Source: an uncultured delta proteobacterium (lineage in GTDB: Bacteria; Myxococcota_A; UBA9160; JAFDET01). Taken from it: 64,000 bases of DNA. The notes beneath the pieces were generated by a model. The model ran no database searches, was not told where the DNA came from, and saw only the letters and a list, made by a program, of their open reading frames with translations. Location: contig CAMYLJ010000001.1 in the NCBI GenBank assembly GCA_947259215.1, forward strand, positions 84,505-148,504. The letters run 5' to 3'. The translations under genes were made by a program, and so were the position numbers. This document shows positions 1 through 64,000 of this stretch, piece after piece (within the stretch, counting starts at the first letter, position 1; the number at the start of each line of letters is the position of its first letter).

Positions 1-530
1 GCCGGCGCCAGCAGCAGGGGAATCGAGGGAAAGCGCCGGCCGCTGACCTGCACGACGTCGCGCAGGGCGGCGGCGCGCGGCGAGGTGACGATCCCAACGC
101 AGCCCGGGCGCGCGGGGGGCGGCCGCTTGCGGGACGGGTCGAAGAGGCCCTCGGTCTCGAGCCGACGGCGCAGCTGCTCGAAGGCCAGCTGCAATGCGCC
201 CTGCCCGCGCGGCTCGAGCGCCTGCACCACGAGCTGGAGCTCGCCGCGGGTCTCGTAGACCGTGAGGTCGCCCCAGGCCAGCACTTCGAGCCCGTCCTCG
301 GGCTCGAAGGCCACCCGACGCGCGTTGCCGCGGAAGAGCACGGCCCGCAGCTGCGCGCCGGAATCCTTCAGGGTGAAGTAGGTGTGGCCGGAAGGGTAGC
401 GGCGCAGGTTGCTGATCTCGCCGGCGACCCACAGGCGGCCGACGCGGTCCTCCAGCATCCCGCGCAAGCCCGCGAGCACTTCGCTGACCGAGTAGACGTG
501 GGGCGCAGCGTCGGGCGAGCCGTCGGTCAC
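1..530 (-). CDS. xseA: Exodeoxyribonuclease VII large subunit, N-terminal part (gene continues beyond the left edge)
   Basis: My own minus-strand translation from GTG at 530 gives VTDGSPDAAPHVYSVSEVLAGLRGMLEDRVGRLWVAGEISNLRRYPSGHTYFTLKDSGAQLRAVLFRG...GCVGIVTSPRAAALRDV. This is the typical XseA OB-fold N-terminus. It is absent from the ORF track because no stop lies inside the window. Confidence 0.8.
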   Translation of the reverse strand, partial: MTDGSPDAAPHVYSVSEVLAGLRGMLEDRVGRLWVAGEISNLRRYPSGHTYFTLKDSGAQLRAVLFRGNARRVAFEPEDGLEVLAWGDLTVYETRGELQLVVQALEPRGQGALQLAFEQLRRRLETEGLFDPSRKRPPPARPGCVGIVTSPRAAALRDVVQVSGRRFPSIPLLLAP

Positions 531-541
531 GGACCGAGTCT

Positions 542-715
542 AGGCGGGGCCCGCCCGCCGGCAAAGCTACTCGACGGCGGCGGCCTGCTGCGGCTCGCTG
601 GCCGCGCGCGCCGCTCGTCCGGCGAGCCTTCAGTGGCGGGTCCGGGTCAGGCGGGGCCCGCCGGCACCGTCACTCGACGGCGGCGGCCTGCTGCGGCTCG
701 CTGGCCGCGCGCGCC
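542..715. repeat. Local tandem duplication (about 105 bp period) of the ctpA 3' end plus its downstream GC hairpin
   Basis: An identical 44-nt block (actcgacggcggcggcctgctgcggctcgctggccgcgcgcgcc) occurs at 569-612 and 672-715. The string aggcggggcccgcc occurs at 542-555 and 649-662. The right copy is the real ctpA terminus (stop tca at 670-672). The left copy is an orphan with its own stop (cta at 567-569). Confidence 0.85.
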
Positions 716-2085
716 TGGTTCAGGCGCTCGAAGTACGTCCAGCTCTTCAGGACGTCGAGCGCGCGGGCGAGCTGGAGGTCCTGTTCGGCTTCGCTCTCGG
801 CGTCCCCTGCCTCGTCCGGTGTCGCGTCGCCGCCGGGCGCCTCCGCGTCGGGCGCGGCCTCGGGCTCCGCGTCCTGCTGGCGGAAGTGGCCCTCGAGATC
901 GCGCTCGCGGATGCGCCGCGCCCGCGACTCGTCGGCCTCGAGAATCGCCGCCGCGACCTCGATGTCCGGCTCGATGCCGACCTCCTGGATCGAGCGGTCG
1001 CCGGGCGTGTAGTAGAGCGCCGTCGTGAGCCGCAGCCCCGAGCCGTCGTTCAGCGGGATGATGGTCTGCACGGAGCCCTTGCCGAAGGTCTGGGTGCCGA
1101 GGATCAGCGCGCGGTGGTGGTCCTGGAGCGCGCCGGCCACGATCTCCGAGGCGCTCGCCGTGCCGCCGTTCACCAGGATGACGATCGGGTAGCCGGTCTC
1201 GGCGCCGCCGTCGTCGGCCCGGAACTCCTGGCGCTGGCTCTCGTGACGCCCGCGGGTGTAGACGATGAGCCCTTCCTCGAGCCAGACGTCCGCCACCTTC
1301 ACGGCCTGGTCGAGCAGACCGCCCGGGTTGTCCCGCAGGTCGAGGACCAGGCCGCGGAAGTCGTCACCGGCCTCGCTGTGGAGGGCGTCCAGGGTCTTGC
1401 TCAGGTCCGATCCGGTCCGCTCCTGGAAGGCGCGCAGCCGCACGTACGCGTAGCCCGGCTCGAGGAGACGTCCTTCCACCGAACGGATCTTCACGATGTC
1501 GCGCACGATCGTGTAGGGCTGGGGCCGATCGAAGCCTTCGCGGAAGATGCGGATGGTGATCTGCGTGCCCTTCGGACCGCGCATGAGTCGGACCGCCTCG
1601 ACCAGACTCATGTTCTTGGTACCGCGGCACTCCTCGTCGGCCTCCCAGTCCTCGGGCTGCTCGGTGGGACAGATGCCGACGATCTGGTCGCGCGCCTTGA
1701 TCCCCGCCTTGGAAGCGGGGGTGCCCTCGATGGGCGACACCACCTCCACGAAGCCGTCGCGGCGCTTGGCGATCTCGATCCCCAGGCCGGCGAACTCGCC
1801 GCGCGTATCGATCTGCATCTCCTTGTAGACGTCGGGATCGAGGTACGAGGAGTGCGGGTCCAGCTCCTGGAGCATGCCCTTCACCGCACCCTGGATGAGG
1901 TCGCGTTCGCCCACCGGCTCGACGTAGTTCTTGCGCACCAGGTTCAGGACCTCGGTGAAGAGCGAGAGGTCCTCGTAGCGGGTGGCGGCGAACGTGCTCT
2001 GCGGCCCCGGCCAGCCGAGGGCGATCAGGGCCGCGGCCACGCCGGCAGCGAAGGTCACGAGAAAGCGAAGGTTGAACCTGGGCAT
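670..2085 (-). CDS. ctpA: Carboxy-terminal processing protease (peptidase S41, PDZ-containing)
   Basis: 471 aa with an N-terminal TM/signal segment, a PDZ-like region (GLGIEI...VVSPIEGTPASKAGIKARDQIV) and an S41 core (NGGTASASEIVAGALQDHHRALILGTQTFGKGSVQT). Confidence 0.9.
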   Translation of the reverse strand: MPRFNLRFLVTFAAGVAAALIALGWPGPQSTFAATRYEDLSLFTEVLNLVRKNYVEPVGERDLIQGAVKGMLQELDPHSSYLDPDVYKEMQIDTRGEFAGLGIEIAKRRDGFVEVVSPIEGTPASKAGIKARDQIVGICPTEQPEDWEADEECRGTKNMSLVEAVRLMRGPKGTQITIRIFREGFDRPQPYTIVRDIVKIRSVEGRLLEPGYAYVRLRAFQERTGSDLSKTLDALHSEAGDDFRGLVLDLRDNPGGLLDQAVKVADVWLEEGLIVYTRGRHESQRQEFRADDGGAETGYPIVILVNGGTASASEIVAGALQDHHRALILGTQTFGKGSVQTIIPLNDGSGLRLTTALYYTPGDRSIQEVGIEPDIEVAAAILEADESRARRIRERDLEGHFRQQDAEPEAAPDAEAPGGDATPDEAGDAESEAEQDLQLARALDVLKSWTYFERLNQARAASEPQQAAAVE

Positions 2086-2154
2086 CGGGTTGTCGGGGCT
2101 CCTGGGGTGGGCTTCGGCGGGCCGAGGTTTCCCCTTGATTTACCCGATGTTGCC

Positions 2155-3318
2155 TTACCGATCGAGCTCCAGCCAGCGGGCCGGGTCCCGGGGCTCGGAC
2201 CCCTCCCGGATCTCGAAGTAGAGCCGGGGACCGCTGAGCGAGCCGGTCTCGCCCACCGTGCCGAGGACGCCGCCCTCCTCGACCCCCTCCCCGACGTCCA
2301 CGCGCAGCTCGTCCAGATGGCCGCTGACGGTGAAGTAGCCACCGCCGTGGTCGAGGATCACGATCCGCCCGTAGCCCCGGAACCAGCCCGCGAAGCGCAC
2401 CTCGCCCGGGGCGACGGCGTGCACCGGGGCACCCGCCTCGGCGGCGAAATCCACGCCCTTGCGGAAGACCTCGGTCCGGAACTCGGCGTCCACGACCCGG
2501 CCGAAGCCGCGGGCCACGGGGGCCTCCACGGGGGGCGGCAGCTGGCCCTGGAGAGCCGCGAAATCCACGCTGGGAGGGATTGCTGCCGGGTCCGTACGGG
2601 CCCTCCCACGCAGCCGGGCGAGGGTCTCCTCCAGCGCCACGGCGGCCGCCTCGAGCTCCTGGAGGGCGGCCCGCTCCGCGGCCCGATCCTGCCGCACGTC
2701 CGAGGCCAGGGCGCGCTTGGCCCGCCGCTGCTCGGCCAGCTCGCGACCCTGGGCGAAGGCCAGGCGCAGGGCGTGCTCGTTCTCCCGGGCGGCCTCGGTG
2801 GCCCGGGCGCGGGTCTGCTCCAGGTCCCGCCCGTCCGCCTCGAAACGCTCCAGCAGCGCCAGATCGTGCTCCAGCAGCAGACGCAGCACCCGGCTGCGCG
2901 CCAGCAGCTCCTGCAGGCTTCCAGCGCTGAAGACGGCGGCCACGGGGCCGCTCTCGCCGGCCTTGTAGAGCGCCACCGCCCGCAGCGACATGGCGGCCCG
3001 GGTCCGCTCCCGGCGCTCGGCCAGGGCCGCGGCGAGCGCCTCGGCCTCCACCAGCTCTCGGCGGGCCGCCTCGGCCCGGGAGCGCGCCCGCTCCCCGTCC
3101 GAAGACAGGCGCGCCGCCGCACGGTCCATCTCCTCCAGCGTCTCGAGCAGACCGCGCTCCCGCCGCTCGAAGGCCTCCAGCCGCTCGCGCCGCTGCTCGA
3201 TCTCGCGGCGCACCGACCCCAGCTCGCGCTCCCGCTCCGCGTCACTGACGGCCCCGGCCGCCGGGACTGCGGCCACCAGCAGCACGGCCGCGAGGCGCCC
3301 GAGGGACCGTGCCCTCAC
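2155..3318 (-). CDS. envC: EnvC-like murein hydrolase activator (coiled coil plus degenerate LytM/M23 domain)
   Basis: I trimmed the 711-aa track ORF to GTG at 3318, which overlaps the ftsX stop (GTGA). It has a signal-like N-terminus (VRARSLGRLAAVLLVAAVPAAGA), long E/R/A/L coiled coils and a C-terminal M23 fold (GYGRIVILDHGGGYFTVSGHL...GPRLYFEIR). The catalytic His positions appear substituted (RKGVDF, PRLYFE), as in the E. coli EnvC dLytM domain. Confidence 0.8.
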   Translation of the reverse strand: MRARSLGRLAAVLLVAAVPAAGAVSDAERERELGSVRREIEQRRERLEAFERRERGLLETLEEMDRAAARLSSDGERARSRAEAARRELVEAEALAAALAERRERTRAAMSLRAVALYKAGESGPVAAVFSAGSLQELLARSRVLRLLLEHDLALLERFEADGRDLEQTRARATEAARENEHALRLAFAQGRELAEQRRAKRALASDVRQDRAAERAALQELEAAAVALEETLARLRGRARTDPAAIPPSVDFAALQGQLPPPVEAPVARGFGRVVDAEFRTEVFRKGVDFAAEAGAPVHAVAPGEVRFAGWFRGYGRIVILDHGGGYFTVSGHLDELRVDVGEGVEEGGVLGTVGETGSLSGPRLYFEIREGSEPRDPARWLELDR

Positions 3319-4216
3319 GAACGCCACCCGCTCAGCAGCGCCGCCGCGGACCCCAGGGCTCCGAGCGCGGCGCCGGCGACCACGAGCGCGAGCGCGCTGC
3401 CGGGCGCGAAGAAGGCCGGCTCGGCGAAGCCCAGCAGCAGGGAGAACCCGGACTCGATCTCGGGCAGCGTCGCTCGGAAGAGCGCGTAGAGCCCGACGAG
3501 CGCGAGCACGCCGCCCGCCGCGCCCTGCAGGCAACCCTCGATCAGGAACGGCCACGCCACGAACGTGCGGCTCGCCCCGACCAGGGCCAGGATCTCGATC
3601 TCGTCGCGGCGCGCGAAGATGGCCAGCCGGATGGTGTTGGCCACGATCAGCAACGCCGCTACCGCCAGCACGGCCCCGGCGCCGATCGTCACACCCCGCG
3701 CCAGCCGCACCGCGCGCGCGTAGCCCTCGACCCATTCCTGGCCGAAGGCCAGGTCGGCGACCCCGGGCAGCCCGTCGAGGGCCTCCACCACCCGGCGCAG
3801 GCCTTCGGGTCCGCGTTGCGCCTCGTGGAGGGTGATCTCCAGGGAGGCCGGCAGGGGGTTCTCCTCCAGGGCGTCGAGCAGTCCGCTCTGGGCGCCGACC
3901 CCTTCGCGGAAGCGGCGCAGCGCCTCCTCGCGGCTGATGACGGCCACCTCCGCCACGCCCTCGATCGTGGCCACGCGCGCGGCCAGGCTCGTGCGGGCGT
4001 CGGCGTCGAGGTCGGGCTCCAGGTAGGCGGTCACGCCGAGATCGTCCCCCACCCGGTCGAGCAGCCCCTGCATGTTCTGGACGAGCAGCCCGAAGGCACC
4101 CACCAGCAGCAGCGCCACGGCGATGGTGGCGACGCAGACGGCGCTCGTCGTCGGACTGCCCACCAGCCCGCGCAGGGACGTGCGCGCCACGTAGCGCAGG
4201 TCCGCGGCCAGCCGGG

Positions 4217-4220
<4 letters not shown>
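3315..4220 (-). CDS. ftsX: Cell division ABC transporter permease FtsX
   Basis: 301 aa with FtsX topology: a TM segment, a periplasmic loop, then three C-terminal TM segments. It sits immediately downstream of ftsE with a 4-nt overlap. Confidence 0.9.
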
Positions 4221-4936
<716 letters not shown>

Positions 4937-4943
4937 CGCCGAC

Positions 4944-5423
4944 TCACTTCCCGCCGCTCTTCCGCTTGCGCGCGTGGTCCACCAGGTACTCGAGCACCAC
5001 CTCGTCGAGGGGCTTCTCGGACACGATGTTCTGGCCGAAGGGGCGCGACGGCTCGGACGGGCCGGCGGCAGCGGCAGCGGGCTCGGACTCCGGGGGCCGG
5101 GTCGGCGTCTCCGGCTGGGTGGTGGACCCGGTGACGTCGGTCGAGGCCCCCGCGCCCAGGCGCTGGTCGATCAGCCCGTCGAAGGCCCCCGCCCGCAGGC
5201 GCTTCAGCATCGACTTGTGCTGGGCCTCCATCCGCTTCTTCACCTCCCCCTCCAGATCGAGCGAGTCGAGCACGTCGTCGTACTTGCTCTTCTCCGAAGA
5301 GAGGATCGTCCCGTGGTGGTAGAGGTGCGTGATGATGTGGGGATTGCGGACGCCGCTGTCCTCGGTCTGGACGTGGAACAGCACACCGCGATGACGAATG
5401 TTCGTGTTGAATCCGGACAGCAT
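4944..5423 (-). CDS. Conserved-looking small protein of unknown function, first gene of the ftsEX operon
   Basis: Trimmed from the 813-aa track ORF to ATG at 5423. The 159-aa product reads MLSGFNTNIRHRGVLFHVQTEDSGVRNPHIITHLYHHGTILSSEKSKYDD..., followed by a P/T/E/A-rich linker and a basic tail. High-GC3 coding-like codons. Its stop lies 7 nt before the ftsE start. Confidence 0.7.
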   Translation of the reverse strand: MLSGFNTNIRHRGVLFHVQTEDSGVRNPHIITHLYHHGTILSSEKSKYDDVLDSLDLEGEVKKRMEAQHKSMLKRLRAGAFDGLIDQRLGAGASTDVTGSTTQPETPTRPPESEPAAAAAGPSEPSRPFGQNIVSEKPLDEVVLEYLVDHARKRKSGGK

Positions 5424-5686
5424 CCCCGGTCCGTCCCCCCGAGCGGAGAGCGGCCCAATGTGCGCGACGGGGCCGGCGCGCGCAAGCAACTCGCGCGGCA
5501 GGCACCGGAGCACACGTCGGGTTTCGCCGATTCCGCCGGCCCGGCGAGCGTATCGGCCAGCCGGCCGCGGCCCTGAACGCGCAAGGCCGGGAGGGGGCCC
5601 CGGCCGTGAATGCGGGGGCCGGGGAGCGGACCCCGGCCCGCGGATCGCGAGCCGGGGCCCCAAGGCGGCGGCGCGGAGGGCCCGCG

Positions 5687-6337
5687 CTAGGGCGCCCGGC
5701 GCAGGGCGCCGGGGGCTGCCGCCAGGCCCGCGAGACCCGCGAGCGCGAGGAGCCCCCCGGCCGGCTCCGGCACCGAGACCGGGGCGCTGCCCGGGGTCGG
5801 CGTGGCCAGGACGGCGAAGTCGGCGGCGTTGTCGTCCGTGTCCAGGTCCGCGAAGGCACGGGCCAGGCTGGAGCCCGCCGGCGGGTCGGGCGCGGCGGCG
5901 CCCTCGCCGGCGAAGACCTCGCCGGCGCCGAAGACGCCATAGCCGACGGCGTCGATCACGCTCGAGGCGTCGCGCAGCACCACGGAGTCCGGGCCGTTCT
6001 GGAAGTCGAAGTTGGCGACCAGGTCCGCGCCCAGTACCGAGGTGCCGCCGCCGGAGGTGCCGTCCGCCACCACGAACAGGCCGTCGGCGGGGATCACCCC
6101 GGACAGGGCGACAGTCGGTCCCGCCTGGCCGTTGGCGCCGTTCACGCCCTCGAGGAAGAGCCCCGTCAGCGACGTCCCCGGCGCGCCGTAGAGCTCGACG
6201 AACGAGAGCCCGTCGTCCGAGCCCACGGCGTCGTAGAGCAGCTCGGAGATCAGGGGCAGGCTGCGGGCCGGACCCGCCGCGCACAGCGTGAGCGCGGCGA
6301 CCAGGCCCAGGGTCGGAAGATGGAGCGGCCGAAACAT
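5687..6337 (-). CDS. Secreted lamin-tail-domain (LTD) protein with a PEP-CTERM sorting signal
   Basis: Signal peptide, then an LTD-like start (LISELLYDAVGSDDGLSFVELYG). The C-terminus VPEPAGGLLALAGLAGLAAAPGALRRAP has the PEP motif, a hydrophobic helix and a basic tail. Confidence 0.75.
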   Translation of the reverse strand: MFRPLHLPTLGLVAALTLCAAGPARSLPLISELLYDAVGSDDGLSFVELYGAPGTSLTGLFLEGVNGANGQAGPTVALSGVIPADGLFVVADGTSGGGTSVLGADLVANFDFQNGPDSVVLRDASSVIDAVGYGVFGAGEVFAGEGAAAPDPPAGSSLARAFADLDTDDNAADFAVLATPTPGSAPVSVPEPAGGLLALAGLAGLAAAPGALRRAP

Positions 6338-6367
6338 GGCGTTCCTCCGGGACCGGCGGGGCGAAGA

Positions 6368-7900
6368 TCAAGGCGAGAGCGACGCCGCGCGCCGGCCGAA
6401 CCAGCCGCCGGTCCAGGCGTCGAGCCCCGCCGCGAGCTCGTCGGCTCGCAGGCGCAGCCGCGCCGCCTCCTCGCGGGTGGAGCCGGGCCCGGAGGCCAGC
6501 GCCAGCAGCACGCGGCGTCGCTCGAAGTAGAGTCGGGTCACCTCGTCCAGCACGTCGTCCCGCAGCTCGATCAGCGCGCGCCCCTCGCGGGAGACGTCCA
6601 GGGCGTCCGGGTGGAAGACCGTGTCGCCCAGGTCCCAGCTGAAGACGAGGCTCACGCCGACGTCGGTTCCACGATCGAACTCCTCGTCGAAGAGGTCCCT
6701 CAGCCCGCCGGACAGGAAGGCCTGGTCGAAGTCCCGCCGGCGGTCCCGGGAGAGATCCCCGCCGGCGCGCAGGTCCACCGTCGGGAGCCAGCCGCGGCGG
6801 TCCACGCCGCGGCGCAGGGCGCGCAGGCGCCCGGGGTCGAGGTCCAGGTAGGCCAGCGCCGCGCGCTGAACGCTGCGGACGTCGGGCTCGGCGCTCCGAG
6901 GCGGAAGGGCCGGTCGCTCGGCGCTGTGCGACGGGGCCGGCTCGGAGGGGGAAGCGGCCGCGGCGCCACGCACGAGGCCGCGCACACCCGCCGCCACGAG
7001 CCCGCTTCCGCTGCGCGTGAGGGCGTGCATGGCGACGTCCGCCGGCGCCCCGACGCGCGTCCAGGGCCCCCCGGGCTCGCCGGACACCAGCAGCCCCCGG
7101 TCGCTGGCGAGCCAGGTGCGGCCCGCGTGCACGGCCCCCCGGCGCGCGCGGGCGCCTGCCGGGAGCTCCAGGGGCAGACTCGCCGCGGTCTCCTGGCCCG
7201 CGGCGACGACGGCGACCCAGTCGGCACCGATGGCCAGCACCGCGCGGCCCAGGGGCACGAGATCGAGCGCATCGGAGCGGGCGCCCCGCCCGCGGAGGGC
7301 GACGCGTTCGGCGGGATCCAGCCGGAGCTCCGCTCCCTCCCGCCTGCCCGGCACGCGATACAGGCGCCCTCCCGCGCTCAGCCAAAGCTCGAATAGGGGG
7401 GTGTCAACACCCTGAACCAGAAGGAGAACCGAATTCACCGCACCCGTGGGAAGCCCTTCGCGCGCGCGACTCCAGCGGTGACCGTCGGGCGACACGAACA
7501 CGCCTCCCTCGCCGGCCACGGCCAGGATCCCCGACGCGATCGAGATCCGGGCGAGCCGCCGGTCCCGCTCTCCCACGCCCGGTGAGCGGTCCTCGAGCTG
7601 CCCCCCTGGCGCCAATCGCGCGAGCCCGGCGCTGCCGGCGATCCAGAGCACACCGCGGGCGTCGAAGGCCAGGTCCGCCGCGTCCCCACGCAGCGCATGG
7701 CGCTGCCAGCCCTCGGCGGTCTGCACCAGCGCGCCGCGGGCGTCCGCCACCGCCAGCTCGCCCGCGGGACCGCTCGCGACCGCCACGAGCTCCGTGGAAG
7801 CCCCGGGAACCCGCTGCCGCTCCCAGCGCAGGGGCGGCTCGGCGGCCAGGGCCACGCTGGCCTGAAGCGTCAGCAGCGGGATCAGGAGGAAGAGGCGCAC
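6368..7900 (-). CDS. Secreted hypothetical protein, N-terminal beta-propeller-like region
   Basis: 510 aa with signal peptide MRLFLLIPLLTLQASVALAAE. It has repetitive G/A/V-rich strands and one BNR-like motif (SPDGHRW). The C-terminal ~170 aa is an unknown domain. Codon pattern is coding-like. Confidence 0.6.
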   Translation of the reverse strand: MRLFLLIPLLTLQASVALAAEPPLRWERQRVPGASTELVAVASGPAGELAVADARGALVQTAEGWQRHALRGDAADLAFDARGVLWIAGSAGLARLAPGGQLEDRSPGVGERDRRLARISIASGILAVAGEGGVFVSPDGHRWSRAREGLPTGAVNSVLLLVQGVDTPLFELWLSAGGRLYRVPGRREGAELRLDPAERVALRGRGARSDALDLVPLGRAVLAIGADWVAVVAAGQETAASLPLELPAGARARRGAVHAGRTWLASDRGLLVSGEPGGPWTRVGAPADVAMHALTRSGSGLVAAGVRGLVRGAAAASPSEPAPSHSAERPALPPRSAEPDVRSVQRAALAYLDLDPGRLRALRRGVDRRGWLPTVDLRAGGDLSRDRRRDFDQAFLSGGLRDLFDEEFDRGTDVGVSLVFSWDLGDTVFHPDALDVSREGRALIELRDDVLDEVTRLYFERRRVLLALASGPGSTREEAARLRLRADELAAGLDAWTGGWFGRRAASLSP

Positions 7901-8048
7901 GGGCGAAAGCCTTGAGCAAGCCGCGTGCCAGCGTCGACGGGCCGCGACGGGCCCCCTTGCACACCCTTCGTAGCGTGACGATCACACGCGCGGACGAACG
8001 CGCGTACACGTGCTTGACGGCCCCGGACCCCTTCTCGACACTCCGCCC

Positions 8049-8705
8049 ATGCGGCGCGCCGCGTTCGTACTCCCCGTCCTGGCCGCAGCCCTGCTCGGAT
8101 CCCCGCTCGCAGCCGACGAGCTCGATCCCGAGCGACCGACCATCTACAAGTGGGTGGACGAGAACGGCATCGCCCACTACACGACCGACCGCAAGCGCAT
8201 CCCCTCCAATCTGCGCAACCGGATCCGGGACACGGACAGCATCCGCGCCGAGCAGGCCGCACCTGCGGCGGCATCCCGGGCGCGGGCTCAGGACGCCGCT
8301 CGCGCGAACGAGGGGCTCGCGCGTCCCGCGCCGAAGAGCGACGAGGTCTGGGCCGTGCGCGACGAGGACACCGCTGCGGAGGGCGAGTCGGTGGCCCGCG
8401 GCGGCTTCACGGAGTCCGGCGACCCCGAGGGCAGCGCCGCACCCATCGTCGAAGACCCGGCGACGCGCGCCGAGCGCGCGGACCTGGACAACCGCATCGC
8501 GACCCTGGAGCAGGAGCTGGCCCGCGACGAGGAGCGACTGAAGCAGCTCATCAGCGAGGCCCGGCCCGAAGCCGCGCAGCCGGTGCCCCTGTACCGCGAC
8601 CCGGAGCTCGAGGAGATCGCCCAGCGCTTCCCCCAGATCCAGGCGGACCTGGCAGCGCTGCGGGCACGGCGCCGCAGCCTCGACCTGCCGACGGGCACCA
8701 ACTAG
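8049..8705 (+). CDS. DUF4124-like secreted protein
   Basis: I prefer ATG at 8049 (MRRAAFVLPVLAAALLGSPLAA signal). The motif IYKWVDENGIAHYTTD is typical of DUF4124. The rest is a charged coiled-coil-like tail. Confidence 0.65.
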   Translation: MRRAAFVLPVLAAALLGSPLAADELDPERPTIYKWVDENGIAHYTTDRKRIPSNLRNRIRDTDSIRAEQAAPAAASRARAQDAARANEGLARPAPKSDEVWAVRDEDTAAEGESVARGGFTESGDPEGSAAPIVEDPATRAERADLDNRIATLEQELARDEERLKQLISEARPEAAQPVPLYRDPELEEIAQRFPQIQADLAALRARRRSLDLPTGTN

Positions 8706-8711
8706 ATCGCC

Positions 8712-9668
8712 GTGGCGCCCACCCACGCGCGACCCATCGTGGCGCTGGCCGGCGGCGTGGGGGCGGCGCGCTTCCTGCGCGGGCTGGTGGAGGCCGTTCC
8801 GGCCGAGCAGGTGGCCGCGGTCGTGAACACCGGGGACGACGCGGAGTTCTACGGCGTCCACGTCTCGCCGGACCTCGACATCGTCACCTACACGCTGGCG
8901 GACCGCGTGAACCGGGAGCGGGGCTACGGCATCGAGGGCGACTCCTTCGGCGTGGTGGACGCCCTCGGCGCGCTGGGGCACGAGACCTGGTTCCGCCTGG
9001 GAGATCGGGACTTCGCGACCTGCCTGCACCGCACGGGGCGCCTGCGGGCGGGCGCAGGCCTGGCCGCCGTGACGGACGAGATCCGGCGGGCCTTCGGCGT
9101 CGCCGTGCGCATCGTGCCCATGTCCGAGGATCCCTGTCCCACGTACGTGGAGTTCGAGGGCGGGCGCCGCGTGCACTTCGAAGAGTACCTGGCGCGCGAC
9201 GGGGCGCCGGGCGACGTGCGCGGCGTCGATCTGGCCGCCGCCCGTGCCGCCCGGCCGGCACCCGGGGTGACGGAGCTCCTGCGCGCCGCGGAGACGATCC
9301 TCGTCTGCCCGAGCAACCCGGTGGTCTCGATCGGGCCCATCCTCGCGCTGCCCGGCCTGCGCGAGGCCATCGCCGCATCCGGCGCGCCCGTGGTCGGGGT
9401 CTCGCCCATCGTCGGCGGCGCCCCGGTGAAGGGGCCCGCGGATCGCCTGCTGCGCGGGGTCGGCATCGAGGTCTCCGCCCGCGGCGTCGCGGGCCTCTAC
9501 CGCGACTGGCTGCACGGCTTCGTGATCGACGCCCGGGACAGCGAGCAGGCGGCCGAGGTGGGAGCCCTGGGCCTGCGCGCCGTCGTGACCGACACCATCA
9601 TGCGCGACCGCGGCGCCGCGGCGGCCCTGGCCCGCACGGCCCTGGAGCTGGCTGCGCAGCTGCGATGA
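8712..9668 (+). CDS. cofD: 2-phospho-L-lactate transferase (F420 biosynthesis)
   Basis: N-terminus IVALAGGVGAARFLRGL...VVNTGDD matches the CofD/FbiA signature. 318 aa, GTG start. Confidence 0.85.
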   Translation: MAPTHARPIVALAGGVGAARFLRGLVEAVPAEQVAAVVNTGDDAEFYGVHVSPDLDIVTYTLADRVNRERGYGIEGDSFGVVDALGALGHETWFRLGDRDFATCLHRTGRLRAGAGLAAVTDEIRRAFGVAVRIVPMSEDPCPTYVEFEGGRRVHFEEYLARDGAPGDVRGVDLAAARAARPAPGVTELLRAAETILVCPSNPVVSIGPILALPGLREAIAASGAPVVGVSPIVGGAPVKGPADRLLRGVGIEVSARGVAGLYRDWLHGFVIDARDSEQAAEVGALGLRAVVTDTIMRDRGAAAALARTALELAAQLR

Positions 9669-10309
9669 TCGCCGCCCTCGTGCCCGTCAAGCGCCTGGGC
9701 GCGGGGAAGTCGCGCCTGCCCCTGGACCGGGATGCCAGCGCCGCGCTGGCACAAGCCATGTTGGAGGACGTGCTGGCCGCGCTGCGGGCGTTGCCCGAAC
9801 TCGACCCGGTGGCCGTCGTGACCGGCGACCCCGGCGTGGCGGAAGCGGCCGCAGCCGCGGGCGCCCGCGTGCTGCGCCACCCGGAAGAGGGACTGAACGC
9901 GTCCATCGACGCCGCCTCCGCTGCCCTCTCCGCCGAGGGCGCCACGGGCGTGCTGGTGGTGCTGGGAGACGTGGCCGGGGTGGTGCCGGAGGACCTGCGC
10001 CGCCTGCTGGCCGAGCTCGACGCCGTCGGCGGCAGCGGCGCCGTGCTGGCGCCGTCGGCCGACGGCGGCACGGCGGCCCTGCTGCGCGCGCCCGCCGACG
10101 CCATCGCATCGGGCTTCGGTCCGGAGAGCGCGGCGCGGCATCGGGAGCTGGCGCGCGAGGCGGGCGTGCCCCTGCGCGAGCTCGCCCTCCCCTCGCTGGC
10201 CGTGGACATCGACGCCGAGGAGGACTTGTCTGCATTCCTGGCCCGGCCCGACGGGGGCGCGCGCACGCGGGCGGCCCTGGCGCGGATCGGCTGGCGGGCG
10301 CCGCAGTGA
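9665..10309 (+). CDS. cofC: 2-phospho-L-lactate (or PEP) guanylyltransferase
   Basis: ATG at 9665 overlaps the cofD stop (ATGA). The sequence MIAALVPVKRLGAGKSRL...VVLGDVAGV matches the CofC/FbiD pattern. Trimmed from the 719-aa track ORF. Confidence 0.8.
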   Translation: MIAALVPVKRLGAGKSRLPLDRDASAALAQAMLEDVLAALRALPELDPVAVVTGDPGVAEAAAAAGARVLRHPEEGLNASIDAASAALSAEGATGVLVVLGDVAGVVPEDLRRLLAELDAVGGSGAVLAPSADGGTAALLRAPADAIASGFGPESAARHRELAREAGVPLRELALPSLAVDIDAEEDLSAFLARPDGGARTRAALARIGWRAPQ

Positions 10310-11061
10310 CGGCGCCCCCCGCGCCCGTGCGCCTGGTGCCGATCCCCGGCGTACCGGCCGTCGCGCCGGGCGACGACCTGGCGGCGCTCGTCGCCGACGC
10401 CGCGGCGCAGGCCGGTATCACGCTGCGCGACGGGGTGCTGGTCGTGTGCCAGAAGGTCGTGTCCAAGGCGGAGGGCCGGCTCGCGCGGCTGGCCGAGGTG
10501 GAGCCCTCCCCGGAGGCGCGGAAGATCGCTCGCGAGGAGGACAGGGATCCGCGCCAGGTGGAGCTCGTGTTGCGGGAGAGCCGGCGCATCGTGCGCCGCG
10601 GCCACGGGGTGCTCATCGCCGAGACCCACCACGGCTTCGTCTGCGCCAACGCCGGCGTCGATCTCTCGAACGCGCCGGAGGACGGAGTCGCGGTGCTGCT
10701 GCCGCTGGATCCGGACGCTTCGGCGCGCCGGCTGCGCGACGCCCTGGCGCCGCCGGAGGCGCGCCTCGGCATCATCGTCTCCGACACCTTCGGGCGCCCC
10801 TGGCGCGAGGGCCTGGTGGACGTGGCCATCGGCTGCGCGGGGATGTCGCCGCTGCGCGACGACCGGGGCAGCCACGACCTCGCCGGCCGCGAGCTCCAGG
10901 TCACCGCGCTCGCGACCGCAGATCAGCTGGCGGCGGCGGCCGGGCTGCTCATGCCCAAGGCGGCCGGGATCGCCGCGGTCTGGATCGAGGGCGTGGCGAT
11001 CGAGGGCGACGCCCCGCTGCGCTCGCTCCTGCGCGACCCGGCCGGCGATCTCTTCCGCTGA
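10306..11061 (+). CDS. cofE: Coenzyme F420-0:L-glutamate ligase
   Basis: GTG at 10306 overlaps the cofC stop (GTGA). The motifs VLVVCQKVVSKAEGR...HGFVCANAGVDLSN...SDTFGRPWREG are CofE / FbiB N-domain motifs. Confidence 0.85.
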   Translation: MTAPPAPVRLVPIPGVPAVAPGDDLAALVADAAAQAGITLRDGVLVVCQKVVSKAEGRLARLAEVEPSPEARKIAREEDRDPRQVELVLRESRRIVRRGHGVLIAETHHGFVCANAGVDLSNAPEDGVAVLLPLDPDASARRLRDALAPPEARLGIIVSDTFGRPWREGLVDVAIGCAGMSPLRDDRGSHDLAGRELQVTALATADQLAAAAGLLMPKAAGIAAVWIEGVAIEGDAPLRSLLRDPAGDLFR

Positions 11062-11074
11062 GCGCGAAGCCGGA

Positions 11075-11677
11075 TCAGGCCAGCTCGCGGGCGAGGGCCG
11101 ACCACAGGGTGTCGATGCCGAGCCCGCTCTGGGCGGAGGTGGCCACCACGCGCTCCGCCGGCAACTCGAAGGCCCGCACCAGCTCCCGCACCCGGGCGGC
11201 GCGGCGACCGGGCTTCAGCTTGTCGCACTTGGTGAGGGCCACCAGCACCGGGATCCGGCGCTCCGCCAGCCAGGCCAGGAGGTCGAGCTCGTCATCCGAG
11301 ACGTCGCGTCGCAGGTCCTGGAGCAGCACCGCCACCCGCAGGCTGCCCCGCGCCTCCAGGTAGCCCTCCACCAGGACCTGCCAGCGCTGGCGCTCGGCCT
11401 TCGAGACCCGCGCCCAGCCGTAGCCCGGCAGGTCCACCAGCAGGAGCTCGCGATTCGCACCGCCGCCGCGACCCGTGAGCCGGTAGAAGTGAAGCAGCCG
11501 GGTCTTCCCCGGCGTGGAGCTCGTCTGCGCCAGCCGCTTCCGCCCGGCCAGGCGGTTCAGCAGGCTCGACTTGCCCACGTTCGAGCGCCCCAGGAACGCC
11601 AGCTCCGGCAGCCCCTCGGCCGGGAGCGTGGCCGGCGAGGCGGCGCTCGCCACCCGCTCGGCGCTCGCCACTTTCAC
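11075..11677 (-). CDS. engB: Ribosome biogenesis GTPase YsxC/EngB
   Basis: GTG at 11677 overlaps the aminotransferase stop (GTGA). It has G1 GRSNVGKSS, G3 DLPGYG and G4 TKCDK. Confidence 0.85.
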   Translation of the reverse strand: MKVASAERVASAASPATLPAEGLPELAFLGRSNVGKSSLLNRLAGRKRLAQTSSTPGKTRLLHFYRLTGRGGGANRELLLVDLPGYGWARVSKAERQRWQVLVEGYLEARGSLRVAVLLQDLRRDVSDDELDLLAWLAERRIPVLVALTKCDKLKPGRRAARVRELVRAFELPAERVVATSAQSGLGIDTLWSALARELA

Positions 11678-12828
11678 GCTGCGCCCGGCAGCGCCCGCGC
11701 CAGCCGCTCGAGCGCCTCCTCCAGGGTCTCCTTGGACACCGCGTAGGAGAAGCGCAGGAAGCCCTCCCCCGCCGCGCCGAAGTCGACGCCCGGGGTGACG
11801 GCCACGTGCGCGCGCTCGAGCAGGTCGAAGGCCAGGGCCATGGAGTCGCGCCCGAAGGCCCGCGCGTCGGCGAACACGTAGAAGGCCCCGGCGGGCGGAG
11901 CCGCCACGCCGAAGCCGAGGCGCCGCAGCCCTTCGACCAGCACGTCGCGGCGCTCGGCGAAGGCGTCGCGCATGGCGCGCACCGGGGCCTCGCCCTCGGC
12001 GAGGGCCGCCACACCCGCCCACTGCACGAAGCGGTTGGCCGAGATGAAGAGACTCTGCTGCATCACCTGGAGCGGCCGCAGGGCGTCCGGCGGGGCCACG
12101 ACGTAGCCGAGGCGGAAGCCGGTCATGGCGTAGCGCTTCGAGAAGCCGTCGAAGACGAAGACGTCGTCGCCACGCCCCAGGGCGCTCGGCGCGTCGCGCC
12201 CGTCGTAGGTGAGTCCCGCGTAGATCTCGTCGGAGAGCAGGGGCACGCCCAGCGCCGCCAGCCCGTCGAGAGTCTCCGCCGCCTGCACGGCGCCGGTGGG
12301 ATTCGCCGGCGACGCCACCACCACGGCCCGGGTCCGCGGCGTGATCGCCTCGCGCACGCGCTCCGGGTCGAGCCGCCAGCCGTCGGCGGGCTGCGTCGGC
12401 ACCAGCACGGGCCGCCCGCCGCAGAAGCGGATGAAGTTGGGATAGCAGGGGTAGTGCGGGGTCCCGAGGACCACTTCGTCCCCGGGCGTCACGAGCAGCG
12501 AGAAGACCAGCAGCATCGCGGGCGAGGTTCCGCTCGTCACCAGCACCCGTTCGGAATCGACCGCGACGCCGCTGCGCTCCGCGTGGTGGCGGGCGACGGC
12601 CTCGCGCAGCTCGGCCAGCCCGCGGCTGTCCGTGTAGTGGGTCTCGCCGCCGCGCACCGCATCGGCACAGGCTTCCACCGCCGCGCGCGGCGGCGGGAAG
12701 TCCGGCTCGCCGATCTCCAGGTGCAGCACCCGCGCGCCCGCGCGCTCCATCGCGAAGGCGCGCTCCATCACCTCCATCGCCAGGAAGGGCTCGAGCTCGA
12801 GCACGCGCGGGTTCGGACGGATGCTCAT
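11674..12828 (-). CDS. Pyridoxal-phosphate-dependent aminotransferase, class I/II
   Basis: Trimmed to ATG at 12828 (MSIRPNPRVLELEPF...). It has SPANPTG, the FSKRYAMTGFRLGY lysine motif and a C-terminal R..S pattern. Confidence 0.85.
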   Translation of the reverse strand: MSIRPNPRVLELEPFLAMEVMERAFAMERAGARVLHLEIGEPDFPPPRAAVEACADAVRGGETHYTDSRGLAELREAVARHHAERSGVAVDSERVLVTSGTSPAMLLVFSLLVTPGDEVVLGTPHYPCYPNFIRFCGGRPVLVPTQPADGWRLDPERVREAITPRTRAVVVASPANPTGAVQAAETLDGLAALGVPLLSDEIYAGLTYDGRDAPSALGRGDDVFVFDGFSKRYAMTGFRLGYVVAPPDALRPLQVMQQSLFISANRFVQWAGVAALAEGEAPVRAMRDAFAERRDVLVEGLRRLGFGVAAPPAGAFYVFADARAFGRDSMALAFDLLERAHVAVTPGVDFGAAGEGFLRFSYAVSKETLEEALERLARALPGAA

Positions 12829-12903
12829 CGCCGCTTCGGGGTAGCCGGCGGCGCTGCCGACGTCAAGCCGCCCCTCGGGCGCAACTCCTCGGTTTTCGTC
12901 GGC

Positions 12904-12931
12904 TTTCCAGCTGAGCGGCGTTTGATACATT
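12904..12931 (+). promoter_or_regulatory. Candidate sigma70-type promoter for the ccm operon
   Basis: TTTCCA-N16-TACATT lies in the only AT-richer patch of the divergent intergenic region, about 60 nt upstream of the ccmE GTG. It is followed by the hairpin GGCGTCC(12945-51)/GGACGCC(12958-64). Confidence 0.3.
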
Positions 12932-12993
12932 CCTGTCCGCGCCAGGCGTCCGCAACGGGACGCCGTCCCCTGTGGGACGCGCCGGGAGATTCC

Positions 12994-13434
12994 GTGTCCA
13001 AGGGCCTCCAGATCGCCGTCGGCGGGCTCACCGTCGCCGCCCTCCTCGGGTGGTACGGCTGGAGCGCCCTCGAGGACGCGGGCACCTACCGCTACTTCCA
13101 GACCCTGGATGAGTTCCGTGCGGTGGGCGCCGAGGCGGGTCCCTCGCGGGTGCACGGCTACGTGGCCGAGGGCTCGATCCAGCGCGACGTAGCCAGCAAG
13201 AGCGTCCGCTTCGTCGTGCAGTCGACGCCACCCCACGCCGGGACCGCGAGCGGCGCGCCGCTCGTCGTGCGCTACGCGAGCCTCGAGACGCCGGACCTCT
13301 TCAAGGACGGCGCCGAGGTGGTGGTGGAGGGCGAGCTCGCCGCCTCGGGCGGGGAGCCCGTATTCCACGCCACCAAGGTGCTGGCCAAGTGTCCGTCGAA
13401 GTTCGAGGCAGAGGGCGCCCAGGCGTCGTTCTGA
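12994..13434 (+). CDS. ccmE: Cytochrome c maturation heme chaperone CcmE, Cys-type variant
   Basis: GTG at 12994 is preceded by gggag. TM anchor, then an OB fold (TPDLFKDGAEVVVEGEL). The heme-binding position reads VLAKCPSKF rather than the canonical LAKHDENY. Confidence 0.85.
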   Translation: MSKGLQIAVGGLTVAALLGWYGWSALEDAGTYRYFQTLDEFRAVGAEAGPSRVHGYVAEGSIQRDVASKSVRFVVQSTPPHAGTASGAPLVVRYASLETPDLFKDGAEVVVEGELAASGGEPVFHATKVLAKCPSKFEAEGAQASF

Positions 13435-13457
13435 GCGCTCCGGCGCAGCGGGAGACC

Positions 13458-15437
13458 ATGGCCGAGATCGGATCCATCGCCCAGCAGCTGGCGCTCTTCG
13501 TCGCGCTCGCGGGCGTCGTCTTCGGCGTGTTCGCAGGCGTGACGCGCAGCGCGGCCTGGGCCCGGGTCTCCGAGCGGTCGGTCTTCGCCGCCTGCGCGGC
13601 CGCGACCCTGGCCATCGGCTGCCTCTTTCTCTCCTTCGGCCGCGGCGACTTCGGGATCATGTACGTGGCCGAGACCTCGGCGCGCGCCATGCCCATGCGC
13701 TACCGGCTGGCGGCGCTCTGGGGCGGACAGGACGGCTCGCTGCTGCTCTGGCTGTGGATGCTCAGCATCTACTCCAGCGTGGCCGTCTTCAGCCTGCGCG
13801 ACCGCGCGCGCAGCCTGCTGCCGTGGGCGTGCGCCATGCTGCTCGCCAACCAGGTCTTTTTCCTGGTGCTCGTGAACTTCTTCACGAACCCCTTCGAGCT
13901 CTTCCCTCCCGGTGAGGCGCCGTCGGACGGCCGCGGCCTGAACCCGCTGCTCCAGCACCCGCTGATGACGATCCACCCGCTGCTGCTGTACGCGGGCTTC
14001 GTCGGCTTCGCCGTCCCCTTCGCCTTCGGGTTCGCCGCGCTGATGTCGGGGGAACTCGGCACGGCCTGGTTCCGGGCCACCCGGCGCTGGGCGATCTTCG
14101 CCTGGGCGATGCTCGGCGTGGGCATCCTGCTGGGCGGCCGCTGGGCCTACGAGGTGCTCGGCTGGGGCGGCTACTGGGCCTGGGATCCGGTGGAGAACGC
14201 CTCGTTCATGCCCTGGCTCGTGGCCACCGCCTACCTGCACTCGGTCATGATCCAGGAGAAGCGCGACATGCTGCGCATCTGGAACCTGGTCCTGATCGGG
14301 CTGACCTACGTCCTGTGCCTCTTCGGGACCTTCCTGACCCGCAGCGGGATCGTGCAGTCGGTCCACGCCTTCGCGCAGACGGACTGGTTCGGGCGCGTCT
14401 TCCTGTCCTACGTGGTGGTCTCTGCCGGACTCTTCTTCGTGCCGCTCTTCCTGCGGCGGCACGAGCTGCGCAGTCCGAACCGGCTGGAGTCCGTGGTCTC
14501 CCGCGAAGCGAGCTTCCTGATCAACAACTGGATCTTCCTGGGGATCCTGCTGGTGGTGCTGTGGGGCACCCTCTTCCCCGTGCTGTCCGAGGCGGTGAGC
14601 GGAACCAAGATCGCCGTGCACCACACCTTCTTCAACCGCATGAACGCGCCGCTGGCCATGCTGCTGCTGCTGCTGACCGGCGTGGGCCCGCTGATCGCCT
14701 GGCGCCGCGCCTCGCCGGCCAGCTTGAAGCGCCAGTTCGTGGTGCCGGTCTCGGTGGGCGCTGCAACCGCTGCGGTGCTGCTGGCGACCCTCGGCACGCG
14801 CGTCGGCTTCTTCCCGCTCGTCACCTGGAGCCTGTCCGCCTTCGTGGTGGCGACCGTCGCGCAGGAGTACGGGCGCGCCATCCGCGCGCGGGTGCGCGGC
14901 GGCGAGACGCCGTGGGGCGCCCTGGCCACCCTGCTGCGCAAGAACCAGCGACGCTACGGCGGCTACGTGGTGCACCTGGGGATCGTCTTCGTGCTGGTCG
15001 GCGCAGCCGGCGCGGCCTTCAACGAAGAGCGGCTGGAGAACGTGCGTCCCGGAGACTCCGTGACGATGAACGGCTACACGCTGCGCTACCTGACGGCGCA
15101 CCCGCTGCCGGCGCAGCACTACGGCGGTGCCCAGGCCCGGATCGCTCTCTTCCGCGGCGACGAGCCCCTGGCCACCCTGGTGCCCGAGAAGCGGGTCTAC
15201 TGGCTGGAGGAGCAGCCGACGTCGATCCCGGCCATCCGCTCCAGCCTGCGCGAGGACCTCTACGTGCTGCTCACCGCCGTGGAGGCGGACGGATCCGCCA
15301 CCCTCAAGATCCACCGCAATCCGCTGGTGGCCTGGATCTGGCTGGGCGGGGCGACCTTCGTGCTCGGCACGATCCTCGTGATGTGGCCCCACGCGCCGCG
15401 CCCCGAGCGCGGACGCCCCGAGCCGCCTTCGGCATGA
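13458..15437 (+). CDS. ccmF: Cytochrome c-type biogenesis protein CcmF (heme lyase)
   Basis: ATG at 13458. Polytopic membrane protein with the WWD region (WGGYWAWDPVENASFMPWL). Confidence 0.9.
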   Translation: MAEIGSIAQQLALFVALAGVVFGVFAGVTRSAAWARVSERSVFAACAAATLAIGCLFLSFGRGDFGIMYVAETSARAMPMRYRLAALWGGQDGSLLLWLWMLSIYSSVAVFSLRDRARSLLPWACAMLLANQVFFLVLVNFFTNPFELFPPGEAPSDGRGLNPLLQHPLMTIHPLLLYAGFVGFAVPFAFGFAALMSGELGTAWFRATRRWAIFAWAMLGVGILLGGRWAYEVLGWGGYWAWDPVENASFMPWLVATAYLHSVMIQEKRDMLRIWNLVLIGLTYVLCLFGTFLTRSGIVQSVHAFAQTDWFGRVFLSYVVVSAGLFFVPLFLRRHELRSPNRLESVVSREASFLINNWIFLGILLVVLWGTLFPVLSEAVSGTKIAVHHTFFNRMNAPLAMLLLLLTGVGPLIAWRRASPASLKRQFVVPVSVGAATAAVLLATLGTRVGFFPLVTWSLSAFVVATVAQEYGRAIRARVRGGETPWGALATLLRKNQRRYGGYVVHLGIVFVLVGAAGAAFNEERLENVRPGDSVTMNGYTLRYLTAHPLPAQHYGGAQARIALFRGDEPLATLVPEKRVYWLEEQPTSIPAIRSSLREDLYVLLTAVEADGSATLKIHRNPLVAWIWLGGATFVLGTILVMWPHAPRPERGRPEPPSA

Positions 15438-17239
15438 TGCGACGTGCGGCGGTGCTCGCGGCCGGCCTGGCGCTGGCTGGTGGTGCCGTCGCCCAGGAGA
15501 CGCCGGCCGGGGACGACGTGCCCGTCGGCGACGGCGCCATCGTGGGTCGCGTCGTCCACGGGGGAACCGGCGCGGGCGTCGCGGGCGCCGACGTGGTGAT
15601 CTACGCCATCGCGCCCGACGGTCGCCCGGGCGTGCGCCGCGGGCAGAGCGGCGCGGAGGGCGCGTTCCGCTTCGAGGGCGTCAGCACCGATCCGGGCACG
15701 GCCTATCTGTTCGGAGCGCGCTACCAGGAAGTTCCCTTCGTGGGCGAACGCCTGGCCTTCGAGCCCGGCCAGACCGAGCGCAGCACCACCCTGACCGTGC
15801 ACGAGCGCACCCGCGACCCGTCCGCGGTCGAGGTCGCCGAGGTCACGCTGCGCCTGGCGCGGATCGGGCAGGAGCTCGCCGTGGCCGAGATCTACCGCCT
15901 GCGAAACCCGAGCGACCGCGTCTTCTTCCTGCGCGACGACGAGCGCGGCGCGGGCACGCGTCCGGCGCTGCACGCGCTGCTGCCCGAAGGCGTGCTGCGC
16001 TTCGCCCTGCCCTACGCCGCGGTGCCCGAGGGCCTCCTGCGAGACGGCCGCGACGTGCGCTTCTACGGTCCCGTCTACCCCGGGGAGCAGGAGCTCGGCT
16101 TCACCTACACCTTGCCCGCACGCGAGGGCGACCAGGCCCTCGCGAAACGCTGGCCGACCGGCGCCACGCGGGCCGTCCTGTTGATCCCCGACGGCCTGGA
16201 GGCCTCCGCGCCCGACTTCCGCGCCGGCGAGGATCGCCAGGTGGACGGTCAGCGGCACCGCACCCTCGAGCTCGCCGGGCTGGCGCCGGGCAGCCGGACG
16301 CGGCTCGCGCTCCAGCTGCCGGCGACCGTGCGCGACCCGGACGCCGTCGCGCTCGCGCACGTGCGGAGCTTCCTCGAGCTGGACGACGCCGCACTCCAGG
16401 TGAGCGAGGAGTACCACCTCGAGGTCGCCGGCGGACAGCCGGTGGTCGGCTCCGAGACGGAGCCGCTCTTGCGGATCCCCATCCCTCCGGAAGCGCGCGA
16501 CGTGCGCTACGGGGCCGCCTCCTTCCCCAGCGGCATCGCCAGCGCCGGCGGCGACCTGGTGGTGGCGGGGCCGGTCCCGCCCGGCGCCTCGCGGGTGGAC
16601 GTGCGCTACCGGCTTCCCGCCGACGCGACCCCCGTGCACTTCGAGCGCCGCTACGGGCGACCGGTGCCGACGGTCTCGCTCTACGTCGCCGACACGGGAC
16701 TCGAGCTGCGCTCCGAGCGACTGCACCGGCGGCGGCCGGTGAAGGCGCAGGAGCGGCTCTACATGCATTTCGAGGCCTTCCACGTGGCCGCGGACGAACG
16801 GGTGGACGCCACGCTCGCGCCGCTGGCCCGGACCCGGTCCCTGGGGCGCGGCGCGCGCGTGGCGTTCGTGCTGGCGGCGGCCGCCGCCCTGGCGCTCTTC
16901 CTGGCGGCCCCGCTCCGCCCGGGCGTGCGCGTCACGGAGCGCTCCCCGGCCGATGACACGGCGCGCGACGAACGCAATGCGCTCTACGCCGCGCTCCGCG
17001 ATCTCGAGCACGACTTCGAGACCGGGAAGCTCTCCCAGGAGGACTTCGCGCGCATGCGCGACGAGCTGCGCGGCCGGGCGGCCTCGCTCCTGCGCGCCGA
17101 GCGCTCTGCCGAGGCGTCGCCGCCGGCGGAGCCGGCCGCGACGCCGTGCGGCGCCTGCGGCGCCGAGCCTCCGCCGAGCGCGCGCTTCTGCTCCCACTGC
17201 GGGGCGCCCCTTGCCGACGGACCGGGAGCCACCGCGTGA
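15434..17239 (+). CDS. Uncharacterised ccm-embedded protein: signal peptide, CarboxypepD_reg-like fold, large periplasmic region, TM segment, CcmI-N-like helix and a C-terminal zinc ribbon
   Basis: ATG at 15434 overlaps the ccmF stop (ATGA), and its stop overlaps the ccmA GTG (GTGA). Sequence elements: MMRRAAVLAAGLALAGGAVAQ signal; GRVVHGGTGAGVAGADVVIY...GAFRFEGV; TM VAFVLAAAAALALFLAAPL; NALYAALRDLEHDFETGKLSQEDFARMRDEL; CGACGAEPPPSARFCSHCGAPL. Confidence 0.7.
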   Translation: MMRRAAVLAAGLALAGGAVAQETPAGDDVPVGDGAIVGRVVHGGTGAGVAGADVVIYAIAPDGRPGVRRGQSGAEGAFRFEGVSTDPGTAYLFGARYQEVPFVGERLAFEPGQTERSTTLTVHERTRDPSAVEVAEVTLRLARIGQELAVAEIYRLRNPSDRVFFLRDDERGAGTRPALHALLPEGVLRFALPYAAVPEGLLRDGRDVRFYGPVYPGEQELGFTYTLPAREGDQALAKRWPTGATRAVLLIPDGLEASAPDFRAGEDRQVDGQRHRTLELAGLAPGSRTRLALQLPATVRDPDAVALAHVRSFLELDDAALQVSEEYHLEVAGGQPVVGSETEPLLRIPIPPEARDVRYGAASFPSGIASAGGDLVVAGPVPPGASRVDVRYRLPADATPVHFERRYGRPVPTVSLYVADTGLELRSERLHRRRPVKAQERLYMHFEAFHVAADERVDATLAPLARTRSLGRGARVAFVLAAAAALALFLAAPLRPGVRVTERSPADDTARDERNALYAALRDLEHDFETGKLSQEDFARMRDELRGRAASLLRAERSAEASPPAEPAATPCGACGAEPPPSARFCSHCGAPLADGPGATA

Positions 17240-17955
17240 GCGAGCCGGTGGTGGAGGCCACCGGTCTCAGCAAGCGGTTCGGACCGGTGGTCGCCCTGCG
17301 CGGCATCGACCTGCAGGTTCCGCGCGGGAGCCTGCTCGCCGTGCTCGGTCCCAACGGTGCCGGCAAGTCCACCCTGCTGCGGCTGCTGGCGGGCCTCGCG
17401 CGCCCGAGCGCGGGAACCCTGCGGGTCGGCGACGCCGCCGGCGACCGGCGTGCGGCCCGGCGCGAGATCGGCTTCATCGGCCACCAGACCTTCCTCTACC
17501 CGGCGCTGACGGCGCGCGAGAACCTGCGCTTCGCCGCCCGGCTCTACGGCGTCGCTGGAGCCGAGGGCCGGATCGCCCGGCTGCTGGCGGAGCAGGACCT
17601 GGAGCCGCTGGCGGATCGCGCGGCGGGAACCCTGTCTCGCGGGCAGGCCCAGCGGCTGGCCATCGCCCGCGGCCTGGTCCACGACCCCGCCGTCGTGCTC
17701 CTCGACGAGCCCATGAGCGGGCTCGACCGGGCGGCGGCGGGTCGCCTGGCTGCGCGCCTCGGACGCCTGCGCGACGACGGGCGCACCCTCGTGCTCGTGA
17801 CCCACGACCTGGCGCGGGCCGCCGAGCTGGCCGACGCCGCGCTGGTGCTGGTGGCCGGCCGCGTCGCCCAGCGTGCCGAAGGCGCCGCGCTCGCGCCGGA
17901 GGAGCTGGAGCGCGCCTACCTCGCGGCCCTGGAGAGCGGCGGAGGTGCGGCGTGA
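17236..17955 (+). CDS. ccmA: Heme exporter ATP-binding protein CcmA
   Basis: GTG at 17236. Walker A GPNGAGKST, signature LSRGQAQRLAIARG and Walker B VLLDEP. Confidence 0.85.
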   Translation: MSEPVVEATGLSKRFGPVVALRGIDLQVPRGSLLAVLGPNGAGKSTLLRLLAGLARPSAGTLRVGDAAGDRRAARREIGFIGHQTFLYPALTARENLRFAARLYGVAGAEGRIARLLAEQDLEPLADRAAGTLSRGQAQRLAIARGLVHDPAVVLLDEPMSGLDRAAAGRLAARLGRLRDDGRTLVLVTHDLARAAELADAALVLVAGRVAQRAEGAALAPEELERAYLAALESGGGAA

Positions 17956-18617
17956 ACGCGCTCTGGGCGCTGCTCTGGAAGGACCTGGTCTCCGAGTGGC
18001 GCAGCCGCGACCGCGCGATCGCCATGGGGGTGTTCGCGCTGCTGGTGGTGCTGGTGTTCGAGTTCGCGCTGCCGCGCGAAGGTCCCGAGCAGGCGCGCGC
18101 GCTGGCGCCCGGCGTGCTCTGGGTCACCTGGCTCTTCGCGGCGCTGCTGGGGCTGAACCGCGCCTTCGCGCTCGAGCTGGAGAACGAGGCGCTCGCGGGG
18201 CTCGCGCTCACGCCCGCCGACCGCGGCTGGATCTTCCTCGGCAAGGCCGCGGCGAACTTCGTGCTGCTGGGGGCCGTGCAGGCCGTGACCGGCGTCGTCT
18301 TCGCCGCCGTCGCGGGCCTCGATCTCGGCCCGGTGGCGCTGCCCCTGGCCGGGGTCGCGGCGCTCGGCGCGCTGGGGATCTGCTCGGTGGGAACGCTCTT
18401 CGGCGCCATGGCGGTGCGCACCAGCTACCGCGAGGTGATGCTTCCGCTGCTGCTGCTGCCGCTGTTGCTGCCGGTACTGGTGGGCGCGGTGCAGGCGAGC
18501 GCGGGATTGATCGACGCGGGCAGCGTCCCGCCTGCGTCGCTGCGCCTGCTGGTCGCCGCCGACGGCGTCTATCTGATAGTCTCGTTTCTCGTCTTCGAGT
18601 ACGTCCTCGACGAGTGA
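17952..18617 (+). CDS. ccmB: Heme exporter permease CcmB
   Basis: GTG at 17952 overlaps the ccmA stop. Six-TM protein reading VNALWALLWKDLVSEWRSRD...; its position is between ccmA and ccmC. Confidence 0.8.
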   Translation: MNALWALLWKDLVSEWRSRDRAIAMGVFALLVVLVFEFALPREGPEQARALAPGVLWVTWLFAALLGLNRAFALELENEALAGLALTPADRGWIFLGKAAANFVLLGAVQAVTGVVFAAVAGLDLGPVALPLAGVAALGALGICSVGTLFGAMAVRTSYREVMLPLLLLPLLLPVLVGAVQASAGLIDAGSVPPASLRLLVAADGVYLIVSFLVFEYVLDE

Positions 18618-18634
18618 GTCGGAGGCCCCCCGGC

Positions 18635-19312
18635 ATGCCCGACACCCCTGCCCTGCGCCGCGGCGCCGGCGTGACCCTGGCGCTGGCCGCCGGTGTCTAC
18701 GCGCTGCTGGTGGTGCGGGCGCCGGTCGACAGCGTGCAGGGCGTGATCCAGAAGATCCTGTACGTCCATCCCGCCTGCGCGTTCGCCGCCTACGCGGGCT
18801 TCCTGCTCACGGCCGTGGCCAGCGCCCTCTACCTCTGGCGCGGCGACGAGGCCTGGGACCGGCGCGCCGCAGCCGCGGCCGAGGTGGGCGTGGTGTTCTG
18901 CACGCTCAACATCCTGACCGGTCCGATCTGGGCCAAGGGCACCTGGGGACATTGGTGGTCCTGGGACCCGCGCCTGATCGTGACCCTGGTGTTGTGGTTC
19001 ATCTACCTCGCCTACATGCTGCTGCGCAGCTTCACCGAGGGCAGCGAGCGGGCCGCCCGCTTCGCCGCGGTCTACGCCATCGTGGGATTCCTGGCCGTCC
19101 CGCTGAACTACGCGGCCATCGAGCTCTTCGAAGGTCGCGCGATCCATCCCGACAACCTGGAGCGCGACAGCCTCGGCGCGGGCATGGGGGCCCCCTTCGG
19201 CTTCGGCGCGCTCACCATCCTGCTGGCGTTCGCCTACCTGTTCCTGCTGCGCCTGGAGGTGGGGGGACTGCGGGCGCAGCTCGCCCGACGAACGGCCGAC
19301 TCGGAGGCCTGA
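18635..19312 (+). CDS. ccmC: Heme exporter protein CcmC
   Basis: ATG at 18635. Tryptophan-rich motif WAKGTWGHWWSWDPRL. Confidence 0.9.
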   Translation: MPDTPALRRGAGVTLALAAGVYALLVVRAPVDSVQGVIQKILYVHPACAFAAYAGFLLTAVASALYLWRGDEAWDRRAAAAAEVGVVFCTLNILTGPIWAKGTWGHWWSWDPRLIVTLVLWFIYLAYMLLRSFTEGSERAARFAAVYAIVGFLAVPLNYAAIELFEGRAIHPDNLERDSLGAGMGAPFGFGALTILLAFAYLFLLRLEVGGLRAQLARRTADSEA

Positions 19313-19315
19313 AGC

Positions 19316-19444
19316 ATGGCCTACGTAGTGGCCGCCTATGGCCTCGTGGCAGCGGCGCTTCTCGGGTACGGCCTGGGGCTGGCGCGGGAGCGCCGCCGGC
19401 TCCGGCAGAGCCTCGACGACCGCCCTCGGGCCGAACGATCTTGA
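19316..19444 (+). CDS. ccmD: Small membrane protein, CcmD-like
   Basis: 42-codon ORF not in the track: MAYVVAAYGLVAAALLGYGLGLARERRRLRQSLDDRPRAERS. It has a single TM segment plus a basic tail and starts 4 nt after the ccmC stop. Confidence 0.6.
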   Translation: MAYVVAAYGLVAAALLGYGLGLARERRRLRQSLDDRPRAERS

Positions 19445-19470
19445 CAAACAGGGGCTTCCGGAAGTACAAA
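19441..19470 (+). promoter_or_regulatory. Candidate sigma70-type promoter with a palindromic operator in the spacer
   Basis: TTGACA (19441-46), an 18-nt spacer, then TACAAA (19465-70). The spacer contains the perfect 10-bp palindrome CTTCCGGAAG (19455-64). Confidence 0.35.
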
Positions 19471-19785
19471 CCGGTAACCCCTCGGTTTCGGAAGCCGTTC
19501 CGGCCTCCGGTTTCAGGAGAGAATTTGCGCCCCACCCCCCCCGGGCTCGAACTGCGCGCTGTGGCTGGGCTTTCCATGCGACTGCCGCTGTCCTTCGACC
19601 CTCCGGCGGACGGGTGTGCAATCGCTTGCGGTGGGACCCGCCGGGGAGGGAAGCGCACTACACAAAAGGGGACGGTGGGGAGCGTCCCCCTCGGGCCGCG
19701 CAGCGTTCTTCGCAGTGCAGGGCGGGCGCAGATCCGGGTACAACATCGCGAATCGCCTGGCGCGGAGGCCCCCCTGGCCGACGCT

Positions 19786-19800
19786 TGGCACGGGGCTTGA
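19786..19800 (+). promoter_or_regulatory. Candidate sigma54 (-24/-12) promoter
   Basis: TGGCACGGGGCTTGA matches the consensus TGGCACG-N4-TTGC with one mismatch (A for the -12 C). It lies about 80-90 nt upstream of the zinc-ribbon ORF start candidates. Confidence 0.4.
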
Positions 19801-19869
19801 ACCTCGTACTTCCGCGGATGGGAAGCGCGGAAGCAACCCCGTGTCGACCCGCGTAGGCACGAACCTGGA

Positions 19870-20382
19870 GTGGCAACGAGGATGGCCAGCATGAAACGCG
19901 GAGTCGGGTACTGCGAGAACACGGACTGCGAGGATTACGCCAAGGGCGTCTTCCTGTTGAACCATGGCGACACGTTCTACTGCCCGCGCTGTCGTCAGCT
20001 CGGCAAGGTGGAGAAGGAGCGCGGCTTCTACACGGGGAACTCGGACATCTTCAAGGAGGTCCGGGTCGAGTACAACTTCGATCCGATCAACGGAATCTAC
20101 CGGGAGATCGCGATCGTCCGCGACGAGAGCTTGTGGGGCCGCAACAACGTCTACACGCTGCAGTCGCCCCTGATCAAGACCGAGAAGCGCGCCCTCAAGG
20201 TGGCCGAGGCGATCCTGGCCAACTTGAACCGCTACCGCGGGTTGCTCAACGGCGACGACATCCCCCGCACCACCGAGATCATCCTCTCCTTCGACGAGCC
20301 CTTCGAGGAGTTCCAGAAGAAGCTCCAGCAGCTCAGCAAGGAGTGGGAGGCCAGCGGGTTGCGCGAGCAGGCCAGCCGCTAG
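19870..20382 (+). CDS. Orphan zinc-ribbon protein of unknown function
   Basis: The track ORF starts at GTG 19870. More likely starts are ATG 19882 or ATG 19891 (GAGG lies 9 nt upstream of 19891). It has C-x4-C...C-x2-C (CENTDCEDY...YCPRCRQ). The residue mix is K/N/E/I/F/Y-rich, unlike its neighbours, but GC3 is still high. A clean intrinsic terminator follows. Confidence 0.7.
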   Translation: MATRMASMKRGVGYCENTDCEDYAKGVFLLNHGDTFYCPRCRQLGKVEKERGFYTGNSDIFKEVRVEYNFDPINGIYREIAIVRDESLWGRNNVYTLQSPLIKTEKRALKVAEAILANLNRYRGLLNGDDIPRTTEIILSFDEPFEEFQKKLQQLSKEWEASGLREQASR

Positions 20383-20411
20383 CTCGCGACACGAACCGAC
20401 GCGAAGAAGCA

Positions 20412-20446
20412 CCGCCCGGGCCTGACCTCCCGGGCGGTTTTCGTTT
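20412..20446 (+). terminator. Rho-independent terminator of the zinc-ribbon gene
   Basis: Stem CCGCCCGGG (20412-20) with CCCGGGCGG (20429-37), followed by TTTTCGTTT. Confidence 0.8.
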
Positions 20447-20630
20447 GGGCCGGTGCCGGGGGGGGGCGCGTTGGTCCTGCAGGCGGGGCGGGGGCGAAGC
20501 GGGGGCTCGCTGCGCTCCTCCGGTTCGCGCGCCGCGGCCTCACGACGCGAGAGCCGGGTCCGTCAACGCGCTCACAGGCCGCGCTCCGCGAGTGCCCGCT
20601 CCGCCCTCGCGACGCCCTACCGGCGCGCAA

Positions 20631-20773
20631 CGCTTCCGACACCGCGCTGCGAAGAAAGACCGTCACTCGCCGCACCCGGGCGAACACGTCTCCGGAGGTC
20701 GGGGCCGCAAGCGCCGCCTCGGGCGGCGCGCGCAGCGAGCCGAAGGCGAGCGAAGTCACGATAAATGAGAGCC
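20631..20773 (+). repeat. Copy A of a ~144-nt hairpin-bearing intergenic repeat family
   Basis: By hand alignment it is roughly 85-90% identical to 33015-33158. It contains hairpins TCGCC-N7-GGCGA and GCGCCGCC-N3-GGCGGCGC, and the AT-rich tail GAAGTCACGATAAATGA. Confidence 0.85.
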
Positions 20774-20822
20774 ACCCGCGCCCCCGCGAACCCACCGGAG
20801 CCCGCGGCCAACCCAAGCCGCC

Positions 20823-21374
20823 CTACCCCCGCCAGCGCGCAGCCAGGTCGATACACAGCCCCGCCCAGATCGCCCCGGGTCCGTTGTGTTCGTGGCGTTC
20901 GACCGGCTCCGGGTGCTCCGCCAACGCGTCCGCCAGCGGCGCGCGATACCAGGGGAAGAGTCCCGGCGGCGGCGCCTCGGGCGCGAACCAGGCCACGCGG
21001 GGCGTCTCGTCGCTCGCCGTCAGGTTCCCGCCCAGCGGGCGACAGCGCCAGATCCGGGCCCGATGGGGCCGGAACCCGGTCCGGACGTAGTCCCCCACCC
21101 GCCCTTCCAGGGCGATCGCGATTCCCGTCTCCTCCCGCACCTCACGCACGAGCGCGGCCTCCAGTGACTCCCCGGGCTCCGGGTTTCCGCCGGGCAGCTC
21201 CCAGCCCTGGAGGTCCGAGCGCTGACACAGCAGCAGCCCGGCATCGCCCAACACGACGGCCTGCACCACGAGCAGCGGCGCGGCCTCCACCCGCGGCTGC
21301 GCCAAGCCCCACCAGGCGAGCCGGGCGTAGGTGGGCAGCGCGCCGGCGAGCCGCCGCATTGCCCCACTCCCCAC
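20823..21374 (-). CDS. NUDIX hydrolase
   Basis: Nudix box GGNPEPGESLEAALVREVREETG. The start may be the internal ATG at 21356. Confidence 0.8.
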   Translation of the reverse strand: MGSGAMRRLAGALPTYARLAWWGLAQPRVEAAPLLVVQAVVLGDAGLLLCQRSDLQGWELPGGNPEPGESLEAALVREVREETGIAIALEGRVGDYVRTGFRPHRARIWRCRPLGGNLTASDETPRVAWFAPEAPPPGLFPWYRAPLADALAEHPEPVERHEHNGPGAIWAGLCIDLAARWRG

Positions 21375-21413
21375 GTCCGCTCCTCCACCCGCCGGCGGAG
21401 GCTCCGCCGGCGT

Positions 21414-22310
21414 TCAGTCGATGATCTTGTTGAGAGGGTACTCGACGATGCCCTGGGCACCCGCCTCGGCCAGCTGCGGCAGCAACTCCCGCACCAGACG
21501 CTCCTCGATCACGGTGTTCACCGCGATCCAGCGCTCGTCGGCAAGCTGGGAAATGGTGGGCGTCGCCAGCGCCGGCAGGATCTCGATCACCTTCTGCAAG
21601 CGCTCCCGCGGCACGTTCAGCATCAGGCCCACCCGATCCGCGGCGCGGATCGCACCCTGGAGCAGCAGGAGCAGGCGCTCCATCCTGCGCCGCTTCCAGG
21701 GGTCCGCGTACGCCTGCTTGTGGGCGATGAAGCGCGGCGTGCTCTCCAGCACCGTGTCGATGACCCGCAGGTTGTTGGCCCGCAGGCTCGAGCCCGTTTC
21801 CGAGACGTCGACGATCGCGTCGGCCAGGACCGGAGGCTTCACCTCGGTGGCGCCCCACGAGAACTCCACGTGGGCCTTGACGCCGTGCTGCTTCAGGTAG
21901 CCCTGAGTGAGCCCCACGGCCTCGGTGGCGATGTGCTTGCCCTCGAGGTCCTTGGGGCCGCGCAGGGGCGAGCCCTCCTTGACCGCCAGCACCCAGCGCA
22001 CTGGACGGTAGTTCGGCCACGGCGCCCGCAGGTCCGCCAGCTCCTTCACCTTGGCCTTGTTCTCGAGCACCCAGTCGACCCCGGTGATGCCGACGTCCAT
22101 CACGCCCTGCTCGACGTAGCGCGCCATCTCCTGGGCCCGGATCAGGATGCACTCCAGCTCCGGGTCGTCGATCTCCGGGTAGTAGGAGCGATCGGAGACG
22201 GACACCTGGTAGCCGGCCAGCGAGAACAGCCGCACCGTGGTCTGCTGCAGGCTGCCCTTGGGCAGACCGATCCGCAGCGTGCGACGGGCGTCGCCCCGCT
22301 TGGGACTCAT
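21414..22310 (-). CDS. hisG: ATP phosphoribosyltransferase (long form)
   Basis: Trimmed to ATG at 22310, which overlaps the hisI stop (ATGA). Sequence: LRIGLPKGSLQ...DVGITGVDWV...VDVSETGSSLRAN, plus a C-terminal regulatory domain. Confidence 0.9.
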   Translation of the reverse strand: MSPKRGDARRTLRIGLPKGSLQQTTVRLFSLAGYQVSVSDRSYYPEIDDPELECILIRAQEMARYVEQGVMDVGITGVDWVLENKAKVKELADLRAPWPNYRPVRWVLAVKEGSPLRGPKDLEGKHIATEAVGLTQGYLKQHGVKAHVEFSWGATEVKPPVLADAIVDVSETGSSLRANNLRVIDTVLESTPRFIAHKQAYADPWKRRRMERLLLLLQGAIRAADRVGLMLNVPRERLQKVIEILPALATPTISQLADERWIAVNTVIEERLVRELLPQLAEAGAQGIVEYPLNKIID

Positions 22311-22696
22311 CGCTTGTAGACCTGCTCGGGATCGAAGACCTGCACGCCCACGTCCTCCAGGCCCTCGCCGGACAGCTTGCGGAAGAAGCAGCTGCGCCTG
22401 CCCGTGTGGCAGGCGGCTCCGCCGATCTGCTCGACACGCAGCAGCACCACGTCGCCGTCGCAGTCGATCTGCACGGAGCGCACGTTCTGCACGTGTCCGC
22501 TCTCCTCGCCCTTGTGCCACAGGCGCCCCCGGCTGCGGCTCCAGTACACCGCCTGGCCGGACTCCAGGGTCTTGCGCAGGGAAGCCTCGTTCATGTGCGC
22601 CACCATCAGCACCTCGCCCGTGTCGTCGTCGACGGCCAGGGCCGTGACGAGGCCGTCGCCCTTGGCGAAGTCCAGCTCGGCGAGGATGCGGTCCAT
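22307..22696 (-). CDS. hisI: Phosphoribosyl-AMP cyclohydrolase
   Basis: MVAHMNEASLRKTLESGQAVYWSRSRGRLWHKGEESGH...DCDGD...GAACHTGRRSCF. Confidence 0.9.
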   Translation of the reverse strand: MDRILAELDFAKGDGLVTALAVDDDTGEVLMVAHMNEASLRKTLESGQAVYWSRSRGRLWHKGEESGHVQNVRSVQIDCDGDVVLLRVEQIGGAACHTGRRSCFFRKLSGEGLEDVGVQVFDPEQVYKR

Positions 22697-22723
22697 GGGG
22701 CCCCCGGGGGTCGGCGGAGGACG

Positions 22724-25372
22724 TTACCCGGCGGCGAGGGCCACCGCCAGCCGCTCGCGCAGCGACACGAGCTCGTCGAACGCGGGACCGCGCGCGTAGG
22801 TCACCTCGCGGCGACGCTCCCGGCTGGCCTCACTCGTGCCACGCACCAGCAGCTCGCGCCGCACCAGCAGCTCGAGCGCGTTGTGGAAGGTCACCGGGTT
22901 CGAGCCCTCCGGACGCTCCACCTCACCGAGCAGCTCGCCGCGCTGGTACTGCTCCTGGATCTTCTTCTCCAGGGCACGCCGGCGGAGGGGCGCCTCGCCC
23001 AGCTCGAGCGCCGCCGTGCAGGTGGCGTAGTACGCCTCCAGCACGCCGCGCGTCTGCATCGCCAGGAAGCGGAAGTAGCTGCGACCCTTCTCGCTGACGC
23101 GCACTCCGGCGTCGCCGCGCTCCACCATGCCGAAACGCTCGAAGTAGTCCAGGAAGCCGTCCACGTAGGCGGCCACCAGCTCTCCGGTCGGCGCGAAGAA
23201 CTCGCCGTAGAAGAGCCGGAGCCACGACGTCACGCCGTCCAGCAGGCGGTCCGTCGGAAGCCCTGCGAGGAGCTCGCGGGCCAGGAAGCTCGGCGTGGCC
23301 AGGTAGTGGATGATGGTGTTGCGGTAGAGGTCGAGGGCTCGCCGGCGCGATTCCTCGAAGTAGAGGATCTCGCCACGCGGGTCCTCGACCGACTTCACCA
23401 GGTCGCTGCGCAGCAGGAAGGCGATCGACTCCCCGAACTCGCCCTCGTCGGCCTCCAGGGCCGGGGTCAGGCGCACGTCCTGGATGCGCAGCAGGTCGAC
23501 GACCTGCTGCATGCGGGCCGTCAGCTCGTGGCGCAGCAGCCCCCGCCGCGGCTCGCCCAGGAGCCCGCAGGCGGCCACCGAGGTGGCGTTGGCCACCGCC
23601 GCCCAGTTGATGCGCTCCACCAGGCGATGGCCCAGGCCCTGCACGAAGCGCCGCTTCTCCTCGACCACGGCTTCGTCGGCTTCGCGCGCGAAACGGCGGC
23701 GCCGGTCGCCCAGCGCGTCGCCCAGGGAGATCGGCTCGCCGAAGTTCACGAAGATGGTCCCGAAGCGACGCTGCAAAAACTTCCGCGCCCGCACCAGGCC
23801 GAGCACGCTCTCGTCCTTCTTCGCGCCGCCCTCCAGCTCGGCGATCATGGCGCCCTCTTCGACCAGGCGCTCGTAGGTGATGGCGGTGGGAATGAAGAAG
23901 AGGTCCCGGCGGCCGGTGGCCAGGAATCCCTCCACGTCCCAGGTGAGAAAGCCGAACTTGGGCGCCAGGGTCTTGCCCGTGCGCGAGCGCCCGCCTTCGA
24001 TGAAGAACTCCTGGGTGAAACCCTCCTTCACCAGGTACGCGACGTAGCGCCGGAAGACCTCTTTGTAGAGCGGGTCGTCCAGGTTGCGGCGCATGAAGAA
24101 GGCGCCGCAACGGCGGAAGATGAAGCCGAAGGGCCCGAACGCCATGTTCTCGCGCGCCAGGATGTGCGGCGGCACCAGGTGGTGGTTGTACAAGAGCCAG
24201 GAGAGGATCAGGAAGTCGAAGTAGGAGCGGTGGCTCGGCACCAGCACCACCGGATGCCGGCGTGCGTAGTCGGCCACCTTGTCCAGCCCGATCACCTCGA
24301 CGCCGCCGAACATCCGGCGCGCCACGGCGCTCATGGCGACGTTCAGGACCGCCAGCACGGTGGAGTTCATGCGTGCCGCGATCTCGCGCAGGATCTTCTC
24401 CGCCTGGGCGCGGGCGGCGTCGAGGCCGATGGACTTCTCGCGCGCGTACGCCGCCAGCGCCTCGCCAAAGGCCGGGTCCGCGAAGATCTCCTCCTGCACC
24501 CTGGTCACCGGCTGCACCGGCGGCCCCTGGGCGACCTTCTCCTCGCGGTAGAGGTGCAGCAGCAGCGCTCGCCGCACCTTGCGCACGACGGTTCCGGCCC
24601 CCTCGGCCCGCTGCTCCCGCGTGAAGCCGCGCAGGTCGATGGGCTCGGCGACCTTGATCTTGAGGTTGCGGTAGTTCAGCAGGAAGCCCGTCACCTTGGC
24701 CAGGTCCGTGGGACGGTGGGAGGCGCCGTAGGCGAGATTCAGGAAGCGGCGCGCGCCGCGCGGGCCCTTGCGCCAGAAGAGCGCCAGCGGCACGAGCCAC
24801 ACCGGGCGGTCGTCGTTCCAGACGCTGCCCACGATCTCGGACAGGAAGTCGAGCTCGTTCTCCATGCTGCGGACGGCGTGCCGCCGTCCCAGCAGCCAGG
24901 ACCCGACGCGGTCCGTGCGCAGGAAGAGGAAGAGCGACTCTCCCGCGCGCACGAGCTCGTGGACGTGCTCGCGGCCCAGCTCGTGCTCCGCGGCGCGCTC
25001 GCGGCCCCAGTGCAGGAAGCGCCGCGCGCGCAGGCGCTGGAAGAGCAGCGGGATGGACTGGTGGAGCGGCCGGTAGTAGTAGAACGACACCCCGTTCGCG
25101 AAGCCCGCCAGCCGGAGCTTGTCGCGCAGGAACAGCCAGTTGAACAAGAAGTAGTCCAGGCGGCTCGCGTAGCGCATCACGTACACGACCGACCCGCGGG
25201 ACTCGAGGCTACGCAAGGTGTCGACGGTGTCCGGCTCGAGCTCCAGGTGTCCGAAGAACCGGCGCGCGAACCAACGGAACAGGAACAGGAAGCGCGGCGA
25301 CATGGCCGAGAAACGGTCGTGAAGCGCCGTGCGATCGGCGGGCGGAACGGGAGTCGAGACGGCCGGCTCCAT
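22724..25372 (-). CDS. plsB: Glycerol-3-phosphate acyltransferase (PlsB-like)
   Basis: HX4D motif SHRSYFDFL, FFMRR and FIEGGRSRTGK. The ORF extends to 25456, but I prefer ATG at 25372 (MEPAVS...) because it avoids overlap with the divergent nhaA. Confidence 0.8.
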   Translation of the reverse strand: MEPAVSTPVPPADRTALHDRFSAMSPRFLFLFRWFARRFFGHLELEPDTVDTLRSLESRGSVVYVMRYASRLDYFLFNWLFLRDKLRLAGFANGVSFYYYRPLHQSIPLLFQRLRARRFLHWGRERAAEHELGREHVHELVRAGESLFLFLRTDRVGSWLLGRRHAVRSMENELDFLSEIVGSVWNDDRPVWLVPLALFWRKGPRGARRFLNLAYGASHRPTDLAKVTGFLLNYRNLKIKVAEPIDLRGFTREQRAEGAGTVVRKVRRALLLHLYREEKVAQGPPVQPVTRVQEEIFADPAFGEALAAYAREKSIGLDAARAQAEKILREIAARMNSTVLAVLNVAMSAVARRMFGGVEVIGLDKVADYARRHPVVLVPSHRSYFDFLILSWLLYNHHLVPPHILARENMAFGPFGFIFRRCGAFFMRRNLDDPLYKEVFRRYVAYLVKEGFTQEFFIEGGRSRTGKTLAPKFGFLTWDVEGFLATGRRDLFFIPTAITYERLVEEGAMIAELEGGAKKDESVLGLVRARKFLQRRFGTIFVNFGEPISLGDALGDRRRRFAREADEAVVEEKRRFVQGLGHRLVERINWAAVANATSVAACGLLGEPRRGLLRHELTARMQQVVDLLRIQDVRLTPALEADEGEFGESIAFLLRSDLVKSVEDPRGEILYFEESRRRALDLYRNTIIHYLATPSFLARELLAGLPTDRLLDGVTSWLRLFYGEFFAPTGELVAAYVDGFLDYFERFGMVERGDAGVRVSEKGRSYFRFLAMQTRGVLEAYYATCTAALELGEAPLRRRALEKKIQEQYQRGELLGEVERPEGSNPVTFHNALELLVRRELLVRGTSEASRERRREVTYARGPAFDELVSLRERLAVALAAG

Positions 25373-25437
25373 CGTGGCCAGAGTGCCACGGGGGATGGGA
25401 GGCGGCAACGCCGGCTCGGCCTGTAGAATGCCGTCCC

Positions 25438-26784
25438 ATGGCCGACGACGAAGCACGCGACGAGCCGCTGGCGGACCTTCCGGACGCGCCGATCCGGCGC
25501 CTCACCGATCCGCTCGCCGCCTTCCTGCACGTGGAGGCCGCGGGAGGCGTGGTGCTGCTGGGATTCACGGCCCTGGCGCTGCTGCTCGCCAACTCGGCCG
25601 CGTCCGAGGCCTTCCTGAGCTTCTGGAAGACCCCCGTGAGCCTGGGCGTCGGCTCCTTCGAGCTGCGCCACTCCCTGCACCACTGGATCAACGACGGCCT
25701 GATGGGGATCTTCTTCTTCGTCGTCGGGCTGGAGGTGAAGCGCGAGCTCGTGCTGGGCGAGCTGCGCGACCCGCAGCGCGCCGCGCTGCCGGTCGCAGCA
25801 GCACTGGGCGGAATGATCGTTCCGGCTGGCGTCTACCTGGCGCTCCAGTGGGGCGAGCCCACCGCACGCGGCTGGGGCATCCCCATGGCCACGGACATCG
25901 CCTTCGTGGTGGGCTGCATGGCGATCCTCGGCCCCCGCATCCCGAACGGCCTGCGGGTGATGCTGCTCTCCCTGGCCATCGTGGACGACATCGGGGCCAT
26001 CCTGGTGATCGCCGTCGGCTACACCCGGGAGCTCGACTGGGACTGGCTCGGGCTGGCGCTGGCGGCCCTGGCGCTGGTGATCGTCCTGGGCCGGGTGGGC
26101 GTGCGCAGCATCGGCATCTACGTGGCCGTGGGCGCCGTCGCCTGGCTCGGCTTTCACGAGTCCGGCGTGCACGCCACCATCGCGGGCGTGCTGCTGGGGC
26201 TGATGACGCCGGCCGAGAGCTGGGTCGGCGCCGGCACCCTGCGCGCGGGCGTCGCCCGCGCCCACGCCTTCCTGCACGGCGACGAGGCCGGGGACTACGA
26301 CCCGACGCCGGCGGACGTGGCTGCGCTCCAGACCGTGGCGCGGGAGTCGGTCTCGCCGCTGCGCCGCCTGGAGTATGCGCTCCACCCGTACTCGGCCTTC
26401 GCGATCATGCCGCTCTTCGCCTTCGCGAACGCCGGGGTTCCCATCGATCCGGCGGGCTTCCTCGACCCGGTGGCGATCGCGGTGGGGGCCGGGCTGCTGC
26501 TGGGGAAGCCCCTGGGCATCGTGGGCTTCTCCTTCCTGGCCGTGAAGCTCGGGCTGGCGCGGCTGCCCGACGGCGTGGGCTGGGGGGCCATCGCCGGCGC
26601 CGGCTTCCTGGCCGGCATCGGCTTCACCATGGCGATCTTCATCGCCGGCCTGGCCCTGGACGGGGGCAGCCTCGACCACGCCAAGCTGGGCGTGCTGGCC
26701 GCCTCCGCGCTGGCCGCCGTGGCAGGGATGAGCCTGCTGGTGTCCAGCCTGCCGAAGCCGGAAGACAAGCCCGGCGGCGCCTGA
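25438..26784 (+). CDS. nhaA: Na+/H+ antiporter NhaA
   Basis: HHWINDGLMGIFFFVVGLEVKRE...GWGIPMATDIAF. Polytopic membrane protein of 448 aa. Confidence 0.9.
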   Translation: MADDEARDEPLADLPDAPIRRLTDPLAAFLHVEAAGGVVLLGFTALALLLANSAASEAFLSFWKTPVSLGVGSFELRHSLHHWINDGLMGIFFFVVGLEVKRELVLGELRDPQRAALPVAAALGGMIVPAGVYLALQWGEPTARGWGIPMATDIAFVVGCMAILGPRIPNGLRVMLLSLAIVDDIGAILVIAVGYTRELDWDWLGLALAALALVIVLGRVGVRSIGIYVAVGAVAWLGFHESGVHATIAGVLLGLMTPAESWVGAGTLRAGVARAHAFLHGDEAGDYDPTPADVAALQTVARESVSPLRRLEYALHPYSAFAIMPLFAFANAGVPIDPAGFLDPVAIAVGAGLLLGKPLGIVGFSFLAVKLGLARLPDGVGWGAIAGAGFLAGIGFTMAIFIAGLALDGGSLDHAKLGVLAASALAAVAGMSLLVSSLPKPEDKPGGA

Positions 26785-26799
26785 GGTCGGGACCGACCG

Positions 26800-27666
26800 C
26801 TACACCAGGATCTCGTCCAGGTGGGCCGCGATCTCGTCCGGCTGCCAGAGGCCGCCGTCCTCGGTCTTGGTGACGCCCTTCGTGCGCGCGATGTACATCT
26901 CCTGGATGCGCCCGCCGCCCACGAAGAAGATCCGCTTGCTGATGTCCTTGGCGAGATCGCTGGCCAGGAACACGATCATCGGCGAGACGAGTCCCGGCGC
27001 CATCTGGTCCTTGACCCCGTCCTGCTGGAACATCACCAGGTCCTCGGTCATGCGCGTCAGGGCCACCGGCGCGATGGCGTTGACGCGGACCCCGGACTTC
27101 TGGCCCTCGAGCGCCAGACAGCGGGTGAAGCCGGCGATGCCGGCCTTGGCGGCGCCGTAGTTGCTCTGGCCGAAGTTCCCGTCGAGACCCGACGTCGACG
27201 ACGTGTTGATGATGGAGCCGCCCTCGCCGCGCTCCTTCATGTGAATGAAGACGGGCTTGGTGACGCAGAAGGTGCCCTTCAGGTGGACCGCGATGACCGA
27301 GTCCCACAGGCCCTCGTCCATCTTGCCCAGGGTCTTGTCGCGCAGGATGCCGGCGTTGTTGACCAGCACGTCCACCTTGCCGAAGGCGTCGAGGGCCGCC
27401 TGCAGGATCGCCTCTCCACCCTCGATCGTGGCGACGTTGTCGTAGCTCGAGGCGGCCTCGCCGCCGGCGGCGCGGATCTCATCCGCCACCGTGTCCGCCA
27501 TCGCCTGGCCTTCCCCGCTGCCGTCGCGGGCGCCGCCCAGGTCGTTCACCAGCACCTTCGCGCCCTCGGCGGCCAGCGCCAGCGCGTGCTCGCGCCCGAT
27601 GCCGCCTCCGGCGCCGGTGACGATCGCAACCTTGCCGTCCAGCAGACCCATGCCGTCGTCCTCCAT
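26800..27666 (-). CDS. Short-chain dehydrogenase/reductase (MFE-2 / hydroxyacyl-CoA dehydrogenase-like)
   Basis: TGAGGGIG cofactor motif, NNAG and the catalytic YGAAK. Confidence 0.85.
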   Translation of the reverse strand: MEDDGMGLLDGKVAIVTGAGGGIGREHALALAAEGAKVLVNDLGGARDGSGEGQAMADTVADEIRAAGGEAASSYDNVATIEGGEAILQAALDAFGKVDVLVNNAGILRDKTLGKMDEGLWDSVIAVHLKGTFCVTKPVFIHMKERGEGGSIINTSSTSGLDGNFGQSNYGAAKAGIAGFTRCLALEGQKSGVRVNAIAPVALTRMTEDLVMFQQDGVKDQMAPGLVSPMIVFLASDLAKDISKRIFFVGGGRIQEMYIARTKGVTKTEDGGLWQPDEIAAHLDEILV

Positions 27667-27690
27667 CCAACCCCGTCGGAGGGCGGGAGC

Positions 27691-28563
27691 TTAGCCGAAA
27701 AGGATGGTGCGCAGGCGCGCGAAGGGCTTGAAGCCGAGCTTGGCGTAGAGGCGCTCCGCGGGTGCGTTTCCGTCCACCACCGCCAGCTGGGCGTGGTCGG
27801 CGCCCGCCTCGAAGGCGGCGCGGCACAGGGCCGAGACGCCGACGGCGGCCAGCCCACGGCGCCGCAGCTCGGGCCACGTGTACACCCCCTGGAGCAGCCA
27901 GCCTTCGGGACGCTGCACGTCGGCGTAGCCCACGAAGCCGATGCGCCCGCTGATGTCGACGACCGTGGCCCGCGGCACGCGCCCCCGCACCCAGCGCCGG
28001 AAGCCGTCCGGGTCTCCGGTGAAGGGATCGGGCCGGCCCTCCTCGCGCAGGCTGGCCCGCGCCGCGTGCACGAGCTCGGGAAGGTCGCCAGCCGCGGCGG
28101 GGCGCACCCGCACCTCATCCGGCGGTCCGATCAGGGACGCGCTGGCGGGCTCCACCGCGCAGGCGGTCTCCGTGCGGTCCACCAGGGGCCGGCGCCCGCG
28201 AGCGGCCAGGCGCGGCCAGCAGGCCCCGACCACCGCCTCCGCGCTCTTGATCAGACCGGCCTCGAGCCGCTGGAGCCAGGGCGCGAGCGCCTCCACCGCC
28301 GCGGGCGACGCCGCGGCGTCGATCAGCACGCTCGGCCGCACCGAAGCCACGGCGGCGAGCGCGTCGCCGTCCCACACGCCCACCAGATCCGCGCGCCCTT
28401 CCCCGGGCGCCGGGGGCAACCCGATGTGGGCCGTCAGGTCGAGCAGCAGCAGGTTGTCGCGCGGCGACCGGGCCAGGCGCGCGAAGGCTACCTCGCGGTC
28501 GCGGCGATCCAGGCGTCGGGTACGCAGCCCGCCCGGTTCAGTCGAGGACGACCAGGACGTCAC
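27691..28563 (-). CDS. GNAT-family N-acetyltransferase
   Basis: The C-terminal GNAT core reads VYTWPELRRRGLAAVGVSALC...ERLYAKLGF. The annotated ATG overlaps the upstream gene by 26 nt, so the start is uncertain. Confidence 0.65.
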   Translation of the reverse strand: MTSWSSSTEPGGLRTRRLDRRDREVAFARLARSPRDNLLLLDLTAHIGLPPAPGEGRADLVGVWDGDALAAVASVRPSVLIDAAASPAAVEALAPWLQRLEAGLIKSAEAVVGACWPRLAARGRRPLVDRTETACAVEPASASLIGPPDEVRVRPAAAGDLPELVHAARASLREEGRPDPFTGDPDGFRRWVRGRVPRATVVDISGRIGFVGYADVQRPEGWLLQGVYTWPELRRRGLAAVGVSALCRAAFEAGADHAQLAVVDGNAPAERLYAKLGFKPFARLRTILFG

Positions 28564-28753
28564 CCTCTTCCACGCTGTCGCCCTCCTGCACGCGGATCGC
28601 CTGGATCCTGCCGGCGCAGGGCGCTTCCACGGGGATTTCCATCTTCATCGACTCGAGGATCAGGATCACCTCGTCGGCCTCCACCGCATCCCCGACTGAC
28701 TTCTCGATCTTCCACACGTTACCCGTGATCTGGGCCTCGACCTCCGTGGCCAC
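28538..28753 (-). CDS. Stand-alone biotinyl/lipoyl carrier domain protein
   Basis: 71 aa with GDAVEADEVILILESMKMEIPVEAPCAGRI (the EXMKM biotinylation motif). Confidence 0.8.
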   Translation of the reverse strand: MATEVEAQITGNVWKIEKSVGDAVEADEVILILESMKMEIPVEAPCAGRIQAIRVQEGDSVEEGDVLVVLD

Positions 28754-28858
28754 GCATCCCCTCCGGCTGGCTCCGCGACCCGCCGGCCGTCGCCTGGACG
28801 CGTCCGGGAGCGCGGCGATTCTACCCGATCGCTATGCTTCCGCCGCTTTGGAGGACCC

Positions 28859-30361
28859 ATGCTCGAGACCCTGACCCAGGGCTTCAGCGCCGCCCGCGAG
28901 AAGCTGGCCGGCGTACGCGTGCTGAGCGAGGAGAACATCGACGGCGCCCTGCGCGACGTGCGCATGTCGCTGCTCGAGGCCGACGTGGACCTCGCCGTGG
29001 TGCGGGACTTCCTCGGCCGCGTGAAGGAGCGCGCGCTCGGCGAGAAGGTCCAGACCCGGGTGAGCGACGCCTCGGGGCGCACCGTCAAGGCCACCCCGGG
29101 CCAGCACTTCATCGCGATCTGCGAGCAGGAGCTCGCCCAGCTGATGGGCCCGGTGGACGCGTCGCTCGCGCGCAAGCGCGGCGCCGTATCGATCATGCTG
29201 GTGGGGCTCCAGGGCGTCGGCAAGACGACCGTCGCCGCCAAGCTGGCGCGGCACCTCCAGCGCCAGCAGCGCAAGCCCCTGCTGGTGGCGGCGGACGTCT
29301 ACCGCCCCGCGGCGGTGCTCCAGCTCCAGCGCCTGGGCGAGAGCATCGAGGTACCCGTGCAGGCCGGGGCCGAAGGCGACGCGCCCGCGGCCATCTGCGC
29401 GGCCGCCGCGGAGCGCGCCCGCCGCGAAGGCTTCGACGCCATCGTCTACGACACGGCGGGCCGGCTGGCCATCGACGACGCGCTGATGACGGAGCTCGAC
29501 GAGATCAACGCGGCCGTGGAGCCGGCCAACACCCTGCTGGTGTGCGACGCCCTGATGGGCCGGGACGCCGTGAACGTCGCCCAGGCCTTCGCCGAGCGGC
29601 TGACTCTGGACGGCGTCGTGATGACCAAGCTCGACGGCGACGCGCGCGGCGGCGCGGCCCTGGCGGTGAAGGCCGTGACCGGGGTTCCCATCAAGTTCCT
29701 CGGCACCGGCGAGACCGTGGACCGGCTCGAGCCCTTCCGCCCCGAAGGCCTGGCCTCGCGCATCCTGGGCATGGGCGACGTGGTCGGGCTGGTCCAGGAC
29801 TTCGAGGCGGTGGTCGACGAGCGCGAGGCCGAGCAGGCGGAGCAGGACGCCGAGCGCATGCTCGAGGGGAAGCTCAGCCTGGACGACTTCCTGTCCCAGC
29901 TGAAGCTGATCCGGCGCATGGGCCCGCTCAAGGAGATCTTCGCCAAGCTTCCGGGGATGGGGGGCTTCGCGGACCAGGTGGAAGGCGACGAGCTGACCAA
30001 GGTGGAGTCCATGGTCCATTCCATGACCCGCCAGGAGCGCGGGGACCCCGACCTGATCGACAAGAGCCGCGCGGCGCGGATCGCCCGCGGCAGCGGCCGC
30101 AAGCAGAAGGAGGTGCGCGACCTGGTGGGCCGCTTCCTCCAGATGCGCGAGATGATGGGGCAGCTCGGATCGGGCGGGATGCTGGGCAAGATTCCCGGCA
30201 TGGGCCGCCTGGCCGGCGCGGGCGGCCCGGAGCTGGACCCCGCCGCCCTGCTGGGCGGGGGCGGTGGAGGCGGCGGCGCCCGCCAGGGCAAGCGTTCCAC
30301 CCAGCAGCGCCGCAAGAAGCGCAAGGCGGCCCGCAAGGCCCGGAAGAAGGGCCGCCGCTAG
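28859..30361 (+). CDS. ffh: Signal recognition particle protein Ffh
   Basis: N domain; G domain (GLQGVGKTT, DTAGR, TKLDGD); Met-rich M domain; basic tail. GGAGGA lies upstream of the ATG. Confidence 0.95.
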   Translation: MLETLTQGFSAAREKLAGVRVLSEENIDGALRDVRMSLLEADVDLAVVRDFLGRVKERALGEKVQTRVSDASGRTVKATPGQHFIAICEQELAQLMGPVDASLARKRGAVSIMLVGLQGVGKTTVAAKLARHLQRQQRKPLLVAADVYRPAAVLQLQRLGESIEVPVQAGAEGDAPAAICAAAAERARREGFDAIVYDTAGRLAIDDALMTELDEINAAVEPANTLLVCDALMGRDAVNVAQAFAERLTLDGVVMTKLDGDARGGAALAVKAVTGVPIKFLGTGETVDRLEPFRPEGLASRILGMGDVVGLVQDFEAVVDEREAEQAEQDAERMLEGKLSLDDFLSQLKLIRRMGPLKEIFAKLPGMGGFADQVEGDELTKVESMVHSMTRQERGDPDLIDKSRAARIARGSGRKQKEVRDLVGRFLQMREMMGQLGSGGMLGKIPGMGRLAGAGGPELDPAALLGGGGGGGGARQGKRSTQQRRKKRKAARKARKKGRR

Positions 30362-30435
30362 CGCGCCAGGCCGGGGGCCGCCCCCCACGAACCTGAAGCC
30401 CCCGTGAATGCCGGCCGGGCGTCGCGCCCCCGCCG

Positions 30436-30465
30436 TTGGTAACCCCCCGCCCTGCCGCGTAGAAT
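30436..30465 (+). promoter_or_regulatory. Candidate sigma70 promoter of the LysM/SLT gene
   Basis: TTGGTA-N18-TAGAAT. The 9-mer GTAGAATGC also occurs upstream of nhaA. Confidence 0.45.
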
Positions 30466-30587
30466 GCTGGATGGACGGACGAGCGGAGCCCCCCCGAAGG
30501 CCGCGCCGCGAGCGCATCGCGCAGCGCTGGATTCGACTTTCGTTCGCCGTTCGGTCAGGTTCAGACGCGGAACTGCCGATCCAAGCG

Positions 30588-33014
30588 ATGCCGATGAAGC
30601 GCCTTCTCGCCGTCCTCCTGCTGTGTCTGCTGACCGCGCCTGCGGCGGCACCGGCGGAGCCCCTCCCGCGTCCGCCCGGACTGGCGGCGCAGGTCGAGCT
30701 GTGGCGCCGCGTGTACGCAGAAGTGGACAGCGACGCGGGCCTGATCCACGACGACCGCCAGATGGACGTCATCTACGAGGAGCTGCGGGCTCCCCGGAGC
30801 CTCTCGCGCCGCGCCTCGGACCGCCGCGTGAAGGCCGCCAAGAAGAAGTACGCCGACGCCCTGAAGCGGCTGGCAACAGGCAAGCGCAGCGGGCTCAGCG
30901 AGACCGAGAAGCACGTGCTGGCGCTCTGGCCCCCGGACGTCTCCAACGCCACGCTGCGCTCGGCCGCCCGCCGGGTGCGCTTCCAGCGCGGCCTGGCCGA
31001 TCGCTTCCGCGACGGCGTGATCCGGGCCGGCCGCTGGCAGCCCTTCATCGAAGAGGTCTTCCACGAGGCCGGACTGCCGGCCGAGATCGCCGCCCTGCCC
31101 CACGTGGAGTCGTCCTTCAATCCCCACGCCTACTCCAGCGCCGGTGCGGCCGGGCTGTGGCAGTTCACCCGCTCCACGGGCCGGCTCTACATGCACATCG
31201 ACTACACCGTGGACGAGCGCATGGACCCGTACAAGGCCACCGAGGCGGCCGCCCGGCTGCTGCTCGACAACCACGCCGAATTGAAGAGCTGGCCCCTGGC
31301 CATCACTGCCTACAACCACGGGCGCGCGGGCATGCAGCGGGCCGTGCGCACCGTAGGCAGCCGCGACATCACCCGGATCGTCGAGCGCTACAAGGGCCGC
31401 GCCTTCAAGTTCGCGTCGCGGAACTTCTACAGCGAGCTGCTGGCCGCGATCGAGGTGTCGAGCAACGCCGAGCGCTACTTCGGGCCGCTCGAGGTCGAGC
31501 ACGCGCTCGACTACGAGGTGGTGGAGCTCCAGCACTACTACAAGGCAACGAGCCTCGAGCGCGCGCTCGGCATCCCGGCCAAGGTGCTGCGCGAGCACAA
31601 CCTGTCGCTGCGCTCCCCGGTCTGGCGCGGCCAGAAGTACGTGCCGAAGGGCTTCGGCCTGCGCGTCCCGCGCGACCCGGGCGGCGCGCCGGCGGCGGGC
31701 GCCATCGCCGCCATCGCCTCCGCCGAGCGCTTCACGCGCCAGAAGCGCGACACCGTCTACACCGTGCGCCGCGGCGACACCCTCTCCCAGATCGCCAGCC
31801 GCTACGGCACCACCATGTCGGAGCTGGTCGCGCTGAACGGCCTGCGCAGCCGCCATCGCATCCGCATCGGCCAGCGCCTGCGGCTGCCCACGGAAGCCGC
31901 ACCGAGCCTGGCCTCGCTCGAGGACTTCGACGGCAGCTACCGGGTGCGCCGCGGCGACAGCGTGTCGGAGATCGCCCGCCGCTTCGGCGTCGCCGAAGCC
32001 GAGCTGGTCGCCGCCAACGGCCTCCGCAACAAGAACCGCCTCTACGTCGGCCAGACCCTTCAGGTCCCCGTCGCCGGCGACAAGGCCAGCGAGCCGAAGC
32101 CGACCGAAGTCGCCAGTGCCGCGAAGAAGCCCGCTGCGACGAAGCCTGCCGAGACCCCGAAGGCGACCGACGAGTCACCGGAGAAGCCGGTCGAAGTCGC
32201 CGCCGTCGCGCCGAAGCCCGAAGCCACGGCGCCCGCCGCGGACGAAGCGAAGCCGGCCCCCGAGGAACGCGAGCCGCCGAAACCCACCCCGGCCACGAAG
32301 GAAGCCCGCACCGCGGAACCCGAGAAGCCCGTAGAGGTCGCAAAGGCCAACCCCGACACCGAGGCCTCCGCGCCCGCCGAGCCCACCAGTGCGAGCGGCC
32401 CCGCAAGCCCGGCGCCCCGCAGCTCGGACGACCCGGAAGCCCCGACGCCGGGCGCGCAGCTCGCCGAAGGCGAGCGAAGTCACGATAAATCGGAGCCGAC
32501 CGAGCCCCGCGAACCCTCCCACGCCCGCGGCCCCAGCGAGATCGCCTCCAGCCCCGGCGCCTCCCCTCCCGTGAGCCGCCCGCCGCCCGTGTCGATCGGA
32601 GTCGGCGCCGACGACCGCATCGTGGTCGAGGCCGGCGAGACCCTCGGCCACTACGCCGATTGGCTCGAGCTGGCCACCGAGCGCCTGCGCCGCACCAACG
32701 GCATGCGCCGACGCTCGGACATCGTGATCGGGCAGCGCGTGCTCCTGGACTTCTCGCGCGTCTCACGCAGCGAGTTCGAAGCGCGCCGCCTCCGCTACCA
32801 CGAGTCGATCCAGGCGGCCTTCTTCGCCGATCACCGGGTCGCCGGCACCCGCTCCCACGTCCTGCGCCGGGGCGACACCCTCTGGAGCCTCTCCCGCCGC
32901 CACCGCTCGGTACCCCTCTGGCTCCTCCGCCAGTACAACCCCCAGCTCGACCTGACCGACCTGCAACCCGGCGTCACGATCACGATCCCCCGCGTCCAGA
33001 AACGAAGCACCTGA
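30588..33014 (+). CDS. Membrane-bound lytic murein transglycosylase (MltD-like): SLT domain plus LysM repeats
   Basis: I prefer ATG at 30588 (MPMKRLLAVLLLCLL signal). SLT active site ALPHVESSFNPHAYSSAGAAGLWQF. LysM repeats: YTVRRGDTLSQIASRYG and YRVRRGDSVSEIARRFG, plus a C-terminal LysM-like copy HVLRRGDTLWSLSRRH. A long P/E/A/K-rich linker separates them. Confidence 0.85.
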   Translation: MPMKRLLAVLLLCLLTAPAAAPAEPLPRPPGLAAQVELWRRVYAEVDSDAGLIHDDRQMDVIYEELRAPRSLSRRASDRRVKAAKKKYADALKRLATGKRSGLSETEKHVLALWPPDVSNATLRSAARRVRFQRGLADRFRDGVIRAGRWQPFIEEVFHEAGLPAEIAALPHVESSFNPHAYSSAGAAGLWQFTRSTGRLYMHIDYTVDERMDPYKATEAAARLLLDNHAELKSWPLAITAYNHGRAGMQRAVRTVGSRDITRIVERYKGRAFKFASRNFYSELLAAIEVSSNAERYFGPLEVEHALDYEVVELQHYYKATSLERALGIPAKVLREHNLSLRSPVWRGQKYVPKGFGLRVPRDPGGAPAAGAIAAIASAERFTRQKRDTVYTVRRGDTLSQIASRYGTTMSELVALNGLRSRHRIRIGQRLRLPTEAAPSLASLEDFDGSYRVRRGDSVSEIARRFGVAEAELVAANGLRNKNRLYVGQTLQVPVAGDKASEPKPTEVASAAKKPAATKPAETPKATDESPEKPVEVAAVAPKPEATAPAADEAKPAPEEREPPKPTPATKEARTAEPEKPVEVAKANPDTEASAPAEPTSASGPASPAPRSSDDPEAPTPGAQLAEGERSHDKSEPTEPREPSHARGPSEIASSPGASPPVSRPPPVSIGVGADDRIVVEAGETLGHYADWLELATERLRRTNGMRRRSDIVIGQRVLLDFSRVSRSEFEARRLRYHESIQAAFFADHRVAGTRSHVLRRGDTLWSLSRRHRSVPLWLLRQYNPQLDLTDLQPGVTITIPRVQKRST
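32448..32531 (+). repeat. Copy B (partial, 3' half) of the repeat family, embedded in frame in the LysM/SLT coding region
   Basis: gggcgcgcagctcgccgaaggcgagcgaagtcacgataaatcggagcc... aligns to copy A 20720-20812. It is translated as AEGERSHDKSEPTEPREP. Confidence 0.75.
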
Positions 33015-33158
33015 CGCCTCCGACACCGCGCTCCGAAGAAGGACCGCCACTCGCCCCTCCGCGGCGAACACGCCTCCGGAGGCCGAGGCCGCAAGCGCCG
33101 CCGCAGGCGGCGCGCGCAGCGAGCCAAAGGCGAGCGAAGTCACGCTAAATGAAGAGCC
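33015..33158 (+). repeat. Copy C of the ~144-nt repeat family
   Basis: It starts 1 nt after the LysM/SLT stop codon. Same two hairpin stems as copy A but with different loops, and a GAAGTCACGCTAAATGA tail. Confidence 0.85.
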
Positions 33159-33200
33159 GGAGGAGCCACGCGAGCGCTGCGGCGCCGCGCGGCGAGGAAG

Positions 33201-33872
33201 TCACCGCACCTGAAACAGCGTCTCGTCCGGCAGCCGGATCGCCGTCAACGGCCCCCCGTAACAGGCCCCCGTGTCGATGCCGATGCTGAAGGGCGTGTTC
33301 CAGCGCACCTCCAGGTCCGGCGCCGGCGTGTGGCCGTAGATCACGGTCACCCCGAGGCGATGGGGCAGGTCGCCGCTGCTGCGCGACCAGAGCAGGTCCT
33401 CCGGGCGCGACCGCCGCAGCACGTACGCCACGTCACTCTGCTGGATGTGCCGCTCGTGAATGCCCGCGTGCACGAACAGGTAGTCGCCTTCCTGATGGTA
33501 CAGCCGCAGCTCCTGGTAGAACTTCTCGTGGGACTGGGGCAGGCGGAAGCGCGCCTCGCGGTCCTCGAAGTAGCCGTAGCTCGCCAGGGTGCGGTCGCCG
33601 CCGTTCAGCAGGAAGGCGTCGCCCCCGAAGTGCTCCTGCCCCGCCCAGCCCAGGAAGTCCAGGAACATGGCCTCGTGGTTCCCGATCAGGAAGACGCAGT
33701 CGATCTCCCGGGAGAGCTCGATCAGCCGCTCCACCACGCCGTGCGCGTCGGGGCCGCGGTCGACGTAGTCCCCGAGAAACACCAGACGGTCGTCGGGCTC
33801 GAGCGGCATGCGCTCGAGCAACGCGTCCAGCTTCTCCCGCTCCCCGTGGATGTCCCCCACCGCGTACAGCAC
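33201..33872 (-). CDS. Metallophosphoesterase (PPP-family Ser/Thr phosphatase / ApaH-like)
   Basis: GDIHG, GDYVDRG and GNHE motifs. Confidence 0.85.
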   Translation of the reverse strand: MLYAVGDIHGEREKLDALLERMPLEPDDRLVFLGDYVDRGPDAHGVVERLIELSREIDCVFLIGNHEAMFLDFLGWAGQEHFGGDAFLLNGGDRTLASYGYFEDREARFRLPQSHEKFYQELRLYHQEGDYLFVHAGIHERHIQQSDVAYVLRRSRPEDLLWSRSSGDLPHRLGVTVIYGHTPAPDLEVRWNTPFSIGIDTGACYGGPLTAIRLPDETLFQVR

Positions 33873-33878
33873 CGCCGG

Positions 33879-34973
33879 CTAGCACCCTCCAGGGGCGTCT
33901 TCGGCCGCCGGAAGCGCCGGCTTGACGGGTCCCGGGCGCGCGCCCTGGGCCGCCAGCTGGCCGCAGGCGGCGGCGATATCGTCGCCCCGGCTGCGGCGCA
34001 GGGTCACCGCCAGGCGGCGCCGCGCCAGCTCGGCCAGGAAGCCCTCGATCGCGGCCGGGCCCGGCGCCGCGTACTCCGAGCCGGGGTGGGGGTTGAACGG
34101 AATCAGGTTCACCTTGGCGTGCAGCCCGTGCAGCCAGCGCGCCAGGCGGCGCGCGTCCTCGGGCGCGTCGTTGACCCCCGCCAGCAGCGTGTACTCCACG
34201 AAGATCGGGTGCCGGGGCCCGATCCGCGGCAGGTCCTCCAGCGCCTCGCGCAGGACGGCGAGCGGGAAGCGCCGGTTGAGCGGCACCAGCACGTCGCGCA
34301 CCGCGTCGCTGGTCGCGTGCAGCGAGAGCGCCAGGTTCACGGGCACGGCCTCGAGCAGGTCGCGGATGCGCGGGACGACACCCGCCGTCGACACCGTGAC
34401 GCGCCGCGGTGCCAGCCCGAAGGCGCGCGGGTGGAGCAGCAGCCGCACCGCCTCCACCACCGCCGCGAGGTTCAGCAGCGGCTCGCCCATGCCCATGAAG
34501 ACCACGTTGGTCAGGGCGCTGCCGGGCGCCAGCAGCTCGCGCATGCGCAGCACCTGATCGACGATCTCCGCGGTGGAGAGGTTGCGGCGCAGCCCGAGCT
34601 TGCCGGTGGCGCAGAACGAGCAGGCCAGCGGGCAGCCCACCTGGGTGGAGACGCACAGGGTGGTGCGTCGCTCCTCGGGGATCAGGACCGCCTCCAGGAT
34701 CTCGCCGTCCCGGGCCACGAGCCGGGCCTTGGTGGTGCCGTCGCGGGAGCGCTCGACCGCCTCCACCTCGAGGGCGCGCCAGCGCCACTCCCGCGCGAGA
34801 TCCTCGCGCAGGTCCCGCGGCAGGTTCGTCATGGCGGCCGGATCCTCCACCCCCCGCCCGTAGACCCACTCCGCCACCTGTTCCGCGCGGTAGGGCTTGA
34901 CGCCGCGCTCGCCGAAGCGCGCGCGCAGCGCTTCGACCGAGAGGTCCTTCAACCAGGGGCGGGTGTCGCTCAC
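33879..34973 (-). CDS. rlmN: 23S rRNA/tRNA adenine-C2 methyltransferase RlmN (radical SAM)
   Basis: GTG at 34973 overlaps the trmB stop (GTGA). It has CPLACSFCATG, MGMGEPL and a C-terminal GDDIAAACGQL. Confidence 0.9.
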   Translation of the reverse strand: MSDTRPWLKDLSVEALRARFGERGVKPYRAEQVAEWVYGRGVEDPAAMTNLPRDLREDLAREWRWRALEVEAVERSRDGTTKARLVARDGEILEAVLIPEERRTTLCVSTQVGCPLACSFCATGKLGLRRNLSTAEIVDQVLRMRELLAPGSALTNVVFMGMGEPLLNLAAVVEAVRLLLHPRAFGLAPRRVTVSTAGVVPRIRDLLEAVPVNLALSLHATSDAVRDVLVPLNRRFPLAVLREALEDLPRIGPRHPIFVEYTLLAGVNDAPEDARRLARWLHGLHAKVNLIPFNPHPGSEYAAPGPAAIEGFLAELARRRLAVTLRRSRGDDIAAACGQLAAQGARPGPVKPALPAAEDAPGGC

Positions 34974-35626
34974 GGAGCCTCCGGACCCGCGCGGCGCCGG
35001 TAGCGCCAGAAGTGCAGCGGCCGACCCTCGGCCCGCCACTCGAGCTCGTAGGCGGTGGGCAGGCGATCCGGCACCTCGCGCAGGAAGCGCGCCGGGGCGT
35101 AGGCGTTCTCGAGCGCGGGCTCAGCGGCCAACACGGCATCGATCTGCTCCGCGTAGTCGAGGTGGTCCGTGGCCGCTTCGAGGATCCCGCCCGGAACGAG
35201 CCGGTCCGCCAGCAGCGCCACCTGCGCGGGCTGGATCAGCCGGCGGCGCAGGTGCCGCTTCTTGGGCCAGGGATCGGGAAAGTTGACCCAGAACATCTGG
35301 ACGCTGCCGGACGCCAGCAGCTCCGAGACCACCTGCTCGGCGCGGGCGTTTACGAGGCGCACGTTGCAGAGCTCCATGCGCGCGATCCGGCGGGCGAGCT
35401 TGAGCACCCGCTTGTGCGAGTACTCGACCCCGACGTGGGCCACATCGGGTGCGCGGGTCGCCAGGTCCAGCAGGAACTCGCCGCGCCCGAAGCCGAGCTC
35501 CACCACCAGCGGAAACACCCGCTCCACGTCGCCGGCGAACACCGCCTCCCAGCCCTTCTCGCCGATCTCGTCGGGGGGAACCCGCCGATCGATTCCGGGG
35601 ATGTCCCGTTTCAGGGTGCGGCCCAC
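34970..35626 (-). CDS. trmB: tRNA (guanine-N7)-methyltransferase
   Basis: ELGFGRGEF SAM motif, and FPDPWPKKRHLRRR. Confidence 0.9.
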   Translation of the reverse strand: MGRTLKRDIPGIDRRVPPDEIGEKGWEAVFAGDVERVFPLVVELGFGRGEFLLDLATRAPDVAHVGVEYSHKRVLKLARRIARMELCNVRLVNARAEQVVSELLASGSVQMFWVNFPDPWPKKRHLRRRLIQPAQVALLADRLVPGGILEAATDHLDYAEQIDAVLAAEPALENAYAPARFLREVPDRLPTAYELEWRAEGRPLHFWRYRRRAGPEAP

Positions 35627-35632
35627 GCGGCA

Positions 35633-37252
35633 TCACCTCTGCGGGGCGCCGGCGAGTCCGGAGAGGAGGCGCAGGCCCCCGAAGCGCGGGCGCCGCGGGT
35701 GCAGCTCCAGCACGACCCGTTCCGCCTCGCCGATGCCCGCGCGCCGGCGCGCCTCCCGGAGCGCCTCCAGGGGCCCGCCCAGGGCGTCCACCAGCCCGAG
35801 TTCCCGGGCGCGCGCACCGCTCCAGACGCGCCCGCGCGCCGAGCGCTCGACCACGCCCGGATCGAGGCCGCGGCCCTCGGCCACGCGCTCGACGAAGCTC
35901 CGGTAGACCGCTTCCATCTCGTCGCGCACCACGGCGCGCTCGTCGGCGGTGAAGCCGCGCGAGTCGGACAGCAGGCCCGCCCGGGCGCCCCGCTCGACCC
36001 CGTCGCGGCCCACTCCGAGCCGCTCGTAGAGCCGCTCGAGATGGACCTTGCCTCCCACCACCCCGATCGAGCCCGTGATGCTGCTCTCCTCGGCCAGCAC
36101 CGCGTCGGCGGCGGCGGCCAGGTAGTAGCCGCCCGACGCGGCCACGTCACCCATGGAGACCACGACCGGCTTGTCGCGCTGCGCGACGCGCAGCGCCCGC
36201 CACAGCAGATCCGAGGCCAGGCTGTCGCCGCCCGGGCTCTCGATCCGCAGCACGATCCCGCGCACCCCGGCGTCGCGGCGCAGGCGCTCGAAGAGCTCGC
36301 GGAAGGAATCGCTGGCGATGCCGTAGCCCGCGCGCCCGCCGTGGATGGTCCCCGCCGCCACCACGTAGGCCAGCCGCGGCAGCTCGCCCAGCAGGCGGAA
36401 GCCCCCGTCGCGCGCGCGCAGCGTCCCGTAGAGCGCCGCGTCCACCAGGCGGATGCGGCGCGGCCCGGGACGCTCGTCGGGGGGCGCGAGCGCAACCTGC
36501 TCCAGGGCCTCCTCCAGCTCGTCCGGGTAGAGACAGGCGTCGATCAGCCCGGCCTCCAGCGCGGCCGGGGCGGTGTAGGGCCCGGCGTCGATGCGGTCGC
36601 GCACCTCGGCCGGTGTGAGCCCTCGCCCGCGCGCCAGGCCGTCGACCAGCGCGCCGTAGAGGTCGTCCAGCAGCGCCTCGCTCTGCTCGCGCTGCTCCGG
36701 GGACATGGAATCGCGCACGAAGGTCTCACCGGCCGTCTTGTAGCCGCCGACCCGCACCACGTCGGGCGTCACCCCGACCCGCTCCAACAACTCGCGCAGG
36801 AAGACGCCCTCGGCGCGCAGGCCCACCAGGAAGACCGAGCCGCTGGGCGGCAGCCAGATCCGGCTGGCCGCGCTCGCCACCAGCAGGTCCTCGGGCGCCA
36901 GCCGCTCGCCGTACGCCACCACCGGGATGCCGCGCTCGCGCAGCCGCTCGAGCGCGCGGCGCAGCGACATCACCTTGCTCCAGCCGCGCGGCGCCCCGGC
37001 CAGGCGCACCAGCACGCCCTCCACCTGCGGGTCCTCGGCCGCCGCGTACAGGGTCTGGAGCACGTCCAGCAGGCTGGTCGAGGGCTCGCGCCCGAAGGGC
37101 AGGCTCGGTAGGCGCTGCTCGGCCAGGGGCGGCGCCAATCGCAGCAGCAGCCAGAAGCCGCGTTCCCGGGGCAACGCCAGGCGGGCCCCGACGCGCCGGG
37201 CGGCCAGCGCCACGTCGTGGCCCAGGCGTCGCGCGAGATCGGCGACCGCCAC
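35633..37252 (-). CDS. sppA: Signal peptide peptidase SppA (67K type, two S49 domains)
   Basis: Trimmed to the in-frame GTG at 37252, which shares one base with the upstream TAG. Second S49 domain reads VVSMGDVAASGGYYLAAAAD...GSIGV. Confidence 0.8.
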   Translation of the reverse strand: MAVADLARRLGHDVALAARRVGARLALPRERGFWLLLRLAPPLAEQRLPSLPFGREPSTSLLDVLQTLYAAAEDPQVEGVLVRLAGAPRGWSKVMSLRRALERLRERGIPVVAYGERLAPEDLLVASAASRIWLPPSGSVFLVGLRAEGVFLRELLERVGVTPDVVRVGGYKTAGETFVRDSMSPEQREQSEALLDDLYGALVDGLARGRGLTPAEVRDRIDAGPYTAPAALEAGLIDACLYPDELEEALEQVALAPPDERPGPRRIRLVDAALYGTLRARDGGFRLLGELPRLAYVVAAGTIHGGRAGYGIASDSFRELFERLRRDAGVRGIVLRIESPGGDSLASDLLWRALRVAQRDKPVVVSMGDVAASGGYYLAAAADAVLAEESSITGSIGVVGGKVHLERLYERLGVGRDGVERGARAGLLSDSRGFTADERAVVRDEMEAVYRSFVERVAEGRGLDPGVVERSARGRVWSGARARELGLVDALGGPLEALREARRRAGIGEAERVVLELHPRRPRFGGLRLLSGLAGAPQR

Positions 37253-38877
37253 TAGCGCCAGCGCTTCGTGCGCCGCGACAGGTAGTCGACCATCAGGTAG
37301 GAGCCGAGCTGTCGCGGGTGGGTGAAGAAGGCGCGGCCCTTGTTGATCTGCGTCAGGCGCTCCACGAAGGAGACGAGCTCCGGCGAGTCGTCCAGCATGA
37401 AGGTGTTGATCGTGGCGCCGCGGCGCGTGACGCGGCGCACCTGCTTGAGGGTCTCCTCGGCGGCGCGCGGAGAGATGCCGCCGAAGCCCATGGGCCACTC
37501 CACGCGCAGCTCGCGGTCCACGAAGTAGGCCGTGGGCTGACCGTCCGTGATGACCAGGATCTGCGACTGGGGCGACGGGTGCTTCGCGATCAGGCGCTCG
37601 GCGACCATCAACCCCTCCTGGAGGTTGGTGAAGGGATCGCCCATGTTCCAGGTGGCCTCGGGCAGATCGCGGATCGAGAGCTCGACCGCCCGGGTGTAGA
37701 AGCCGACCACGAAGAAGTGGTCGCGCGGATAGCGGCTGCGGATCAGGTGATCCAGCGCCAGCGCCACCCGCTTGGCGGCGCCGAAGCGCCCGGCCCAGGA
37801 CATGGACCAGCTCATGTCGAGCAGCAGCACGGTCGTGGTCTGGGTCGTGTAGTCCATCTCGTGGACGCGGAAGTCCTCCACCTGCAATGGGATCGGCGTC
37901 TCCAGGGCGCGGCCGGGATTCGCGCGCGCCCGGCGCAGGACGCTCTCGAGCAGCGTGCGGACCACGGCCACGTCGCCGCCGTCGCCGAATTCCCAGGGTC
38001 GGGTCTCGTCGGGCCGCGGCAGGCCGACGCCGGTCCGGGCGGTCTCGTGGGCACCGGGACGCCCCTTGCGCAGGGCGCCGTACACCTGGGCCAGGGCGCT
38101 GGCGCCGAGGCGCCGGATGGCTTTGGGCGTCAGCTCCTCCGCGCCTTCGCGGAGATAGCCGGCCTGTTCGAGACGCGGCCTCAGGTCGCGCAGGAACACC
38201 AGGGAGCGCGCGGCACCCTCGTCCAGCAGCTCCTGCAGCGCCTCCGGCGAGATCCCCTCGAAGTTGCCCTCCGCCAGGTCGCGGCCCATCTGCTCCAGGG
38301 CCTCGATGCGCTGGCGGATCTCCTGGGCGGTCTCGTAGTCCGCCGCCTCCCCGCCCCGGAAGCGCTCGCCCTGCTCGCGCTGGAACTGCTCCAACGCCCG
38401 CAGGCGCTCGAGCTCCTCCAGCAGCTCGCGGTAGTCCGTCTCCGCCTCCTCGTCCTCGAAGGCGTGGTCCTGGAAGCGCTCGACGGCGTCGGCCAGATCC
38501 CCGGAGCCGTCGTGGCGCCGCTCCAGGAAGTCGTTCATGCGCTGCGACTCGTGCCCGTGGGCGTCGCGCAGGGCCGCCTGCTCGCGGTCCAGCAGCTCCT
38601 CCAGGCGCCGCCGCAGCACGTCCGTCGCCTGGGACAGGTCGTAGCGGTCGTAGAGGGACTGGGCCCCGTCGCGCAGCTCGCGCAGGAGCTCCTCGACACC
38701 CATCACCCGCATCTCCATCCCGCCCAGCTCGAAGCCCGTCCGGCGCATCCAGTCCAGGGCCTCGTCCAGCGACAGCCCCTCCATCAGCAGCTCGGAGAGC
38801 GCGTCGAGCGCCTCCTCGGCGTCGAGGGAGAACTCGGCGAGGGAGCCGTCCCAGCGGCTGTACCGGAAGACCTTCAC
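37252..38877 (-). CDS. vWA-domain protein (partner of the upstream AAA+ ATPase)
   Basis: GTG at 38877 overlaps the ATPase stop (GTGA). N-terminus VKVFRYSRWDGSLAEFSLDAEE..., then a long acidic helical region, then a C-terminal vWA domain with the MIDAS-like motif LLLDMSWSMS...ITDGQPT. Confidence 0.8.
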   Translation of the reverse strand: MKVFRYSRWDGSLAEFSLDAEEALDALSELLMEGLSLDEALDWMRRTGFELGGMEMRVMGVEELLRELRDGAQSLYDRYDLSQATDVLRRRLEELLDREQAALRDAHGHESQRMNDFLERRHDGSGDLADAVERFQDHAFEDEEAETDYRELLEELERLRALEQFQREQGERFRGGEAADYETAQEIRQRIEALEQMGRDLAEGNFEGISPEALQELLDEGAARSLVFLRDLRPRLEQAGYLREGAEELTPKAIRRLGASALAQVYGALRKGRPGAHETARTGVGLPRPDETRPWEFGDGGDVAVVRTLLESVLRRARANPGRALETPIPLQVEDFRVHEMDYTTQTTTVLLLDMSWSMSWAGRFGAAKRVALALDHLIRSRYPRDHFFVVGFYTRAVELSIRDLPEATWNMGDPFTNLQEGLMVAERLIAKHPSPQSQILVITDGQPTAYFVDRELRVEWPMGFGGISPRAAEETLKQVRRVTRRGATINTFMLDDSPELVSFVERLTQINKGRAFFTHPRQLGSYLMVDYLSRRTKRWR

Positions 38878-40286
38878 GGCTGCCCGTACACCGCGCGGTC
38901 GTCGCGCGCGGACTTGTTGAGGCGGTTCTCCAGGTGCAGGCCCTCCAGCAGGAACTCGATGGCGCTGGCGAGGTGGCCCGGGCTCGTGCCCCCGGCCAGG
39001 CGCGCCGCCGCCTCCCGCAGCCCGGGGATGGCGTCGAGGCCCTCCAGGTACTCGCGCGCCGGCATGTCGCCGGAGACCTCGACGTTCCAGCCCTGGTTGA
39101 ACGCCTCCACCACCGTGGCCAGGCCTTCTCCGAGGCCGAAGCCGTCGAAGACCTGCTTGACGGCGCGGCGGCGCAGCTCGTCGATCACGTCGCTCTCGCT
39201 CTTGTCCGCTCCGGCGTACTCCAGCTCGAGCTTGCCCGTGCTGGACGCCTCGAGCGCCGCCAGGTCCGAGATGCGCGGCACGGCCTCGGCCTCGCCGTGT
39301 CGCAGCGCCCGGCGTGCGGCGTTGGCGGCCAGGGTCTCGTAGTTGGCGATGGTCATGCGGACCGAGACACCCGAGGTCTGGTTCACGTCCGGGCTCTGAC
39401 GGGCCTGGAAGGTCATCTCCGCCACGATGTCCTGCATGAAGCCGGGCAGCGCAACCTCGACCCCGTCGATGCGGGGCAGCACGGCCTCCTGCCGCACGAT
39501 CGCCAGCTCGAGCTCGCGGGTCTCGGGGTAGTGGGTGCGGATCTGGGCCGCGTAGCGGTCCTTCAAGGGCGTGATGATGCGACCCCGGCTGGTGTAGTCC
39601 TCGGGATTGGCGCTGGCCACCACCAGCACGTCCAGCGGCAGCCGAACCCGGTAGCCCCTCACCTGGAAGTCGCGCTCCTCCAGCACGTTGAAGAGCGCGA
39701 CCTGCACCTTCTCCGTCAGGTCCGGCAGCTCGTTGATGCAGAAGATCCCGCGGTTCGTGCGCGGAAGCAGACCGAAATGGATCGTGCGCTCGTCGCCCAG
39801 GGTGCGCCCCTCGGCCACCTTGACCGGGTCCACGTCGCCGATCAGGTCGGCCACCGAGGTGTCGGGAGTCGCGAGCTTCTCGCCGTAGCGCTGGTCGCGG
39901 TGCACCCAGACCACCGGGGTCGCGTCTCCCTCCTCGGCCACCCGCCGCCGGGCGAAGGCGGACACGGGCGCCAGCGGGTCGTCGCAGATCTCGCTGCCCG
40001 CCACGGCGGGGACCCACTCGTCCAGCAGTCCCACCAGCGCGCGGATCAGGCGCGACTTCGCCTGACCGCGCTCGCCCAGGAAGATCAGGTCGTGGCCGCA
40101 CAGGAGCGCGTTCTCCAGCGCCGGAACCACGCTCTCGTCGTAGCCCAGGATGCCCTCGAACAAGGGCCGCCCGGCGCGCAGGGCCTCGAGCAGGTTTGCG
40201 CGCAGCTCCTCGCGCAGGCTGCGGGGCCCGACGCCCGAGGCGCGCAGGGCGCCGAGGTGGGTGTCTTCGGGGCGGGGGGCGGTCAT
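38874..40286 (-). CDS. AAA+ ATPase, Mg-chelatase subunit I-like (COG1239-like)
   Basis: ATG at 40286 is preceded by GGAGGA. Walker A-like GERGQAKS, Walker B-like FCINELPDL and VALFNVLEERDFQVRGY. Trimmed from the 735-aa track ORF. Confidence 0.8.
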   Translation of the reverse strand: MTAPRPEDTHLGALRASGVGPRSLREELRANLLEALRAGRPLFEGILGYDESVVPALENALLCGHDLIFLGERGQAKSRLIRALVGLLDEWVPAVAGSEICDDPLAPVSAFARRRVAEEGDATPVVWVHRDQRYGEKLATPDTSVADLIGDVDPVKVAEGRTLGDERTIHFGLLPRTNRGIFCINELPDLTEKVQVALFNVLEERDFQVRGYRVRLPLDVLVVASANPEDYTSRGRIITPLKDRYAAQIRTHYPETRELELAIVRQEAVLPRIDGVEVALPGFMQDIVAEMTFQARQSPDVNQTSGVSVRMTIANYETLAANAARRALRHGEAEAVPRISDLAALEASSTGKLELEYAGADKSESDVIDELRRRAVKQVFDGFGLGEGLATVVEAFNQGWNVEVSGDMPAREYLEGLDAIPGLREAAARLAGGTSPGHLASAIEFLLEGLHLENRLNKSARDDRAVYGQP

Positions 40287-40297
40287 GGGTCCTCCGC

Positions 40298-41107
40298 TCA
40301 ACGTTCGCCGTACAGCAGGCGGATCCGCTTCTGGATGATCTCGAGCTTGCCGCCGTCGCGCACCACCAGCCCCCGCGGAAGCGACTCGGCCCGGATGGCG
40401 GCGCGGGTGTTGGCGATGCGCTCGTCGGTCGCAGGGTGGCTCGAGAGCCAGCTCGGCCCTCCCGCGCCGCCCGTCTCCCGCCGCAACGTCTCGAAGAAGG
40501 TCACGAGGCCGTCCGGATCGTAGCCCGCACGGGGCAGCACCTCGACCGCGAACAGGTCGGCCTCGCGCTCCGCGTCCCGACCGTAGGAATTGAGGTAGGC
40601 GCTGCCCGCCAGCCCGCCGCCCAGACTGGCCGCCCGGGCCGCTGCGCCGCCGCCGACCAGCCCGGCGGTCAACACACCCAGCTGGTGCGCGATCCCGACG
40701 CCCCGGGAGCGGTTGTAGTTCTGCGCCACGTGCCGATTCGCCACGTGTCCGACCTCGTGGCCCATCACCCCCGCGAGCTCGCTCACGTTGCGGGACTGGA
40801 GGATCGTGCCCGTGTTCACGTAGATGTACCCGCCGGGCAGCGCGAAGGCGTTGATCGGCTCGGCGTCCACCACGTAGAAGCGGTAGGGGAAGGGCTGGTT
40901 GCCGGAAGCGTGCACGATGCGTCGCCCGATGTCGCGCACGTAGGCCACCACCCGCCCGTCCCGGACCAGCTTCACGTCGCGCCGGACCTGCTCGTTCACC
41001 TGCTCGCCGAGCGAGCGCTCTTCCGGAATGCTCAAGGTGCCGCAGGCCAGGACGCCCGCGGCCAGCAGCGCCGCAACCCACGCCGGCCTACCCCGCCCGC
41101 GGCGCAT
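40298..41107 (-). CDS. M48-family zinc metalloprotease, lipoprotein
   Basis: Lipobox LAAGVLAC. HEXXH motif (MGHEVGHV) plus a downstream E (EREAD). Confidence 0.85.
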   Translation of the reverse strand: MRRGRGRPAWVAALLAAGVLACGTLSIPEERSLGEQVNEQVRRDVKLVRDGRVVAYVRDIGRRIVHASGNQPFPYRFYVVDAEPINAFALPGGYIYVNTGTILQSRNVSELAGVMGHEVGHVANRHVAQNYNRSRGVGIAHQLGVLTAGLVGGGAAARAASLGGGLAGSAYLNSYGRDAEREADLFAVEVLPRAGYDPDGLVTFFETLRRETGGAGGPSWLSSHPATDERIANTRAAIRAESLPRGLVVRDGGKLEIIQKRIRLLYGER

Positions 41108-42287
41108 CCGCCTCTTCCGCCTTGGCGACGCTCTCCGTGACGTAGCGGATGATCGAGAGGACGGATCGGTCGAAGGACACGTTCTCTACGATCGGCACGC
41201 CGTGGGTTTCGGCGAGCTCGAGGATGTAGTCCTGGATGCGCAGGATCTCGGACAGGTGGCCCAGATACCGGTGCGGCGGCCGATCGGCGGCGCCCTCGCC
41301 CCGCCTGGCGAAGCGCGCGCGGAAGGCGTCCTCGTCGAAGGTGGCGACCACCAGGAAGATGACGTGGGCGCGGCCGGCGTAGGCCTCCAGACCGAGGCGT
41401 CCGGGCAGCAGGGAGATCCCGTCGAGAACCAGGCTGCTGTTCTCCTCGATGGCGCGATCGATCATGGCCTGGGCCCCCACCGAGATCACCGAGGCCTGGG
41501 CCGCGAAGGCCTCCACCACCGGGTCCGCGCCCGGCGTCGGCTCGAAGCCCTCCTGACGGTGCGCCTGGTAGGAGGACGAATGGATGGCTGGCATCAGCTC
41601 CGGCGACAGCATGATGCGCATCACTTGGCGGATGGCGTCCGTCGAGAGCACGCGGCCGATGCCCAGACGATGGGCCACCTCGAGCGCGAGAGAGGTCTTG
41701 CCCACGCCCGTGGCGCCGCCCAGCAGCAGGATCACGGGCCGGTCGGGATCCTGGAAACGCCGCCAGACCAGATAGCGTCTGGCGACGCGCTCGCCGGAGG
41801 CGCTGCGCAGCGCGTCGTAGACCAGCTTCCGCAGCGCGGACCGCTCGACCCGCCGCAGGCCGTCCCGCACCAGGCGCTCCTCGATCCGGCGCGCCACGTC
41901 GAACGCCTCGTTGGGCTCGAGCGCGGCGGCCAGCAGGGACTGGGACAGGATCCCCTTGGAGAAGGGCACCTCCTTGCCCCGCGCCACCACGGCGATGTCG
42001 GGCGGAAGCAGGGGTGCCGCGGGCTCGACGCTCAGCCCGGCGGCGGCCAGCACGTCGTCCACCACCTTGGTCAGCTCGAGCGGGGTCAGCACCTGCTGCT
42101 CGCGGATGCGCTCCCGCACCTCGTTGGCGGTCGCGTAGGCGTCTTCGAACGCCAGGCCGCGAGCCATCAGGGAGTGGACCAGGATGCCGCGCATGAAGGG
42201 CCGCCGGCCGCCGACATCCTCCACCTGGATGCGCGTCCGGGTCCCGGCCTTCTCGGGCCCACCGTCTCCGGCCGGTCGCTGCGCCAT
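41088..42287 (-). CDS. ATP-cone plus P-loop kinase, 2-phosphoglycerate kinase-like (COG2074-like)
   Basis: 399 aa. The N-terminal region has an ATP-cone flavour (PFMRGILVHSLMARGLAFEDAYATANEVRERI). P-loop GGATGVGKTS. Confidence 0.6.
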   Translation of the reverse strand: MAQRPAGDGGPEKAGTRTRIQVEDVGGRRPFMRGILVHSLMARGLAFEDAYATANEVRERIREQQVLTPLELTKVVDDVLAAAGLSVEPAAPLLPPDIAVVARGKEVPFSKGILSQSLLAAALEPNEAFDVARRIEERLVRDGLRRVERSALRKLVYDALRSASGERVARRYLVWRRFQDPDRPVILLLGGATGVGKTSLALEVAHRLGIGRVLSTDAIRQVMRIMLSPELMPAIHSSSYQAHRQEGFEPTPGADPVVEAFAAQASVISVGAQAMIDRAIEENSSLVLDGISLLPGRLGLEAYAGRAHVIFLVVATFDEDAFRARFARRGEGAADRPPHRYLGHLSEILRIQDYILELAETHGVPIVENVSFDRSVLSIIRYVTESVAKAEEADAPRAG

Positions 42288-42377
42288 GGGCGCACCCTAC
42301 CCTAGGGATTCGAGCGCGGCGACCGAGGACCCCCTGCAAGGCGCCTTCCGATCACGACATTTCCGCACGATTTTGGC

Positions 42378-42405
42378 TTGACTCCGAGCCCGGAACGAAT
42401 ATAAC
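42378..42405 (+). promoter_or_regulatory. Candidate sigma70 promoter of the merR-parA module
   Basis: TTGACT-N16-TATAAC lies in a locally AT-rich patch about 40 nt upstream of the merR ATG. Confidence 0.5.
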
Positions 42406-42442
42406 GTCGTTCTGCCGCTTCCGGCGGACAGGGAGGGCCTGG

Positions 42443-42949
42443 ATGCCCCAGTCATCGCAGGGCGAGTCCGGCTCTGCGGAGCGCTCGACGCAACGCGACC
42501 TCTTCCGCACGGGAGAAGTCGTCGAGGTCGTCGGCGTCTCGCGGCGACAGCTGCAGTACTGGGCCCAGACCGACCTCGTCCGTCCGTCGGCGCGCACAGG
42601 GGGGGGACACCACCGCTACACGTTCGAAGACCTCGTGGCCTTGAAGGCTGCGAAGCGTCTCATCGACGCCGGCGTCTCGGTCCAACGGATCCGCAAGAGC
42701 ATCGAGCAGCTGAGAGGGGTCCTACCGACCGTGCGTCGACCGCTGGCGGAGCTGGTGCTGGTGGCAACGGGTGACGTAGTTCTCGTGTTCCGGGAGGGCG
42801 CGGTCTTCGAGGCCGTGACCGGTCAGGAGTGGGTACTCGAGGTCGCGGAGTTCCAACGCGAAGTCGAGGCCTGGCGCCGGAACGTCCGCAACGAGCGCCG
42901 CGCACGCCCGGCCCGGTCCGGTTCCGCCCGATCCGAGCGCACGGCCTAA
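42443..42949 (+). CDS. MerR-family DNA-binding protein with a C-terminal extension
   Basis: The HTH reads FRTGEVVEVVGVSRRQLQYWAQTDLVRPS...GHHRYTFEDLVALKAAKRLIDAGVSVQRI. A beta-rich region and a basic tail follow. Confidence 0.8.
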   Translation: MPQSSQGESGSAERSTQRDLFRTGEVVEVVGVSRRQLQYWAQTDLVRPSARTGGGHHRYTFEDLVALKAAKRLIDAGVSVQRIRKSIEQLRGVLPTVRRPLAELVLVATGDVVLVFREGAVFEAVTGQEWVLEVAEFQREVEAWRRNVRNERRARPARSGSARSERTA

Positions 42950-43098
42950 CGCCGTCCGCAGGGCCCGGGATCTCGTGTCCGGGCCGCCTCGCTGGCGTCT
43001 GCCGGTCCCGATCGGGCTCGCACCCGATCCGGGGCGAGCCGCGCAACTCCACTGACCCGATGTCCGGTCAGCGGAAGCGCGGAGGGGGGAGATCGGCC

Positions 43099-44163
43099 AT
43101 GCGAAGCATCGCGATCGTCAATCAGAAGGGCGGGTGCGGAAAGACCACCACCGCCGTGAACCTGGCGGGAAGCCTGGCGCTCGACGGCGCTCAGGTCCTC
43201 GTCGTCGACATCGATCCCCAGGCGCACGCGACCTTGGCGCTGGGAATCGATCCCGAGGTCACGGAGGCCAACCTCTACGAGGTGCTGGCCGACGAGGAGG
43301 GGTCCGCGCTCGTCAACGAGATCCTGGTCGAGGTGGCCCCGGGGATCCATCTGGCGCCATCGGGCATCGTGCTCTCGGCGCTGGAGCAGAAGCTGGCCGC
43401 CGAGCGGGCGGAGGCCCGCACCGAGCGGCTGGCCGCGGCCCTGGCGCGCCTGGTCCGGCCCTACGATTACTGCCTGATCGACTGCCCACCGAACGTGGGC
43501 CTCCTGACCTTCAACGCCCTGCGCGCGGCCGGCGAGGTGATCGTGCCCCTGGAGACCAGCTACTTCGCCATCCACGGCGTGCAGAAGCTGCTCGAGACGA
43601 TCGCGCTGCTGTCGGAGCGCCTGGGTCACGAGCTGGAGGTGCGGATCCTGCCGACCCTCTACGACGGCCGCACCCGCTACGCCCGCGAGACCCTGGGCGA
43701 GATCCGCGAGCTCTTCCGGGACATGTGCTTCGACACGGTGATCCGCCAGAACGTGAAGCTGCGGGAGGCGGCCCGGCGCGGCGTCCCGGTGGGGCGCTAC
43801 GCGCCGTCGGCCAACGGGGCCCACGACTACGCGGCGCTCTCGCTGGAGATCGCCGCCGTGGCGCCGGCGGCGGACGAAGCGCTCGACAGCGCGGCCCGTC
43901 GCGTGGAGGTGCGCTTCCACGACCCCGCGGCGAGCGACGTGCGGATCGCCGGCGACTTCAACGGCTGGATTCCGGACAAGGGCGTCGAGACCCGCGTCGA
44001 GAGCGCGGGCAGCGATCGCGTGTGGACGAAGGTGCTGTCGCTGGCGCCCGGGACCTACCACTACCGCTACGTGGTCGACGGCCACTGGCGCGAGGACCCG
44101 GACAACCCGCGCTCCGAGGCGGGCCCCGTCGGCGAGCGCAACTCGGTCCTGGTGGTGCGCTAG
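43099..44163 (+). CDS. ParA/Soj-family ATPase fused to a C-terminal CBM48 / AMPK-beta-like glycan-binding domain
   Basis: ATG at 43099 is preceded by GGAGGGGGGA. Deviant Walker A KGGCGKTT, and DCPP. The C-terminal ~85 aa reads VEVRFHDPAASDVRIAGDFNGWIPDKG...WTKVLSLAPGTYHYRYVVDGHWREDPDNP. Confidence 0.8.
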   Translation: MRSIAIVNQKGGCGKTTTAVNLAGSLALDGAQVLVVDIDPQAHATLALGIDPEVTEANLYEVLADEEGSALVNEILVEVAPGIHLAPSGIVLSALEQKLAAERAEARTERLAAALARLVRPYDYCLIDCPPNVGLLTFNALRAAGEVIVPLETSYFAIHGVQKLLETIALLSERLGHELEVRILPTLYDGRTRYARETLGEIRELFRDMCFDTVIRQNVKLREAARRGVPVGRYAPSANGAHDYAALSLEIAAVAPAADEALDSAARRVEVRFHDPAASDVRIAGDFNGWIPDKGVETRVESAGSDRVWTKVLSLAPGTYHYRYVVDGHWREDPDNPRSEAGPVGERNSVLVVR

Positions 44164-44166
44164 CGC

Positions 44167-44928
44167 GTGGCCCGACGCCTCGTCGACGTCCTGCACCACT
44201 TCGATCCCGGGTTGGCCGAAGCGCCGGCGCCCGGGACGCCGGCGTCCGGCGAGCTGGAGCCCCAGGCGGCCGCCGGCGTGGCCGTGCCGCTCGAGGCCGG
44301 CGATCTGCTGCGGGCCGGCGCCCTGTGGAGCCTGGCTGTCGAAGTGGCCCGGAGCGGCGGCGCCGCCGAGGTGCTGGCGAGCGGGTGCGACGGCGCCTCG
44401 CCCTGGCCGCCGGCGGGCCCGGGCCCCCTCGGCGCCCACCTGACCCACCTGGAGGCGGGCGCGCCCGCGGACCTGGCCGCGGCGGTGGCCGCACGGGTCG
44501 CCGCCCTTTCGGGGCCGGGCCTGGTCTTCGGCTGCCTGCCGAGGACGTCGCTCGCCGCCGCCCTGACCGCGGGGCTGGGGCGTGCCCTGCTGCTGGTGCC
44601 CCCGGACCGGAGCGCCCTCGACGAGGCGGCCGACCTGGCGAGCGAGGCGCTGGGGGCGGTCCCGGACGCACGCCTGGGCGTCACCATCCACGGCGCCCGC
44701 AGTGTGGCCGAGGCGCGCCGTGCCTTCGAGGCCCTGGCCGCCCGCGTCGAAGGCCGCTGCGGCCGCCCGCTGGAGAGCTACGGACTCCTGGTCGACGACC
44801 TGGCCCTGTACCGCGGCATCCTGGAGCGCTGCCCCGTCGGCCTAGCGCGGCCCCAGTCGCTGGCGGCGCGCGCCCTCGCCGACGTGGCGCGCCTGCTCCT
44901 CGAACCGCCGCCCGAGACCGGCCCGTGA
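44167..44928 (+). CDS. Hypothetical protein, possibly a P-loop-less MinD/ParA-fold protein
   Basis: GTG start 3 nt after the parA stop, with coding-like high-GC3 codons. The C-terminal half (LLLVPPDRSALDEAADL...YGLLVDDLALYRGILERCPV...SLAARALADVARLL) resembles MinD/FlhG C-terminal regions. No Walker A seen. Confidence 0.5.
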   Translation: MARRLVDVLHHFDPGLAEAPAPGTPASGELEPQAAAGVAVPLEAGDLLRAGALWSLAVEVARSGGAAEVLASGCDGASPWPPAGPGPLGAHLTHLEAGAPADLAAAVAARVAALSGPGLVFGCLPRTSLAAALTAGLGRALLLVPPDRSALDEAADLASEALGAVPDARLGVTIHGARSVAEARRAFEALAARVEGRCGRPLESYGLLVDDLALYRGILERCPVGLARPQSLAARALADVARLLLEPPPETGP

Positions 44929-45479
44929 GCACGTTGCGCTCCGTCCCCTGGCCCCCGCGACCGGAGGTCCGCCTCGCGCTGCGCGACGCCCTGCCGCGGG
45001 CCGGGCGACCGCTGCGCATCCTGGCCGAGGACATCACCGGCCTGGAGCGCCCGCTGGACCTGGTGGCCGCCGACGGGGCCGGACGCGTCGTGCTGGTGCT
45101 GGTGGCCGGGAGCGCGTCCGAGAGCCTGGAGCTGGTGGCGGCCGGCCTGGCGGAGCGGGCCTGGCTCGCGCCCCGGCTCGGGGACTGGCGCAAGCTGGCC
45201 CCGGAGCTCGACCTGCGCCCGGGGCTCGGGATCGAGCTGCTGCTCGTGGCCCCGGAGTTCCCGCCTGCGGCCCAGGCCGCAGCCCGGGCCGCCGACCCCC
45301 GCAGCATCGCCCTGGCCTGCGCCCGCTTTGCGGCGCGCGGCCCCAGCGGCCGGCCGGAGATCCTGCTGGAGAGCCTCGGGGACACCGAGCCGCCGGTGGC
45401 AGAGACCCACGGCCGGCTCCGATCCGCCTTCCGCACGGGGCTCCGGGAAAGCGACCTGGCCGGCTCCGTCGCCAGCTGA
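44925..45479 (+). CDS. Hypothetical protein (weak PD-(D/E)XK / NucS-like flavour)
   Basis: GTG at 44925 overlaps the upstream stop (GTGA). The pattern LDLVAADGAGRVVLVLVAG is reminiscent of restriction-endonuclease-fold cores. Coding-like codon usage. Confidence 0.45.
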   Translation: MSTLRSVPWPPRPEVRLALRDALPRAGRPLRILAEDITGLERPLDLVAADGAGRVVLVLVAGSASESLELVAAGLAERAWLAPRLGDWRKLAPELDLRPGLGIELLLVAPEFPPAAQAAARAADPRSIALACARFAARGPSGRPEILLESLGDTEPPVAETHGRLRSAFRTGLRESDLAGSVAS

Positions 45480-45661
45480 CCAGCCACACGCAGCCTGATC
45501 CCCAGGGGGGCGCGGGACGCGCGGAAACACGGTCCCGCGGTGACAATTTTTGACACCTCCCCCCTTCCCGTGGGCACTTCCACAGCAGGGGTCCCCTGCC
45601 CTCGCACCAGCGCGGTGCCGGACCGGGGGCCGCGCTCGAGAACCTGGGACGAGGGCGACTC

Positions 45662-46249
45662 ATGGCTGCGTTGGACATCCCGGTACACCCCCCTGCTACC
45701 GGCGAGCCGGTTGCGGACGAGGCGCTGGTTGCGAGGGTCAGGCACGGCGACCAGGTCGCCTTCCAGTTGTTGTACGACCGCTACTTCCGGCGCGTGTACA
45801 ACTTCCTCGACCGGCGCTTACGCAACCGCGCGGACACCGAAGAGACGACGCAGGAGGTGTTCATCAACCTCTTCTCCTGCATCGACTCCTTCCGGGCAGA
45901 GGCGCCGTTCGCCGCCTGGGTCTTCGGCATCACGCGGCGCACCCTGGCCGCCCGCTTCAAGCGCAAGCAACACCCCACGATCCCGCTGGCCGACCTGGAG
46001 GGCGAGGGGCCCGACTGGGCCAGCCGCGACACGGGCGGCGATCCGCTGGCGGCCTACGAATACCGGGAGCGTCTCGAGCGAATGGACACCGCCATGCAAC
46101 GGGACCTGTCGGAGGAGCAGAAGCAGCTGGTCTGCTGGCACCATCTCCAGAGCCGCTCCATCCAGGAGATCGCGGCGTCGCTCGGCAAGAGCGAGGACGC
46201 GATCAAGTCGAATCTCTACCGGGCGCGCAAGCTTCTCCTCGCGCGGTAG
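45662..46249 (+). CDS. ECF-type RNA polymerase sigma factor
   Basis: Region 2 reads FQLLYDRYFRRVYNFLDRRLRNRADTEETTQEVFINLF. Region 4 HTH reads SIQEIAASLGKSEDAIKSNLYRARKLL. Confidence 0.85.
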   Translation: MAALDIPVHPPATGEPVADEALVARVRHGDQVAFQLLYDRYFRRVYNFLDRRLRNRADTEETTQEVFINLFSCIDSFRAEAPFAAWVFGITRRTLAARFKRKQHPTIPLADLEGEGPDWASRDTGGDPLAAYEYRERLERMDTAMQRDLSEEQKQLVCWHHLQSRSIQEIAASLGKSEDAIKSNLYRARKLLLAR

Positions 46250-46261
46250 ACTCGCGCCGCC

Positions 46262-47041
46262 ATGACCGAGGTCCCCACGGCGGGCTCCGCGTGGTCGCGA
46301 GAGCTGGCGCTGCCGTCTCATCTGGCCGATCTGCGCGGCCGGCGCCTCGAGTTCGCCAGCCGCGGAGATCGCGTGCCGGCCCGCCTGCTCCTGCCCCCGA
46401 CCGGCGACGGCCCTTTCCCCTGGGTCCTGCTCCAGCACGGCGCCGGCGGCTCCAAGGAGGCCGACTACCTGGACGCGACCGCGGGACCCTGGGCGCGGGG
46501 GGGCCTGGCAGTGCTGTCCATCGACTTTCCCCTCCATGGGGAGCGGCACAGCCCCAAGCTCTCCCAGCGGGTCGTCGAGTCGCTGGCGCGGCGCGAGCTG
46601 CGCGATCGCGACCGCAGCCTCTGGACCGGCTTCGCGCAGCAGGCGGTGGCCGACCTCCAGGCAGCGCTCGACACCGGCACCGGACTCGCACTGCTCGACG
46701 CGGAGCGCGTCGCCTACGCCGGCTTCAGCCTGGGCAGCATCCTCGGCGCCACGTTGCTCGGAAGCGACCCGCGCCCGCGGGCAGCCGCCCTGGCGATCGG
46801 AGGCGGCGGCTTCACTCCGGACGAGGTGGACCCGGTGCACCACATCGGGCGCTTCCGCGGACCGCTGCTCTTCGTGAACGCCAGCCGCGACGAGGCGATC
46901 CCGCGCGAAGCCACGGAGGCGCTCTACGCCGCCGCCGCCGAGCCCAAGCGCATCGAGTGGTTCGATTGCACCCACTCGGCGCTGCCCGGTCGCGCGCTGA
47001 AGGAAATGTGGCTTTTCTTGCGGGGCGAACTCGGGCTGTAG
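46262..47041 (+). CDS. Alpha/beta hydrolase (dienelactone hydrolase-like)
   Basis: Nucleophile elbow GFSLGS, LLQHGAGGSKE and a C-terminal H. Confidence 0.7.
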   Translation: MTEVPTAGSAWSRELALPSHLADLRGRRLEFASRGDRVPARLLLPPTGDGPFPWVLLQHGAGGSKEADYLDATAGPWARGGLAVLSIDFPLHGERHSPKLSQRVVESLARRELRDRDRSLWTGFAQQAVADLQAALDTGTGLALLDAERVAYAGFSLGSILGATLLGSDPRPRAAALAIGGGGFTPDEVDPVHHIGRFRGPLLFVNASRDEAIPREATEALYAAAAEPKRIEWFDCTHSALPGRALKEMWLFLRGELGL

Positions 47042-47077
47042 TCCGATGAACTCCGCTCGCCTTCCATCCCCAGCCTT

Positions 47078-47158
47078 CGCCGGGCTACGCCCGGCGGCTC
47101 GGCCTTCGCTCGCCTGCGGAAGAGGATGACTCGGAAGTCGGCCGCGGGGCCGACTTCC
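47078..47158. terminator. Two GC hairpins between convergent genes (probable bidirectional terminator region)
   Basis: CGCCGGGC-tac-GCCCGGCG (47078-96) and the perfect 11-bp stem GGAAGTCGGCC-gcgg-GGCCGACTTCC (47133-58). No U-tract. Confidence 0.5.
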
Positions 47159-47225
47159 CCGCCTGCTTGGCGCTGTCGCTGAGACCGCTGCGCGCCCCGC
47201 GATCGAGCTGGGAGGGCATGCGGCC

Positions 47226-48098
47226 TCAGGAGCGCGGGGCTTGCGGCGCGTCCGCCTCCGACGGCTCGCGCGGGCGCGGAGGCTCTAGCTCTCGTTCTGG
47301 CTCCGGGATTGGAGTGCGCAGGGCGAGCAGCGTTCCCGAGACGACGAGGCCCGGCATCGCGAGGAAGTTCAGGCCGGGGACGAGCAGGGTCGCGAAGGCG
47401 GCGCCGCCGAAGCCGAGCATGCGCGCGCGATGGGCGAGGATCCAGCGGCGACGCGCGCGGAAGGGTACGCGCCGGCGATCGTGGGTGTAGCCGGCGTAGT
47501 CGAGCGGCAGGAACAGCATCGCGAAGAGCAGCATCGCCGGTGGCGCCAGCAGCGCGCCGCCCGGCAGCAGGACGCCCGCCAGGAAGAGCCCCGCCTGCAC
47601 CGCCGCGAAGAAGGTCCCGCGCCGCAGCTCCAGCGCCACGGCGCGCAGCGCCTCCCGGGCCATGCCGCCCACACCCCCGTCGGAGCCGTCCTGCACCCCG
47701 CCCGTGGCCAGCGTCTCCACACGCCGCGAGAGCGCGTCCAGGAAGGGCGCGCCGAGGGCGCCCGCCAGGATCCACGCCGCCGCCAGGACGGCGCCGCAGG
47801 CCGCCGCGAAGAGCAGCGCCCCCGCCGCAGCCAGGACAGCCCGGGCGGGGCCGACCCACAGCCAGGCGTACCAGGCGCCGGCCTCCGGCCACGGCAGCCA
47901 GCCGGCGGTCCAGCCCCACAGCGCTCCGGCCTGGCTCGCGATGGCCAGGGCCGCCAGCCCGAGGGCCAGCATCCCCAGGACGAAGGGCACGGCCGCGGGC
48001 AGCCACAGGCGGCGCTCCCGCGCCAGCGTGCGCAGCCCCTCCCCGTGAAGCGCCATCCCCGCGGCGACCTCGCGCCCGACCGGCGCCGCGCCGCTCAA
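47226..48098 (-). CDS. EI24/CysZ-like (DUF540) integral membrane protein
   Basis: 290 aa, multi-TM, with LPLDYAGYTHDRR-type loop motifs. Confidence 0.6.
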   Translation of the reverse strand: MSGAAPVGREVAAGMALHGEGLRTLARERRLWLPAAVPFVLGMLALGLAALAIASQAGALWGWTAGWLPWPEAGAWYAWLWVGPARAVLAAAGALLFAAACGAVLAAAWILAGALGAPFLDALSRRVETLATGGVQDGSDGGVGGMAREALRAVALELRRGTFFAAVQAGLFLAGVLLPGGALLAPPAMLLFAMLFLPLDYAGYTHDRRRVPFRARRRWILAHRARMLGFGGAAFATLLVPGLNFLAMPGLVVSGTLLALRTPIPEPERELEPPRPREPSEADAPQAPRS

Positions 48099-48182
48099 CG
48101 CGGCGCCCCCGGCCGGCCGCCCCTATACTGCTGACCCGCCGAGCCGTTCGGGGGGCTCTCCGGCAACCCAAGAGGAAGACAC

Positions 48183-49247
48183 ATGCGCCGTTCGCTTCTC
48201 GGTCTCGCCCTGGCGGGACTCTGGTCACTCGCCTGCACGGGGACCCAATCTTCAGACGCGCCGGGTGCGCTCGACACCTCCGGCGACGCCGGCCGTGTCG
48301 TCGCGACGATCGACGACGATGCGATTACGATCGCCGAGCTCGACAGCTGGATCAAGGAGGACTGGTTCCGCGACCAGCTGGAGGACGAGAGCGCGGCCAA
48401 GGTGCACGAGTTCCGTTCGGAGCGCCTCAACCGCATGATCGACGAGCGCCTGCTCGAGGTCGAGGCACGCACGCGCGGCGTCGACCCCGATACGCTGCTC
48501 CAGGAGGCGGCCGACAGCGCCCCGGGCCCCAGCGAGGAGCAGGTCTCCGCCTTCTACACCGAGAACCAGGCACGCCTGCAGGGCAGCAGCCTGGAGCAGA
48601 TCGCTCCGCGCATCCGGGAGCATCTCCAGCAGCAGAACCAGCAGCAGGCGGTCGTGGCCTTCGTCGCGAGCCTGCGCGAGCGGTCGGCCGTGAAGGTGGA
48701 TTTCGAGCCGCCGCGGGTCGAAGTGGCCGCGATCGGGCCCGCCCTCGGTCCCGAGGCCGCGCCCGTGACGGTGGTGGAGTTCAGCGACTTCCAGTGCCCC
48801 TTCTGCTCGCGGGCTGCGCCCGTGCTGAAGCAGCTGCGGGAGCGCTATCCCGAGCAGGTGCGCGTGGTCTACCGCCACTTCCCGCTGGACTCGATCCATC
48901 CCCAGGCACGTCCCGCCGCCGAGGCGTCCATGTGCGCCGGCGAGCAGGATCGCTTCTGGGAGTTCCACGACCTGCTCTTCGCCAACCCCAAGGCGCTCTC
49001 CGACGAGCAGCTGGCGGGCTACGCGGAGCAGCTGGAGCTCGACGCCGAGGCGTTCCAGGCCTGTGTCGCGGAGGGCCGCTTCCGGGACGCCGTCCAGCTG
49101 GACCTCGACGACGGCCGCCGCGCCGGCGTCACGGGAACGCCGTCCTTCTTCGTGAACGGCCGCATGCTCGGCGGCGCGCTCCCGCTCGAGGAGTTCGTGA
49201 AGGTGATCGAGAGCGAGCTCCAGCGCGAAGGCGGCGCGGCGTCCTAG
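48183..49247 (+). CDS. DsbA-family thiol:disulfide oxidoreductase lipoprotein with an N-terminal SurA-N-like helical region
   Basis: Lipobox LWSLAC. Thioredoxin fold with FSDFQCPFCSR...GTPSFFVNG. Confidence 0.8.
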   Translation: MRRSLLGLALAGLWSLACTGTQSSDAPGALDTSGDAGRVVATIDDDAITIAELDSWIKEDWFRDQLEDESAAKVHEFRSERLNRMIDERLLEVEARTRGVDPDTLLQEAADSAPGPSEEQVSAFYTENQARLQGSSLEQIAPRIREHLQQQNQQQAVVAFVASLRERSAVKVDFEPPRVEVAAIGPALGPEAAPVTVVEFSDFQCPFCSRAAPVLKQLRERYPEQVRVVYRHFPLDSIHPQARPAAEASMCAGEQDRFWEFHDLLFANPKALSDEQLAGYAEQLELDAEAFQACVAEGRFRDAVQLDLDDGRRAGVTGTPSFFVNGRMLGGALPLEEFVKVIESELQREGGAAS

Positions 49248-50581
49248 CGGCCGGCCTCCATCCGCCCCACCAGCTCGTCGCGCCGGCGGATCATCGCGTC
49301 CTCGCTGTCCGCCTCCAGGTTGAGGCGCAGCACGGGCTCGGTGTTGGACGGCCGCAGGTTGAACCACCAGTCCGGGTAGCGCACGAGCAGCCCGTCGAGA
49401 TGGCTGATCTCGGCGCCGGCGTGCTCCGACTCGATCGCCGCCAGCAGGCCGGGGATGTCCTCGACCCGCCGCGAGATCTCGCCGCTGGCCCAGTAGCGGC
49501 GCAGCGGCGCGGCCAGCTCGGACAGCGGCTTTCCCGCGTCGGCCAGCACGTCGAGCATGGCCACCAGGGCGGCGAGCGCGTCGTCCGCCACCAGGGTGGG
49601 CGAGAAGCGGAAGTAGAAGTGGCCGGAGAGCTCGCCGCCGAACACGGCTCCCGTCTCGCGCATGCGCGCCTTGAAGAGCGAGTGACCGACCCGGCACATC
49701 TCGGCGACGCCGCCCGCGGCCTCCACCTCTTCCGCGGTGACCCGACTCGAACGCGGGTCGTAGAGCACGAGGCCGCCCGGCTCCCGCGCCAGCCGCGGTC
49801 GCGCCAGCAGCGCGGTCACCAGGTCCGACGCCACCGGCTCGCCGCAGTCGTCGACGAAGATCGCCCGATCGGCGTCCCCGTCGAACGCCACGCCGAAGTC
49901 CGCGCCCACCCGGCGCACCGCCTGCACCAGGTCCTCCAGGTTCTCGCGCTTCAGGGGATCGGCATCGTGATTGGGAAACGTGCCGTCGGGCTCGAAGTAG
50001 AGGCGCTCGACCTCCAGGGGCAGCGCCTCCAGCAGCGGCTCGAGCCCTACGGCGGCCATGCCGTTGCCGCAGTCGAACGCCACGCGCAGCTTCGGCCGCC
50101 CGGCGCCGACGGCGAGCAGGTGATCGCGGTAGGCGAGTCGAAGGTCCTCGCAGCGGTGGCCGCCCGGCGGGTCCGACGCGGGGCCGGGATCCGGAGCGGT
50201 CGCCAGCCGCTCGATCTCCGCCAGCCCGGTCTCGCCGCCGACGGGAATCGCGTGCTCGCGGCAGATCTTGAAGCCGTTGTAGCGGGCCGGGTTGTGGGAG
50301 GCGGTCACCATGATCCCGCCGCCGAGTCCCAGGCGCTCGACCGCGAAGTAGACCATGGGCGTGGTGCAGAGCCCTAGATCCACCACGTCCACGCCCTCCT
50401 CGCGGATTCCCCGCATCAGGGCGTCGCACAGCTCGGGAGAGTGGCTGCGCGCGTCGCGCCCGACCGCCAGGGCGCGCACCCCCAGATGGCGGGCGCTCGC
50501 GCGCCCGATGCGGTGTGCGGTCGTCGCGTCCAGCTGCCCGGGCACTTCGCCGCGGATGTCGTAGGCCTTGAAGATCGACAT
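49244..50581 (-). CDS. Phosphomannomutase/phosphoglucomutase
   Basis: Trimmed to ATG at 50581 (MSIFKAYDIRG). Active-site TASHNP and FDGDADR. Confidence 0.9.
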   Translation of the reverse strand: MSIFKAYDIRGEVPGQLDATTAHRIGRASARHLGVRALAVGRDARSHSPELCDALMRGIREEGVDVVDLGLCTTPMVYFAVERLGLGGGIMVTASHNPARYNGFKICREHAIPVGGETGLAEIERLATAPDPGPASDPPGGHRCEDLRLAYRDHLLAVGAGRPKLRVAFDCGNGMAAVGLEPLLEALPLEVERLYFEPDGTFPNHDADPLKRENLEDLVQAVRRVGADFGVAFDGDADRAIFVDDCGEPVASDLVTALLARPRLAREPGGLVLYDPRSSRVTAEEVEAAGGVAEMCRVGHSLFKARMRETGAVFGGELSGHFYFRFSPTLVADDALAALVAMLDVLADAGKPLSELAAPLRRYWASGEISRRVEDIPGLLAAIESEHAGAEISHLDGLLVRYPDWWFNLRPSNTEPVLRLNLEADSEDAMIRRRDELVGRMEAGR

Positions 50582-50695
50582 GGGCCCGGCATGGTATCCG
50601 CACTGCCTGCACACCGCTGGGGCGGGTCGGCTTGACCCGGGGGTCCGGGACCGGCACTGTTCTGGCACCTGCGGAGACCCGCTGGAGGCGACGCC

Positions 50696-50893
50696 ATGTT
50701 CGGACTCGGGATCCAGGAGCTGCTGGTCATCCTGGCCATCGTCGTGCTGATCTTCGGGGCGCGACGCCTGCCGGAGATCGGGTCCGGCCTGGGCAAGGCC
50801 ATCAAGAACTTCAAGGCCGGGGTGTCCGGCAAGGACGAGATCGACGTCACTCCTCAGAAGGAGGAGGTGTCGGAGGGGAAGCCGCAGGGCTGA
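50696..50893 (+). CDS. tatA: Twin-arginine translocase subunit TatA/E
   Basis: [45 protein letters not shown] lies 7 nt upstream. Confidence 0.9.
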
Positions 50894-52067
50894 CCCGCTC
50901 GCCCACCGCGAAGCGGAAGCCCCGGGCCTCGGCCGGGGGCAGCTCGAAGACCGCGGCCACCGCGAGGCCCTCCCCCGGAGCCAGGGGCAGCGCCGCCAGC
51001 TGCGAGGCACCGCTTGCCAGCCGCTCGTCGAGCTGCGCCACGGGCTCGCCGCGCAGCGCCGCCACGGGGGGAGCGGGGCCGAGCGGCGCCGCCTGCGCCA
51101 GCGCTCTGCCTTCGGCGTCGACGAGCTGCACGCGCAACGGTCCGCGCGGCAAGAGCGGCTCGCTTTCGGGATTGCGCAGGGTGGCCGTCACGACCAGCAG
51201 GTAGCCCGCGACCGCATTCTCAACGATGCGACCGCGCGCGTCCTCGACGCGCAGGCCCGCCACCTCGACCGCGCCGGGTCCGACGTCCGAGGTCTCGGCT
51301 CCCCCGAAGAAGCTGGTACCCACGGCCACGATCAGGGCGACACCCACCACCAGCCATGCAACGCCGGTGGCGACGCGTCCGAACGGGGTATCGGCGGGCT
51401 CGTCCAGGCGGCCCGGCTCCACGAGCGCCTCCTGGACGCGCGGTTCCCGCGCAGCGGCTGGACGGGCGTCGGCCTGACCGGCGGACGCCTGCGCAGCGGC
51501 CTTCTCCACGGGCGGCGGCTCGTCGTGGACGTCGGGGCTCGGGGCAAAGGCCTCGTCGGCCCCGGCCACGTCCTCGCTTTCCTCGCCGCCCAGGAGATTC
51601 CAATCCTCCGGGTTGCCCACGTCTTCGAGGGAAGGCGCCGGCTCCGGGGGCTCCCCACCGAAGAGCTCGTTCATCGGGTCAGCCGGCGGCGGCGGCGCCG
51701 GCTGCTGGGCGGACTCCGGCTCCGTGGCCACCGGGTCCTCGTTGAACTGCCAGTCGCTCTCCTCGTCGCCGTCCGCGGCGCCCACCGGCCTCGGTCCGAG
51801 CTCGCCGCCCGAATTTCCGAGCAGCGCCGTGCGGGTGTCGTCCAGGGCGCTCTCCAGGTTCTGGGTGGGCGTGTCGGGCGGCGGACCGCCGAGCGCCTCG
51901 CCGGCCAGGTCCGCGACGGCGCACTCGTCGCTGCCCTCGTCCAGGTCCGCGCGCTTCACGAAGAAGGCGTGCTTGCAGCGCGAGCAACGCACCTTGACGC
52001 CGTCGTCCGGGATCCGGGCGTCGTCCAGCTGGAACCGCGTATCGCACTTCTCGCAGGTGATGATCAC
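50847..52067 (-). CDS. MJ0042-type zinc-finger protein with a DUF3426-like C-terminal domain
   Basis: [37 protein letters not shown], then an acidic disordered region, a TM segment and a C-terminal beta domain. Its 3' end overlaps tatA by 47 nt (convergent). Confidence 0.8.
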
Positions 52068-52224
52068 CCGGCTCGCCCCTCCGGACCGCGGCGGCGGCGC
52101 CGCCGCAAGCGCCCCTCACCGGTGTGCTAGTGTCGCCAAAACCGGTGCACTCTCGGACGTTTCGGCCACGCCGGGGTGTCGCTTGAGGGCCCGCGGCCCC
52201 CACCCCGAACCCAGAGGAGCCCCC

Positions 52225-53205
52225 GTGTCGGGACCCGGGCAGACCCTGCTCGAGCGCCGGCTCGTGATCGTCACCGGGAAGGGCGGCACGGGAAAGAGCA
52301 GCGTGGTGGCGACCCTCGCCCTCGCCGGCGCCCAGCACGGCTTGCGGGTGGCGGTGGTGGAGGTGGGCCTGGAGGAGCAGATCCCCGGCCTCTTCGACCC
52401 GGCGGCGCCTCCGGTCGGCTATCCCGGCCGCGAGATCCACCCGGGGGTGACGGCCCTGAGGATCGACCCCTACGCCGCCCTGGCCGAGTACCTGGGCCTC
52501 CAGATCGGCGTGCGGGGCGTGGTGGACCTGGTCTTCCGCAACAGGGCCTTCCGGCAGCTGATGGACGCCACCCCCGGCTGGCGCGAGCTCATCACCCTGG
52601 GAAAGGTCTGGCACCTGGAGCAGATGCGCCGGGACGACGGGAGCCCGACCTACGACCTGGTCCTGGTGGACGCCCCCGCTACCGGGCACGGCCTCACGTT
52701 CCTCGACGTTCCGCGCGTGGCCGTCTCGGCCGTGCGCATGGGTCCCCTGCGCCGGCACTCGGGCTGGGTGGAGGAGATGATCCGGGACACGCAGCGCACG
52801 CTGCTGCTGCCGGTGGCCCTGGCCGAGGAGCTCCCGGCTCGCGAGACGGCCGAGCTGGTGGAGCGGGTGCGCGAAGAGACCGGCGTCGCGATCGACCGCG
52901 TGGTGGTGAACGCCGTCGCCCCGGCGCCCTTCCCGTCCGGTCTCGACGACCTGGATCGGCACCTCGCGGCGCTGCCGGCGGAAACGCCGCTGCCCGGGCT
53001 GCCCGGGCCGCCGGTACTGGCCGCCTGCGCCGCCCACATGCGCGCACGCCACGAGCTGAACCGGCACCACCTGGCGGAGATCGCGCGGGACACGGGGCTT
53101 CCGCTGCTGGTGCTTCCGCAGCTGCCGGAGGGCGTGCGCAACGTGGCGGACCTGGCCCGCCTGGCCGGGCCCCTGCTGGCCGCGCCGGAGGCGCGAGCGG
53201 CATGA
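52225..53205 (+). CDS. ArsA/GET3-family ATPase (first of a pair)
   Basis: GTG at 52225 is preceded by GAGGAG. P-loop GKGGTGKSS and DAPATGH. Confidence 0.8.
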   Translation: MSGPGQTLLERRLVIVTGKGGTGKSSVVATLALAGAQHGLRVAVVEVGLEEQIPGLFDPAAPPVGYPGREIHPGVTALRIDPYAALAEYLGLQIGVRGVVDLVFRNRAFRQLMDATPGWRELITLGKVWHLEQMRRDDGSPTYDLVLVDAPATGHGLTFLDVPRVAVSAVRMGPLRRHSGWVEEMIRDTQRTLLLPVALAEELPARETAELVERVREETGVAIDRVVVNAVAPAPFPSGLDDLDRHLAALPAETPLPGLPGPPVLAACAAHMRARHELNRHHLAEIARDTGLPLLVLPQLPEGVRNVADLARLAGPLLAAPEARAA

Positions 53206-54395
53206 ACTCCCTGCCCGCACTCGTGCGCGACCGACAGATCTGCGTGTGTGTGGGCGCGGGAGGAGTCGGCAAGACCACAGTGGCCGCCGCCCTGGCGCTG
53301 GAGGCGGCGCGGCGGGGCCGGCGCACCTGCGTGATCACCATCGACCCCGCCCGGCGGCTGGCCGACGCGCTGGGTGTGGCCACCCTCGACAACCAGCCGC
53401 GGCGCCTGGCCGGCGACCGCCAGAGCGAGCTCGGCATCGGGGACGCCGGCGGGCTGTGGGCCATGATGCTGGACATGAAGAGCACCTTCGACGACCTGGT
53501 GGAGCGCTTCGCGCCCGACGCCGAGGCGCGCGAGCGGATCCTGCACAACCCGATCTACCAGCACGTCTCCGACGCGCTGGCCGGGAGCGCCGAGTACTCC
53601 GCCATGGAGAAGGTCTACGAGCTGGCCGAAGGCAAGGAGTTCGACCTGATCGTGGTGGACACGCCCCCGAGCCAGCACGCGCTGGACTTCCTGGAGGCGC
53701 CGCAGCGGCTGATCGAGTTCCTCGACAGCCGCCTGGTGCGCATGCTGGTGCATCCCGCCTTCGCGGCCGGTCGCTTCGGCTTCCGCGTGTTCCAGCGCGG
53801 CGCCCAGCGCGTGCTCAAGCTGATCGAGCGGGTATCCGGGGTCGGCTTCCTGGAAGACGTGTCGGACTTCCTGTTGGCCATCGAGGGCATGAGCGAGGGC
53901 TTCCGCGAGCGCGCGACCCGGGTCCGCAGCCTGCTCCTCGGGTCCGGCTCCGCCTTCGTGCTGGTCTCCGGTCCCCAACGTCGCTCGCTCGACGACGCCG
54001 AGCGCTTCCTGGCGCGACTGGAGCAGACCGGCGTCCCGCTGGCCGGCGTGGTGGTGAACCGCGTGCGGGGCTGGCCCGACGGCGGGGCTCCCCCGCGCCA
54101 GGTGCCAGACGGCGCGTCCCGCCCCGAGGCCGAGGCCGCCCTGGCCCGGGCCCTGGCGGCTCGGGGGGGCGAGGGATTCCCCGCCGAAGACGCCGCCCGG
54201 GCTGCGGTGGACTGCGTCGACCGATACGCTTCGAGCGTGCGCCGCGACCTCGAAGTCACCGAGCCCCTCGTCGAGGGCAGCCGTCGCGCGGGCCGCTTCG
54301 CCGTGCGGGTGCCCGAGCTGGCGGGCGACGTCCACGACCTCGAGGGCCTGGTCGGCGTGGCGGCGCACCTGTTCCCGGACCCCGATGGCCGCTGA
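53202..54395 (+). CDS. ArsA/GET3-family ATPase (second of a pair)
   Basis: ATG at 53202 overlaps the upstream stop (ATGA). P-loop GAGGVGKTT and DTPPSQH. Confidence 0.8.
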   Translation: MNSLPALVRDRQICVCVGAGGVGKTTVAAALALEAARRGRRTCVITIDPARRLADALGVATLDNQPRRLAGDRQSELGIGDAGGLWAMMLDMKSTFDDLVERFAPDAEARERILHNPIYQHVSDALAGSAEYSAMEKVYELAEGKEFDLIVVDTPPSQHALDFLEAPQRLIEFLDSRLVRMLVHPAFAAGRFGFRVFQRGAQRVLKLIERVSGVGFLEDVSDFLLAIEGMSEGFRERATRVRSLLLGSGSAFVLVSGPQRRSLDDAERFLARLEQTGVPLAGVVVNRVRGWPDGGAPPRQVPDGASRPEAEAALARALAARGGEGFPAEDAARAAVDCVDRYASSVRRDLEVTEPLVEGSRRAGRFAVRVPELAGDVHDLEGLVGVAAHLFPDPDGR

Positions 54396-54918
54396 GTACG
54401 GCAACGGCGGAGCGCCGCCGGTCGGGCCGGAGATCCCGGACAGCGCCGCGGAGGCGCTGGGCCGGGCAGCCGCCCACGCGCGGCTGGCAGCGGCGGAGAC
54501 CCTGCGCGCGCTGCGCGCGCTGGCCGACGCGGGCGCACTGGCCGCCGGCGGGGGTCCGCTGGCCGAGGACACCACCCTGGGGCTGGTGGCCCGCTCCCTG
54601 GACGAGCTGGCGTCGACCCTGGCCGCCGGCGCCGACGGCGCGGGCTCCGGCGTGCTGCGGGCCGTGGCCGAGGCCCTGGACGCGGAGATCGCCCGCTGGG
54701 AGGAGCGCGCCCGGGAGGACTCCGACGCCCGGGCCGTGCTCCGCGCGTACCTGGGGCTGCGCGAGATCCTGTGGGAGCTCGGCGTGCGCCCGCGCCCCTC
54801 CGAGGACGAGCGCCGCCGGAGCCAGCCCCGGGGCGGCCGCGGCGGCGGACGGGGGCGCGTGCAGCGGGTGCCGGTCGAGGAGCGAGTGCTAGCTTCCGCC
54901 CGATGCCTTCCGTCCTGA
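54385..54918 (+). CDS. Hypothetical protein
   Basis: 177 aa, Ala/Leu-rich helical with an RGG-rich tail. Coding-like codons. It overlaps the arsA-like gene by 11 nt and phaR by 16 nt. Confidence 0.5.
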   Translation: MAAEYGNGGAPPVGPEIPDSAAEALGRAAAHARLAAAETLRALRALADAGALAAGGGPLAEDTTLGLVARSLDELASTLAAGADGAGSGVLRAVAEALDAEIARWEERAREDSDARAVLRAYLGLREILWELGVRPRPSEDERRRSQPRGGRGGGRGRVQRVPVEERVLASARCLPS

Positions 54919-55433
54919 TCAAGCGCTACGCCAACCGCAAGCTCTACAACACCGAAACGAGTCGGTACATCACCCTCAAGGGCATCGCGGAGCTCATCGA
55001 AGAGGGCCGCGAGGTCCGGGTGATCGACAACGAGACCGGCGAGGACATCACGTCGGTCGCGCTCTCCCAGATCCTGGTGGACAGCGAGCGGGCCAGCCGC
55101 AACGTTCCCGGCTCGGTGCTCACGGAGCTCATCTCCAAGGGCGGCGATGCGCTCTACACGGCGCTGCGCAAGCGCGTGGACGGTGCCCAGGAGGGCATGG
55201 ACGAGCTGCGGCGCAGCGTGCGCAAGGTGATCAGCCAGCGCGAGCGCGACATGAGCGGCTGGATCAACGAGTCGCGCACCGACGCGGAGAGCGCCGTCCA
55301 GCAGGCCGTGGAGCACGTCTTCCGGGCTCTCGACCTGCCCCGCCGCTCGGACATCGACGCCCTGAACGCCAATCTCGAGCGGCTGGCCAAAGCCCTCGAG
55401 AACCTGGAGTCGATGCCCCCCGAGTCCGACTGA
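54903..55433 (+). CDS. phaR: PHA synthesis repressor PhaR-like protein (N-terminal PHB/PHA regulator DNA-binding domain plus phasin-like tail)
   Basis: LIKRYANRKLYNTETSRYITLKGIAELIEEGREVRVIDNETGEDITSVALSQIL. Confidence 0.8.
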   Translation: MPSVLIKRYANRKLYNTETSRYITLKGIAELIEEGREVRVIDNETGEDITSVALSQILVDSERASRNVPGSVLTELISKGGDALYTALRKRVDGAQEGMDELRRSVRKVISQRERDMSGWINESRTDAESAVQQAVEHVFRALDLPRRSDIDALNANLERLAKALENLESMPPESD

Positions 55434-55436
55434 GGC

Positions 55437-56414
55437 TCAGCCCCAGACCCCCGGACGGGCGTGCAGCCCCTCTTCCAGCAGCCGCTGGATCTCTCCCCGC
55501 AGCTCCTCGGTCAGGCGCGACACCAGTAGCTCGTCGCGGGCGTCGTCGGGCGCCAGGCGGTCGATCGCCAGGGGCTCCCCGAAGCGGATCACCCACTTGC
55601 TCGGCAGCGGCACGGCACCGAGGGGGCCGAGCCAGGGGAAGGTGGGGGTCACGGGCAGGAACGGCAGGCCGACGGCGCGCGCCAGGGTCCCCACCTTGAA
55701 CAGGATCGGGTGCGCCTCCTCCGCGCCCACCACGCCCACCGGCACCAGCGGCGCCCCCGTCTCGAGCGCCACCCGCACGACGCCGCCGCGCCCGAAGCGC
55801 TGCAGGCGGTAGCGCTCGCGGAAGACCTTGGCGGCGCCCTTCTGGCCCTCGGGAAAGGCGATCACCCAGCCGCCGTCGGCGAGCAGCCGCTGCGCGTTCT
55901 CGCGACAGGCCCGCACGCCTCCGAGACGAGCCAGCGCCGGCTGCACGAACGGGAGGGTCATCAGCCAGTCCGCCACCAGGAAGCGCGGCCGCACCGCGTC
56001 GCCGCGCCAGCGAGCGACCGCGTGGGCGATCAGCAGCCCGTCGTAGGGGAGCAGGCCCGAGCGGTTGGCCACCAGCAGGCAGGGACCCGTCGGGGGCAGG
56101 TTTCCGAGCCCGCCGACGTCGGCCCTCCAGTAGCGGTCCTGCAGGAAGTCGAGCAGCGGGCGCGCCCGACGAACCGCCTCGGCGTCCATCCCGAACTCGT
56201 CCACCTCGCCCGAGTGCTCCGCCATGCCGAAGCGGCCCGCGCGGGCGCGCAGCTCGTCGAAGAGCTCGATCCAGTCGCGCGCCAGGTCCTCGGAGCCGCC
56301 CTCGCCGGGGCGGAAGCGGCGATCGATCTCGCCGCGCAGATCGTCCAGGGCCGTCCGGATCTCGTCTAAGCCGGCCTCGCGGGGCTCGGATCGCTCGCTG
56401 GGGGTGTCGCTCAC
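55437..56414 (-). CDS. Lysophospholipid acyltransferase (PlsC/LPLAT) family protein with an atypical motif I
   Basis: FPEGQKG (motif III-like) and VPVGVVG. Motif I reads LLVANRSGLLPYDG, with no His. Confidence 0.65.
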   Translation of the reverse strand: MSDTPSERSEPREAGLDEIRTALDDLRGEIDRRFRPGEGGSEDLARDWIELFDELRARAGRFGMAEHSGEVDEFGMDAEAVRRARPLLDFLQDRYWRADVGGLGNLPPTGPCLLVANRSGLLPYDGLLIAHAVARWRGDAVRPRFLVADWLMTLPFVQPALARLGGVRACRENAQRLLADGGWVIAFPEGQKGAAKVFRERYRLQRFGRGGVVRVALETGAPLVPVGVVGAEEAHPILFKVGTLARAVGLPFLPVTPTFPWLGPLGAVPLPSKWVIRFGEPLAIDRLAPDDARDELLVSRLTEELRGEIQRLLEEGLHARPGVWG

Positions 56415-56424
56415 GGCCGGCTCC

Positions 56425-57387
56425 TCAGCGGTAGCGGCGCATCCGACGCGCGGAAACGAAGGCCATCCAGGCCTCCCGAGTGGAGTAGACTGGCGGCCCG
56501 AACGCCGCCCAGCCGCGCGCGCCGTCGGCCACCCACAGGTAGCGCAGGTAGTCGTAGAAGCCGTCGGGCGGATCGCCCGTCTGCCCCTGGGACGGGTAGT
56601 AGCGGAGCCGGTAGAGCAGCGGTGCCGGCAGCGGCAGGGAGCGCTTGCCCGCCAGGCGCAGCAGCATGGAGAGCGGCAGCACGCCCCGGCCCACCACGTT
56701 GTAGACGCCCGGGTGCTCCTCGAGCGCCGCCTTCTCGAAGACGCGCAGGGCGTCGTCCTCGTGCACGAACTGGAGCAGCGGGTCGTAGCCCAGCAAGGTC
56801 GGCACCACCGGGCGCCCCAGGTAGCGGACCACGTGGTCCGAGTAGCTGGGTCCCATGATCCAGCACGTGCGCAGCACGGTCACGCGGGTGTCGGGATGAC
56901 GCGACGCCCAGTCCGCCAGCACCGCTTCGGCCTCGCGGCGGTTCTCCACGTTGTGCGCGTCCGGATGACCGCGCAGCGGGTGGTCCTCGGACAGGAAGTT
57001 GGGATTGTCCGGGCGCGGCCCGTAGGTCATGGTGCTGGAGGCCAGCACCAGGCGCTTCACCTTGGCCGCGGCGCAGGCGTTCACCAGGTGCAGCGTCCCG
57101 ATGGTCTCGAGCTCGTGGTCGTACTCCAGGTCGGGGTCGGGATCGCTTCGGAAGGCGGTGTGGACCACCGCCTCGACACGCTCGCGCTCGAAGATCTCGG
57201 CCAGGCGGCCGTCGGCCGTCGGGTCGGTCAGGTCCACGCGCTGGAAGCGCGAAGGAGTCGGCAGGCGGTGGGGGCGCCGGAGGTCGATGGCCACCAGCGC
57301 GCGCTCGGGCTGACGCTCGGCGATCCGCTGGAGCAGGCGCCCCCCCAGGAAGGTCCGGAGCCCCGTGATGGCAATCGAGCCGCGCAT
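56425..57387 (-). CDS. NAD-dependent epimerase/dehydratase family protein
   Basis: Trimmed to ATG at 57387 (MRGSIAITGLRTFLGGRL). Extended-SDR architecture. Confidence 0.75.
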   Translation of the reverse strand: MRGSIAITGLRTFLGGRLLQRIAERQPERALVAIDLRRPHRLPTPSRFQRVDLTDPTADGRLAEIFERERVEAVVHTAFRSDPDPDLEYDHELETIGTLHLVNACAAAKVKRLVLASSTMTYGPRPDNPNFLSEDHPLRGHPDAHNVENRREAEAVLADWASRHPDTRVTVLRTCWIMGPSYSDHVVRYLGRPVVPTLLGYDPLLQFVHEDDALRVFEKAALEEHPGVYNVVGRGVLPLSMLLRLAGKRSLPLPAPLLYRLRYYPSQGQTGDPPDGFYDYLRYLWVADGARGWAAFGPPVYSTREAWMAFVSARRMRRYR

Positions 57388-57413
57388 CCCGCTCTCAGAT
57401 ACCATCGTGCGCC

Positions 57414-58460
57414 GTGAACCGCATCGCCATCGTCGAGGATCCTCGCTACGCGGACCACCGCCCCCCGGCCGGCCACCCCGAGCGCCCGGAGCGCCTGGAG
57501 GCCGTGAGGCGCGCCATCCGCGAGCGGGAGGACCGGCTCCGCCGCCTGGCGCCACGCCCCGGCAGCGACGAGGAGATCCTGCGGATCCACGAGCGCGAGC
57601 ACCTGGCGCTCGTCGCCGAGGCCGCCCGCCGCGCGCCGGCGCGGCTCGACCCCGACACCTTCGCCTCGCCGGAGAGCCTGGACGTGGCGAGGCTCGCCGT
57701 CGGCGGCACGATCGAGGCCGCCCGCGCCGTGGCGCGGGGGGAGGCCGCCAGCGCCCTGGCCGCGGTGCGCCCGCCGGGACATCACGCCGAGGCCAGCCGC
57801 GCCATGGGGTTCTGCCTCTTCAACAACGTGGCCATCGCAGCCCGCGCGCTCCAGCGCGAGGACGGCCTGGAGCGCCTGCTGATCCTCGACTGGGACGTCC
57901 ACCACGGCAACGGAACCCAGCACAGCTTCGAGAACGACCCGTCGGTGCTCTACCTCTCGACCCACCAGTTCCCCTACTACCCGGGGACCGGAGACTTCTG
58001 CGAGGCGGGTCGCGGCCCCGGCGAAGGCGCCACCCTGAACGTCCCGATGCCACCCGGCTGCGGCGATGACGAGTACCTGGGCGCCTTCCAGCGCATCGTC
58101 GTGCCCGCGGTCCGGGCCTTCCGGCCCGAGATCATCCTGGTCTCGTGCGGCTTCGACGCGCATCGTGACGACCCGCTGGCCGCGATGGAGCTGAGCGGCG
58201 CGGGCTACGGCGCGCTCACCTCCATCGTGCGCGCCCTGGCGGAGGACCTGTGCGGCGGCCGGCTGGTCTTCGTGCTCGAGGGCGGGTACGCGGAGCGCGG
58301 CCTGCACGAGGGGACGGCCGCCGTGCTGGACGCCCTGCTCGCGCCGGAGGCCGAGACACCGCCCACGCCGGAGGCACCGGCCGGGAGCACCCTGCGCGGG
58401 CTCGTGGAGCGGGTCTGCGCCGTCCACGGGGCCCGAATCCCGGGCATCGTCGCGGCCTAG
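57414..58460 (+). CDS. Histone deacetylase-family (class II HDAC / acetylpolyamine amidohydrolase-like) enzyme
   Basis: RPPGHHA, DWDVHHGNGTQ and a YPGTG loop. Confidence 0.85.
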   Translation: MNRIAIVEDPRYADHRPPAGHPERPERLEAVRRAIREREDRLRRLAPRPGSDEEILRIHEREHLALVAEAARRAPARLDPDTFASPESLDVARLAVGGTIEAARAVARGEAASALAAVRPPGHHAEASRAMGFCLFNNVAIAARALQREDGLERLLILDWDVHHGNGTQHSFENDPSVLYLSTHQFPYYPGTGDFCEAGRGPGEGATLNVPMPPGCGDDEYLGAFQRIVVPAVRAFRPEIILVSCGFDAHRDDPLAAMELSGAGYGALTSIVRALAEDLCGGRLVFVLEGGYAERGLHEGTAAVLDALLAPEAETPPTPEAPAGSTLRGLVERVCAVHGARIPGIVAA

Positions 58461-58618
58461 GCGAAGAATCTCGCGCCCCGGTCCACGCCAGATGTAGTGG
58501 TGCGAAGTCACCACGAACCCAACATCTTGGGTGAAAAACCCATCCCACCAAAAAAAGTGCGTGCGGGCGGGAATTTATGTTGCCGGTTGCCGCTCGGCTG
58601 ATGTAAAAGAGGTTTCAG

Positions 58619-58645
58619 GTGGGATGAAGTGGGATCAAGTGGGAT
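58619..58645 (+). promoter_or_regulatory. Probable MraZ operator: three direct GTGGGAT repeats with 10-nt periodicity
   Basis: GTGGGATgaaGTGGGATcaaGTGGGAT. Related or inverted copies lie at 58542-48, 58650-56 and 58675-86. A candidate promoter TTGCCG-N16-TGTAAA sits at 58580-58607, with an A7 tract at 58550-56. Confidence 0.7.
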
Positions 58646-58691
58646 GCAGATCCCATCACCGACGCCACCGAGGGTTGGGATCCCATCAACG

Positions 58692-59135
58692 ATGTTTCGG
58701 GGCCGGGCTGTCCATACGATCGACCAGAAGGGTCGGCTGAGCATTCCGGCGGGATTTCGGATGGAACTGGAACGACGCAGCGAGCGGGCACCGATCCTCA
58801 CCAACCAGCTCCAGTGTCTGGCGCTCTACCCCTACGAGGGCTGGCGCGAGATCGAGCAGGAGCTGGAGGAGGCCTCCCCGCTCCAGCCCGAGGTCCAGGC
58901 CCTGGGCCGCTTCCTCATCTCGGGCGCCAGCGAGTGCCCCGTCGACAAGCAGGGGCGGATCTCGATTCCCCAGGTGCTGCGCGAGCACGCGGCCCTGGAC
59001 AAGGAAGTGATGGTCGCCGGCGTGGGGCGGCACGTGGAGATCTGGGACCGCACGCGGTTCGAGCAGGAGCTCGCCCGCACCCAGGCCCAGTTCAACGAGA
59101 TTTCCGCGACCGTGGCGCGGGAGCGCCGGTCGTGA
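58692..59135 (+). CDS. mraZ: Transcriptional regulator MraZ
   Basis: ATG at 58692 (MFRGRAVHTIDQKGRLSIPAGFR). The second SpoVT/AbrB-like repeat reads VDKQGRISIPQVLRE. Confidence 0.9.
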   Translation: MFRGRAVHTIDQKGRLSIPAGFRMELERRSERAPILTNQLQCLALYPYEGWREIEQELEEASPLQPEVQALGRFLISGASECPVDKQGRISIPQVLREHAALDKEVMVAGVGRHVEIWDRTRFEQELARTQAQFNEISATVARERRS

Positions 59136-59387
59136 CGCGCGGTGTTGGGGGGTTCGGAGGAGCTCGCTCCTCCGGGTGAGAGGTTGGGGTGTCCCCGGGG
59201 CGTTCCGTGGTGGCGGACTCGTCAAGGGGGGGACGGGCCGCTGGTGCGGCGTTCCGGGGCACCCCAGACCCCTCTCGGTTTTTCGGGAGCGGTCGGGTCG
59301 GGCGACGTGACGTACGGCGGGGCATCCCCGCCAGCCCAGCGCGGGCGCTCCAGGACGCACAGACGAGGATGGGCCGCGGAGGCCCGA

Positions 59388-60340
<953 letters not shown>

Positions 60341-60344
<4 letters not shown>

Positions 60345-60700
60345 CGTCCCTGGAACGGCACCCCACCCTGCTCGCCCGGCCCGCGAGCCAGCGGCCGGCC
60401 TGGTGGCCCGCTCGCGGCCTCGCGCTCGCGATCGTGGCCACGGCCCTGACCCTGGCACTCGGCCTCTCGAGCCTGCGCGGCCGCATCATCGAGCTCCGCT
60501 ATCGGGCCGCCGAGGTCCTGCGCGAAGAGCGCTCTCTCGAGGCCGAGCGCCGCGAGCTGGCCGCCCGGGTACAGCGGCTGCGCGATCCGAAGCGACTGGC
60601 CGCCCTGGCCCGGGAGCGCGGCTTCGCGCGGCCGGAGCGCCTCCAGAGCCTCGCACCCGCCAGCCGACCGGGCGGGGACGTGGAGCCCGCCGGGCGATGA
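60341..60700 (+). CDS. ftsL: Cell division protein FtsL
   Basis: GTGA overlap with rsmH. Single TM segment (GLALAIVATALTLALGL) plus a coiled coil. Position is canonical. Confidence 0.7.
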
Positions 60701-62676
60701 GGTCGCCCGCCCTTCGCATCTCGACGAGGCGGCTCGGGATCGCGAGGGCGGCTCTGCTGATCGCACTGATGGCCCTCTCTGCGCGCAGCGTCCAGCTCGC
60801 CTTCGACGGCCGCAGCCTGGAGCGCGCCCGGGTGCAGCAGGGCACCTGGCTGCGCATCGCCGCCGAGCGCGGAGCCCTGTTCGATCGCAACGGCGCCGAG
60901 CTCGCGGTCACCACCACGGCGCCATCGGTGTTCGCGCGCCCGCGGCTCGTCACGGACCCGGACGCGGCGGCCAGGCGCCTGGCGCGGACCCTCGGCATGG
61001 ATCGCCGCGGGCTGGCCGCGCGGCTGCGAAGGGACTCGAACTTCGTCTTCCTCGCGCGCTGGATCGACCCGAAGCGCGCCGGGCGGGTCCGCGCGCTCGA
61101 CATCCCGGGCATCGAGATCGCCGACGAGCCGCGCCGCGTCTACCCGCACGACGAGCTGGCCGCGTCCGTGATCGGGTTCGCCAACATCGACGGCGAGGGC
61201 GTGCGCGGGGTGGAGCAGCAGCAGGACGGCTGGCTGCGCGGTGCACCCCAGGTCTACCGCGTGGAGCGCGACGCGCGGGGGCGCCTGCTGGGGATGGCGG
61301 GCCTGCGCCGCGCGGCGGCGCGCGGCGGCGATGTGCGCCTCAGCCTCGACGCCGGCTTCCAGGCCGATGCGGAGGAGGCCCTGGCGGCGGCCGTGGGAAC
61401 GACCTCGGCGCGCGCCGGCAGCGTCGTCAGCCTGGACCCCCACTCGGGCGAGATCCTGGCCCTCGCCGAGTGGCCCAGCTTCGACCCCAACGCCTTCCGG
61501 CGCGTGCGCTACGCCGACACTGGCTCGCGCGCCTTCCAGTCGGCGCTCGAGCCGGGCTCGACCCTGAAGGCCTTCCTGGTGGCCGGGGCCCTGGAAGCCC
61601 AGGCCGTGCGGGTCGACCAGGTGATCGACCTCGAGGGCGGGTCGTACCGCGTCCCCGGCAAGACCATCCGCGACCTCCACCCGAAAGGGGACCTGCGGCC
61701 GGCCGGCGTGCTGCGTGTCTCGAGCAACGTCGGGGCCGTCAAGATCGCCCAGGCCCTGGGCCCCGAGCGGCACTTCGAGACCCTGCGGGCGTTCGGGTTC
61801 GGGGAACGCAGCGGAAGCGGATTCCCCTTCGAGTCCACCGGCCTCTTGCGCTCGTGGCGCCACTGGCGACCGGTGGACCATGCCACCGTGGCCTTCGGCC
61901 AGGGTCTCGGCGTCACGCCCGTCCAGCTCGCCGCCGCGACGGCGGTGCTGGCCAACGGCGGCACCCTGATGCGCCCGCGCCTGGTGGACGCCCGGCGTCG
62001 CCCCGGCGGCCCGTGGCGCCCCACGACGCCGGAGCGCGTGCGGCGGGTGCTGTCGCGGGAGACGGCGGCAGCCGTGCGCGAGATGCTGGAGGCGGTGGCC
62101 ACCCCCGAGGGCACCGCGCGTCGCGCCGCGCTCGTCGGGGTGCCGGTGGCCGGCAAGACCGGCACGGCCCAGAAGCTCGACCGCGACGCGGGAACGTACT
62201 CGGCGACCCGCTATCATGCCTGGTTCGTAGGCATCGTTCCTGCCGACGAGCCCCGGCTGGTGATCGTGGCCGAGCTCGACGAGCCGAGGGCGGGCCTGCA
62301 TCACGGTGGGGCGTCGGCGGCGCCGCTCTTTGCGGCGGTGGCCAGCGCCCAGCTTGCACGGCTCGGCATCGCGACCGAGCCGAAGTGGCGGCGGCCCACA
62401 GCCGTGGCCGTCGCCCGGGCGACCGCGCCCCCTGCCCCCGAGGCGCGGTCGGCGGAACTCGAACGGTTGACCCGAGTCGGTGACCGGCTGTTTCTGCCGG
62501 ACTTCCGCGGCCTGACCGTGGCGGAGGTGCGGGCGATCACGGCGGGGCAGGCCCTCGACCTCGAGATTGTCGGCGAGGGCCGCGCCATCGACCAGGACCC
62601 CGACCCGGGCACGATCCTGGCCGGCGCCCGGAAGCGGATCCGGGTCCATTTCGACCGGGACGGAAACGAGGGCTGA
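60697..62676 (+). CDS. ftsI: Peptidoglycan D,D-transpeptidase FtsI (PBP3) with a C-terminal PASTA-like domain
   Basis: ATGA overlap with ftsL. Motifs: SXXK (GSTLKAF), SSN (RVSSNVG) and KTGT (AGKTGTA). Confidence 0.9.
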   Translation: MRSPALRISTRRLGIARAALLIALMALSARSVQLAFDGRSLERARVQQGTWLRIAAERGALFDRNGAELAVTTTAPSVFARPRLVTDPDAAARRLARTLGMDRRGLAARLRRDSNFVFLARWIDPKRAGRVRALDIPGIEIADEPRRVYPHDELAASVIGFANIDGEGVRGVEQQQDGWLRGAPQVYRVERDARGRLLGMAGLRRAAARGGDVRLSLDAGFQADAEEALAAAVGTTSARAGSVVSLDPHSGEILALAEWPSFDPNAFRRVRYADTGSRAFQSALEPGSTLKAFLVAGALEAQAVRVDQVIDLEGGSYRVPGKTIRDLHPKGDLRPAGVLRVSSNVGAVKIAQALGPERHFETLRAFGFGERSGSGFPFESTGLLRSWRHWRPVDHATVAFGQGLGVTPVQLAAATAVLANGGTLMRPRLVDARRRPGGPWRPTTPERVRRVLSRETAAAVREMLEAVATPEGTARRAALVGVPVAGKTGTAQKLDRDAGTYSATRYHAWFVGIVPADEPRLVIVAELDEPRAGLHHGGASAAPLFAAVASAQLARLGIATEPKWRRPTAVAVARATAPPAPEARSAELERLTRVGDRLFLPDFRGLTVAEVRAITAGQALDLEIVGEGRAIDQDPDPGTILAGARKRIRVHFDRDGNEG

Positions 62677-64000
62677 TGCGTCTATCCGCGCTGCTCACAG
62701 GCCTGCCTCGAGATCTGGCGCCCCGCCACGCGGGGGGAACCGGGGATCCCGTGGTGCGCGGCATCGCCTACGACTCGCGGCGCGTCGCGCCGGGCGACCT
62801 GTTCGTGGCGCTGCGCGGCGAGCTGACGGACGGCCACGCCTACGCGGCCCAGGCCGTCGCGCTCGGCGCCGTGGCCCTGCTGGTCGAGGAGCCGCCCGCG
62901 GATGCGGGGGAAGAGGTCCCGGTGGTGTGCGTGCCGCAGACGCGGCGTGCGCTGGCACCCCTGGCGACCCGATTCTTTGGCAACCCGGCTGCGGAGCTCA
63001 GCCTGGTCGGCGTGACCGGGACGAACGGCAAGACCAGCGTCACCTACCTGCTGGAGTCGATCCTGCTGGCGGCCGCACGCCGCGTGGGCCTGATCGGCAC
63101 CGTCGAGCTGCGCTACGCGGGGCACCGGGAGCGCACCCTCAACACCACACCCGAGAGCCTCGATCTCCAGCGCACCCTGCGCGCGATGCGCACGGAGGAC
63201 GTGGACGCGGCGGTGATGGAAGTATCCTCCCACGGGATCGCGCTCGGGCGGATCGACGGTTGCCGCTTCGCCATCGGCGCCTTCACGAACCTCAGCCAGG
63301 ATCACCTGGATTTCCACGGCGACATGGAGTCCTACCGTTCCGCCAAGACGGCGTTCTTCGAGCGCTACCTGGCAGCCTCGGCCACGGCGGTGGTCAACCT
63401 GGACGATTCGGCGGCCGGCGCCTTCTCGGCGGCCGCACGCGCTGCGGGTGCCCGGGTGCTAGGCGTCTCGCGCCGCGCCGGGGCCGGCGCGGACCTGCAT
63501 CTCGAGGCGGCGACCGTGCGGCTGGAGGGAACCCGCGCGCGCCTGCGCCTGCCCGGCGGTCCGCTCGAGCTGGAGCTGCCCCTGGTGGGTGACTTCAACG
63601 TCGAGAACCTGCTCGTCGCGGCCGGCGCCGCCCACGCCCTGGGCGTCGACGCCGAGACGATCGCGCGCGGCGTCGCCGCCTGCCCGCAGGTGCCCGGACG
63701 CATGGAGCGGGTCGGGGCGGATCTGCCCGGCCCGACGGTGCTCGTCGACTACGCCCACACGCCGGACGCCATCGACAAGCTGCTGCGCGCGGTGCGGCCG
63801 CTGGCGCGCGGGCGGGTGATCACGCTCTTCGGCTGCGGCGGCGACCGCGACCGGGCCAAGCGTCCGTTGATGGCGGAGGCCGCGGCGCGAGCCAGCCACC
63901 GCCTCATCGCCACCAGCGACAACCCGCGCAGCGAAGATCCGCTCCAGATCCTGGAGGACGTGGAGCGCGGACTGAAGTCCCTGCGGCGGGTGGAGGCGGA
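62676..64000 (+). CDS. murE: UDP-N-acetylmuramoyl-L-alanyl-D-glutamate--2,6-diaminopimelate ligase (runs off the right edge)
   Basis: My own translation from ATG at 62676 (TGATG overlap) gives MRLSALLTGLPRDL...GIAYDSRRVAPGDLFVALRG...GVTGTNGKTS...DNPRSEDP. It is absent from the track because no stop lies in the window. Confidence 0.85.
   Translation, partial: MRLSALLTGLPRDLAPRHAGGTGDPVVRGIAYDSRRVAPGDLFVALRGELTDGHAYAAQAVALGAVALLVEEPPADAGEEVPVVCVPQTRRALAPLATRFFGNPAAELSLVGVTGTNGKTSVTYLLESILLAAARRVGLIGTVELRYAGHRERTLNTTPESLDLQRTLRAMRTEDVDAAVMEVSSHGIALGRIDGCRFAIGAFTNLSQDHLDFHGDMESYRSAKTAFFERYLAASATAVVNLDDSAAGAFSAAARAAGARVLGVSRRAGAGADLHLEAATVRLEGTRARLRLPGGPLELELPLVGDFNVENLLVAAGAAHALGVDAETIARGVAACPQVPGRMERVGADLPGPTVLVDYAHTPDAIDKLLRAVRPLARGRVITLFGCGGDRDRAKRPLMAEAAARASHRLIATSDNPRSEDPLQILEDVERGLKSLRRVEA

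Follow-up and report, generated by a model that had tools for sequence, protein, structure and literature searches.

A cysteine-type CcmE with phenylalanine at the position of the ligand tyrosine in a Myxococcota cytochrome c maturation cluster

The window analysed here, a 64-kb stretch of DNA with a G+C content of 73%, carries seven genes in the order ccmE-F-X-A-B-C-D, where X denotes a 601-aa accessory protein (Table 1). This order had been proposed from the letters alone in what we call the sequence-only reading, and Pfam and NCBIfam searches agree with it. Several of the junctions overlap by 4 bases, and the gene set of the variant cytochrome c maturation system 'System I*' is present in full, with ccmA, B, C, (D), E and F.

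Table 1 Features of the ccm cluster in the window, and gene content of the Tyr-type clusters used for comparison.
Feature	Position	Strand	Description
ccmE	12994..13434	+	146 aa; Cys-type heme chaperone; N-terminal membrane helix, OB-fold domain and flexible tail
His54 codon	13153..13155	+	RVHGYV in strand β1; the Myxococcota clade always has His here, other Cys-type CcmEs N/H/S/A
Loop insertion PPHAGTASGAP	13228..13260	+	Between two barrel strands; contains invariant His81 (13234-13236)
CPSKF motif	13390..13404	+	TGT CCG TCG AAG TTC, residues 133-137; putative covalent heme-attachment position and Tyr134 position
ccmF	13458..15437	+	Pfam Cytochrom_C_asm and CcmF_C; TIGR00353 E 1e-130; heme lyase subunit
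X	15434..17239	+	601-aa accessory protein; start overlaps the ccmF stop
CcmI-N-like part of X	16865..17119	+	Residues 478-562; TM and DLEHDFETGK helix; TIGR03142
Zinc ribbon of X	17141..17212	+	Residues 570-593; CxxC...CxxC; the only Cys in X; predicted cytoplasmic
ccmA	17236..17955	+	ABC ATPase; TIGR01189 133 bits, cutoff 131.6
ccmB	17952..18617	+	Pfam CcmB E 1.4e-28
ccmC	18635..19312	+	Pfam Cytochrom_C_asm E 3e-32; TIGR01191 E 6e-33
ccmD	19316..19444	+	42 aa; Pfam CcmD E 5e-7, 30.1 bits, cutoff 25.6
Conserved 170-aa ORF	19870..20382	+	Syntenic with the ccm genes in at least 47 of 81 loci; lies 3' of them in most relatives
L082			Tyr-type CcmE; ccmE, ccmF, 35-aa ORF, 175-aa protein, 365-aa protein, ccmA-D, Redoxin, CcdA
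L083			Tyr-type CcmE; ccmE, ccmF, CcmH, 147-aa TM and zinc-ribbon protein, ccmA-D, Redoxin
L084 (Deferribacter desulfuricans)			Tyr-type CcmE; CcdA adjoins ccmE-F-A-B-C-D

The ccmE gene starts at a GTG codon with a Shine-Dalgarno-like GGGAGA sequence just ahead of it. Its product matches the Pfam family PF03100 with an E value of 2.3e-19 and 70 bits (curated cutoff 24.6). The NCBIfam equivalogs for proteobacterial CcmE are matched with scores under their cutoffs only, which is what a divergent subfamily should show. The AF2 model, built from 86 sequences (pLDDT 84.6), comprises a helix (residues 3-28), a β-barrel (residues 33-131) and a low-confidence tail (pLDDT 50-60). The best PDB matches returned by Foldseek for this model are the CcmE structures 8ce8_E, 1lm0, 1sr3, 1j6q and 2kct, and the protein thus displays the anchor, OB-fold barrel and flexible tail of the family.

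The presence of a CPSKF motif in a CcmE, reported by the sequence-only reading, is confirmed by the sequence, the PF03100 match and the HMMER alignment. A phmmer comparison with the PDB sequences, among them the solved CcmE chains 1j6q, 1sr3, 8ce8_E and 2kct, places Cys133 over His130 and Phe137 over Tyr134, the same columns to which they had been assigned by eye, and Cys133 aligns with the Cys of D. vulgaris CcmE (2kct) in the same comparison. HMMER pairs '...KVLAKCPSKF' of the window with '...EVLAKHDENY' of Shewanella CcmE; the longer aligned segments read '...ATKVLAKCPSKF' and '...ATEVLAKHDENY', respectively, and E. coli CcmE aligns likewise. Neither Tyr nor His is found at the ligand position in these alignments, where Phe137 takes the place of Tyr134. 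On inspection, the tail beyond Cys133 (PSKFEAEGAQASF) contains no Tyr, His, Met or second Cys, so a register shift cannot rescue a ligand.

The gene is a real CcmE of the cysteine type that characterizes System I*, and the alignment puts Cys133 at the right position for putative covalent heme binding. The locus as a whole belongs to the Cys-type variant of System I, as had been proposed, with Cys133 at the His130 position of Shewanella and E. coli CcmE and with ccmABCDEF present; the +4 residue is Phe137 and not the Tyr of the CXXXY motif of that variant. The canonical System I combination of HXXXY with CcmH and CcmG is not found, the motif residue being Cys rather than His and the window lacking CcmH and CcmG. 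The window protein has the same fold, membrane anchor, reactive-residue position and CcmABCD and CcmF partners as the CcmEs of E. coli and Shewanella (HDENY; 1sr3, 1j6q and 8ce8_E), which, unlike the window protein, use His130 (N-C bond to the vinyl) and Tyr134 as axial ligand in systems where CcmH and CcmG are required. The C-P-S-K core is shared with the System I* CcmEs of D. desulfuricans and D. vulgaris (CPSKY, 2kct) and with the archaeal CcmE of M. acetivorans (C120), whereas Phe rather than Tyr at +4, the PPHAG loop insertion and the invariant His54 set the window protein apart from the Desulfovibrio and archaeal CcmEs.

The heme lyase subunit CcmF can be aligned over its whole length with that of T. 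thermophilus (6zmq; E 8e-102); its WWD motif (WGGYWAWDPVENASF) is intact and identical to the corresponding 6zmq segment, and the conserved His residues are at the expected positions. The motifs of CcmC are likewise intact. No ccmH, ccmG/Redoxin or ccdA is detected in the cluster or anywhere in the 64-kb window, either by Pfam searches of the ORFs or by tblastn with real Redoxin, CcdA and CcmH proteins taken from Tyr-type clusters. This tblastn search supersedes a scan of the loci and the window for LRCxxC/WCxxC motifs, which returned out-of-frame noise only. The D. desulfuricans operon, as reported, resembles the window cluster in having ccmABCD and ccmF and no ccmH or ccmG in the cluster. 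The System II genes resB and ccsA are likewise absent from the window according to Pfam and NCBIfam; the only ResB and CcsB signals in the window are sub-threshold and lie inside CcmF and CcmC. A CXXCH motif is absent from every ORF of the window, and Rfam and tRNA scans of it found nothing. Forty further ORFs of the window, scanned against Pfam, are housekeeping genes (xseA, ctpA, ftsE, cofD/cofE, engB, hisG/hisI, plsB-like, nhaA, ffh, rlmN, trmB, mraZ-rsmH-ftsI and others).

Three neighbouring regions deserve a brief description. The conserved 170-aa ORF downstream of ccmD has no significant match in Pfam or NCBIfam, and its membership of the ccm system is uncertain; its G+C content at the first and second codon positions is unusually low (0.56/0.40) and a CxxC...CxxC pair lies near its N terminus. 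The 425-bp spacer ahead of it (19445-19869) opens with a TTGACA-containing stretch. Farther downstream, a gene at 48135-49247 (+) encodes a DsbA-like thioredoxin-fold lipoprotein with a CPFC active site and a SurA-N-like domain, which is not a CcmG; it is the only thioredoxin-fold gene of the window and the sole candidate there for a periplasmic thiol-disulfide oxidoreductase. A few kilobases upstream of the ccm cluster, at 8706-11061 (+), Pfam identifies cofD and cofE of coenzyme F420 biosynthesis, and the ORF between them is possibly cofC; to our knowledge, F420 genes are not commonly discussed in Myxococcota.

The product of the gene between ccmF and ccmA, X, starts with a signal peptide, followed by periplasmic tandem β-sandwiches (~30-465), a single TM segment (470-498) and, beyond it, two long cytoplasmic helices with a zinc ribbon at the C terminus. 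Within the clade X is conserved at ~40% identity, and in 44 of 51 loci its start codon and the ccmF stop share an ATGA overlap. The confident AF2 model (pLDDT 90) contains the tandem β-sandwiches, the TM helix and the two long helices; its best PDB matches in Foldseek are ribophorin I/Ost1 of oligosaccharyltransferase (E 7e-15), with a TM-score of only ~0.2 (0.21), which makes the match an architectural resemblance and not evidence of homology. An R-L-H-R-R-R-P motif at residues 429-435 of the periplasmic part is invariant. In its source records the family goes under 'hypothetical' or 'zinc ribbon domain-containing protein'.

The segment comprising the TM helix and the conserved cytoplasmic helix (ALRDLEHDFETGK...) resembles the N-terminal domain of CcmI. 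The match of the window protein to TIGR03142 (E 1.5e-4, 22.1 bits) is under the cutoff of 29.3; 28 of 43 X orthologues match this model at E <= 0.01 (best 6e-8), most of them with scores under its cutoff. Pfam zinc-ribbon families are matched by 40 of the 43 orthologues and TPR families by none of the 43, and a weak GvpG match, seen in only 2 of the 43, is a coiled-coil artefact. X thus resembles CcmI (CycH) in its TM segment and charged cytoplasmic helix (TIGR03142) and in adjoining ccmF, but lacks the TPR domain of CcmI, carries its periplasmic part, all-β in the AF2 model, on the N-terminal side of the TM segment as a β-sandwich, and ends in a zinc ribbon. The counterpart of CcmI in E. coli is the C-terminal half of CcmH. 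Since X resembles the CcmI N-terminal domain it is not an unrelated gene, and the earlier statement that the cluster contains no ccmH and no ccmG, which stands for the cluster and the 64-kb window, applies only to the thiol-redox CcmH proper.

Relatives of X in Tyr-type clusters clarify its composition. A hidden Markov model of the X family matches the 365-aa protein (E 5e-32) and the 175-aa protein (E 2e-28) of L082 and the 147-aa protein of L083 (E 2e-24). The 175-aa protein consists of a TM segment, a CcmI-like part and a double zinc ribbon, and the 365-aa protein is periplasmic with a C-terminal TM segment; the small L082 and L083 proteins are homologous to the C-terminal part of X, and the 365-aa protein matches the N-terminal part. 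From these matches X is a fusion of two accessory proteins that are encoded by separate genes in L082, its halves being a periplasmic β-sandwich protein and a CcmI-N-like membrane/zinc-ribbon protein, and it thereby links two previously unconnected small genes of Cys-type ccm clusters. In Desulfovibrio-type System I*, by comparison, the gene between ccmF and ccmA encodes a small CcmI-like protein and not a 601-aa fusion. X, the accessory subunit of the cluster, probably has a CcmI-like role in CcmF docking and apocytochrome handling rather than a role in thiol-redox chemistry. The X-related proteins of L082 (11609-13230) and L083 (11957-12400) are also encoded between ccmF and ccmA, the small ones with TM, CcmI-N-like and zinc-ribbon parts measuring 147-175 aa, and proteins of this build seem to form an accessory module, as yet unnamed, that recurs in Cys-type ccm clusters. 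In one related MAG (L021, 12446-14959) the X frame runs into ccmA to give an 837-aa product, the result of either a genuine fusion of X with CcmA or a frameshift in the assembly.

To place the CPSKF motif in its phylogenetic context, we compared the +4 residue among CcmE homologues. A similarity search of ~5.8 billion proteins gave 1770 matches, and CPSKF is present in all 116 of the best 120 that cover the region. None of the 119 close homologues (59-94% identity) departs from C133, P134, S135, K136 and F137; they were retrieved by overall similarity and not by motif and all come from uncultured Myxococcota MAGs. In the 86-sequence alignment of the clade, the motif and 26 other positions are invariant. 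Representatives of 50%-identity clusters were also searched exhaustively with HMMER; the best 150 are all Cys-type, and 88 near-full-length ones were scored. Of these, 69 have Y at +4, 18 (~20%) have F and 1 has M, within the motifs CPSKY (50), CPSKF (15), CASKY (9), CPSRY (6), CPTKY (3), CPSRF (3), CPSKM (1) and CPGKY (1). Around a Tyr-type query close to the D. vulgaris sequence, the count is Y 114 and F 4 (F ~3%). As far as these sequences tell, the +4 position takes Y, F and, once, M, and nothing else.

In a neighbour-joining tree, Phe-bearing CcmEs fall into at least three separate positions, namely the Myxococcota clade, a Chloroflexota/Dehalococcoidia clade and one or more singletons. 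The second Phe clade, whose two named members are Dehalococcoidia and Chloroflexota MAGs, also includes one Met and one Tyr member, and the Myxococcota clade includes a CPSKY representative, P0132, on an otherwise typical background. The Tyr/Phe change thus arose several times, and the close homologues show Phe to be the fixed state of the Myxococcota lineage of the window. In species-level genomes, at loci chosen by motif, the Phe codon is TTC in 70 cases and TTT in 6.

Taxonomy and synteny, as distinct from conservation of the Phe, were read from a contig scan that included KCPSKF as a search pattern and found at least 434 stretches encoding a relative in species-representative genomes. In nearly all of the best 80 stretches the source MAG bears the label Myxococcota, Myxococcales or 'Deltaproteobacteria', and in a few the label Spirochaetales or Opitutales. 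In relatives, an aminotransferase gene on the minus strand is followed by ccmE, ccmF, X, ccmA, ccmB, ccmC and the 170-aa ORF, and the same arrangement is found in a 5.8-Mb circular Myxococcota MAG. When the ±10 kb flanks of 81 related Phe-type loci were searched by tblastn, CcmH and CcdA gave no match and Redoxin gave one, in contrast to L082 and L083. The Myxococcota-type cluster was also seen in MAGs labelled 'uncultured Spirochaetales/Spirochaetaceae' or 'Opitutales' (L011, L016, L024, L031, L034 and others); these labels are probably bin mislabels.

The System I* variant is attributed to Allen 2006 and Goddard 2010, and Harvat et al. 2009 is reportedly the primary paper on the dispensable Tyr of E. 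coli CcmE. Goddard et al. reportedly expressed the D. desulfuricans genes in Δccm E. coli together with a reporter cytochrome c. The Cys-type CcmE variant is established (reviewed in PMC3601427 and PMC3884852). Most variant CcmEs carry CPSKY (25 of 36 genomes), and F replaces Y in four, which were listed without analysis (Stevens et al. 2011, FEBS J 278:4170, PMC3601427). Because the literature counts these Y-to-F proteins within the variant, Tyr is typical of System I* but not strictly defining, and about one third of the bacteria with a Cys-type CcmE do have CcmH (PMC3601427). CcmI boosts maturation in System I*, yet is not required (PMC3601427). The motif Cys of M. acetivorans CcmE is needed for heme attachment (PMC9084895). 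A CPSKF motif string in this sense finds no mention in the literature searched. Phe at the column of E. coli Tyr134, although correctly recognized, is accordingly not new as such, the replacement of Tyr by Phe in Cys-type CcmE having been recorded in 2011 without follow-up. The window protein belongs to the same variant as the Y-to-F CcmEs of Stevens et al. 2011 (PMC3601427), with Phe here fixed in a large Myxococcota clade and found in a second, Chloroflexota clade. New are this extent across two clades, the restriction of the position to Y, F and M, and the nature of X.

The way in which CcmE binds and lets go of heme, and the function of its conserved Tyr, are unsettled matters of System I. 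Tyr134 ligates the heme iron in released E. coli holo-CcmE. We consider it likely that the window encodes a System I* chaperone that needs an aromatic side chain at the +4 position and can dispense with the Tyr hydroxyl as ligand, with X as a CcmI-like accessory. The system would then be a functional variant System I ('System I*') for cytochrome c maturation in an uncultured Myxococcota bacterium, in which CcmABCD would load heme onto Cys133 via a vinyl-thioether bond and holo-CcmE would hand it to CcmF for attachment to CXXCH apocytochromes, both steps by homology with the CcmEs of D. desulfuricans and M. acetivorans. Phe137 stands in place of the E. coli ligand Tyr, and the position most likely calls for a side chain, aromatic or hydrophobic, that lies packed on the heme, the phenolate Fe-O bond being dispensable. 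With heme in CcmC or CcmF, the His pairs of these partners would ligate the iron; during transit the iron would be five-coordinate or would take a solvent ligand.

That the aromatic ring matters and the hydroxyl ligand is dispensable is the most likely reading of two lines of evidence: the Tyr of E. coli His-type CcmE can be removed with function kept, as summarised in a review (PMC3601427), and Cys-type CcmEs whose backgrounds are otherwise alike switch repeatedly between Y and F. This interchange also weakens the earlier proposal that a missing Tyr implies different heme handling or a ligand supplied elsewhere. The invariance of Phe in 119 of 119 homologues and its occurrence in a second independent clade likewise argue that a phenolate ligand is not needed in Cys-type CcmE. 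The ccmE gene is under selection. Against the preferred explanation, Phe is very stable within each Phe clade even though Tyr is one transversion off (TTC/TAC), and lineage-specific selection for Phe fits this better than free interchange does. The two invariant His residues of the Myxococcota clade, His54 and His81, also count against it.

These residues are the basis of an alternative, which we regard as unlikely, in which His81 of the PPHAG loop or His54 of strand β1 replaces Tyr as the ligand in the Myxococcota clade and yields a His-ligated holo-CcmE. Both His are invariant in all 119 close homologues, the inserted loop is lacking in most other Cys-type CcmEs, and the OB-fold strand order of the AF2 model would put it at the same barrel end as Cys133. 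Neither His, however, follows the Phe. The PPHAG loop is absent from most Tyr-type CcmEs and from the Phe-type CcmEs of Chloroflexota, and the latter clade also lacks His54, thus having neither His. The CPSKY protein P0132 has both His and the loop, the Tyr-type relative P0158 has a His-containing loop, and His54 is present in 13 of 69 Tyr-type representatives. The patterns in P0132, P0158 and the Chloroflexota clade mark His54 and His81 as clade markers only and leave them improbable as compensating ligands. When every alignment column was compared between Phe-type and Tyr-type CcmEs, none showed a His, Tyr, Met or Cys whose presence goes with Phe across the clades.

A broader version, in which Phe137 is positively maintained because the iron ligand has moved to His81 or His54 or to His431 of X, and X replaces CcmH, CcmI and CcmG, appears improbable to us; if the ligand had moved and X were an apocytochrome-handling subunit, the locus would represent a mechanistically distinct third flavour of System I. 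The part assigned to X can also be considered separately. That X, through His431 of its periplasmic R-L-H-R-R-R-P motif, ligates or shields the CcmE-bound heme, or that it replaces CcmH/CcmG in a mechanistically distinct pathway, we hold to be very unlikely, even though its translational coupling to ccmF is accompanied by synteny across the clade, its invariant residues include R429, H431 and R434, and its cluster is free of the CcmH, CcmG and CcdA genes found beside the Tyr-type clusters L082 and L083. Homologues of both halves are separate genes in the Tyr-type cluster L082, and the zinc-ribbon half adjoins a true CcmH in L083, so X is not tied to Phe. X has no periplasmic Cys and hence cannot perform the thiol chemistry of CcmH/CcmG, and the redox genes may simply lie elsewhere in the genome.

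The remaining alternative holds that another system matures the cytochromes and that ccmE is non-functional or in decay, or that Phe137 results from an error of sequencing or assembly. It is extremely improbable given an intact ORF in an intact, coupled seven-gene cluster, the invariant positions of the clade alignment, relatives at the at least 434 stretches of the CPSKF-pattern scan and synonymous variation of the Phe codon, and is effectively refuted by the conservation in 119 of 119 homologues.

A lineage-wide natural Tyr-to-Phe swap offers a ready-made experiment and a sequence set for Y/F swaps. The practical gain is modest, and the core observation, being already published, alone changes little.

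A further feature of the CcmE clade lies at the extreme C terminus. The last three residues (13423-13431, +) follow a clade pattern A-[S/A/P]-[F/L] directly before the stop codon, with Ala in 91 of 119 sequences and Phe or Leu in 92 of 119, and may form a C-terminal docking or protease-recognition motif.

Follow-up and report, generated by a model that had tools for sequence, protein, structure and literature searches.

The repeat that begins at position 20630 of the window, the whole stretch of 64,000 nucleotides analysed here (GC content 73%), is probably a copy in a previously undescribed, lineage-restricted family of REP/RPE/MIRU-like stem-loop repeats of uncultured Myxococcota, which would have spread as hairpin DNA. 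Copies of this family are known in both orientations, singly or in short direct tandem arrays, and occupy two settings: the spacers at gene 3′ ends, and disordered linkers and tails of unrelated proteins, where they are translated.

Extent and setting of copies A and C

Two copies in the window, A and C, were compared along their whole length:

20630..20822, plus strand: copy A, the long form of the element, about 190 nt
33014..33200, plus strand: copy C, which spans the whole spacer from the LysM/SLT stop to the Metallophos stop; its module lies at 33090-33141 (77.5 bits with the covariance model)

An earlier note on this DNA had described A and C as a repeat in the same orientation at roughly 85–90% identity, and the ungapped alignment of 20630-20768 with 33014-33152 bears this out (89% identity over 139 nt). 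The repeat is real, but the 144-nt length given for it stops short, as the similarity continues for about 40 nt, to about 20812-20822; the gapped alignment of 20630-20808 with 33014-33193 displays 84% identity over 181 nt (E = 1e-44). Gene coordinates also confirm that convergent gene pairs flank both copies. Copy A lies between a small zinc-ribbon-like gene (19870..20382, plus strand), on the terminator side, and the stop codon of a NUDIX gene (20823..21374, minus strand), and copy C between a LysM/SLT (MltD-like) gene (30408..33014, plus strand) and a Metallophos gene (33201..33872, minus strand). The features of copy A and its surroundings are the following, relatives here and below being contigs of uncultured Myxococcota:

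20411..20438, no strand assigned: bidirectional intrinsic terminator of the A-site convergent pair, outside the repeat, conserved in relatives L008 and L010
20667..20683, plus strand: hairpin 1, TCGCC-gcacccg-GGCGA, with TCGCC (20667-20671) paired with GGCGA (20679-20683)
20690-20697, plus strand: palindrome CTCCGGAG
20711-20729, plus strand: hairpin 2, GCGCCGCC-tcg-GGCGGCGC, inside the core module
20752..20768, plus strand: AT-rich tail GAAGTCACGATAAATGA, in the form common to A and C GAAGTCACG(A/C)TAAATGA

Both hairpins, the palindrome CTCCGGAG and the AT-rich tail are present in A as they had been described, and the observation that loops vary while stems are invariant between A and C stands as well: the 10 loop positions account for 6 of the 15 substitutions, the 26 stem positions for none (p about 4e-4 for clustering in loops, our binomial estimate). 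Hairpin 1 is specific to the A/C subfamily and is not kept in the ortholog of A, and the AT-rich tail beyond GAAGTC is confined to the A/B/C subfamily.

A 12-mer, GGCTCGCTGCGC, had been mentioned as possibly placing copy A in a longer inverted-repeat context, or as chance. Its position is 20504-20515, not 20497-20508, with the reverse complement at 20730-20741, and its five matches in the window with at most one mismatch compare with 5.5 expected by chance, so that this context falls away. On neither strand does the sequence to the left of A resemble the element significantly. Between the terminator and A there is an extra spacer of about 185 nt (20446-20629). L008, the distant relative, lacks this spacer; its conservation in L010 is about 70%, and the window holds no paralog of it. 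A 24-nt island within it, CGGGGGCTCGCTGCGCTCCTCCGG, is fully conserved and includes 12 nt that are reverse-complementary to part of the module core; the 12-mer sits inside this island, conserved in L010.

Further copies in the window

The earlier note had named the lack of copies beyond A and C as one of the points that would refute it. Such copies do exist: B, B′ and D in the window, and more in relatives and on another Myxococcota contig. Counted within these 64 kb of the source genome, they are:

32402..32532, plus strand: copy B, partial, within the linker encoded by LysM/SLT (30408..33014); its module, at 32402-32481, scores 53.6 bits
32067..32111, plus strand: B′, a degenerate module-like sequence at the start of the LysM/SLT linker that encodes VAGDKASEPKPTEV; 21.9 bits, E about 1e-3
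47152..47294, minus strand: copy D, reversed and of the B type; module at 47152-47245, 26.8 bits
47049..47114, minus strand: D2, a possible second degenerate module in the convergent spacer of D, weak at 13.7 bits

At 32433-32532, B shares 80% identity with the 3′ 105 nt of A, and the B module carries a 31-nt insertion in the hairpin loop. The copy is located in the linker between LysM domains, inside the 868-aa LysM/SLT ORF, and its in-frame product is AQLAEGERSHDKSEP. B′ matches hairpin 2 and the core that follows it with a score of 24, compared to a maximum of 17 among 894 control segments. Copy D was found via the covariance model, and all 8 of its 8 stem pairs are standard; its upstream part (47187-47294) aligns with B at 69.7% identity over 109 nt (E = 3.5e-10). 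The D module lies in another convergent spacer, at the end of an EI24/CysZ-like gene (47226..48098, minus strand), of which it spans both the C-terminal tail and the stop codon (47226-47228). Weak covariance-model matches at 40213, 17042, 59920, 63747 and 41788 look on inspection like GC-rich noise.

The location of A, B and C within 12.5 kb and in the same orientation is what a one-off local segmental duplication with no wider family would produce. The probability of this explanation is nevertheless close to nil, as it is refuted by copy D, 14 kb away on the other strand, by the eight modules on an unrelated contig described below and by the occupied sites in sister species.

A 52-nt module is the conserved unit

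The part of the element that recurs in all these settings is far shorter than the element itself:

20706..20757, plus strand: core module of A, 52 nt (covariance model R1, 78.7 bits)

The module starts with CGCAAGC, continues with a GC hairpin (stem of about 8 bp, loop of 3 nt), which is hairpin 2, and ends with GCGCAGCGAGCCGAAGGCGAGCGAAGTC; in A, the stretch 3′ of hairpin 2 reads GCGCAGCGA-GCC-GAA-GGC-GAGCGAAGTC. It is composed of hairpin 2 and the start of the conserved tail, the CACGATAAAT end being specific to the A/B/C subfamily, and in the lineage of the window it is nested in the longer element of about 190 nt. The repeat family put forward on the basis of 144 nt is retained, but its conserved unit is the 52-nt module.

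When the peptide of the open frame in A and C was searched exhaustively with HMMER, it matched a histidine kinase fragment, MDJ0866705.1 (Myxococcota), which has three tandem 33-aa repeats containing GARSEPKASEV. The 10.9-kb contig that encodes it (L015, from GCA_029979955.1, which may or may not share a genome with the window) carries eight 52-nt modules:

Kinase (HisKA) coding region: modules H1-3, in-frame tandem, 99-nt period
Just after the kinase gene, reverse orientation: three intergenic modules, 82-nt period
C-terminal tail of TatA/B: modules T1-2, translated, 63-nt period

Across the copies the module stays near the family consensus while its flanks drift. At 1-261 and 895-1128 of this contig, sense arrays in the 5′ coding part of a gene are accompanied by antisense arrays just past its stop codon, and the kinase transcript could pair with itself in three places, each about 50 nt long and about 80% complementary.

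Covariation of the module hairpin

We examined base pairing in 11 distinct module copies, using as controls 500 shuffles and partner columns slid by 1 to 3 positions. Paired cells amount to 91.7% in the observed alignment and 75.9% in the shuffled ones, and 6 of the 11 pairs are changed on both sides, compared to 2.0 ± 0.9 after shuffling; for the 8-bp hairpin by itself, this is the case for 5 of the 8 pairs across the 11 copies. The covariation score is 0.274, against 0.049 in shuffles and 0.069 or less in the slid-partner controls, with the caveats that some rows are related and that the structure is derived from the same sequences. None of the 500 shuffles reached any of the observed covariation values. 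Between shared outer G-C and C-G pairs, the versions of the stem include GCCGCC/GGCGGC, GCCGGC/GCCGGC, GCCC/GGGC and CCGGCG/CGCCGG, and copy D contributes a further fully paired variant (full stem GCCCCGCG/CGCGGGGC). In the GCC-GAA-GGC mini-hairpin, the middle pair is flipped in two copy types. The compensatory changes do not by themselves prove selection, because template-switch mutation can keep palindromes perfect.

The full-length copies alone show no covariation at all, and fold energies are ordinary for the base composition, being no better than those of shuffles both for the whole element (z = +1.17 and −0.02) and for the correctly framed hairpin stretches (z = −1.2 to +0.4). A thermodynamically exceptional fold was dismissed on these z-scores. 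In the ortholog of A on L010, one pair of hairpin 1 is broken, CTCCGGAG has become CTCCAGGG and one pair of hairpin 2 is G.A. The proposal that selection acts on the structure of both hairpins is not supported: L010 breaks a pair in each, and the fold energies are unremarkable. The covariation that the earlier note had asked for is present in hairpin 2 over the 11 copies. That note would have given up the family had there been neither further copies nor covariation; both are found, and its own refutation test thus fails.

Translated copies and the question of a coding origin

Several copies are translated (B and B′ in LysM/SLT, D in the C-terminus of the CysZ-like protein, and the HisKA and TatA/B copies of L015), which overturns the confinement of the family to intergenic or 3′-UTR positions suggested by A and C. 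The LysM/SLT gene is a single ORF through B, with the domains on either side in the same frame, and the peptide encoded by B is AQLAEGERSHDK. Such in-frame insertion with the ORF kept open is seen in LysM/SLT and, in L015, in HisKA and TatA/B.

The nucleotides of B are kept whatever the frame in which they are read. In P0001, the closest LysM/SLT homolog (83% identical), the B core DNA is read as ARSEPKASEVTINEEP, compared to AQLAEGERSHDKSEP in the window: compensating indels separate the window gene from this ortholog, so that the frame differs and the nucleotides are preserved. Between 32395-32500 of the window and 8560-8650 of L004, about 25 linker codons are in different frames in two sister species, owing to a 1-nt indel and an indel of roughly 25 nt that compensate each other. 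In the B linker of the window, TGA became TCG and the frame stays open. The LysM/SLT protein of the window is absent from the protein collection, in which its NUDIX neighbour is present.

These translated copies bring up an opposite history, in which the sequence began as coding DNA: ARSEPKASEV, a peptide repeat of low complexity, would have passed from gene to gene, and what lies between genes would be decayed gene fragments. Such a history would account for the use of the same frame in four contexts (P0001, HisKA, TatA/B and B′), for the codon adaptation of B′ and for the GC3 of the module in the shared frame, which is fairly high by our reading. Against it, the window copy of B is in another frame and D in a third, the intergenic arrays are in reverse orientation, stem changes alter amino acids yet keep base pairing, and rare codons (ATA, AAT) occur in a gene with 95% GC3; the GC3 of B is 0.79 compared to 0.95 in the rest of the LysM/SLT gene. 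Furthermore, A and C lack coding periodicity: their GC content by codon phase is 0.80/0.67/0.70, as opposed to 0.71/0.50/0.95 in real genes, and the substitutions between them are distributed over the phases as 6/4/5. Among the coding copies, every variable codon alters the amino acid, so that the constraint lies on the DNA or RNA and not on the peptide. We consider a coding origin highly unlikely and, as far as composition and substitution patterns can tell, the copies are not coding in origin. A small ORF or pseudogene was rejected for A and C, whose substitutions show no 3-periodicity, with stops in two of the three forward frames and an empty peptide search (six-frame peptides of the element against 5.8 billion proteins, no matches).

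Orthologous sites and the age of the copies

The sister species (JGI sample 3300037489) has a 4-fold-site identity to the window of 0.83–0.87, an estimate that leaves out three wrong-frame gene pairs and the C-terminal part of LysM, the value of which was anomalous. In this species, site A is occupied at the same position (L010-L014) and site B is occupied in the LysM linker (L004). At site C, the LysM-Metallophos spacer has only 31 nt (L004 9156-9186), but in these nucleotides what look like the two ends of the element, CGCCTCCG (5′) and CGCGGCCAAC (3′), are joined to each other. This points to the internal loss of about 155 nt from C rather than to a site that was never occupied. The closer relative L007 retains C. 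A third relative, L009, retains the 3′ part of A with an internal duplication; at 750-865 of its minus strand, this is a tandem duplication of about 48 nt, and the AT-rich motif ATAAAT has become CTAACT. In the more distant relative L008, whose NUDIX protein is 70% identical, site A is empty: the spacer is 70 nt long and the shared bidirectional terminator is its only hairpin.

Identity along the element is uneven in both the orthologous and the paralogous comparison:

A, window versus L010: 5′ 93 nt 80.6%, next 46 nt 97.8%, 3′ tail 63%
A versus C: 5′ 93 nt 86%, next 46 nt 95.7%, 3′ tail 44%

Identity reaches 93–98% in the 46 A/C columns, which hold the hairpin's 3′ arm together with the conserved tail and the AT-rich end; outside this core, it is 81–86% in the 5′ part and 44–63% in the 3′ tail. 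In the non-element flank of A, the window species and the L010 species share about 70% identity. Considering the pattern of occupancy and absence across L004, L007, L008, L009 and L010-L014, the copies are old and restricted to the lineage. All datable copies are old and fixed and thus give no evidence of ongoing mobility.

Hallmarks of mobility and database searches

Reading the element as a MITE, as had been considered, finds no footing in terminal inverted repeats or a clean target-site duplication. The best match of the 5′ end to the reverse-complemented 3′ end scores 5 in A and 7 in C, at or below the shuffle mean. A 9-nt direct repeat, CGCCCTACC, brackets A (20613-20621 and 20819-20827), its left copy lying 8 nt outside the start of the A/C homology and its right copy overlapping the NUDIX stop codon, with a chance probability of about 1–2% by our estimate; the pair may have been left by a target duplication or by a tandem one. 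The flanks of C share a direct repeat of a 6-mer only. Among the proteins of the window that were scanned, which are housekeeping, there was no transposase, RAYT, integrase or reverse transcriptase.

Rfam yielded no match at gathering thresholds in the whole window, with noise only around A and C (E of 0.2 or above), and a known RNA family was discarded for this reason. A template or variable repeat of a DGR was discarded as well, as the differences between A and C involve all four bases and no reverse transcriptase is present among the window proteins scanned. By eye, the element fits neither a retron nor an attC, dif or parS site nor a sigma-54 or sigma-70 promoter, and the promoter scan gave no site. 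The pattern GCGAGCGAAGTCACGNTAAAT had three chance matches in genomes, one true ortholog in metagenomes and none in viral contigs; it was blind to copies of the L015 type because it included the AT tail of the A/B/C subfamily. A degenerate module pattern likewise had no matches in viral contigs, and blastn returned none in plasmids and phages. With no Rfam match and an empty literature search, we found no described family of this kind in Myxococcota.

Possible functions of the module

A function in the host could also underlie the conservation of the module. It may be an RNA signal, such as a 3′-end stabiliser, a processing site, a weak terminator or a device for sense/antisense pairing between transcripts, in which, for example, antisense A in the NUDIX 3′ UTR would pair with sense B and C in the mltD-like mRNA. 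Copies A, C, D and the intergenic array of L015 are all directly downstream of stop codons, and the 3′ boundary of the element is about 10 nt (A) and about 7 nt (C) from the convergent minus-strand stop codon. The covarying hairpin, a module conservation that exceeds that of synonymous sites in orthologous copies and the retention of the B nucleotide sequence in any reading frame point the same way. However, no U-tract follows the hairpin on either strand, and the terminator scan was negative at hairpin 1 and hairpin 2 of A, B and C, its sole matches in the element being weak minus-strand stems that end in the AT-rich tail (20785-20767 in A, 32509-32491 in B). The promoter scan found no promoter-like sites, the copies are in both orientations relative to neighbouring genes, and relatives live without them, C being absent from the close relative L004 and A from L008. 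On balance, an RNA signal is unlikely.

Alternatively, the module may be the binding site of a chromosomal or regulatory protein, with two direct half-sites, GCGAGC(C)GAAG, placed about 10.5 bp apart beside a hairpin or cruciform. Hardly any variation is seen in the 28-nt tail between loci, species or reading frames, and the spacing of its direct repeat, as read from the sequence, is about one helical turn. Coding tandem arrays and gene 3′ ends would be odd places for regulation, though, the site has no palindromic or known operator-like architecture, and tandem arrays with identical spacers resemble amplification more than site placement; we regard this explanation as very doubtful.

A more speculative possibility, to which we assign a low probability, is that the module goes beyond passive selfish DNA and is either the substrate of an undescribed enzyme specific for the hairpin and tail, which would write new peptide segments into disordered regions of proteins, or a host regulatory signal whose sense and antisense copies pair between transcripts. 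In the second case, the mltD-like mRNA would pair with the 3′ UTRs of the convergent genes, and the HisKA 5′ coding array with its own 3′ UTR array. Either option, if true, would explain the constant nucleotide sequence across loci, species and reading frames.

Comparison with known repeat systems

REP/BIME elements are extragenic, form clusters in alternating orientation, reach more than 100 copies per genome and are associated with a RAYT gene (PMC2817692). The family described here shares with them a short GC-rich stem-loop with conserved flanks, the stems of which vary but stay paired, the occurrence in both orientations, single or clustered, the location of many copies at gene 3′ ends and a lineage-specific sequence. 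The 8-bp hairpin corresponds to the conserved stem-loop formed by an imperfect palindrome in REP elements. In contrast to REP/BIME, copies are not limited to extragenic positions (B, B′, D, L015 H1-3 and T1-2), and the arrays are direct tandem, with periods of 99, 82 and 63 nt, instead of alternating in orientation. Moreover, the module is longer (52 nt), and its conserved tail of 28 nt is drawn as single-stranded; it has several copies in coding regions and no GTAG-type head, no RAYT gene is present among the window proteins scanned, and the copies are known from 64 kb and relatives.

Rickettsia palindromic elements (RPE) are non-autonomous and lie either between genes or in frame in unrelated proteins, to which they add a tolerated peptide (PMC10969869). 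A non-autonomous repeat of about 100–190 nt that is intergenic and also in-frame in unrelated proteins is common to both families, which we compared by description only and which would not be expected to be related in sequence. The present one belongs to an unrelated host phylum with GC-rich DNA, and its insertions are in disordered linkers and tails, some of them tandemly amplified. MITEs are small, non-autonomous, multi-copy elements that can fuse in frame with host ORFs (PMC10969869), traits that the present family shares; the terminal inverted repeats that define them are missing here.

The module arrays also resemble those of MIRUs in that direct tandem repeats of 40–100 bp are scattered over several loci of a GC-rich genome. 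Mycobacterial interspersed repetitive units (MIRU) are intergenic within operons and are not known to have a defined covarying hairpin. Of the module arrays, those with 63- and 99-nt periods, which are multiples of three, are translated, and the one with an 82-nt period lies between genes. No sequence similarity to MIRUs is known, and a covarying hairpin is present. The family resembles REP/BIME, RPE and MIRU but is by definition a member of none of them.

Proposed spread of the family and its significance

We propose that the stem-loop family spread in the following way. Hairpin-forming DNA would be copied to new sites by a hairpin-recognising enzyme or by recombination; an enzyme of the RAYT/HUH type is our guess for this copying step, and none is found among the window proteins scanned. 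Local slippage would then let arrays grow, gene conversion or selection would keep the module uniform, and copies would survive only where they are harmless.

Small structured repeats are poorly catalogued outside model bacteria, and the present family is a clean example of one DNA module that is non-coding in one place and translated in another, in different frames in sister species. As such, it has a bearing on the origin of disordered protein segments, on gene and pseudogene calling in GC-rich metagenome-assembled genomes and on strain markers based on repeats of this sort. Should an RNA function or a dedicated enzyme underlie the conserved module, the family would provide a new handle on REP-like biology.

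Other features of the window

Three further features of the window were recorded. At 509-715, about 107 nt are duplicated in tandem, with 93% identity in the best-matching part; the duplication takes in a GC hairpin, GGCGGGGCCCGCC, as well as the 3′ end of an S41 protease gene (670..2085, minus strand). A 69-nt inverted repeat, 4728-4796 and 17346-17414, is 78% complementary and has an ordinary explanation, as it represents the Walker A motifs of two ABC ATPase genes on opposite strands. The start of the division and cell-wall (dcw) cluster, with mraZ, rsmH and a PBP transpeptidase with a PASTA domain, occupies 58629-62676.

Follow-up and report, generated by a model that had tools for sequence, protein, structure and literature searches.

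A short interspersed repeat probably inserted into the linker of an MltD-like lytic transglycosylase, and translated in different frames in two related genomes

The DNA described here (‘the window’) is a stretch of 64,000 nucleotides from an uncultured member of the Myxococcota. At its centre lies a gene for a lytic transglycosylase of the MltD type, an assignment that follows from its combination of an SLT catalytic domain with LysM repeats (Pfam matches at 2e-23 for SLT and at 2.8e-46 for LysM, the latter over three stretches) and that agrees with the names of its homologues (membrane-bound lytic murein transglycosylase D). The encoded protein, for which an alternative start is possible at 30408, consists of a signal peptide, the SLT domain (residues 162-262), two LysM repeats (391-434 and 450-494), a long linker and a C-terminal domain, the last of which includes a third LysM repeat at approximately residues 759-790 and is well conserved, with few substitutions across the region aligned with protein P0001. 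The linker is predicted to be disordered: in an AlphaFold2 model based on an alignment of 34 sequences, residues 497-660 have pLDDT values below 50 and are modelled without secondary structure. Its length ranges from 44 to 206 residues among 120 homologues, and is 172 in the window protein, 153 in the nearest relative and 109-143 in five of the next-ranked homologues; once the insert described below is subtracted, 104 and 96 residues are left in the first two proteins, slightly fewer than in those five.

Two copies of a repeat of about 195 nt, termed A and C, lie between genes in the window (Table 1). Copy A is bounded by a 9-nt direct repeat, CGCCCTACC (at 20613-20621 and 20819-20827), and copy C takes up the entire interval from the stop codon of the transglycosylase gene (33012-33014) to that of a convergent metallophosphoesterase gene (33201-33203). 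In L006, a strain 97.7% identical to that of the window, copy C is present; in the nearest relative found (L004), approximately 147 nt of it are missing. Both intergenic copies contain TAA and TGA codons in two of their three frames, and when their translations were compared by eye the amino acid identity was in every frame no higher than the nucleotide identity, leaving no conserved frame; judged from these copies, the repeat is non-coding in nature. With the copy inside the gene, the window lineage holds three members of a size class of 191-197 nt, and the element is in that sense small, non-coding and multicopy, as MITEs are. Its end modules do not recur elsewhere in the 64-kb window or in the fetched loci, and its sequence was absent from a literature sequence search. 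An inverted-repeat scan of both intergenic copies revealed no terminal pair that the two share (the best match, 13 nt at 77%, is in copy C only), and folding gives no consistent palindrome signal, with z-scores of +1.4 and -0.4 for copy A (one value per strand) and of -2.75 for copy C. A role as a bidirectional terminator was also considered and rejected, as the terminator-like minus-strand site at 32509-32491 is equalled by shuffled sequences and the layout is not common to family members in other genomes.

Table 1. Features of the embedded repeat, its host gene and its intergenic copies (window coordinates)
Feature	Positions	Strand	Basis or detail
Intergenic copy A	20622-20818	+	Between convergent genes 19870-20382 (+) and NUDIX 20823-21374 (-)
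MltD-like lytic transglycosylase gene (host of insert)	30588-33014	+	ORF list; Pfam; homologue names
P/E/A/K-rich interdomain linker, aa 497-660, predicted disordered	32076-32567	+	AlphaFold2
Possible second, degenerate core-like stretch at linker start, CAGCGAGCCGAAGCCGACCGAAGTC, read S E P K P T E V	32087-32111	+	2 mismatches in 25
Left flanking direct repeat GAGGTCGCA, orthologous to CAGATCGCC in L004	32334-32342	+	9 nt
Embedded repeat element, probably full length, 195 nt, aa ~586-650	32343-32537	+	Length, flanking repeats, two 9-mers
Stretch read in a different frame in the nearest relative's orthologue	32391-32500	+	Codon-annotated global DNA alignment against L004; protein alignment
Statistically secure homology to 3′ part of intergenic repeat	32433-32532	+	BLASTN E 5e-21; nhmmer E 1.1e-10
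26-nt family core GCGCAGCTCGCCGAAGGCGAGCGAAG, read A Q L A E G E R S	32454-32479	+	2 mismatches against copy A core
gat aaa TCG, where intergenic copies carry in-frame TGA	32484-32492	+	Sequence comparison
Right flanking direct repeat GAGATCGCC	32538-32546	+	204 nt (68 codons) from left copy
Intergenic copy C	33015-33205	+	84% identity to copy A over 181 nt

The third copy is embedded in the part of the transglycosylase gene that encodes the linker. An initial annotation of this DNA had aligned positions 32448-32531 with the 3′ half of copy A, and that alignment falls inside a region whose homology to the repeat is secure: by sensitive BLASTN, 84/105 positions (80%) are identical to copy A at 20705-20809, the match to copy C at 33089-33193 stands at 77% (E 1e-15), and a profile built from the intergenic copies alone recovers both this site and, with an nhmmer E value of 1.9e-13, the embedded copy of the nearest relative. 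The region corresponds to the 3′ ~105 nt of the ~195-nt repeat, including some 40 nt that had been taken for downstream flank of copy A and that prove to belong to the repeat itself, in which the gapped alignment of A and C extends to 20808 and 33193. The translation given for the segment within the linker, GAQLAEGERSHDKSEPTEPREPSHARGPSE, is correct, as is the observation that the corresponding frame of copy A ends in gat aaa TGA (20760-20768) and stays open in the gene. The TCG reading that had been credited to a ‘copy B’ holds for the embedded copy; in the second intergenic copy, the codons at 33144-33152 are gct aaa TGA.

The insert had been described as a partial copy, and is now better regarded as probably a whole one, as judged from its length, the repeats at its flanks and the approximately correct placement of two 9-mers. 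Between those repeats lie 195 nt in the gene, as compared with 197 nt for copy A and 191 nt for copy C, and together with them the element would account for residues 583-653. Recognisable element sequence begins at approximately 32396 (CCCCGCAAGC); CCGACACCG follows the left repeat after 11 nt (15 nt in copy A), and CGCTTCCGA, kept in the relative, has an offset of 6 nt where 10 would be expected. A Smith-Waterman comparison of the 5′ half of the insert alone was not significant (p 0.01-0.4), and the 5′ ~55-90 nt of the embedded copy have probably decayed beyond statistical detection.

In a genome that is very GC-rich, and in a linker of repetitive composition, a resemblance of this kind might arise by chance or from an assembly chimera. 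The match nevertheless includes the AT-rich GTCACGATAAAT, which is unlike the linker in composition, and the window contains three occurrences of a 22-mer taken from the core, for which shuffles predict 0.00. The same insertion is, moreover, found in two independent assemblies of the relative (L004 and L005), so that a chimera appears unlikely and this whole class of explanation extremely improbable. In a third sample, L006, the confirmation extends only to copy C next to the gene.

In the closest relative found (L004, ~93% DNA identity) the insertion occupies the same site and its flanking repeats are orthologous to those of the window; they are identical there (9/9) and lie 171 nt (57 codons) apart, while those of the window match at seven of nine positions. 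Perfect 9-nt direct repeats thus bound copy A and the embedded copy of L004, each with an empirical chance of 0.026, but for the embedded copy a chance match is likelier than this figure because the linker itself repeats an E(V/I)A motif (EKPVEVA occurs twice) and the L004 gene contains the flanking 9-mer at a third position as well. Repeats that resemble target-site duplications flank two of the three copies. At copy C, an 8-nt repeat was examined as a further target-site duplication and set aside as probably a coincidence: excision of the element together with one repeat would delete the stop codon of the metallophosphoesterase gene, which ends at the same length in an element-free relative.

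Both spans from repeat to repeat (204 and 171 nt) are multiples of three and leave the downstream domain intact, as would be expected of an intragenic repeat like the Rickettsia palindromic elements (RPEs), and indels of 1, 24 and 8 nt account in full for the 33 nt by which the spans differ. The first of these, near 32391, and the last, at 32491-32500, bound a stretch of ~110 nt that the two orthologues read in different frames, and between 32413 and 32449 the window carries the 24 extra nucleotides. The shared element is consequently translated as AEGERSHDKS in the window and as SEPKASEVTINE in the relative (in longer readings, AQLAEGERSHDKSEPTEP and ARARSEPKASEVTINEEPAEP); the peptide stretches of the insert are AEGERSHDKSEPTEPR for the window type and SEPKASEVTINEEPAEP for the relative. 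The frame used in the relative is the only open one of copy A, and that used in the window carries TGA in the intergenic copies. The initial annotation had suggested a comparison with orthologous genes, in which presence of the segment in distant relatives would have marked it as ancestral coding sequence. The nearest relative does carry it, but in another frame, which argues against such ancestry, and 119 more distant MltD homologues, with identities of no more than 69%, are all without the core peptide motifs; nor was the element found in two further contigs that bear MltD genes (L007 and L008). On present comparisons, the insert is lineage-specific, yet not unique to the window genome.

The most conserved part of the repeat is a non-palindromic 26-mer, within which an imperfect direct repeat, GCGAGC(C)GAAG, occurs twice. 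This core is also found in L004, L009, L010, L011 and L012, and its intergenic occurrences (L009 at 15624 and 10515, L010 at 10591, L011 at 10562, L012 at 10948 and 17235) show that, together with an upstream GCAAGCG motif, it is widespread between the genes of related Myxococcota contigs in which MltD is without the insert. Family copies occur in either orientation, with lineage-specific 5′ and 3′ modules around the clade-wide core. A second in-frame core lies in the linker of a zinc-ribbon protein of L010 (GTRSEPQASG), where the orthologue in L009 has an 8-residue gap. Single scans of genomes and of metagenomes were carried out with a highly specific form of the core, GCGAGCGAAGTCACGNTAAAT, for which a less specific pattern would be preferable; the former gave three chance matches only, in coding regions of unrelated taxa, and the latter one near-identical strain. 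Viral sequences returned nothing with this form, and viral contigs nothing with a looser core. Exact look-ups of two proteins encoded in the window found neither on record. When five reading frames of copy A were joined and compared with protein sequences, no match scored (short matches cannot reach significance among 5.8 billion sequences), and a phmmer search with the open frame of copy A against 1.84 billion representatives was without matches and so detected no further translated full-length copies.

The presence of the core in the intergenic DNA of relatives, and in frame in the linker of another protein, argues that the direction of transfer is from element to gene. The opposite direction, in which the intergenic copies are dispersed fragments of this coding segment, was the second of two alternatives raised at the outset. 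It draws on the position of copy C, which begins immediately downstream of this gene's stop codon, and on the fact that one frame of the core encodes SEPKASE, similar to the linker's own composition. It is nonetheless very improbable and is rejected here: the core family is intergenic in genomes whose MltD genes lack the segment, the 5′ ~75 nt common to copies A and C have no detectable counterpart in the gene, homology of the embedded copy stops where that between A and C stops, and the intergenic copies are closed by stop codons in two of three frames. The likeness of SEPKASE to the linker does bear on the possible second core near the beginning of the linker, a stretch to which nhmmer assigns E values of 0.06 (local profile) and 4.5e-4 (family profile). 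That stretch is present only in the window and P0001 and may reflect compositional convergence instead of homology; because linker composition mimics the core, it is kept merely as a possibility, and the main embedded site is unaffected.

A further question is whether the embedded copy arrived by transposition at all, or was instead made by local templated copying from copy C, which lies 660 nt downstream in the same orientation, either through template switching during replication or through a tandem duplication (end of linker, C-terminal domain and element) followed by a deletion that restored the reading frame. The proximity of the two copies, with a spacing that is a multiple of three, favours such a route, as do the sharing of TGAAGAGCC between copy C and the embedded copy of L004 (copy A has TGAGAGCC) and the fact that neither terminal inverted repeats nor a transposase were found; duplication and deletion can, in addition, leave short direct repeats at their junctions. 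We nevertheless regard it as unlikely, as it demands two events with boundaries that coincide with the ends of the element, no linker sequence beyond the 9 nt is duplicated on either side, and the 3′ part of the window's embedded copy is like copy A and not like copy C. The in-frame core in an unrelated gene of another genome likewise indicates that insertions recur without an adjacent copy at the end of the gene.

It might also be proposed that the embedded copy is more than a passenger in a tolerant linker, and has been kept for a function of its nucleotides in mRNA or DNA (a protein-binding site, an RNA element or a pause site). Over 43 nt around the core there are two differences between the window and L004, as compared with 16% divergence at the four-fold degenerate sites of this gene (binomial p 0.02); the core shows little or no change even in contigs with MltD proteins that share no more than ~69% identity with that of the window, and its DNA is conserved in two orthologues that translate it in different frames. 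The p value is, however, modest and post hoc, and gene conversion from other copies would produce the same pattern. A hairpin with compensatory changes upstream of the core, attractive by eye, was discarded, as its folding energies are no better than those of shuffles (z mostly near 0). No Rfam match reached the gathering score in the window (sub-threshold noise alone was seen around copy A and around a copy in L009), and no promoter-like sites were found in 32000-33300. Such a function at this site is thus rather improbable. A broader and tentative suggestion, somewhat less doubtful, is that GCGCAGCGAGCCG(A/C)AGGCGAGCGAAG might mark an undescribed mobile family of uncultured Myxococcota with ~9-bp target duplications and without inverted terminal repeats, in which the core would have a function as nucleic acid, for instance as the site recognised by a mobilising enzyme or host factor. 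If true, this would explain its near-invariance across diverged genomes, even in a coding region translated in two frames.

The explanation that best accommodates these observations, to which we assign a probability of roughly three in four, is that a non-coding interspersed repeat of ~195 nt was inserted into the disordered linker of the MltD-like protein in a common ancestor of the window organism and its nearest sampled relative. This agrees with the first of the two alternatives originally raised (entry of a repeat element into a tolerant, disordered linker), which is supported by the low pLDDT of the linker, the intergenic core family and the motif-free homologues. The repeat would have been a lineage-specific composite assembled around the 26-nt core common in the intergenic DNA of the clade, and its insertion would have been a transposition-like event that duplicated ~9 bp of the target; the comparison covers three copies of the 195-nt form. 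Because the insert plus its 9-bp duplication was a multiple of three, and because the linker has no fold, the gene would have stayed functional and the element become translated. It would then have drifted as linker sequence, the window lineage coming to read the core in the TGA-bearing frame, with TCG in place of TGA, and the relative reading the same DNA in the single open frame of copy A, with compensating indels on both sides of the core; the order of these mutations is presumed.

What results is a clean case, and one that can be dated, in which a free-living bacterium has turned non-coding repeat DNA into protein sequence, comprising two intergenic copies, a copy within a gene, and a sister genome that keeps the same insert open in a different way. 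It illustrates the tolerance of disordered interdomain linkers to insertions of 57-68 codons and to frame switching, and draws attention to a repeat family in uncultured Myxococcota; knowledge of lytic transglycosylases, and of mobile elements in general, is unchanged. Initially called a rare visible case of a repeat that contributes protein sequence, it is a tidy case and not an unprecedented one, given the RPEs. These are short (~150-200 nt), non-autonomous repeats that are found both between genes and in frame within ORFs, where their translation adds a peptide that the host protein can accommodate, with 44 integrations in genes of Rickettsia conorii (reviewed in PMC10969869). The present element shares with them its occurrence both between genes and in frame within an ORF. 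It differs in that one gene is known in this lineage and one in a related genome, in that the host is a free-living, high-GC organism, in its folding energy, which lacks a consistent palindrome signal, and in its location in a disordered linker (and not on the surface of a folded domain), read in different frames by orthologues.

Bacterial MITEs and similar small repeats (ERIC, BOX, Correia and the Anabaena MITEs) are small, multicopy, non-coding and mostly intergenic, with occasional in-frame fusions (PMC10969869). The element resembles them in its size, its several copies and its lack of coding capacity of its own, and its 9-nt flanking direct repeats recall target-site duplications, but it has no terminal inverted repeats, one of its three copies shows either no flanking duplication or a coincidental one, and it is modular. 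With REP and BIME sequences it has in common its modularity, its occurrence in either orientation and the placement of copies A and C between convergent genes, at gene 3′ ends; its conserved part, however, is the non-palindromic 26-mer, as opposed to a conserved hairpin with a GTAG head, and no such head is evident in the copies as read by eye. Finally, the ~110 nt of homologous DNA read in different frames, with the frame restored by a second indel, recall the compensated frameshifts of disordered or low-complexity regions, with the difference that the frame-switched DNA here is a recently acquired repeat whose intergenic copies carry stops in two of three frames, so that the two lineages represent two different ways of keeping the same element open.

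Embedded in frame in the linker of the window's MltD-like gene, whose homologues (from uncultured Myxococcota) are named membrane-bound lytic murein transglycosylase D, is a copy of a repeat element that also occurs as two intergenic copies, A and C. Positions 32433-32532, inside the gene, can be aligned to the 3' part (~105 nt) of both (identity 80% with copy A at E 5e-21, and 77% with copy C), a profile built from the intergenic copies only recovers the embedded site (nhmmer E 1.1e-10), and the core words have zero occurrences in shuffled sequence. The initial annotation had correctly read both the translation of this segment and the contrast between TGA in the intergenic copies and TCG in the embedded one; what it took for a 40-nt flank of copy A belongs to the repeat.

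The same annotation described the insert as a partial copy. We think instead that the whole element is embedded, because the spacing of the flanking repeats fits copies A and C, and because remnants of the 5' motif lie near their expected offsets from the left repeat. The window's flanks are 204 nt (68 codons) apart with 195 nt between them, as compared with 197 nt for copy A and 191 nt for copy C. At orthologous positions L004, a contig of the nearest relative, has a perfect 9-nt direct repeat spaced at 171 nt (57 codons), and the 33-nt difference is the sum of three indels (extra in the window: 1 nt near 32391, 24 between 32413 and 32449, and 8 at 32491-32500). The window retains CCGACACCG and L004 CGCTTCCGA, both parts of the element's 5' end motif CGCTTCCGACACCG; by itself, the 5' half of the insert has no significant similarity (empirical p 0.01-0.4). 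In the window, two 35-nt flanks separated by 180 nt share a 9-nt match by chance with a probability of 0.026; for the embedded copy this understates the odds, since an E(V/I)A motif recurs in its linker.

Coordinates of the repeat copies, their neighbours and other repeats (in the window unless a contig is named)
Feature	Position	Strand	Remark
MltD-like gene	30588 (or 30408) to 33014	plus	ORF, 808-868 aa
SLT domain	aa 162-262		Domain search
LysM domains	aa 391-434, 450-494, third near 759-790		Domain search
Embedded-copy flanks	32334-32342, 32538-32546		GAGGTCGCA, GAGATCGCC
Embedded-copy flanks, L004	8508-8516, 8679-8687		CAGATCGCC
Copies A and C, as aligned	20630-20808, 33014-33193		84% identity over 181 nt
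Copy A flanks	20613-20621, 20819-20827		CGCCCTACC
170-aa protein gene	19870-20382	plus	Copy A neighbour; highly conserved
NUDIX gene	20823-21374	minus	Copy A neighbour
Metallophosphoesterase gene	33201-33872	minus	Copy C neighbour, opposite MltD; whole stop-to-stop gap is copy C
Gap between the same stop codons, L004	9156-9186		31 nt
Inverted core match	20504-20515 (within 20480-20531)	minus	GGCTCGCTGCGC
In-frame core, L010	7084-7109 (gene 5336-7231)
Copy-A site, L007	2345-2414		Only 70 nt; contains a GC hairpin
Alternative segments, L011 and L015	11013-11462, 11013-11062		450 nt, about 50 nt
Direct-repeat pairs	509-558/616-665, 553-612/656-715		74%, 93%
Inverted-repeat arms	4728-4796, 17346-17414		69 nt, 78% complementary

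The linker (aa 497-660) is predicted to be disordered, with pLDDT below 50 and no secondary structure (AlphaFold2, 34-sequence alignment), and the domains to either side of the insert and its flanking repeats (aa 583-653) are confidently folded. Across 120 homologues the linkers measure between 44 and 206 aa; those of the window (172 aa) and of its nearest homologue, P0001 (153 aa), lie on the long side, and measure 104 and 96 aa minus the insert. Third-position GC in the insert is 0.86 (window) and 0.74 (L004), as compared with 0.96 in the gene's folded N-terminal part and 0.71-0.73 in the intergenic copies.

P0001 (83% amino-acid identity) is encoded on two JGI contigs, L004 and L005, both collinear with the window (DNA identity 93-94.5%), and its linker holds the element at the same site (nhmmer E 1.9e-13). 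The core peptide motifs occur in 0 of the 119 other top homologues (at most 69% identity), and no element copy is found on L007 or L008, which carry full-length MltD genes of two more distant lineages (L007 has a weak core match only). The insertion is thus restricted to a narrow lineage, yet predates the window organism, since P0001 shares it; in the orthologue check that the annotation proposed, the segment's core motifs are absent from the more distant homologues, but the segment is not unique to the window.

A codon-annotated DNA alignment reveals that window ~32391-32500 and its homologous DNA in L004 are read in different frames; in the protein alignment P0001 reads ...ARARSEPKASEVTINEEPAEP... 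and the window ...AQLAEGERSHDKSEPTEP.... The relative's frame (ATA AAT GAA) is the only open frame of copy A, and the window's is the one in which the intergenic copies have TGA and the gene now has TCG, so that the substitution and the frame shift would be two separate routes to an open reading frame. When copy A is threaded in phase 0 starting at the left repeat, it gives the window's frame and then meets TGA; the ancestral insert would thus have been either altered beforehand or, for a short time, truncating. Within the frame-switched DNA a 43-nt core block differs at 2 positions, versus 16% divergence at four-fold degenerate sites of the same gene (p 0.02, post hoc), a hint of constraint on the nucleotide sequence or of gene conversion.

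The annotation had left two directions open, from element to gene or from coding segment to intergenic copies. Syntenic contigs, retrieved via the conserved 170-aa protein and via MltD homologues, contain a 26-nt core, GCGCAGCGAGCCG(A/C)AGGCGAGCGAAG, mostly preceded by GCAAGCG, that is intergenic in several related lineages in either orientation, at one or two copies per carrying 20-kb locus (none in retrieved loci L008 and L016); the copy-A site is also occupied in L010 (plus strand) and L009 (minus strand). One further core lies within coding sequence: L010 carries it in frame, read as GTRSEPQASG, in the linker that precedes the C-terminal zinc ribbon of a 631-aa protein (...TGPAGTRSEPQASGIAQ...) encoded just upstream of ccmA/ccmB, and the orthologue in L009 shows a gap of 8 residues where the core sits. 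Judged from these sequences, the wider core family and the L010 case settle the direction as from element to gene, and show recurrent in-frame capture of the core (at least twice). The repeat-in-linker finding is real and its first explanation, insertion into a tolerant linker, is correct; the second is rejected in view of the wider family.

The 5' and 3' modules of the 195-nt form were seen in the window lineage only (64-kb window and fetched loci). The copy-A site of L007 contains GGAACCGCCCGGGGC...GCCCCGGGCGGTTCTCC, a strong GC hairpin that follows CGACAC...GCGAAGAAG, a stretch similar to the 5' module; this hints at a family built from separable modules.

Copies A and C (about 180-195 nt) each sit between convergent genes. 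Amino-acid identity exceeds nucleotide identity in no reading frame of their comparison, and stops (TAA, TGA) lie just 3' of the core in two of the three plus-strand frames; neither Rfam nor a literature search with the core sequence gave a match. The simplest reading is a transposition-like insertion into the linker with a target duplication of ~9 bp; copy A is flanked by a perfect 9-nt direct repeat. Transposition is left unproven because terminal inverted repeats were looked for and none found, and because the third copy is ambiguous; it is possible that the embedded copy is a local templated copy of the adjacent copy C. The strain L006, 97.7% identical and from a different sample, has copy C intact. 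The corresponding gap in L004 matches the element's first ~8-21 nt and last ~20 nt, including a 12-mer, CCCGCGGCCAAC, common to copy A, and is best read as the two joined ends of copy C after an internal deletion that removed ~147 nt and left a junction overlap of roughly 7 nt. The 8-nt repeat GCACCTGA around copy C is probably a coincidence rather than a target duplication, because excision leaving one repeat would delete the metallophosphoesterase stop codon, unlike the element-free relative L008, whose protein ends at the same length as the window's.

The intergenic region of copy A also holds, about 215 nt further upstream, an exact inverted match to the core's first 12 nt (GGCTCGCTGCGC), perhaps the remnant of a second, inverted and degenerate copy; at this site L009 has its copy on the minus strand. 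The neighbouring 170-aa protein (CxxC...CxxC motifs, no recorded Pfam domain, some members JGI-labelled 'ribosomal protein S27AE') keeps 90-99% identity across many Myxococcota lineages that share only 55-69% identity in MltD, and its gene has codon-position GC of 0.54/0.37/0.95, atypical for the window genome. L011 and L015 are otherwise identical strains, but in L011 a segment with terminal inverted repeats of roughly 75-95 nt and a degenerate core replaces the three tandem ~25-nt units of L015 (CTCCGACCTGACGCGCAAAGACG); it is a distinct, hairpin-forming, MITE-like element. Near the window start, adjacent direct-repeat pairs point to a ~105-nt tandem duplication, and an inverted repeat with arms 12.5 kb apart may come from paralogues encoded on opposite strands.

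The case is slightly richer than was visible from the sequence alone. In-frame translated repeats are well known for Rickettsia palindromic elements, and are also seen with ERIC, BOX and cyanobacterial MITEs (PMC10969869). The present event is of the same kind, in another phylum and with another, apparently undescribed, repeat family, which lacks the inverted repeats that the definition of a MITE requires and is unlike REP, where the conserved unit is a palindrome; the added twist is frame switching between sister lineages.
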